Source: Buchnera aphidicola (Mindarus japonicus) | GTDB taxonomy: Bacteria > Pseudomonadota > Gammaproteobacteria > Enterobacterales > Enterobacteriaceae | Direction: 5' to 3' | DNA: 32,000 bases | Assembly (NCBI RefSeq): GCF_039393905.1 | Contig: NZ_CP135030.1 | Span: 1-32,000, forward strand | In this document: piece by piece, positions 1-32,000 of the stretch | How the letters are laid out: the number at the start of each line of letters is the position of its first letter | How positions within the stretch are numbered: the stretch's first letter is position 1 | Made by a program: the position numbers and the translations under genes | The notes under the pieces: generated by a model | Told to the model about the DNA's origin: nothing | What the model saw: only the letters and a program-made list of their open reading frames with translations | The model's database searches: none

Positions 1-1872
1 TTGTTGTTGAAAACTTATGAAGTTATTGTTATTGGAGGTGGCCATTCGGGAGTTGAAGCATCTGCAGCGGCTGCTAGAATGGGTAAAAAAACTTTATTAA
101 TTACACAAAATAAAAATTCTATTGGATTTTTATCCTGTAACCCAGCTATTGGGGGTATTGGGAAAGGGCACTTAGTTAAAGAAATAGATGCATTAGGAGG
201 ATTGATAGCAAAAATTACAGATAAATCTGGAATACAATTTAGAATTCTTAATTCAAGAAAAGGTCCAGCAGTTCGAGCTACAAGAGCTCAAGTAGATCGA
301 AATTTATATCAATTAGAAACTAAAAAATTTTTGCAAAATCAAAAAAATTTATTTATTATAGAAGGTGAAGTAACTAATATTTTAATTAAAAACAAAACTG
401 CTGTTGGAGTTAATGTAAATACTGAAAATATTTTTTATGGAAAATCTATTGTTTTAACTACTGGAACATTTTTAGGGGGAAAAATTTTTATCGGAAAAAA
501 ATGTTCCGAAGGTGGTCGGATAAATTCTTTTTCTTCTAAATTTTTAAGTGATAAATTAAAAGAATTTTCTTGTTTTTATGGAAGATTAAAAACTGGAACA
601 CCTCCTCGTTTAGATGCAAAATCAATAAATTTTTCAAATTTATTAGTTCAGAAAGGGGATAAACCAGTACCTTTTTTTTCTTTTATTCATAAAAATATTA
701 AACATCCTCAGCAGATATCTTGTCATATTACACATACAAATGAAAAAACACATTCGATAATTCGATCAAATATTTCAGAAAGCCCAATGTATAATGGATC
801 GATTAAAAGTATAGGACCACAATATTGTCCATCTATTGAAGATAAAGTAGTTAGATTTTCTCATAGAACTAAGCATCAAATATTTTTAGAACCTGAGGAT
901 TTATCAAAATCTACTATTTATCCTAATGGAATTTCTACCAGCTTTCCTTTATCCATTCAGAAAAAAATTATTTCTTCAATATGCGGATTAGAAAATGCAA
1001 AGATTTTGGTTCCCGGATATGCAGTTGAATATGATTTTTTTGATCCTAGAAATTTAAAACTTACTTTAGAAAGTAAAGTAGTTCATGGTTTATTCTTTGC
1101 AGGGCAAATAAATGGAACAACTGGATATGAAGAAGCAGCTGCTCAAGGATTATTAGCAGGATTAAATGCAGCATTATATTCTTCTGATTTAAAAGGTTGG
1201 TTTCCTAGAAGAGATCAAGCATATTTAGGGGTGTTAGTAGATGATCTTTGTACTAAAGGAGTTGTAGAACCTTATAGAATGTTTACATCTCGTGCAGAGT
1301 ATAGATTACTGTTAAGAGAAGATAATGCTGATGTAAGATTAACAAAAATCGGAAAAAAATTAGGATTAATCGATTCTTTTCGCTGGAAAAAATATAATGA
1401 AAAGTTATTGTTAATTGATTCTGAAAAAAAACGTTTAAAAAAAATTATCGTTAATTTAGACTCTAATGAGTCTTCTAATTTAGAAATGATTTTAAATAAA
1501 AAGTTAAGAAAAAATAGCACAGGTATAGATTTATTGAAAAGACAAGAGATAAGTTATGAGTTATTAACTTCTTTAAAATGCTTTTCTCCAGGTATAAAAA
1601 ACAAGCAAGCTTCAGAACAAATCGAAATTCAACTTAAATATGAAGGTTATATTAAACGTCAAACAGAAGAGATTAATAATCAATTGTATTATGAAACCAT
1701 GTCTTTACCATTAAATTTAAATTACAAAAATATTTGTAGTCTTTCAAATGAAGTAATTGAAAAGTTAAATAGGTATAAACCAATGACGCTTGGTCAAGCA
1801 TCTAGAATTTCCGGAATAACACCTGCAGCAATATCTATTTTATTGATATATCTAAAAAAGAATAATATATAA
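1..1872 (+). CDS. mnmG: tRNA uridine 5-carboxymethylaminomethyl modification enzyme MnmG (GidA)
   Basis: 623-aa ORF. It has the N-terminal FAD-binding motif [13 protein letters not shown] and the [12 protein letters not shown] motif, and is colinear with E. coli MnmG. It begins with TTG at base 1, so the true start may lie at or beyond the window edge. Confidence 0.95.
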
Positions 1873-2013
1873 AAAAAATAAAAAAAAAGTTTTATAAAAT
1901 AATTTTTTTTTAAATTTTTTTATAATTTTTAATATAAATATATAAGAAATGTGTATTTTATACAGATATAAATACAAATTTTATTTTTCTGAAATATATT
2001 TCATAAACATTAA

Positions 2014-2862
<849 letters not shown>

Positions 2863-2876
2863 AATTTTTACTTTAA

Positions 2877-3149
<273 letters not shown>

Positions 3150-3246
3150 ATAGTTGATATATTTTTTTAAATACATGTATTCGATAGTATATATTTTATT
3201 TGATAACTAAAATATTAGTTTTATAGAATATAAAAAGGAAAGTAAT

Positions 3247-3726
3247 GTGAACCTAAATGCAACGTTTTTGGGTCAAACGATTTCATTTATTTTTTTTGTT
3301 TGGTTTTGTATGAAATACATATGGCCTCCAATTATTAAAGTTATTGAAGAAAGAAAAAAAGAAATTGAAAATGGTTTAATTTATACAAAAGAAGCAAAAA
3401 AAAAGCTAGATTTAATGAATAAGAATGAAAAACAGGAAATTATTTTTGCGAGAAAAAAAGCAGAGATTATACTAAAAAAAGCATATGATGAACAAGTAAA
3501 AATTTTAGAACTTGCCAAAAAAAAAGCAGAAATAGAAAAAAATAAAATTATTGCTATGGCCGTTTTAAAAATAGAAATTAAACGAAAAAAAATTTTTGAA
3601 GAATTAAAAAATAATGTAGCTACATTAGCTATTTCTATAGCGGAAAAAATTATCCTTCAGTCTATTGATAGATCAGAAGGTAATAATATTACAAAAAAAT
3701 ATATTTCAAATTTGAAAGGAGAATAA
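3247..3726 (+). CDS. atpF: F0F1 ATP synthase subunit b
   Basis: 159 aa with a GTG start after AAGGA. The N-terminus MNLNATFLGQTISFIFFVWFCMKYIWPP aligns residue for residue with E. coli AtpF. Confidence 0.92.
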   Translation: MNLNATFLGQTISFIFFVWFCMKYIWPPIIKVIEERKKEIENGLIYTKEAKKKLDLMNKNEKQEIIFARKKAEIILKKAYDEQVKILELAKKKAEIEKNKIIAMAVLKIEIKRKKIFEELKNNVATLAISIAEKIILQSIDRSEGNNITKKYISNLKGE

Positions 3727-3732
3727 TAATCT

Positions 3733-4266
3733 ATGATTAATGCGGATACAATTTCTCGTCCGTATGCAAAAGCTATTTTTAAACTTTCTATAGAAGAAAA
3801 TTGTATTAATTATTGGGAAAAAAAATTATTTTTTTTTTCCAAAATATCAGAATCAAAAGAAATTAAAAAAATTCTTTTAAGTAATTATTCTTATAAATAT
3901 ATAAATAAAGTGTTTATTACTGCTTATGGAAAAAAATTAAAAAAAAATGAAGAAAAATTAATTTATTTGTTAGCGTTTAATAAACGTTTGATTTATTTAA
4001 AAAATATTTTTTCTTTCTTTTTAAAATATAAAAATAAATACGAAAAAAAGCTTTATGTTAGCATTATTTCTTCAAAAAAATTATCCAACTCTGATATTAG
4101 TCAGATTTCAAATATTTTAAGAATAAAATTTTCTAAAAATATTATTATAAATACGGTTATAAATATGTCCATTATAGGAGGTTTAATAATTAAAATTAAC
4201 GACATCATTATTGATGGTTCTATCTGCACTCATTTAAAACAATTAAAAAGCATTTTACGTGCTTAA
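3733..4266 (+). CDS. atpH: F0F1 ATP synthase subunit delta
   Basis: 177 aa lying between atpF and atpA. The N-terminal TISRPYAKAIF matches the conserved delta-subunit start (E. coli TVARPYAKAAF). Confidence 0.85.
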   Translation: MINADTISRPYAKAIFKLSIEENCINYWEKKLFFFSKISESKEIKKILLSNYSYKYINKVFITAYGKKLKKNEEKLIYLLAFNKRLIYLKNIFSFFLKYKNKYEKKLYVSIISSKKLSNSDISQISNILRIKFSKNIIINTVINMSIIGGLIIKINDIIIDGSICTHLKQLKSILRA

Positions 4267-4287
4267 TATTTGAGAGAAAAATAGTAT

Positions 4288-5835
4288 ATGGAATTAAATT
4301 CTACTGAAATTAGCGAATTAATTAAAACAAGAATTGCTAATTTTAAAATTTGCAATATTACTGAAAATGAAGGAACGATAATTACGGTAAGCGATGGAAT
4401 AATTCAAATTTACGGACTTTCTAATGTTATGCAAGGAGAAATGATAAAAATATCTAATCAACAATATGCTATAGCTTTAAATTTAGAAAGAGACGTCGTA
4501 GGTGCTGTCGTATTAGGAGATTATTTAGAAATTACTGAAGGAATGAAAGTTAGAAGTATAGGAAAATCTTTAGAAGTTCCTGTAGGAAAAAATTTTTTAG
4601 GAAGAGTAGTTAACGCATTAGGAGATCCAATAGATGGAAAAGGAAAAATTATTTCTTCTTCTTTTTTACCTGTAGAAACTAATGCACCTGGAGTGATTGA
4701 TAGGGAATTTGTTAATGAACCCATACAGACAGGATATAAGGCAATAGATACTATGGTTCCTATTGGACGTGGACAAAGGGAATTAATTATTGGAGATAGA
4801 CAAACTGGAAAAACAACATTAGCAATAGATACAATTATTAATCAAAAAAACTCAGGAATTAAATGTATTTATGTAGCTATTGGGCAAAAATTTTCAACAA
4901 TTGTTAATGTTGTAAAAAAATTAGAAGAACAAGATGCATTACAAAATACTATCGTTATAGTAGCTTCTGCATCAGAAGCTCCTGCTTTGCAATATTTGGC
5001 TCCTTATTCAGGATGTGCAATGGGTGAATATTTCAGAAATAAAGGAGAAGATGCATTAATTGTTTATGATGATCTTTCGAAACATGCAGTTGCTTACCGA
5101 CAAATTTCTTTATTGTTAAAACGTCCTCCTGGTAGGGAAGCATTTCCAGGAGATATATTTTATTTGCATTCAAGATTATTAGAAAGATCGGCCCGTGTTA
5201 ACGTTAATTTTATAAAGAAAAAAACCTTAGGAAAGGTTAAAAATAAAACTGGTTCTTTAACAGCATTGCCTATTATTGAAACACAAGCGGGAGATGTTTC
5301 TTCATTTGTTCCTACAAATGTAATATCAATTACTGATGGACAAATTTTCTTGGAAACTAATTTATTTAATAATGGAATTAGACCTGCTGTTGATCCAGGA
5401 ATATCTGTTTCCAGAGTAGGTGGTTCTGCTCAAACAAAAATTATAAAAAAACTATCTTCTGGAATACGAACTGCATTGGCTCAGTACAGAGAATTATCTG
5501 CTTTTTCTCAGTTTTCATCAGATTTAGATGAAATTACTCGCAGTCAATTGTTATATGGACAAAAATTAACAGAATTATTAAAACAAAAACAAAATAAACC
5601 TATTTCTATTGCTGAACAAGCTTTAATTATTTTTTCAGCGGAATTTCATTATTTAGATGATGTTCCTTTAGAAAAGATTTCTTCTTTTGAAGAATCGTTA
5701 TTAGATTATTTTAATCGTTTTCATTCTAAACTAATAATTAAAATTAATAAAACCGGTGTTTATGATGAAAAAATAAAAAGTACATTTATAGATATAATTC
5801 AAAACTATAAATGTAAAAGAACTGATTTATTTTAA
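4288..5835 (+). CDS. atpA: F0F1 ATP synthase subunit alpha
   Basis: 515 aa with Walker A GDRQTGKT and strong colinear similarity to AtpA. Confidence 0.97.
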
Positions 5836-5868
5836 ATAATAATAATTATTGTTCATAGAGATTATTAC

Positions 5869-8161
<2,293 letters not shown>

Positions 8162-8193
8162 TTTTTTAAAAAAATAATCTTTGGATTTTTATT

Positions 8194-8616
8194 ATGGATT
8201 GTCAATTAGAAGTAGTGAATATTGAAAAAATAATTTTTTCTGGGTTGATCAAAAAAGTAAAAGTTTCCGGAATAGAAGGAAATTTATGTATTTATCCTAA
8301 TCATGCTCAGTTATTGACTTTTATACAGCCGGGTTTATTATCGATTACTGATATAAAGGAAAAAATAGAAAATTTATATATATCAGGAGGAATTTTAGAA
8401 ATTCAACCAAAAAAAATATCTATTTTAGCAGACTCTGTAATTAGAGTGATTGATTTAGATCGTCAACATATACTAAAAAACAAAAAAGAGTTACAAAAAA
8501 ATATTAGCAATAACGTTGTTTTAGAACAACAATCGAAAATCATTAAAAAATTGTCAGAAGAAATAGCTAAATTAAAAGTAATTGAAATGATGGAAAAACC
8601 TAAAAATAGAAATTAA
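8194..8616 (+). CDS. atpC: F0F1 ATP synthase subunit epsilon
   Basis: 140 aa. It is the last gene of the atp cluster, with the size and N-terminal beta-sandwich region expected of epsilon. Confidence 0.88.
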   Translation: MDCQLEVVNIEKIIFSGLIKKVKVSGIEGNLCIYPNHAQLLTFIQPGLLSITDIKEKIENLYISGGILEIQPKKISILADSVIRVIDLDRQHILKNKKELQKNISNNVVLEQQSKIIKKLSEEIAKLKVIEMMEKPKNRN

Positions 8617-8625
8617 AAAATATTT

Positions 8626-8650
8626 CGGCAGGTTTTTCCTGCCGTTGTTT
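8626..8650. terminator. Hairpin terminator between convergent atpC and gyrB
   Basis: CGGCAGG (8626-8632) pairs with CCTGCCG (8638-8644) across a TTTTT loop. This is a GC-rich stem in otherwise AT-only DNA, followed by TTGTTT. Confidence 0.7.
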
Positions 8651-8667
8651 AAAATAAATAATTTATA

Positions 8668-11130
<2,463 letters not shown>

Positions 11131-11217
11131 TTAGTATAAAAATTTTTTAATAAAAATATAAATTAATTTAATTAAGTATTTTAAATAATATAAGTTTTAT
11201 TTTTTTAAATATAAATA

Positions 11218-12330
11218 TTATAGACGTAATGGCATAATTATATAGTGAATAGAGAACTCATCTTTTTCTTTAATTTGAACACTAGTAATTGGATTAGAAA
11301 ATAAAAGAGAAATATATTTCTTTTCTATAACATTTAAGATGTCTATTAAAAAATTAATATTAATAGATATTTTTATGTCTTCTTGTTGATAGTCAGTATT
11401 TATTATAGCTTTTGCTAATTCATCTTTTTGATTAGTAGTTATTAACTTTATCTTTTTATATGAAATGTAAAAAGTTACACTAGAAAGTCTTTCGTGAGAC
11501 AATATTGAAACTCTAGAAAGAGCTTCTTTTAATTCAATTGTATTAACATTAACTGAAGTATTATTTTTTGTAAGCAATATGTTTTTGTAACTTGGAAAAC
11601 TTCCTTCAATTATTTTAGTTATGAATGTTATTTCTTCTAGTTTTATTAAAACATTTTTTTTTCCAATAAAAATTATTAGTTTTGAATCTAGATTATCTAT
11701 TAAATGTATTAATTCTATTATTCCTTTTCGAGGAATAATTTTTGAAAATTTTACAGATTTTGGAATTTCTTCTATAATTACACTTGAAGCGATAGCCATA
11801 CGATATCCATCTGTAGCTATTACTTTGCATTTATTTTTATTAATTTTAAATAACACTCCATTTAAATAGTATCTAATATCTTGATTTCCCATACTAAAAT
11901 AAGTATAAAGTAACATTTTTTTAAATAATTTTTTAGAAATTGAAATTTTTGATATACATGTAAAATTCAAAATTTTGGGGAAATTTTCTACTGATGAAGT
12001 TGATAACATAAAAGAACAATTTTCAGTATTGATAAATAATTTCTTTTTTAATAGAGTAATATTTAATAATGTTTTTTTAGGAAGTTTTCTGCAAATATTT
12101 AATAGTTTTCTTCCTGAAACAAGAATCTCTCCCTTTTCAAAAACTTTAATCTCTTTAATTTTAATTGTAATTTCAATTTCTAAATTAGTTGCAGTTAACA
12201 AAAGAATATTTTCTTTGTTAATTTTTAATAAAACATTTGAAATAATTGGAAAAGATAAATTTTTAATTAATATTCCATTAATTTTTTGTATTGGTTTTAT
12301 TAAAAAATTTTGATATATAGAAAATTTCAT
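11218..12330 (-). CDS. dnaN: DNA polymerase III beta sliding clamp
   Basis: 370 aa starting 5 nt downstream of dnaA. The C-terminus ends MPLRL like E. coli DnaN (MPMRL), and the position in dnaA-dnaN-gyrB is conserved. Confidence 0.92.
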   Translation of the reverse strand: MKFSIYQNFLIKPIQKINGILIKNLSFPIISNVLLKINKENILLLTATNLEIEITIKIKEIKVFEKGEILVSGRKLLNICRKLPKKTLLNITLLKKKLFINTENCSFMLSTSSVENFPKILNFTCISKISISKKLFKKMLLYTYFSMGNQDIRYYLNGVLFKINKNKCKVIATDGYRMAIASSVIIEEIPKSVKFSKIIPRKGIIELIHLIDNLDSKLIIFIGKKNVLIKLEEITFITKIIEGSFPSYKNILLTKNNTSVNVNTIELKEALSRVSILSHERLSSVTFYISYKKIKLITTNQKDELAKAIINTDYQQEDIKISININFLIDILNVIEKKYISLLFSNPITSVQIKEKDEFSIHYIIMPLRL

Positions 12331-12335
12331 AATTA

Positions 12336-13698
12336 TTATGAAGATAATAGTTTAATTAAGTTAGAAAAGTCTTCTTTTATAGAATACGTATGTTTTTGAA
12401 GTTGATATATTTTTTTACAAGCATGTAATACAGTAGTATGATCTCTTCCTCCAAATGCTTCACCAATTTCTGGTAGACTATGATTTGTTAATTTTTTGGC
12501 AATCATCATTGCCATTTGTCTAGGTCTGGTAATAGACCGAGAACGTTTTCGAGATAAAATATCAGATATTTTTATCTTATAATATTTAGCAACTGTTTTT
12601 TGAATTTTTTCAATAGTTATAATTTTTTTTTGTAATTCAAAAATATGGCGTAAAGCATCTTTTGCAAAGTCAATTGTAATCATTTTACTGCTAAATTTTG
12701 CATTAGCAATGATGGTATTTAAAGCGCCTTCCAGTTCTCGAATATTAGATTTTAATTTTTTAGCTATAAAAAAAGCTACTTCATTTGGTAAATAAACATT
12801 TTTTTCTTCTGCTTTTTGCATAAGGATGGCTACTCTTGTTTCTAATTCTGGTGGTTCAATAGAAATTGTTAATCCCCAGCTAAACCTTGATTTTAGTCGA
12901 TCTTCTACTCCTATAATTTTCTTAGGGTAACGATCAGAAGTTAATATTATCTGTTGGTTTTTATCAAAAAGAGCATTAAAAGTATGAAAAAGTTCTTCTT
13001 GTGATCGTTCTTTATTTGCAAAAAATTGTATATCGTCAATTAATAATGTATTTACAGAACGATAATATGTTTTAAACTTTTCAATTTCATTGTTTTTTAA
13101 TGCTTTCACCATATTTTGAACAAAAGATTCTGAGTTCATATAAATTACTTTTGCATTATAAGAATTACTCAGAATGCTATTTCCTACAGCATGTAAAAGA
13201 TGTGTTTTACCTAATCCTGTTTTTCCATATAAAAAGAGGGGATTATATGACTTACCTGGATTTTTAGCAATTTGAAAAGCTGCAGCTCTTGCTAATTGAT
13301 TGGATTTACCTTCTATAAAATTTTTAAAACTATATTTACTATTAATTTTACATGTTTTAGAAAATGAATAAAAAGAAGAATAAATATCCCATTTTTTACG
13401 AATAAAAAAATTTTCTTTATTATTTATTTTTTTTTTTTAATTTTATGGTAACGTTTTTTTTAGTTATTTTAAAATTTAATATAGGAGAATTATTTTTACA
13501 AAGATTATTTAATAACTGATGCAAAATTTTTAAATATTTATCTTTTACCCAGTCTAGTACAAATCGGTTAGGAGCATGCAGTTCTAATATATTATTTTTT
13601 AATTTTGCTTTTAAAGGTCGTATCCACATACTAAATTCTGTAGGAGATAATTCTTCCTGTAATTGAATAAGACATTTTTTCCAAAGTAAAAGGCACAT
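12336..13698 (-). pseudogene. dnaA: Chromosomal replication initiator DnaA, interrupted by a frameshift in an A12 tract (possibly rescued by slippage, or a sequencing error)
   Basis: An N-terminal ORF (probable start at the ATG at 13698, [29 protein letters not shown], matching E. coli [28 protein letters not shown]) stops at 13420. The shifted frame is open from 13436 and encodes [17 protein letters not shown]...[22 protein letters not shown] (Walker A), continuing into the 267-aa ORF 12336-13139, which ends in the DNA-binding domain. The two frames join only if the homopolymer at 13427-13438 has 11 rather than 12 residues. Confidence 0.85.
13427..13438 (-). repeat. A12 homopolymer (T12 on the + strand) at the dnaA frameshift site
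   Basis: Counted directly: 12 consecutive T at 13427-13438. This is the longest homopolymer I found inside a coding region of this window. Confidence 0.95.
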
Positions 13699-14020
13699 AA
13701 GGTAAACTTCTCGCATGTAAGATACAATAAAAAGATATTTAAAATTGTAAAACATTTATAAAAAAATTTTTATTAATAAAATTTTTTTTGTAAAGATTTT
13801 TTTATATTTATTTTTAAAAAAAAGAAGAATATGTATTTTTAGATAAGTAAATTATTTTTTTATGTTAAAAAAATATTTTTTTTGCTAAAATTAATTAATT
13901 TAAAATTTATAAAAAGATAATTGACTCTGTATTTTATAATTATTATTCTTTAGTATGAAATACTTTAATCAGCATATAATATATGTTTATATCTATAATT
14001 TTAACAAGTAAGGATTAATA

Positions 14021-14167
14021 ATGAAAAGAACATTCCAACCATCTATTCTTAAACGTAATCGTTCTCATGGTTTTCGTTTTAGAATGAGCACAAAAAATGG
14101 TCGTCATATTTTATCACGTAGACGTTCTAAATTAAGAGTTCGTTTAACTATATCTTCTAGGTCATAA
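14021..14167 (+). CDS. rpmH: 50S ribosomal protein L34
   Basis: 48-aa ORF absent from the ORF track. The sequence [43 protein letters not shown] is nearly identical to E. coli L34, and the gene lies immediately upstream of rnpA. Confidence 0.95.
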
Positions 14168-14174
14168 AAAAAAA

Positions 14175-14522
14175 GTGATTAAATATTTATTTAAAAAAAA
14201 AATGAAATTATTAAATTCTTTTGAATTTGAAAATGTTTTTCGTAAACCTTTTCATAAAGTTGAAAATTCGAAAATAATAATATTTAGTTGTTCAAATTTT
14301 TCAGAAGTCCCTAGATTAGGAATTAGTATAGCACGGAAACAAATAAAACTATCTCATGAAAGAATTAGAATTAAAAGATTAATTAGAGAAACATTTCGTT
14401 TATCGCAATATAAATTAGTAAAAATGGATTTTGTTGTTATAGTAAAAAAAGAAGTTATGTTTTTTAAAAATAATTTATTAAATAAAATTTTAAGGAATTT
14501 ATGGTATCGTCATTATCAATAG
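14175..14522 (+). CDS. rnpA: RNase P protein component
   Basis: 115 aa with a GTG start. It carries the conserved RNR-type motif HERIRIKRLIRETFR (E. coli HERNRIKRLTRESFR), and the N-terminal length aligns with E. coli RnpA. Confidence 0.92.
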   Translation: MIKYLFKKKMKLLNSFEFENVFRKPFHKVENSKIIIFSCSNFSEVPRLGISIARKQIKLSHERIRIKRLIRETFRLSQYKLVKMDFVVIVKKEVMFFKNNLLNKILRNLWYRHYQ

Positions 14523-14773
14523 TCTCTCGAATTTCAATATATTTAATATATATTTATCAATATTTTATTAGTTATTTGATTTATCCATCATGTAGATTTT
14601 ATCCAACGTGTTCAGAATATGCTAAAATTTCAATATATCGATTCGGATTATTTAGATCTATTTTTTTGATCACAAAAAGAATTTGTAAATGTCATCCTTT
14701 ACATACTGGTGGTTTTGATAGTGTTCCAATTTATAATAAGGAAGTAAAAAAACATCATGGATCTACAACGTAA
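14501..14773 (+). CDS. yidD: Membrane protein insertion efficiency factor YidD
   Basis: 90 aa with CRFYPTCSEYAKISIYRFG and KCHPLHTGGFDSVP, matching the YidD signature. It overlaps the rnpA 3' end by 22 nt and the yidC start by 17 nt. Confidence 0.9.
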   Translation: MVSSLSIVSRISIYLIYIYQYFISYLIYPSCRFYPTCSEYAKISIYRFGLFRSIFLITKRICKCHPLHTGGFDSVPIYNKEVKKHHGSTT

Positions 14774-16346
14774 CTTTTTTATTTTTCTATTTTTTATTTT
14801 ATCATTTTTTCTTTGGAAGGAATATAAAAAAGAAACTTTCATTCAACCAGAAGTAAGTAAAGAGAAAATGCATGTATCTAATTTTATTAATTATAAAGAT
14901 GAAATTTCTAATAGTATTAGAATTAAAACAGATGTTTTATCTTTAAAAGTAAATATGAGAGGAGGAGATATAGTTCAAGCAAATTTAAATAATTATAAAA
15001 AAGATTTACATTCAAGAGAATCTTTTCAATTATTATATACTAAACCATCATTTTTATATCATGCTAAAAGTGGTTTAATAGGTAAAGATGGAATAGATAA
15101 CTTTAGTGTTAACGAACGACCTATATATCAATCGAATAAAAGAACATTTGAATTAGAAAAAGATAAAACGGAGTTAAGAGTTCCAATATGGTTTCTTTCA
15201 AAAAAAAACATTTTATATAAAAAAACGTTTGTTTTTAAGAAAGGAAAATACGATGTTTATATGGATTATGATATATTGAATTTAAGTAAAAAAAGAATAG
15301 AAATGCAATTACTTAATGAATTACAGCAAAATGCAAATATTCCAAAAACTCAGCAAAATAAATATAAGCAAAATTTAATGCTTCATACTTTTAGGGGAAC
15401 GGCTTATTCTTCTATTCAAAATAAGTTTAAAAAATATAAATTTGAAGATATTGTAAGTAATAAACAACTTAAATTAAAAACTAATAGTGGTTGGATAGCA
15501 ATGGTGCAACAGTATTTCAGCACTGCTTGGATACCTAAAGAAAAAGATATTATTGATTATATATATACTTTTAAATCAAAGAAAAATTTAGTCAACATAG
15601 CTTATATATCTAAAAAAATTTATGTTAATCCAAATACTCATAAAAAAATTAGTTCAATATTATGGATTGGTCCTGAAATTCAAGATCAGATGAGATTAGT
15701 CGCTCCTAATTTAGATTTAACTGTAGATTATGGTTGGTTATGGTTTATTTCTCAACCATTATTTCAATTATTGCGATGTCTACATTTTTTAGTTGGAAAT
15801 TGGGGAGTTTCTATTGTGTTAATTACATTAATTATTAAATTATTAATGTATCCTTTAACTAGAGCTCAATATAAATCTATGATAAGAATGAAAAAAGTAC
15901 AGCCTAAAATTGACATTATTAAGGAAAAATTTAGTAATGATAAAAAGAAATTAAGTCAAGAAATTATGAGGTTGTATCAAAAAGAAAAAATTAATCCTTT
16001 TGGAGGATGTTTTCCTGTATTGTTGCAAATGCCAATTTTTTTAGCTTTATATTATATGTTAACCTCTTCTATAGAATTAAGGCATGCTCCTTTTTTATTA
16101 TGGATTTTAGATTTGTCTTCTTACGATCCTTATTATATTTTACCTATATTAATGGGTTTATCTATGTTTTTAATTCAAAAAACATCTTTGAATGATATTT
16201 CAGATCCAATACAAAAAAAAATAATGTATCTAATGCCTTTTATATTTATTTTCTTTTTTTTATGGTTTCCTTCTGGATTAGTTCTTTACTATATTTCTAG
16301 TAATTTAATTACTATAATTCAACAAAAATTAATTTTTAATAATTGA
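14757..16346 (+). CDS. yidC: Membrane protein insertase YidC
   Basis: 529 aa with an N-terminal TM segment, a periplasmic domain and the conserved C-terminal core (GWLWFISQPLF, NWGVSIVLITLIIKLLMYPLT, GGCFPVLLQMPIFLALYYML). Confidence 0.95.
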   Translation: MDLQRNFFIFLFFILSFFLWKEYKKETFIQPEVSKEKMHVSNFINYKDEISNSIRIKTDVLSLKVNMRGGDIVQANLNNYKKDLHSRESFQLLYTKPSFLYHAKSGLIGKDGIDNFSVNERPIYQSNKRTFELEKDKTELRVPIWFLSKKNILYKKTFVFKKGKYDVYMDYDILNLSKKRIEMQLLNELQQNANIPKTQQNKYKQNLMLHTFRGTAYSSIQNKFKKYKFEDIVSNKQLKLKTNSGWIAMVQQYFSTAWIPKEKDIIDYIYTFKSKKNLVNIAYISKKIYVNPNTHKKISSILWIGPEIQDQMRLVAPNLDLTVDYGWLWFISQPLFQLLRCLHFLVGNWGVSIVLITLIIKLLMYPLTRAQYKSMIRMKKVQPKIDIIKEKFSNDKKKLSQEIMRLYQKEKINPFGGCFPVLLQMPIFLALYYMLTSSIELRHAPFLLWILDLSSYDPYYILPILMGLSMFLIQKTSLNDISDPIQKKIMYLMPFIFIFFFLWFPSGLVLYYISSNLITIIQQKLIFNN

Positions 16347-16435
16347 TTAAAAAATAAGAATTCAATTTCTTACTTAAAGAATAAGTATTATTTTTAATAA
16401 ATTTTATTTTTAAAAAAAAAATATTTTTTGAGAGA

Positions 16436-17806
16436 ATGTTTTATATGCTAAAAACAGATACAATTGTTTCACAAATTACTCCAAAAGGAAAATCCGCGAT
16501 TGGAGTTATACGCGTTTCAGGAATTAACACAAGAAAGGTAATTTCAAAAGTATTAAAAAAAAAAATTAAACCAAGGTATGTTTATTACGTAAATTTTTTT
16601 GATAAAAAAAACATTATTTTAGATAGTGGTATAGCAATATGGTTTGTATCACCAAATTCATTTACAGGAGAAGATGTATTAGAATTACATAGTCATGGGA
16701 ATCCAATAATCTTAAATTCTATTATTGAAAGAATTATTTCAATAGACGGAATAAGAATAGCAGAACCAGGAGAGTTTTCAAAAAGAGCATTTTTAAATGG
16801 AAAAATTGATTTAGTTCAAGCAGAAGCAATATCAGATGTGATTAACGCACAGTCTCGCCATGCTGTTCAAGCATCTTTAAATTCTTTAAAAGGTATTTTT
16901 TCAAGATATATTAAAGATTTAATAAAATTAATATTAAAATTATGTGTTCATATAGAAGCTGAAATTAATTTTTCGGAAGAAGAAAACATTACTTTAGATT
17001 TTAATATTAGTTATCAACTAAGAAATATATCTTTAAGTTTTTCAAAATTTAATAAGTTTTCGATAGAAAACAATACTGAAAAAGAAGCAGTTCGAGTAGT
17101 TATTGTTGGTCATCCTAACGCAGGAAAATCTAGTTTATTCAATGCCTTAGTTCTTGAAGATCGATCAATAGTAACTGACATTTCTGGAACCACTAGAGAT
17201 GTAATTTATGAAAATTTATTAATAAATGGAACAAATGTTAAAATAGTCGATACAGCTGGGCTGCATGATTCTAAAGATAGAGTTGAAAAAATTGGAATTC
17301 AAAAAGCATGGGAAGAAATTAAAATTGCAGAATATATATTTTTTGTTATAGATGCAAATCTAAACATAGAAATACAAAAAAAACATTTTGAAAAATTTAT
17401 TTTTTCTTTATCAGATAATTCAAAGAATATTATAATTATTTTAAACAAAATTGATCTTGTTAAAAAAAATAAAAAATTATTTACTTCTAAAAAACATTTA
17501 GTAATAAAAATATCTGTTAAGAAGGATATTGGAATTAACTTAATTCAAAAGATATTAAAAGAAAGTATTATTTTTTATGGAAATACAGAAGATAAATTTT
17601 TAGCACGTTTTCGTCATATAAGTGCTTTAAAAATTGCTAAAAAACAGTTTATTATAGCAAGAAAAAATTGGAATAAGCAAAAAAATATCGAACTATTAGC
17701 AGAAGATTTAAAAATAATTCAAAATACATTAAATAAAATTACTGGAAAAATAACTTCCGATGATGTATTAAAAAAAATTTTTTCTGAATTTTGTATTGGA
17801 AAATAA
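16436..17806 (+). CDS. mnmE: tRNA modification GTPase MnmE (TrmE/ThdF)
   Basis: 456 aa with G-domain motifs GHPNAGKSSLFNAL and DTAG, and the diagnostic C-terminal FCIGK. The ATG at 16445 (MLKTDTIVSQ) is an equally plausible start. Confidence 0.94.
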   Translation: MFYMLKTDTIVSQITPKGKSAIGVIRVSGINTRKVISKVLKKKIKPRYVYYVNFFDKKNIILDSGIAIWFVSPNSFTGEDVLELHSHGNPIILNSIIERIISIDGIRIAEPGEFSKRAFLNGKIDLVQAEAISDVINAQSRHAVQASLNSLKGIFSRYIKDLIKLILKLCVHIEAEINFSEEENITLDFNISYQLRNISLSFSKFNKFSIENNTEKEAVRVVIVGHPNAGKSSLFNALVLEDRSIVTDISGTTRDVIYENLLINGTNVKIVDTAGLHDSKDRVEKIGIQKAWEEIKIAEYIFFVIDANLNIEIQKKHFEKFIFSLSDNSKNIIIILNKIDLVKKNKKLFTSKKHLVIKISVKKDIGINLIQKILKESIIFYGNTEDKFLARFRHISALKIAKKQFIIARKNWNKQKNIELLAEDLKIIQNTLNKITGKITSDDVLKKIFSEFCIGK

Positions 17807-17817
17807 TTTTTAATATA

Positions 17818-17890
17818 TGCCCGAAGGCGGAATTGAACCACCGACACGGGGATTTTCAGTCCCCTGCTCTACCGACTGAGCTATTCGGGC
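17818..17890 (-). tRNA. tRNA-Phe (anticodon GAA), CCA not encoded
   Basis: The reverse complement reads GCCCGAATAGCTCAGTCGGTAGAGCAGGGGACTGAAAATCCCCGTGTCGGTGGTTCAATTCCGCCTTCGGGCA. It folds as a cloverleaf with anticodon loop CTGAAAA and closely matches E. coli tRNA-Phe. Confidence 0.95.
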
Positions 17891-17898
17891 TATAAAGT

Positions 17899-17928
17899 AT
17901 TTAAACATTATTTGGATACTTATGTCAA
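17899..17928 (-). promoter_or_regulatory. Candidate sigma-70 promoter for tRNA-Phe
   Basis: On the minus strand there is a perfect TTGACA (17928-17923), then an 18-nt spacer, then TTAAAT (17904-17899) ending 8 nt before the mature tRNA 5' end. The -10-like hexamer has weak discriminating power in AT-rich DNA. Confidence 0.4.
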
Positions 17929-17976
17929 ATATTTTATAAATATCTTATCTTTAATTAAATAAAAATGAATACCCCC

Positions 17977-18005
17977 CTTGAAAATTTCTTTATTCATCCC
18001 TATAT
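17977..18005 (+). promoter_or_regulatory. Sigma-32 (heat-shock) type promoter of the groES-groEL operon
   Basis: CCCCCTTGAAAA (CTTGAAA at 17977-17983), then a 14-nt spacer, then CCCTATAT (17998-18005). This matches the E. coli sigma-32 consensus CTTGAAA-N13-17-CCCCATNT, lies about 85 nt upstream of groES, and is the only C-rich patch in the spacer. Confidence 0.7.
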
Positions 18006-18089
18006 CAATTATAGGAAACTTGTTAAAAAATTTAATTTTTTAATAAAAAAAAATTAATTTTTTTGAATTTTTAAAGGAGAAGTAAAAAA

Positions 18090-18383
18090 ATGAAAATTCG
18101 TCCATTACATGATCGTGTTATAATAAAAAGAAATGAAGTTGAATTAAAATCAGCAGGTGGAATTGTTTTAACTGGTTCTGCAGCTGGAAAATCTACTAGA
18201 GGAACAATTACAGCGGTAGGTAATGGAAGAGTGTTAGAAAATGGAAAAGTAAAACCTTTAGATGTAAAGGTCGGAGATGTAGTAATTTTTAATGAAGGAT
18301 ATGGAGCAAAAACTGAAAAAATTGATAATACAGAGTTATTAATTTTAACAGAGAGTGATATTTTAGCAGTTGTTGAAGAGTAA
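18090..18383 (+). CDS. groES: Co-chaperonin GroES
   Basis: 97 aa. [14 protein letters not shown]...[16 protein letters not shown] is near-identical to E. coli GroES. Confidence 0.98.
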
Positions 18384-18421
18384 AGTTAACCAACATATTT
18401 ACTGATAAAACACTTACTTAA

Positions 18422-20080
<1,659 letters not shown>

Positions 20081-20103
20081 TTTTTTTTAATAATTAATTC
20101 TTT

Positions 20104-20138
20104 TCTCCCTAAATATTATATATTTAGGGAGAGTTTTT
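20104..20138 (+). terminator. Intrinsic terminator after groEL
   Basis: TCTCCCTAAATA (20104-20115) pairs with TATTTAGGGAGA (20121-20132) across a TTATA loop, followed by GTTTTTTT. The T-run abuts the epmB stop codon on the opposite strand. Confidence 0.8.
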
Positions 20139-21143
20139 TTAATAATTTATATCAATTGGAATTTTACTATATTTATTAGGTTGTTCTAAAACTAATTTTG
20201 GGACTAAAAACCCAGAAATTTTTTTCATTAAGTTTTTTATAATAAATTTTGCTTTTGATGTAGTAACATAAAAGTGATTAGTTCCATAAACAGGATCTAG
20301 CATGTGTAAATAATAAGGAATGATATTAGCATCAAATAATTTATTGCTTAATTTTAATAGGGAGGTTGTATTATCATTTATCCCTCGAAGTAGAACCGTT
20401 TGATTTAGCAAGAAAACCCCTGTTTTTTTTAATAACTTCATGCTTTCTTTAACTTCATTATCTATTTCTTGAGCATGATTTATATGTGTTACAAATAAAA
20501 CTTTAATTTTTATTGATTGTAAAATTGAACATAGTCTATTTGTAATTCTAGAAGGTATTACTATTGGTAATCTAGTATGAATTCTAATTCTTTTGATATG
20601 TTTTATTTTTTGAATTTTTTTTAATAACCAATTTATTTCTTCATCTTTAGCCATTAAAGGATCTCCACCAGATAAAATTATTTCTTTTAAATTTTTATTT
20701 TTTTTTATGTATTCTAAAGAAAGAGTCCAATTTTTTTTATTTCCTGAATTACTTTCATACGGAAAAAATTTTCTAAAACAATATCTACAATTAATTGCAC
20801 AATTAGTTTTTACTAATAATAAAACTCGATCAGTGTATTTTTTAATTAAACCAGGAACTATAATATTTTTTTTTTCTTCTATAGGATCTTTATTGAATCC
20901 TGGAGAACTAAAAATTTCTTGTTTTTTAATTAAAACTTGTAATAATAAAGGATCTTTTAAATCGTTTTTTTTCATTCTTTTAGCGAATTTTATGGGGACT
21001 CGTAATGGAAATAATTTCCATATTTTATTTTCTTTTTGAAAATCAGTATGATTTTTGATATTTAATAAATTAAATAATTTTTTTGAAGAAGTAATGACTT
21101 GAGAAAGTTCATTAATCCATAATTCTTTTTTTATATTCTTCAT
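20139..21143 (-). CDS. epmB: EF-P beta-lysylation protein EpmB (YjeK, lysine 2,3-aminomutase family)
   Basis: 334 aa with the radical-SAM cluster motif CAINCRYCFRK (CxxxCxxC) and SGGDPL. It is divergent from efp, as in E. coli. Confidence 0.9.
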   Translation of the reverse strand: MKNIKKELWINELSQVITSSKKLFNLLNIKNHTDFQKENKIWKLFPLRVPIKFAKRMKKNDLKDPLLLQVLIKKQEIFSSPGFNKDPIEEKKNIIVPGLIKKYTDRVLLLVKTNCAINCRYCFRKFFPYESNSGNKKNWTLSLEYIKKNKNLKEIILSGGDPLMAKDEEINWLLKKIQKIKHIKRIRIHTRLPIVIPSRITNRLCSILQSIKIKVLFVTHINHAQEIDNEVKESMKLLKKTGVFLLNQTVLLRGINDNTTSLLKLSNKLFDANIIPYYLHMLDPVYGTNHFYVTTSKAKFIIKNLMKKISGFLVPKLVLEQPNKYSKIPIDINY

Positions 21144-21173
21144 TTTTTTTAACTATTTTTTAAAAAGGAAAAT

Positions 21174-21740
21174 ATGACTACATATAATAGTAACTATTTT
21201 AGATCTGGATTAAAAATTATTTTTGATAAAGAACCATACATTATAGAAAGTAGCCAATTTGTTAAACCTGGAAAAGGGCAATCTTTTGTTAGAGTAAAGT
21301 TAAGACGATTATTAACAGGAAAATTAATAGATAAAACTTTTAAAGCCACAGATACATTAAAAAGTGCAGATGTTACAGAAATAACTGTTTCTTATTTATA
21401 TAATAATAGAAAATTTTGGTTTTTTATAAATAAAAAAACATTTGAAGAGGTTTTTGCAACAAAAAAGGTATTAGGAGAGTCCATAAAATGGTTGGTTGAG
21501 CAAGCTAGTTGTTTGGCAACATTATGGAATAATGAAGTAATTTCAATAACTTTAAGTAATTTTGTAGAATTAAAAGTAATGGAAACAAATCCTGGTTTGA
21601 AAGGAGATAGTGTAAGTACAGCTACGAAAAAAGCTAAATTAATTACTGGAGCTATTATTAGAGTTCCTCTTTTTATTAAAGAGGGTGAAACAATCAAAGT
21701 TGATACTAGGTCAGGAGAGTATGTGGGGAGAGTTAGATAG
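21174..21740 (+). CDS. efp: Elongation factor P
   Basis: 188 aa with the [14 protein letters not shown] loop carrying the modified Lys34. Full-length colinearity with E. coli EF-P. Confidence 0.96.
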
Positions 21741-21756
21741 GTTTTATAACTGAGAA

Positions 21757-22497
21757 TCAATATTCATTACCTTGAACATGTTTTCTATAACTGTTCCATT
21801 CAAAAGTTAACCATAAACTTTTTCCTAATTTCATTCGATCAATTACTCTTTCTCCTAATAATAATTTCATTCCTCTATGATCTAAATTCGATAACATACC
21901 AGTAGATTTTTTAGAAGAAGATCTTCTATCGACGATTTGATTGATAATTACTTTTTCATATCTGGATTCTGTTTGCATTCCTATTTCATCTATCATTAAT
22001 AGATCTACACTGCTTAATTCATTTAATAAGCGTTCTTCTGTCATTGTAGTATTTCCATTAAATGTACTTTTTATATTTGACATTAGATCTGCTACAGTTA
22101 CAATGAGTACACTTTTTCCATTTAAAATTAAATAATTTCCGATTGCTGAAGCAAGGTGGTTTTTTCCTGTTCCTGGTCTTCCTGAGAAAATAAAGCTAGC
22201 TATACTAGAGTGAAATTCTTCAGCATATTTTCTTGTTGCTTTGACAACTTTTAAATGTCCTTCATGTTCAATTTTATAATTTTCAAAAGAACAATTTATA
22301 TATAGTTCTTTTATTCCTGATCTTCCAAGTATTTTTTGCATTTTCATCGCTTTATTTTTTCTAATAATTGATTCAGAATCTATTTTTCCTTGTGCTTGAT
22401 TCCAATTAAGTAAATCCATTTCATTTTTAAATTTTGGTTGAATATGATTAGGAATTAATTTTTTTATTCTTTTAAAAATATTAGTATAGTTTTTCAT
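21757..22497 (-). CDS. dnaC: DNA replication helicase loader DnaC
   Basis: 246 aa with Walker A GRPGTGKNHLA, Walker B LLMIDEIG, YEKVIINQIVDRRSSSKKSTGML and a C-terminal GNEY. Colinear with E. coli DnaC. Confidence 0.94.
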   Translation of the reverse strand: MKNYTNIFKRIKKLIPNHIQPKFKNEMDLLNWNQAQGKIDSESIIRKNKAMKMQKILGRSGIKELYINCSFENYKIEHEGHLKVVKATRKYAEEFHSSIASFIFSGRPGTGKNHLASAIGNYLILNGKSVLIVTVADLMSNIKSTFNGNTTMTEERLLNELSSVDLLMIDEIGMQTESRYEKVIINQIVDRRSSSKKSTGMLSNLDHRGMKLLLGERVIDRMKLGKSLWLTFEWNSYRKHVQGNEY

Positions 22498-22711
22498 AAA
22501 AATCTCAATGATTTGTTTAAAAAAATATTTAAAGTATTTAATATATAATTTTTTAAAAATTAGGTTGTATATATTACTAATTTTTTTAATATTTAATATT
22601 TTTAAAGATGATTTTTTTTAAAATTATTATATTTTACCATTTTTTTTAAAAAATTAATAAGTGTATTTAATAAAAATAAAACTTTACTTAAATTAATTTT
22701 TAATTAAAGAT

Positions 22712-23281
22712 TTATATCTTTTTTTTTATATAAAGAAAATATTCGTTATTTTTATTTTTTGTATTTTTTTTTAATATCCAACTTTTTGGGATGTTTACAA
22801 GATTATATTTTTTTGATTTTTCTATATAAACAATAGAACTAGGTTTTATCCAATTATTTTTTTCTAATAAAGAAATTGCTTTTTGTAATAAATTTGATTT
22901 AAAAGGAGGATCTAAGAATATTATATCATAAGGAATTCCTTTTTTTTTTAACCATTTTAAAGCATCAATTTTAATTGCTGATATATTTGGTATATTGAAT
23001 ATATTTTTATAAATATAAGAAATGATCATTTTATTATTTTCTAATAATAAAACTTTATTTGCTCCTCTAGATATAGCTTCTATTCCTAATGCACCGGTTC
23101 CTGCAAAACAATCAAGACAATTAGAATTTTTAATGCTGTCTCGTAACCATTCGAATAAAGTCTCTCTTTTTTTATTAGTTGTTGGTCTATTGTTTAAAGT
23201 TTCTTTAACTTGTAAGAGTTTTTTTTTTAAAAAACCTCCAATAATTCTAATTCTTTTTTTTTTATAAGATTTTTTCTTCAT
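22712..23281 (-). CDS. rsmD: 16S rRNA (guanine966-N2)-methyltransferase RsmD (YhhF)
   Basis: 189 aa with the SAM-binding LDCFAGTGALGIEAISRGA and catalytic DPPF motifs. It is divergent from ftsY, as in E. coli. Confidence 0.88.
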   Translation of the reverse strand: MKKKSYKKKRIRIIGGFLKKKLLQVKETLNNRPTTNKKRETLFEWLRDSIKNSNCLDCFAGTGALGIEAISRGANKVLLLENNKMIISYIYKNIFNIPNISAIKIDALKWLKKKGIPYDIIFLDPPFKSNLLQKAISLLEKNNWIKPSSIVYIEKSKKYNLVNIPKSWILKKNTKNKNNEYFLYIKKKI

Positions 23282-23405
23282 AAAATATATAATTTATTTA
23301 TTTTTATATAATTAAAGTTATTAATATATGATAATATTTATATGTTATAAATCAAAATATTTTTTATAATAAAAAAATATTTTATATTTTTTGATTGGTT
23401 AATTT

Positions 23406-24476
23406 ATGTTAAATAAAAAAAGAAATAGCTTTTTTTCCTGGTTTAAGAAAAAAGTAAATAATGATAATACAAGTGTTGTAAAAGATTTTAAGAAAAAAAA
23501 GAAAAAAACTTGTTTTTCTTTAAAAATTAAAGATAAAGATAATTTAATTAATATTAATAAAAAAAAATCAGATCGTTCTATTTTAAAAATATTTAAAAAT
23601 TGTTTAACGAAAACAAAAATAAAGTTTCAAGATGGAATAAAAAATATTTTCTTTTCAAAAAAAAATATTTTTTATTTAGAAGAATTAGAGGAACAATTGT
23701 TATTAGCTGATGTAGGTAGTGAAACCACTAATGAAATTATAAATAAAATAAAAAAAAAGATAAATTCTTTTAATCAAAATAATAATGAATATTTATATAG
23801 TTTATTAAAAGAATACATGTTAAAAATTTTAACTAAAGTAAAAAAACCAGTAAATATAAATGTAAAAAAGCTTTTTATTATATTAATAGTAGGAGTTAAT
23901 GGAGTAGGGAAAACTACTACTGTTGGAAAATTAGCATATTTTTATAAAAATATAGGGAAATCAGTTAATATAGTAGCAGCAGATACTTTTAGAGCAGCAG
24001 GAATAGAACAATTACAAATTATAGGTAATAAGTATTCTATACCCATAATTTTTGAGAAAATAGGAGCTGATCCAGCTTCAGTAGTTTTTAATGCTGTTCA
24101 TTTAGCCAAAAAAAATAAAATAGATATTTTAATTATCGATACAGCGGGAAGATTGCATAATAAAATTCCATTAATGGAAGAATTAAAAAAAATTAAACGA
24201 GTAATAAAAAAAATAGAGAATATTATTATTGATCAAACAATAATAGTACTGGATGCTTCGATTGGTCAAAATAGTATAAAGCAAGTAGAATCTTTTAATA
24301 AGTATTTAGGATTAAATGGTATTATTTTGACAAAATTAGACGGAACTTCTAAAGGAGGAATTATTTTTAATTTAGCAAATACTTTTAAAATTCCTGTTCA
24401 ATATGTAGGTACAGGGGAAAAAATAACAGATTTATCTTGTTTTAAAAGTACAGAATTTGTTAAAGAAATTTTTTAG
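23406..24476 (+). CDS. ftsY: Signal recognition particle receptor FtsY
   Basis: 356 aa with NG-domain motifs GVNGVGKTTTVGKLA, DTAGR and TKLDGTSKGG. The N-terminal region is short and lysine-rich. Confidence 0.94.
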   Translation: MLNKKRNSFFSWFKKKVNNDNTSVVKDFKKKKKKTCFSLKIKDKDNLININKKKSDRSILKIFKNCLTKTKIKFQDGIKNIFFSKKNIFYLEELEEQLLLADVGSETTNEIINKIKKKINSFNQNNNEYLYSLLKEYMLKILTKVKKPVNINVKKLFIILIVGVNGVGKTTTVGKLAYFYKNIGKSVNIVAADTFRAAGIEQLQIIGNKYSIPIIFEKIGADPASVVFNAVHLAKKNKIDILIIDTAGRLHNKIPLMEELKKIKRVIKKIENIIIDQTIIVLDASIGQNSIKQVESFNKYLGLNGIILTKLDGTSKGGIIFNLANTFKIPVQYVGTGEKITDLSCFKSTEFVKEIF

Positions 24477-24594
24477 TTTTTTAAAAATATTTAAAAAAAT
24501 TTTAGTCTTTGATTTTTTTAAATAATTACAGTAGTATGTAGTTATCTTAAGTAATTTAATATTGTATCAATACAAAAATTATATCTGGATTTAC

Positions 24595-25455
24595 ATGATA
24601 AATAAGGTTCAAATTCTATCTATATCTCCTTTAGGAAATTTAGATGCTTATATTAGAAAAGTGAATTCTTGGCCTATGTTGTCAAGTAAAGAAGAAAAAT
24701 TTCTTTCTGAAAAATTATATTATCATGGAGATCTAGAAGCGGCTAGAACGTTAATTCTATCACATTTAAGATTTGTTATTCATATTTCAAGAAATTATTC
24801 AGGTTACGGTTTGTTACAAGCTGATTTGATTCAAGAAGGAAATATAGGATTAATGAAATCTGTTCGTAGGTTTAATCCAAGTTTAAATGTACGTCTTGTT
24901 TCTTTTGCTGTTCATTGGATTAAATCGGAAATACATGAATATGTTTTAAGAAATTGGAGAATTGTAAAAGTAGCGACTACTAAATCACAAAGAAAATTGT
25001 TTTTTAATCTTAGAAAAAATAAACAACGATTAGGATGGTTTAATAATCAAGAAATTGAAATAGTTGCAAAAGAACTTGGAGTAAGCATTTCAGATGTAAG
25101 AGAAATGGAATCAAGAATGTCAGCACAAGATGTAGCCTTTAATGTTTCATCAGAAGATGATTTTCTTGGAGAAGGAAAATTTTTTAATGTGAAACCTTAT
25201 TTAAAAGATCAATTCTCTAATTTTGCGAATTTTGTCGAGCAAGAAAATTGGAAAAAACATGTTACGAAAAAATTAACTAATGCTTTATTAAAATTAGATA
25301 AAAGAAGTAGACATATTATCAATCTTAGATGGTTAAATGAACATAGTAAGATTACTTTACAAGAAATAGCAAATAATTATGGAATTTCAGCAGAAAGAGT
25401 TCGACAATTAGAAAAAAACGCAATGAAAAAATTAAGAATTGCTATAGAATCATAA
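24595..25455 (+). CDS. rpoH: RNA polymerase heat-shock sigma factor RpoH (sigma-32)
   Basis: 286 aa from the ATG at 24595 ([30 protein letters not shown], matching E. coli [30 protein letters not shown]). The RpoH box [10 protein letters not shown] is present. The ORF-track TTG at 24562 is probably an extension. Confidence 0.95.
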
Positions 25456-25532
25456 ATTTTTTTTCAGTTTAAAGTTAATTTATTTTTAACAAAAGTTTAT
25501 TATTTTAATTATTTTTTTTGAGATTTTATTAT

Positions 25533-26333
25533 ATGGAATATATAGTTGTTTCAGATTTAGATGGTACGTTATTGAACAATAATTTTCAACTTTCTAACTT
25601 TACTAAGTTGGTAATAAGAAAATTAAGTAAAATGGGTATACGTTTTATAATAGCTACCGGGAGGCACTATATTGATGTATTGAAGTTTCAAAAAGAATTG
25701 GGAATTAATTTTTTTTCAATTACTTCTAATGGTTCAAAAATTTATGATTTTTCGGGTAATTTAATTTTTAGTTGTGATTTATCATCAGATGTTTGCATAA
25801 GGTTACAAAAAATAAGAATTTTTGATAAAGATATCTATACTCATGTGTATAAAAATAATCAATGGTATGTTAATGGAATACTTATCAAGAATAATCAAGT
25901 TAATATAAATAAAATTTCTACTTTTTTAGATATTAAAAATAGAAAATTTTTTTTTTCTAAAGTAAGTAAAATATATTTTACTTCTATAGATATAAAAAAA
26001 ATAAAAATTTTAGAAAAAGAAATTTTAAATAATTTTAAAAATGAAGTAAGTATAACTTACTCTTCTCCTCTTTGCTTAGAAATTATGCCTAATAAAATAT
26101 CTAAAGGTTTTGCTTTAAAATTTTTATCAAATTATTTAAAATTTCGCTTAAAAAAATGTATTTCTTTTGGAAATTCTTTAAATGATCAAGAAATGTTAGA
26201 TATTTCTGGAAAAGCTTATATAATGAATAATGCAGATGAAGATTTAAAAAAATCTTTACCTCATTTAAAATGTGTTAAAAACAATTTTGATGATGGAGTG
26301 GCTAATTTTTTAGTTAATTTTTTTAAGATTTAA
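25533..26333 (+). CDS. yigL: Cof-type HAD-IIB phosphatase (YigL-like)
   Basis: 266 aa from the ATG at 25533. It has DLDGTLL (motif I), ATGRH, ITSNG and FGNSLNDQEML (motif IV), and is colinear with E. coli YigL. Its position upstream of metE matches the E. coli order yigL-yigM-metR-metE. Confidence 0.85.
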   Translation: MEYIVVSDLDGTLLNNNFQLSNFTKLVIRKLSKMGIRFIIATGRHYIDVLKFQKELGINFFSITSNGSKIYDFSGNLIFSCDLSSDVCIRLQKIRIFDKDIYTHVYKNNQWYVNGILIKNNQVNINKISTFLDIKNRKFFFSKVSKIYFTSIDIKKIKILEKEILNNFKNEVSITYSSPLCLEIMPNKISKGFALKFLSNYLKFRLKKCISFGNSLNDQEMLDISGKAYIMNNADEDLKKSLPHLKCVKNNFDDGVANFLVNFFKI

Positions 26334-26473
26334 TCTTAAATTATCTAATAAAATTTCAAATAACCCATTTTAAATTAATATGTATATAAATATTTTATTT
26401 TAAATATATTCATATATAAATAAAATTTTTATAGAAGTAATGTTTTTTTAAAATTTTTAATAAGGTTTACTTT

Positions 26474-28744
26474 ATGACAGTATTTAATCATATACTTGGA
26501 TTTCCAAGAATTGGATCAAAGAGAGAGTTAAAAAAAGCTCAAGAAGAATATTGGTCTGGTAAGATAACAAAAAAAGAATTATTATTTGTAGGAAAAAAGT
26601 TACGAAAAGAAAATTGGAAACAGCAAAAAAAATATGGAATTGATTTTTTACCTGTAGGAGATTTTTCTTGGTATGATCATGTGTTGACAACAAGCATGTT
26701 TTTGGGAAATATACCTGATCGACATAAAAATTCCGATTCTTCTATAGATATAGATACAATGTTTCGTATTGCTCGTGGTTCAGCTCCAAAAGGAAAGCCT
26801 GTTTCTGCCTCTGAAATGACAAAATGGTTTAATACTAATTATCATTATATAGTTCCTGAATTTCATAAAAATCAAGAATTTTCTTATTCTTGGAATCAAT
26901 TGTTAGAAGAAGTTGATGAGGCTCTATCATTAGGATATAAAATTAAACCAATTTTATTAGGACCTTTAACATATTTATGGTTAGGGAAAATTAAAGGAGA
27001 TTATTTTAATCGAATTGACTTATTACATAAAATTTTACCAATTTATAAACATATTTTAAAAGAATTATCTGATAGAGGAATTTCTTGGGTTCAGATAGAT
27101 GAGCCAATTTTAGGATTAGAATTATCTAACAAATGGAAGGAAGGTTTTAAATTTGCTTATCGATTTTTAGGTCATCATAAAAATTTGTTGTTAACAACTT
27201 ATTTTGAAGATGTTAGTCTTAATTTAGATTTAATAGTACAATTACCTATTGCTGGATTACACATCGATTTGTTTTCTGGTAGTTATGATTTGTTGGCTTT
27301 AAATAAAAAGTTACCTGAAGATTGGCTATTATCTTTAGGGGTGGTAAATGGAAGAAATATTTGGAAAACAGATTTACTTTACTGGTTTGAAAAAATTATT
27401 CAAATAGTAAGTAAAAGAAAAAATATTTGGATTGGCTCGTCTTGTTCATTATTGCACTCTCCTATTGATTTAAACCTTGAAAAAAATTTAAGTCAAGAAA
27501 TAAAAAATTGGTTTGCTTTTGCTTTGCAAAAATGTTTTGAATTGTCTATGCTTACAAAATCTTTAAATAATAAAGATATAACTGGAATTAAAGAATGGAG
27601 TGAATTACTTCATACTAGAAATATTTCTAAATTTGTTCATAATAAAGATGTTCAACATAGGTTAGAAAACCTTAATTCTCAAAGTTTAGATAGAAAAAGT
27701 GCTTATGCAGCTCGTTATTTAGAACAAAAAAAAGCTTTAAAACTACCAATCTTTCCTACTACAACTATAGGTTCTTTTCCTCAGACAGAAGATATTAGAA
27801 AAGTAAGAAGAGATTTTAAAAATGGATTGGTTACAATTGAAGATTATAATGAACATATTAAAAATAATATAAAAAAAGTAATTTTAGAACAAGAATCATT
27901 AGGAATTGATGTATTAGTTCATGGAGAAGTTGAACGAAATGATATGGTGGAATATTTTGGGGAAAATTTAAACGGATTTGCTTTTACTGATTATGGTTGG
28001 GTGCAAAGTTATGGTTCTCGTTGTGTTAAACCTCCTATAATTATAGGAGATATCTATCGAACCAAACCCATTACTGTTAAATGGTCTAAATATGCTCAAT
28101 CTTTAACTAATAAACTAGTTAAAGGAATGTTAACAGGTCCAATAACTATTTTATGTTGGTCTTTTCCTAGAGAAGATGTTTCAAAAGAAACAATAGCTAA
28201 ACAAATTGCTTTAGCTTTACAAGATGAAGTGTTAGATCTAGAATCAGCGGGTATTAAAATTATTCAAATAGATGAACCGGCATTAAGGGAAGGTTTACCG
28301 TTAAGAAAACAAGATTGGAAGAAATATTTATCTTGGGCTGTCAAAGCTTTTAAATTAACATGTTTTGGTGTAAAGAATACTACTCAAATTCATACTCATA
28401 TGTGTTATTGTGAATTTGAAGATATTATGGATGCTATTGTACATTTAGATGCTGATGTTATTACGATTGAAACATCTCGTTCCGATATGCAATTATTAGA
28501 ATTTTTTAAAAATTTTAAGTATCCGAATGGTATTGGTCCTGGGGTATATGATATTCATTCACCTAATGTACCAAAAATTGAAGATATAAAAAATTTATTA
28601 ACAAAAGCATTAACTTATATTTCAAAAGAAAATTTATGGGTTAATCCTGATTGTGGTTTAAAAACAAGAACTTGGATTGAAACGAGAAAGGCTTTAAAGA
28701 ACATGGTACTTGCTGCTGAAAATATGCGGTTGGATACATTGTAA
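26474..28744 (+). CDS. metE: Cobalamin-independent methionine synthase MetE
   Basis: 756 aa with N-terminal [20 protein letters not shown] and the C-terminal Zn-site motifs HTHMCYCEF and NPDCGLKTR. It is full length relative to E. coli MetE. The last 88 nt, stop codon included, lie inside the palindrome at 28657-28914. Confidence 0.97.
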
Positions 28745-28764
28745 TTTTGTATAGAAAAATGGTC

Positions 28765-28806
28765 AAAAAGAAGGCGCTTTTTTTATAAAAAAAGCGCCTT
28801 CTTTTT
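28765..28806. terminator. Bidirectional intrinsic terminator core at the palindrome centre (metE/purH convergent junction)
   Basis: AAAAAGAAGGCGC (28765-28777) pairs with GCGCCTTCTTTTT (28794-28806). The only GC-rich stem segment is flanked by an A-tract and a T-tract, the standard architecture of a two-way rho-independent terminator. Confidence 0.65.
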
Positions 28807-28826
28807 GACCATTTTTCTATACAAAA

Positions 28827-28914
28827 TTACAATGTATCCAACCGCATATTTTCAGCAGCAAGTACCATGTTCTTTAAAGCCTTTCTCGTTTCAATCCAAG
28901 TTCTTGTTTTTAAA
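28827..28914 (-). other. Inverted duplicate of the metE 3' end (last 29 codons plus stop), forming the distal part of the right palindrome arm
   Basis: The minus strand of 28827-28914 is identical to 28657-28744. It has no start codon or upstream ORF, so it is not an independent gene. Confidence 0.9.
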
Positions 28915-28943
28915 GGTAAAAGTATATTAATTTTAGTTATTTT

Positions 28944-30515
28944 TTAGTGTTTAAAATGACGAAAATTAGTAAAAATCATGGTCATGTGACACTTATCAGC
29001 TTCTTTTTTTACCTCTTGATCTCTAATAGACCCACCTGGTTGTATAACAGTTTTTATATTCAATTTATTCGCTTCTTTAATTGAATCTGAAAAAGGTAAA
29101 AATGCATCAGATGCCATAATTATATTATTATATTTTTTTTTGTTTTGATTTAATAATTTCATATTAGCAACTTTAACAGAACATAATCTACTTGTTTGTC
29201 CTGCTCCTATACCTAAAGTAACTCTATTTTTTACATAAACAATGCCATTTGATTTAATAAATTTGACTATTTTCCAAGCAAAAATAGCATCTTTTTTTTC
29301 TTCTTCGGTAGGAATTCTTTTTGTAACAATTTTCCATTTTTTAACATCAATTGATAATTGATCTTTTTCTTGAATTAAAAGTCCATTTGTTACAGACTTA
29401 AAATCTAAAAAATTTTTTTTATTTGTGAAATAACCAACAGAAAGTAAGCGTATATTTGGTTTTTTTTTAAAAATTTTTAAAGCAGATGAAGTAATATCTG
29501 GAAAAATAATGACTTCAACGAATTGTTTGTTTAATATTTCTAAAGCAGTAACGGAATCTAAAATTTTATTAAAAGCAATAATTCCTCCAAATGCAGAAGA
29601 TGAATCACTTTCATAAGCTAATTTATAAGCTTGGTGTAAATTTTCTGCACTGGCTACACCACAAGGATTTCCATGTTTAATTATTACACAAGTAGGTTCA
29701 ATAAATTCCTTTACACATTCTAAAGCTATATCAGCATCATAAATATTATTTAATGATAACTTCTTCCCTTGAATTTTTTCTACATTTCCAATAGATCCAG
29801 AAAAAACTTTTTTTTCTGTATAAAAAGCTCCCTTTTGATGTTTATTTTCTCCATAAGAAAGATTTTTTTTCTTAAAAAATTGCATATTTAATATTGATGG
29901 AAAAGTTTCTTCTTTTTTTTTCAGTGAAGTAACTTTTTTTTTAAAAAAAGTAAATATTTTTTTTTCATACATAGCGGTGTATTCAAAAGCTTTCATAGCT
30001 AACCGCATTCTTTCATTTATAGATAATGTATTATTTTCCAAATGTTTATCAAATAGTAAATAATCTTTATTATCTACAAGAATTGAAATATGTTCATAAT
30101 TTTTAGCAGCAGCACGAACTATAGCTGGACCTCCTATATCAATATATTTTAGAATTTCTTTCATTTTTTCATTTTTCCAACTTTCTTTTTCATCAAAAGA
30201 ATAAAAGTTGGCTATTACTAGATCAAAAGGAATTATAGAATATTTTTTAATAATGTGATCATCTATTCCTTTTCTATATAAAACACCAGCATAAATTTGA
30301 TAATGTAAAGTTTTTAATCGACCATCCATAATTTCTGGAAAATTAATATAATCAGAAATGTTTGTAACATTTATTTTATTTTTTCTTAATATATTCGCAG
30401 TGCCTTCAGTAGAAAATAATTTAATGTTTTTTTTTATTAATTTTTTTGAAAATTCAACAATTCCTGATTTATCAAATACACTAATTAAGGCAGTTTTAAT
30501 ATTTTTTGATTTCAT
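28944..30515 (-). CDS. purH: Bifunctional AICAR transformylase / IMP cyclohydrolase PurH
   Basis: 523 aa with the N-terminal MGS-like ALISVFDKSGIVEF...STEGTA. Colinear with E. coli PurH. Confidence 0.95.
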   Translation of the reverse strand: MKSKNIKTALISVFDKSGIVEFSKKLIKKNIKLFSTEGTANILRKNKINVTNISDYINFPEIMDGRLKTLHYQIYAGVLYRKGIDDHIIKKYSIIPFDLVIANFYSFDEKESWKNEKMKEILKYIDIGGPAIVRAAAKNYEHISILVDNKDYLLFDKHLENNTLSINERMRLAMKAFEYTAMYEKKIFTFFKKKVTSLKKKEETFPSILNMQFFKKKNLSYGENKHQKGAFYTEKKVFSGSIGNVEKIQGKKLSLNNIYDADIALECVKEFIEPTCVIIKHGNPCGVASAENLHQAYKLAYESDSSSAFGGIIAFNKILDSVTALEILNKQFVEVIIFPDITSSALKIFKKKPNIRLLSVGYFTNKKNFLDFKSVTNGLLIQEKDQLSIDVKKWKIVTKRIPTEEEKKDAIFAWKIVKFIKSNGIVYVKNRVTLGIGAGQTSRLCSVKVANMKLLNQNKKKYNNIIMASDAFLPFSDSIKEANKLNIKTVIQPGGSIRDQEVKKEADKCHMTMIFTNFRHFKH

Positions 30516-30587
30516 AATTTTTTTATTCTTTTTAATATTTTTAAAAAATATAATTTAAATATAAGTTTTATATTTTTATAAAAATAA

Positions 30588-30604
30588 GAGGGCTAAATGC
30601 CCTC
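30588..30604 (-). terminator. Hairpin terminator downstream of hupA
   Basis: GAGGGC (30588-30593) pairs with GCCCTC (30599-30604) across a TAAAT loop. On the minus strand a T-rich stretch follows. It is an isolated GC stem 23 nt after the hupA stop. Confidence 0.65.
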
Positions 30605-30626
30605 ATTTATTTTAAGATTCTGGGCA

Positions 30627-30899
30627 TTATTTAACAGCTTCTTTTAAACTTTTACCTGAGGCAAAGCTTGGTATTTTTGTTGCAGAAATTTTAATTTCTT
30701 TTCCTGTTTGAGGATTTCTACCTATTCTTTCTGATCTATAATTTACTTTAAATGTTCCAAACCCGACTAGCTGTACTGTTTCTCCTTTTTTAAGAGAATT
30801 TGTAATCGTTGATAGAGTGGCTTCTAAAAAAATTTTAGTAGTAGTTTTAGGTAAATTGGTAATTTCAGAAACAATATCAATTAATTGAGCTTTATTCAT
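30627..30899 (-). CDS. hupA: DNA-binding protein HU-alpha
   Basis: 90 aa from the ATG at 30899 ([12 protein letters not shown], matching E. coli MNKTQLIDVIAE), with the HU signature [26 protein letters not shown]. The ORF-track start at 30926 is a 9-codon extension. Confidence 0.95.
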
Positions 30900-31408
30900 T
30901 TTTTTTTCCTTAATTAAATATTTCATTTAAAAATTTAAAAAGTATTAATACTATTTTTCTGAGTAGTTACATATTTTAAAGAATAAATTTTAATTAAATA
31001 TAAATAAAAGTGAGGTATATAAAATATATATTTTTATATAATTTCAAATCGTTTGAAAATTTTTAAGAAAGTATTTTTGTATTAATATTTTTGTGTTAAA
31101 AATAATAAACGTAAAATAAGTATTCATTATAGTTAAAGTTTTTAACTGTTAAAAATTTTTTATTTAATTTTTTTATAGAAATAAATTATTAATGTTTTTA
31201 AAGAATGTAAAAAGATACAATCTATTGTATAATTAATCATTATAATTTAGCAGAATTTTTTTACTAAATTAATATTTTACTATTTTAAAAAAGTTTAAAA
31301 ATTTATCATAGTATAATTGTATTGACTTTAAAAGTTTTAAAAAAATTAAAGCTTAAAAAAAATATATATATAAATATTTTTGTTATTATAAAAAAAATAG
31401 AGAAAAAA

Positions 31409-32000
31409 ATGAACATTATTAAAAATAAAAAACGATATCTTGCTAGAAAAGAAGCAAAAAAATTTATTGATACAATTAAAAGTACTACTTTTCCAAATTC
31501 TGAACGTGTTTATATTTCTGATAATAAAAAAAAAATATCTGTTCCGATGAAAAAAATTAATTTAACTATTAATTCTGATCATAATAATGTGTGTAAAACT
31601 GATAAAGTAAAACCAAAAAAAGATTTTATCTTAACTTACGATACATCAGGTCCTTACGGTGATAGTACAAAAAAAATTGATATATATCAGGGAATAAAAA
31701 AAACAAGAGAAGAATGGATTAATCTTAGAAATGATAGTATTTCATATACTAAAAAAATTACAAGTGATTGTTTAAATGAAAAAATAAAAATTTCTTCTAC
31801 TTTAAATTCTAATACTTTTAGGAAAGCAAAACCAAAGTTTGGTTTAACTCAAATGTATTATGCTAAAAGAGGAATCATTACTTCAGAAATGGAATTTGTC
31901 GCTGTTCGAGAAAATTTAAATCAGCAAAAAATAATTGATAAACGAATGAATCAACAGCATTCTGGAAACAATTTTAAAGATCAACAACATATAAAAATTA
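31409..32000 (+). CDS. thiC: Phosphomethylpyrimidine synthase ThiC (5' part, runs off the window end)
   Basis: Open frame from the ATG at 31409 to the window end, absent from the ORF track because it has no stop. The translation contains [27 protein letters not shown] and [24 protein letters not shown], colinear with E. coli ThiC ([51 protein letters not shown]). Confidence 0.88.
   Translation, partial: [197 protein letters not shown]

Follow-up and report, generated by a model that had tools for sequence, protein, structure and literature searches.

Genes broken by an indel in a long adenine run form a known class in AT-rich insect endosymbionts. The genes brought together under Tamas 2008 and Wernegreen 2010 have in common one indel in a long A run, conservation of the break between species and selection on both sides of it (PMC3017870; 10.1101/2022.08.28.505559; PMC5009743). 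Corrected transcripts amount to 12-50% at the Buchnera and Blochmannia tracts covered in PMC5009743, and full-length transcripts to about 30% at frameshifted endosymbiont genes (PMC3017870). Buchnera curators have annotated poly(A)-frameshifted genes as functional on the authority of the same two studies, among them pheA of Periphyllus Buchnera, which carries a clade-wide poly(A) break (10.1101/2022.08.28.505559). Counter-evidence comes from a genome-wide, error-corrected Buchnera RNA study in which no transcription error restored a frame (PMC5574713). Essential replication genes are also affected: in Blochmannia vafer and B. floridanus, dnaX and dnaG have homopolymer breaks common to the species, and slippage at reduced yield has been proposed for them (PMC3017870). 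The gamma and tau products of dnaX, one short and one long, likewise arise from a single replication gene by means of an A run, through a -1 ribosomal frameshift in E. coli and through transcriptional slippage at A9 in Thermus thermophilus (PMC5009743). As to the initiator gene dnaA, Buchnera is usually cited as keeping it while Wigglesworthia and most Blochmannia have lost it, and Wigglesworthia, Baumannia and the Blochmannia of Camponotus have no functional copy (PMC4389277).

The dnaA gene of Buchnera aphidicola (Mindarus japonicus) shows three of the five features that define the slippage class, namely a single indel in an A/T homopolymer of at least about 9 nt, conservation of the break between species and purifying selection on both sides of it. 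Judged from its sequence, the dnaA break would be a member of this class, and the other two features, a heterogeneous mRNA and a full-length protein, are predicted for it. It differs from the Tamas-type genes in affecting the replication initiator, in occurring at two out-of-frame lengths (A12 and A10) within one genus and in being known from sequence alone; dnaA as a frameshifted gene is not discussed in PMC3017870, in 10.1101/2022.08.28.505559 or in PMC5009743. The Periphyllus pheA break concerns a metabolic gene rather than the initiator, and the Blochmannia breaks concern other genes in another symbiont, most members of which are without dnaA (PMC4389277), whereas here dnaA is strongly constrained. 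In contrast to the dnaX shift, which is programmed and directional, has flanking signals in E. coli and gives a full-length product in the zero frame, the zero-frame product of this dnaA is truncated. Finally, while the same gene has been lost under reductive evolution in Wigglesworthia, Baumannia and the Blochmannia of Camponotus, its two halves here evolve as slowly as gyrB. The class of mechanism is already known; what this locus adds is the initiator gene, a genus-wide break with two tract lengths, and the domain II linker as a recurrent site of breakage across Buchnera.

The chromosome of the Mindarus japonicus symbiont (541,202 bp, 23.3% G+C) is accompanied by two small replicons, and the window, the whole 32-kb stretch of DNA that was analysed, is the start of the chromosome. 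The larger of the two small contigs is a leucine plasmid and is closest to the plasmid of Mindarus keteleerifoliae Buchnera. The chromosome (CP135030) was sequenced by Illumina NovaSeq 2x150 (PMC11193766), and the words dnaA, pseudogene and frameshift do not occur in that data paper.

Table 1. Features of the dnaA locus in the window, in the order of transcription.
Feature	Positions	Strand	Description
dnaA N-terminal frame	13420..13698	-	92 codons plus stop; domain I and the opening residues of the linker (domain II)
Start codon of the N-terminal frame	13698-13696	-	ATG
Poly(A) tract A12 (T12 on the + strand)	13427..13438	-	Site of the frame break; read directly
Stop closing the unshifted dnaA frame	13420..13422	-	TAA; two codons past A12
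dnaA C-terminal frame	12336..13436	-	366 codons plus stop; displaced by one base, +1 frame
First ATG, GTG or TTG of the C-terminal frame	13139	-	Codon 99; the P-loop is at codon 70
Stop codon of the C-terminal frame	12338-12336	-	
dnaN	11218..12330	-	Intact; downstream gene, 5 nt past the dnaA stop, in the same transcription unit (ORF list)

The gene is divided into two frames (Table 1). In translation the N-terminal frame ends in ...IKLKKKNK before its stop codon, and its product corresponds to the Pfam domain DnaA_N (PF11638, residues 5-64, E 3e-19). The C-terminal frame contains the remainder of the domain II linker, the AAA+ domain III with the Walker A motif GKTGLGKT and the DNA-binding domain IV, and matches Bac_DnaA (PF00308, 2.4e-71) and Bac_DnaA_C (PF08299, 9e-34). 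Against an intact Buchnera DnaA of 454 residues both pieces align without gaps, the N piece over residues 1-89 and the C piece over residues 89-453 with 72% identity; the C part is 71-72% identical to DnaA of Enterobacterales. Because the two pieces meet at residue 89 without a gap, the gene is complete save for its frame and carries no other lesion. The domains of a DnaA initiator are present: domain I, domain III with both Walker A and Walker B, and the helix-turn-helix of domain IV. What is missing is a single continuous reading frame, the frame changing at the A12 tract at the beginning of the domain II linker. The frame is restored at a tract length of A11 or A14, and with a single A deleted the gene counts (13698-12336+1-1)/3 = 454 codons, of which the last is the stop, and so 453 residues. 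The sequence-only reading had described this layout correctly: translation places the end of the first frame and the opening of the second, with its Walker motif, where that reading had put them, codon arithmetic agrees with its single 453-codon gene at A11, and the ORF list agrees with its 5-nt distance to dnaN. The exact DnaN protein is recorded in both NCBI and Logan.

The break is not confined to one genome. The Mindarus japonicus symbiont (G000) was compared with G001 (540,092 bp) and G002 (542,511 bp), which together make up all species of its GTDB genus, and in 3 of 3 dnaA is broken at the same linker tract with both frames open. In G000 and G002 the tract is A12 and the unshifted frame ends in AAT AAA TAA, so that the message must lose one A or gain two; in G001 it is A10 and TAG follows right after the tract, so that the message must gain one A or lose two. 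The in-frame length, A11, is the same in all three. Tract length in sister strains had been put forward in the sequence-only reading as a check on the break, and both sisters prove to be out of frame. The frame break would thus be inherited from the common ancestor of these three Mindarus-type Buchnera species and, being genus-wide, would be old. That reading had also stated that the second frame has no ATG until beyond the P-loop, which holds for GTG and TTG as well and extends to the C frames of all three species, where only ATA and ATT are found before the P-loop.

Both halves of the gene are under strong purifying selection. In pairwise Nei-Gojobori comparisons among the three species, the N part of dnaA had a dN/dS of 0.08-0.13 and the C part one of 0.06-0.10, compared with 0.07-0.11 for gyrB, 0.18-0.30 for dnaN and 0.17-0.20 for yidC. 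The halves of dnaA are therefore as constrained as gyrB and have lower dN/dS than dnaN and yidC. The synonymous divergence of the segments is substantial (dS 0.44-1.15), and nonsynonymous changes are too few by binomial expectation (p = 1e-6 to 1e-34). Under simulated neutral evolution, an open C frame survived 5% divergence in 1.3% of runs and divergence of 10% or more in 0 of 5000, and no second disabling lesion in dnaA was found in the three species. The view that the halves are well conserved, which the sequence-only reading had held against long-standing decay, is upheld by these values. Because the C part lacks a start of its own and is nevertheless highly constrained, it is best understood as being translated onward from the N part, the frame having switched at the tract.

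The dnaA gene is one of several that share this condition. A scan of the three chromosomes for homopolymers at which one long open frame stops and another starts revealed six more genes whose frame is broken in all three genomes, each at a shared tract. Alongside dnaA (12/10/12 in G000/G001/G002), these are prmC (11/11/11), fabD (10/10/10), fabG (10/10/11), ybeY (11/11/11), dnaX (16/14/15) and minC, whose tracts are not simply comparable. The dN/dS values of the halves of the shared frameshifted genes are mostly 0.1-0.3. Other breaks are specific to one species: queC and mtnN in G000; dnaE (A15), rimM, rlmE and others in G001; and dnaE (A11) and an rnr-like gene in G002. Among the sense-strand genic poly(A) tracts of at least 10 in G000, about 95 are in frame and 7 are out of frame. 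Independent random errors would be expected to strike the same tract in three genomes about 0.03 times, compared with at least 6 cases observed. This excess of shared tracts, like the unequal tract lengths at dnaA, fabG and dnaX, is a strong argument that faulty assembly is not the general cause.

An error of consensus or assembly at dnaA itself, by which the true tract would be A11 or A14 and the gene an ordinary intact one, was among the options of the sequence-only reading, and we now regard it as improbable. Illumina libraries made with PCR amplification, the method used here (PMC11193766), are prone to errors at homopolymers of 10-12 nt, and all the assemblies are Illumina-type consensus sequences across such a homopolymer. 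Moreover, the Logan contig of run SRR29340236 stops 6 nt upstream of the A12 tract, which may be a hint of length heterogeneity among the reads. An error would, however, have to have been made as +1, -1 and +1 at one tract in three species, one of which, G001, arrived by a submission route other than GenBank (its DnaN accession, CAL4317663.1, is EMBL-type), which we take to mean a different laboratory. The Logan contigs of SRR29340236 and SRR29340143, built with another assembler, match G000 and G002, respectively, at 100% identity, and both have A12; since the samples behind them are those of the deposited genomes, they confirm the consensus and are not independent sequencing. Further against an error are the six other genes broken at shared tracts while most long genic tracts are in frame, and the absence of any in-frame DnaA more than 72% identical to the C part among 5.8 billion recorded proteins, including the Logan gene calls. 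Exact look-up of the dnaA pieces gave a sole match, a 267-aa fragment from an internal ATG in Logan. The SRR29340143 contig has domain I as a gene call of its own, 92 residues long, while the 92-aa N piece of G000 has no exact protein record, probably because its Logan contig ends at the tract. The same contig end would also fit a branched assembly graph, as expected if replication slippage kept a sizeable minority of the polyploid chromosome copies at A11 and these were the source of full-length DnaA. Tract length does shift over evolution: both A12 and A10 occur within this genus, and four other genera contain species with the tract in frame as well as species with it out of frame. Yet both Logan assemblies and the three deposited genomes each resolve to a single out-of-frame length, and the literature has placed length variation in the transcripts (PMC3017870; PMC5009743), so that heterogeneity of the DNA within the host is an unlikely principal source of the protein; it may nonetheless be compatible with slippage during expression and additive to it.

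Two further explanations dispense with a joined protein. The cell could use a split initiator, with the 92-residue domain I made separately from domains II-IV, the latter by way of a non-canonical start or reinitiation after the TAA. Selection on both halves agrees with such an arrangement, since it is not in itself proof of joining, and DnaA without domain I may be viable in some symbionts: the dnaA of Ca. Purcelliella has lost domain I and has its own ATG ahead of domain III, and another genome (G300) has an ATG after the tract. In the three genomes considered here, however, no ATG, GTG or TTG precedes the P-loop despite a dS of about 0.5 in which one could have arisen. In E. coli, loading of DnaB requires that domain I of DnaA be connected to domain III, and the helicase loader gene dnaC is kept in the Mindarus japonicus symbiont, which likewise argues against separate pieces and makes a split initiator very unlikely. 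Early pseudogenization, by which dnaA would be on its way to loss as in Wigglesworthia and most Blochmannia, was the remaining option of the sequence-only reading. Loss or erosion of the gene is indeed on record from other insect symbionts (PMC4389277); within the family, a Cinara Buchnera (G201) has it broken at more than one point, and it is missing from several genomes no larger than 0.6 Mb. The Mindarus-type gene does not follow that course: its dN/dS is low on both sides, its frames have stayed open at a divergence where none did so in the neutral simulation, it has no second lesions, and its targets are conserved. More specifically, two DnaA boxes (TTATGCACA and TTATCCACA) lie at the origin, just upstream of mnmG, and are separated by 54 nt in 3 of 3 genomes, and only 4 perfect boxes occur in the whole 541-kb chromosome. 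Pseudogenization was accordingly rejected, and we consider it extremely unlikely.

The explanation that we consider likely is that the out-of-frame A12 is real and ancestral and that full-length DnaA is obtained through slippage of RNA polymerase on the tract, with ribosome slippage probably adding to it. The sequence-only reading had named rescue by slippage as one of its options; the real frameshift in that option is favoured by the three-species break and by selection, while the slippage itself and its yield are what we infer. Faithful expression would give only the 92-residue domain I peptide. Slippage by RNA polymerase would produce a fraction of messages that have lost one A or gained two, and these would be translated into a full-length DnaA of 453 or 454 residues with the junction ...LKKK(K)INNKEN.... 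Because the tract sits in the flexible domain II linker, a lysine gained or lost there should be harmless. Ribosomes are known from work in E. coli to slide on AAA-lysine runs, and ribosome slippage on the run in dnaA is a probable contributor; in-frame chromosome copies in the polyploid symbiont are a possible one. DnaA function would in this way be retained at lower yield. A programmed ribosomal frameshift of the dnaX type was considered and rejected: the A run is slippery, but the 141-nt region around the tract folds no better than shuffled sequences (z = 0.09) and thus offers no stimulatory RNA structure, and the direction is not consistent, the required ribosomal shift being +1 in G000 and G002 and -1 in G001. 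Corrections of opposite sign between sister species, together with the lack of RNA structure, fit non-directional homopolymer slippage better than a directional programmed shift.

If slippage is indeed the route, a whole clade of Buchnera would obtain its replication initiator only by slipping on a poly(A) tract, although the gene evolves as slowly as gyrB, and the supply of initiator must then depend on the efficiency of slippage. In these genomes, automatic annotation will wrongly count dnaA among the pseudogenes. A more speculative and, in our estimation, doubtful extension is that the out-of-frame tract acts as a throttle on replication initiation, through a low dose of DnaA and possibly a competing domain I fragment, in a polyploid symbiont in whose genome (97.5% complete) Hda, SeqA and Dam were not found. 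Were this so, the domain I peptide would be the outcome of most expression and full-length DnaA that of a minority, and selection, or else indifference arising from pervasive slippage, would maintain the out-of-frame state of the linker tract in dnaA. Such a throttle would explain why the tract has moved between A12 and A10 in the Mindarus clade without settling on A11, and also why, among Buchnera lineages whose linker tract reaches 10 or more, about half are out of frame.

The linker has been a site of breakage elsewhere in Buchnera. In a survey of tiny-genome relatives from the same GTDB family, four other lineages were found to have a dnaA broken at poly(A) tracts of the linker, between domains I and III: the Buchnera of Taiwanaphis decaspermi (A12), the Buchnera of Chaitophorus populicola (A14 and A11), a Buchnera of 447,673 bp (A12 and A13) and a further genome (G274) with A23, in which dnaN is split too. 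Together with Mindarus, these make the domain II linker a recurrent break site in small Buchnera genomes. In-frame linker tracts are found in congeners and near relatives, at A11 (G012), A10 (G158 and G255), A13 (G125) and A11 plus A12 (Periphyllus Buchnera). In this small and phylogenetically uneven sample, linker tracts of at least 10 are thus out of frame in five lineages and in frame in five genomes, and from these sequences the frame of the tract looks weakly constrained once a length of about 10 A has been reached. The lengths A10, A11, A12, A13 and A23, in and out of frame, form a natural series by which the importance of frame at long tracts can be gauged. Where the linker carries no tract of at least 10, dnaA was intact in every genome examined (14 of 14).

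The loss of reading frame at poly(A) tracts is not confined to dnaA in the Buchnera lineage of Mindarus japonicus (G000) and the two other species of its genus (G001, and G002 from Mindarus keteleerifoliae). Six further genes, namely prmC, fabD, fabG, dnaX, ybeY and minC, are likewise out of frame in each of these species, with the break at a shared poly(A) tract. Most of the halves into which these six genes are divided have dN/dS values of 0.1-0.3. Within minC, the N-terminal half gives values of 0.5-1.3, indicative of relaxed selection, and the C-terminal half gives 0.2-0.3, indicative of constraint; the N domain of this protein may be genuinely undergoing loss.

Homopolymer tracts at which the reading frame was compared (C1, chromosome; slashes separate lengths in G000/G001/G002)
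Gene	Location	Tract	State
prmC	G000:C1:165540-165550	poly(A) 11/11/11	out of frame
fabD	G000:C1:316879-316888	poly(A) 10/10/10	out of frame
fabG	G000:C1:317939-317948	poly(A) 10/10/11	out of frame
dnaX	G000:C1:446025-446040	poly(A) 16/14/15	out of frame
ybeY	ortholog of G001:C1:398232-398242	poly(A) 11/11/11	out of frame
minC	G000:C1:306736-306745 (minus strand)		out of frame in G000, G001, G002
dnaE	G001:C1:221031-221045	A15	out of frame
dnaE	G002:C1:221268-221278	A11	out of frame
dnaE	G000	A10	in frame
queC	G000:C1:440502-440512	A11	G000-specific frameshift
mtnN/pfs	G000:C1:203244-203253	T10	frameshift at this tract G000-specific
mtnN	G001:C1:203145-203154	A10, a tract other than that of G000	broken

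Other breaks are limited to some of the species. The gene for the DNA polymerase III alpha subunit, dnaE, is interrupted within a poly(A) run in both G001 and G002 but not in G000, and queC is shifted in G000. Because mtnN is broken at different tracts in G000 and G001, its distribution of breaks suggests that loss of this gene is under way.

Among relatives in the same GTDB family, dnaA is found in several altered states. Candidatus Purcelliella pentastirinorum, a planthopper symbiont, retains a frame of 348 residues that opens with an ATG of its own shortly before domain III, and because the region corresponding to domain I is full of stops, its product looks like a DnaA without domain I. 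The gene in the Buchnera of Cinara cf. splendens/pseudotsugae is broken where domain III contains a lysine/poly(A) run and has many stops in its N-terminal region; this may be a Buchnera in which dnaA is truly a pseudogene. Another relative, G274, carries an out-of-frame linker tract of A23 (locus positions 1499-1521), and in its adjoining dnaN a split at a lysine run (about 2978-3020) leaves one frame of 157 residues and another of 250. At a threshold of E <= 0.001, four tiny, multi-replicon genomes of this family (G049, G067, G078 and G092; 0.4-0.6 Mb, 98-99% complete) gave no match to dnaA, and the sole match in a fifth, G076, is a weak C-terminal one of 144 residues.

In a second assembly (Logan) of an M. 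japonicus run, contig SRR29340236_29768 (positions 1-30) stops 6 nt upstream of the dnaA A12 tract, which may be the sign of a branched graph, that is, of tract-length variants among the reads.

Hda, SeqA and Dam were not found anywhere in the G000 genome (97.5% complete). Outside the window, at G000:C1:540875-540937 and immediately upstream of mnmG (window position 1), there is a pair of DnaA boxes, TTATGCACA and TTATCCACA, whose spacing of 54 nt is identical in all three genomes of the genus; this pair is probably the minimal oriC. The gene at window positions 21757-22497 on the minus strand, the second Bac_DnaA-like match of the G000 genome, encodes DnaC, the helicase loader (NF005931, 429 bits).

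Follow-up and report, generated by a model that had tools for sequence, protein, structure and literature searches.

A perfect palindrome across the 3′ end of metE in Buchnera of Mindarus japonicus, with arms that changed in concert between species

In Buchnera aphidicola of Mindarus japonicus, the 3′ end of an intact metE gene forms part of one arm of a perfect 258-bp palindrome, while the other arm is a non-coding inverted copy located between metE and purH. Related genomes carry perfect palindromes at the same position, in which the arm sequences have diverged from species to species but are identical within each genome. With a probability of roughly 0.68, we regard this as a genuine and old chromosomal palindrome that started as an inverted duplication seeded by a terminator, and whose arms are kept perfect by concerted evolution, likeliest through RecA-independent template switching. 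The analysis covered a 32-kb stretch of DNA (hereafter the window), corresponding to about 6% of this genome, together with 5–8 kb of each of the other genomes.

The palindrome between metE and purH

The inverted-repeat search and direct reading of the sequence both returned two 129-nt arms that are 100% complementary with 0 nt between them, in agreement with the spacerless reverse-complementary arms described in the initial annotation. The coordinates likewise bear out that the left arm holds the last 29 codons of metE, its stop and 41 nt of downstream sequence (Table 1); the 88 metE nucleotides comprise the third base of a Gly codon, 28 sense codons and the stop. An exact inverted repeat of 129 nt cannot be attributed to chance. 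It is the sole long perfect hairpin of the window, in which the runner-up perfect stem measures 15 nt and is pure A/T. The predicted folding energy is −219.6 kcal/mol as RNA (z = −29.8 against shuffles) and −154.4 kcal/mol as DNA (z = −32 against shuffles). The Rfam search of the palindrome gave only matches below the gathering threshold, to miRNA-precursor and snoRNA models, which are generic hairpin noise. A mobile element or repetitive extragenic palindrome (MITE, REP, IS ends) was rejected because the arm consists of the 3′ end of metE and, apart from those of the palindrome, no canonical 31-mer occurs more than once in the window.

Table 1. Features of the metE–purH region (positions within the window).
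Feature	Position	Strand	Description
metE (cobalamin-independent methionine synthase)	26474–28744	+	Intact, 756 aa; NCBIfam NF003556/TIGR01371 equivalogs, E = 0, full length
Left arm	28657–28785	+	88 nt of metE CDS with stop (28657–28744) and 41 nt of 3′ non-coding sequence (28745–28785)
Symmetry centre, bidirectional intrinsic-terminator-like hairpin	28762–28809		GAAGGCGC-T7-AT-A7-GCGCCTTC; A5 tract before and T5 tract after, on either strand
Right arm	28786–28914	+	Inverted exact copy of the left arm; non-coding, in the metE–purH spacer
Unique 29-nt spacer	28915–28943		From the right arm to the purH stop codon
purH	28944–30515	−	NCBIfam NF002049/TIGR00355, above cut-off

The metE translation is open up to the stop codon and shows 100% identity to the NCBI Buchnera protein P0001. 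The MetE tail encoded by the left arm is conserved in the sister genomes; therefore, the left arm is constrained at the protein level. The purH gene, whose product has an exact protein match in the Logan contig L061, is convergent with metE and lies 29 nt past the right arm. From this arrangement, a purH transcript would cross the right arm ahead of the central terminator. The symmetry centre shows the intrinsic-terminator pattern on both strands (pattern scan; 6 sites versus 0.3 expected in shuffles), and its core GGTCAAAAAGAAGGCGC(T6-7) is unchanged across the three Mindarus-clade genomes compared below. The palindrome centre is predicted to act as the terminator for both metE and purH, and the stem length beyond the terminator is probably a neutral by-product. 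In this respect, it resembles the known bidirectional intrinsic terminators, with a central G+C-rich stem and A and T tracts between two convergent genes, but the metE stem extends at least 100 bp further into the CDS, which is far past what a terminator needs.

Mirrored change in sister genomes and the short state in distant ones

A palindrome sharing the outer metE boundary is present in three further genomes from two projects. Both the L062 genome (OZ060398.1; 124-nt arms, 3-nt loop) and the L063 genome of the M. keteleerifoliae symbiont (CP135024; 146-nt arms, 1-nt loop) contain a 100% perfect palindrome at the corresponding position of metE, and each begins at one and the same metE codon as that of the window. 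Among these three Mindarus-clade genomes, metE differs by 11–15% at the nucleotide level, and between their arms there are 13, 21 and 15 substitutions in addition to indels, all of them present alike in the left and right arms. Two indels, of 6 nt and 13 nt, are mirrored in both arms, and 29 of the 146 stem pairs are altered on both sides. The right arm, though non-coding, follows each change of the coding arm. The CDS-derived part of the arms is 73–87% identical between species, compared with 48–60% for the adjoining unique spacer.

Not one mismatch or G-U/G-T pair occurs among the 496 stem pairs of five genomes from both clades that carry such palindromes. Since the stem has stayed free of mismatches while its sequence changed, the arms must be continually copied onto each other. 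Loop lengths are 0, 3 and 1 nt for the window, L062 and L063, respectively, and 4 nt for the palindromes of the second clade; asymmetry is confined to the central TGT (L062), T (L063), TATT and TGTT and to the outer boundary of L062, which differs by 3 nt. The initial annotation had offered a recent event or active homogenisation as explanations for the identity of the arms. The arms have accumulated 13–21 substitutions plus indels between species yet are 100% identical within each genome, so the palindrome is not recent, and the mirrored change without any within-genome mismatch selects homogenisation.

Two further candidate effects on the flanking proteins were rejected. The inverted copy of the MetE tail is open and in frame as a read-through extension of PurH in the window, but it contains a stop in L062 and is out of frame in L063, which indicates coincidence. 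A faster evolution of the palindromic part of metE, by mutations imported from the free arm, is contradicted by the C-terminal tail evolving equally fast in palindrome-free Buchnera. A mirrored promoter-like TTGACC-17-TACAAT in the arms was likewise discarded as a functional element, as the total of such sites is not above that of shuffles and its spacing is changed in L063. A metagenome scan with the core of the Mindarus palindrome yielded no match, and the matches of a MetE search of genome contigs were all from distant bacteria (Chryseobacterium, Acidobacteriaceae and others), none from Buchnera.

Most Buchnera with the identical metE–purH arrangement do not have the palindrome. Four more distant Buchnera possess either a spacer of 81–105 nt downstream of metE (L067, L069 and L071) or an ordinary terminator hairpin of 16–22 bp, which is imperfect in the genomes checked (L066 and L067). 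On this sequence comparison, the short spacer and hairpin of the distant lineages are the ancestral state. A spacer about 130 bp shorter, which had been named in advance as the sign of an artefact, is seen in these distant Buchnera only, the sister strains having none.

Another Buchnera clade carries a distinct perfect palindrome across the metE stop, with 53-nt arms in L068 and 44-nt arms in L073 (identical to L077) that differ between the two by about 8 mirrored changes. Here, the gene downstream of metE is trkH, in the same orientation. The palindrome occurs in three assemblies, namely the ENA and NCBI records of one MAG contig and a JGI metagenome contig, and a metagenome scan with the core of this clade returned L077 as the one true relative, the three other matches being ordinary terminators unrelated to it. 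In another member of the clade, L072, the arms have decayed to 67% identity with each other and about 76% with the L068 arm, while metE is intact. The L072 arms appear to display the outcome in the case of no correction and can serve as a natural control. As judged from these sequences, palindromes at metE arose at least twice.

Origin, maintenance and alternative explanations

In the proposed origin, replication would have folded back at the bidirectional terminator hairpin between metE and purH in a lineage ancestral to the Mindarus-aphid Buchnera. Approximately 130 nt of the already-made strand, comprising the 3′ UTR and the last 29 codons of metE, would have been copied in inverted orientation before synthesis resumed on the template. 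Template switching at a pre-existing terminator hairpin had already been suggested in the initial annotation; the data are compatible with it, while the event itself is one that we infer. Subsequently, a substitution or indel in one arm would be either removed or transferred to the other arm, so that the stem always remains perfect. The likeliest engine would be RecA-independent, hairpin-templated template switching, i.e. quasipalindrome correction, in which the complementary arm of the nascent strand itself serves as its pairing partner and as the template for its extension. Only the 0–3 nt of the hairpin tip and the outermost bases would escape correction. The direction would be determined by selection on MetE, which sets the surviving variants and carries the non-coding arm along.

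Quasipalindrome correction, known as the Ripley model and from the thyA and lacZ QP reporters of E. coli, is the closest parallel: there, one arm is copied from the other by template switching, which renders imperfect inverted repeats 'perfect or more perfect' (PMC7202029). It has also been proposed for the conserved perfect inverted repeats of proteobacteria, which template switching preserves (PMC5941160), and for hairpins, which it both creates and maintains (PMC8794818). The metE palindrome shows the short-loop hairpin, the simultaneous complementary changes and the uncorrected tip and outer bases that are expected of this process. In contrast to the known cases, which are single events with arms of about 5–20 bp, it has arms of 124–146 bp, includes 88 nt of essential CDS, has remained perfect through 11–15% divergence and is known here from sequences alone. 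Template-switch tracts seen in experiments are short, and a correction over 130–146 nt is an extrapolation. Exonuclease I (ExoI) limits template-switch mutation in E. coli. Its gene, sbcB, is present in most Buchnera according to supplement 3 of PMC11193766, which, combined with this limiting role, is a point against the template-switch engine. An identical pattern would be expected from a hairpin or cruciform heteroduplex processed by mismatch repair, or from some other RecA-independent recombination route.

Tolerance of the palindrome could be explained if this Buchnera has neither the hairpin nuclease SbcCD nor the RecA-dependent cycle of breakage and repair. Buchnera has been reported to be without RecA and RuvAB (PMC1193525), and the repair-gene list for a dataset of 90 Buchnera genomes, these strains among them, contains no recA, sbcC, sbcD or xseA (PMC11193766, supplement 3). 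The engineered chromosomal palindromes of E. coli (246-bp interrupted and 460-bp perfect; D. Leach laboratory) are similar in size and perfection, reside in a related gammaproteobacterium and form hairpins during replication. These palindromes are cleaved by SbcCD, and the 460-bp perfect one is lethal to cells with this nuclease even when they are rec+ (PMC4245961), whereas the metE palindrome is natural and stably inherited across species.

A more far-reaching proposal, which we consider doubtful, is that conversion is very efficient despite the reported lack of RecA, outpacing point mutation per site by a factor of at least about 300 (rule of three, 0 differences in 496 stem pairs) and preserving palindromes above 250 bp in perfect form for long periods of evolution, and that the metE palindrome is non-neutral and was fixed twice independently by virtue of long read-through dsRNA acting as a fail-safe terminator or regulator of metE. 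Co-option as such, which is unlikely, would mean that read-through from either gene produces a 129-bp perfect dsRNA cut by RNase III, which may function as a fail-safe terminator, an antisense barrier or a metE regulator, with selection assisting its retention. The convergent genes with a terminator-like hairpin at the centre fit this idea, as does the recurrence at metE in two clades with no second long palindrome in 32 kb, but most Buchnera with the same metE–purH arrangement do without the palindrome, it was lost in L072, and the co-oriented trkH of the second clade leaves an antisense barrier unneeded there. The contrast between metE palindromes in two clades and none elsewhere in the 32 kb could in itself favour selection over neutrality.

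Less probable is recurrent re-creation, in which the whole right arm was recently regenerated in each lineage by a fresh full-length fold-back that started at the central hairpin and returned at a preferred site. The outer boundary lies within the run TTTAAAAA, a possible micro-homology return point, and palindromes originated at metE at least two times. Such a scenario requires independent recent events in every sampled lineage, all stopping at one base, and mechanistically it is just the long-tract extreme of template switching; moreover, the 3-nt shorter boundary of L062 fits a single ancestral structure that has been eroded. It seems very improbable that selection alone preserved an RNA or DNA stem by purging mismatched variants, with compensatory substitution of the ordinary kind and no homogenising mechanism. 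The structure is retained in five or more lineages from two clades and invariably at metE, which would agree with such selection, as would the terminator-like centre and the extreme predicted stability of the stem. RNA stems, however, tolerate wobbles and a few mismatches, while none of either is found in 496 pairs, and the 6-nt and 13-nt indels are mirrored exactly. Furthermore, Buchnera populations are small and selection in them is weak, which makes compensation at 29 positions without a single intermediate being caught implausible, and the stem of L072 decayed with metE still intact.

Finally, it is scarcely credible that the palindrome is a fold-back chimera, a missed hairpin adapter or an assembler error in a genome that truly holds the short terminator only, an option that the initial annotation had kept and that is contradicted by the Illumina library, the k=31 graph of the raw reads and the three further genomes from two projects. 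It is true that a single 150-nt read is too short to span 258 bp, that the window was assembled with MEGAHIT, NOVOPlasty, Geneious and Pilon (PMC11193766), and that the read set SRR29340236 is possibly the one behind the published assembly and hence not an independent sample. The data are from Illumina 2x150 PCR libraries with no MDA and no long reads (PMC11193766); therefore, MDA chimeras and missed long-read adapters are inapplicable. In the k=31 Logan assembly of SRR29340236, a contig 100% identical to the window breaks 30 nt into the right arm, i.e. the de Bruijn graph branches exactly at the arm boundary and the contig stops after k−1 nt, which is the behaviour required of a true inverted repeat. 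An exact-protein look-up of the window MetE found no match, probably because the gene is cut inside the arm in k=31 assemblies, and the ftsY look-up led to a Logan contig that ends at window position 26326, short of metE. In addition, structure and boundary are common to four genomes from three lineages and two projects, each with its own sequence, and the second-clade palindrome is present in three assemblies; neither shared boundaries nor being the sole path to purH would be expected of random chimeras.

Known large repeats and biological meaning

The palindromes of the primate Y chromosome and the plastid inverted repeat measure kilobases to megabases, have spacers and depend on homologous recombination. 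As with the metE palindrome, their arms are the same within each genome but have diverged from species to species, and constraint on the functional copy is passed on to the non-functional one. The metE palindrome differs from them in its 258 bp, its 124–146 nt arms, its 0–3 nt spacer and its lineage reported to be without RecA. Large inverted repeats of this type are homogenised through homologous recombination, as stated in the introduction of PMC5941160. Membership in this recombination-driven class was rejected on the basis of the arm and spacer lengths and of the reported absence of RecA and RuvAB (PMC1193525).

The region thus presents a natural palindrome of 258–293 bp over an essential gene, inherited across aphid-symbiont species and free of mismatches during their divergence. 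Long perfect palindromes have been regarded as incompatible with enterobacterial chromosomes. Palindromes of this kind interrupt k-mer assemblies at positions that can be predicted, and it would be wrong to discard them as artefacts. The metE palindrome is an unusually clean natural case of concerted evolution of palindrome arms without the classical recombination machinery, and it would carry the template-switch model from short inverted repeats to one that is longer by an order of magnitude. It also offers an experimentally tractable sequence for measuring RecA-independent correction. Beside one of the key provisioning genes of the symbiont, a non-coding copy is swept along by selection on the coding copy.

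A spacer-less palindrome at the 3' end of metE

The two arms of the metE palindrome are 100% complementary and adjoin without any spacer, as established by both a repeat search and direct reading. The initial annotation had described an exact palindrome of this extent whose left arm holds the end of metE with its stop codon plus 41 nt, and both statements hold true, with 88 nt of metE included. The right arm ends 29 nt from the purH stop, within the gene order ftsY-rpoH-yigL-metE followed by convergent purH and hupA (G+C 24%). The other stems of the window are indeed short, as was noted initially: the second-longest perfect hairpin measures 15 nt of A/T, no comparable palindrome was found elsewhere in the 32 kb, and all repeated canonical 31-mers in the window come from the palindrome. 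The predicted folding energies are extreme (z about -30), and an Rfam search of the palindrome returned only sub-threshold matches to generic hairpin models.

Features at the metE-purH junction (window coordinates)
Feature	Position	Strand or length	Remarks
palindrome left arm	28657-28785	129 nt	last 88 nt of metE including stop, plus 41 nt
palindrome right arm	28786-28914	129 nt	inverted copy within the metE-purH spacer
metE	26474-28744	+	intact; NCBIfam equivalog match
purH	28944-30515	-	intact; NCBIfam equivalog match

Just after groEL (20079-20157), a long imperfect inverted repeat with 38-nt arms, 71% complementarity, a 3-nt spacer and the core TAAATAT/ATATTTAGGGAGA may be another over-long terminator quasipalindrome. 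Past window position 32000, 3' of hupA, a Logan contig matching this genome (L061:1-3107) carries a thiamine-synthesis cluster with thiC, a TMP-TENI/thiE-like gene and a ThiF-family gene.

The genome of Buchnera from Mindarus japonicus strain 20 (CP135030) was sequenced by Illumina NovaSeq 2x150 from PCR libraries (Lu et al. 2024, PMC11193766); MEGAHIT, NOVOPlasty and Geneious served for its assembly and Pilon for polishing. A Buchnera aphidicola protein encoded on a 541,202-bp contig matches the window MetE at 100% identity. Because of the Illumina PCR libraries, the artefact routes proposed initially, chimeras from MDA and hairpin adapters missed in long reads, are inapplicable. Furthermore, the Logan assembly of SRR29340236 yielded contigs 100% identical to the window, of which the purH-bearing one stops at position 28885, exactly 30 nt (k-1) into the right arm. 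A compacted graph must break at this point if the purH and metE flanks enter one shared arm sequence; the inverted repeat is therefore present in the reads and was not made by the assembler. The palindrome is a real structure. Another Logan contig, L064 (ftsY-rpoH-yigL), stops at 26326 near the yigL 3' end; none of the 31-mers at this position recurs within the window, and the stop may reflect polymorphism in the length of a homopolymer or a repeat located elsewhere in the sample.

Concerted change of the arms in sister genomes

The closest MetE relatives are encoded by OZ060398.1 (a different project; 89% identity) and CP135024 (Mindarus keteleerifoliae strain 18; 84%), strain 19 of the latter having the same MetE protein. 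The metE-purH spacer of sister strains had been suggested as a check, and in both genomes it is as long as in the window (198 and 239 nt, respectively, vs 199 nt). Both carry a 100% complementary palindrome beginning at the same metE site (...GGTTTAAAAACAAGAACTTGG), with 124-nt arms and a 3-nt loop in OZ060398.1, and 146-nt arms and a 1-nt loop in CP135024.

Among these three genomes, metE differs by 11-15% of nucleotides, and 13, 21 and 15 substitutions, together with indels, separate their arms, with left-arm counts equal to right-arm counts. In a three-way alignment, 29/146 stem pairs are altered on both sides; a few odd cells in this count arise from the alignment columns near the tip and outer edge, the arms being exact within each genome. 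The 6-nt coding and 13-nt non-coding insertions of CP135024 are mirrored exactly in the other arm. At the protein level, the arm's first 20 codons are almost invariant. The unique 29-40 nt adjoining the right arm share 48-60% identity between the same genomes, so an unconstrained right arm would have gained tens of mismatches. These comparisons indicate that the palindrome is old and that its arms evolve in concert. A recent event, one option offered initially, is at odds with arms that have diverged between species yet are exact within each genome, while active homogenisation accounts for the mirrored substitutions and indels.

Origin, upkeep and occurrence in other Buchnera

The palindrome centre holds a bidirectional terminator pattern, A5-GAAGGCGC-T7/A7-GCGCCTTC-T5, matched on both strands and invariant in the Mindarus clade. 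A nascent strand folding back at this hairpin and then copying outward would be the simplest origin; template switching at the terminator and active homogenisation survive from the first interpretation, and a recent event and an artefact do not. Across five genomes, 0/496 stem pairs are mismatched and 0/496 are wobble pairs, and asymmetry is restricted to the 0-4 nt of the tip and to the outer edge. Together with the mirrored indels, this pattern argues for DNA-level copying over site-by-site selection on an RNA stem. In E. coli, quasipalindromes are altered in just such a manner by template switching (PMC7202029), a mechanism also put forward to explain the conservation of short perfect inverted repeats (PMC5941160) and the maintenance of hairpins (PMC8794818). 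Selection on MetE would filter the surviving variants, the non-coding arm following the coding one. By the rule of three on stem pairs, the two arms diverge from each other by less than about 0.6%; with the usual 2*mu/c approximation, we therefore infer that, per site, conversion outpaces mutation by a factor of at least about 300.

The long palindrome is absent from four more distant Buchnera. The metE-purH arrangement is retained in L067 (OZ060370), L069 and L071 (OZ060378) with spacers of 105, 86 and 81 nt, and the metE terminator hairpin of L067 measures 22 nt (82% complementarity), that of a further locus, L066, 16 nt (94%). This short form represents the ancestral state, and the extra ~100 nt of the Mindarus-clade spacer is the inverted copy. 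As to gene context, yigL lies 5' of metE without an adjacent metR in the Mindarus clade (window 26334-26473) and in a second clade including L068, and in L065 and L067 a divergent LysR-type metR still adjoins metE. L069 and L071 lack both an adjacent metR and the palindrome, so the two are not simply correlated.

In this second clade, where trkH follows metE, L068 (OZ060372.1, 4747-4856) carries a perfect palindrome over the metE stop with 53-nt arms, a TATT loop and the last 10 metE codons. L073, an ENA/NCBI MAG (4256-4347), has another with 44-nt arms and a TGTT loop, identical in the JGI metagenome contig Ga0247676_1002605 (L077); its arms differ from those of L068 at ~8 positions, all mirrored. 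In L072 (Logan SRR23525764, 4245-4350), also of this clade, the arms are mutually 67% identical and each ~76% identical to the L068 arm, and their G+C core contains a single mismatch (GGTGCT vs AGCGCC). Here, homogenisation looks to have ceased, after which both arms drifted, making L072 a natural control for its loss. In a neighbour-joining tree of MetE, itself rough, palindrome-less lineages separate the two clades; the palindrome may have arisen twice, or once with several subsequent losses.

Tolerance and possible function

According to one report (PMC1193525), Buchnera lacks RecA along with most recombination proteins. A repair-gene list from 90 Buchnera genomes includes recBCD, sbcB, mutS, mutL, mutH and others, with recA, sbcC, sbcD and xseA missing (PMC11193766). 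As SbcCD kills E. coli carrying a 460-bp perfect palindrome, and also rec- cells with a 246-bp interrupted one (PMC4245961), its absence, which we infer for the Mindarus japonicus symbiont, is the expected condition for tolerance.

The architecture between convergent metE and purH is terminator-like. Since the palindrome recurs at metE, the long stem possibly acts beyond termination as well, through read-through dsRNA, RNase III processing or metE control; against this, most Buchnera lack it, it has decayed in L072, and the downstream gene of the second clade is co-oriented with metE. Faster evolution of the palindromic part of metE was dropped as an idea, the MetE tail being equally fast elsewhere. 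The frame open past the purH stop (28826-28946, -) runs into the inverted MetE-tail copy; it is in frame with a stop at the boundary in OZ060398.1 and out of frame in CP135024. A PurH extension, in frame and open in the window only, was thus dropped, and the open frame looks coincidental. Mirrored promoter-like sites (TTGACC-17 nt-TACAAT, 10/12 matches) point outward from the centre at 28805-28833 (+) and 28766-28738 (-), and any transcripts they started would run antisense to purH and metE; the sites were set aside because their spacing is unconserved in CP135024 and total sites do not exceed shuffles.

The same kind of process is known for short repeats and for very large recombining palindromes; the metE palindrome differs from the former in its 258-293 bp, and from the latter in this size, the missing spacer and the reported lack of RecA. 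No earlier description of such a palindrome was found in the literature searched. Combined, the metE palindrome is a real, ancient and concertedly evolving structure grown from a terminator, and what is new is a spacer-less palindrome of this length over an essential gene that has remained perfect in several species of a bacterial lineage reported to lack RecA.
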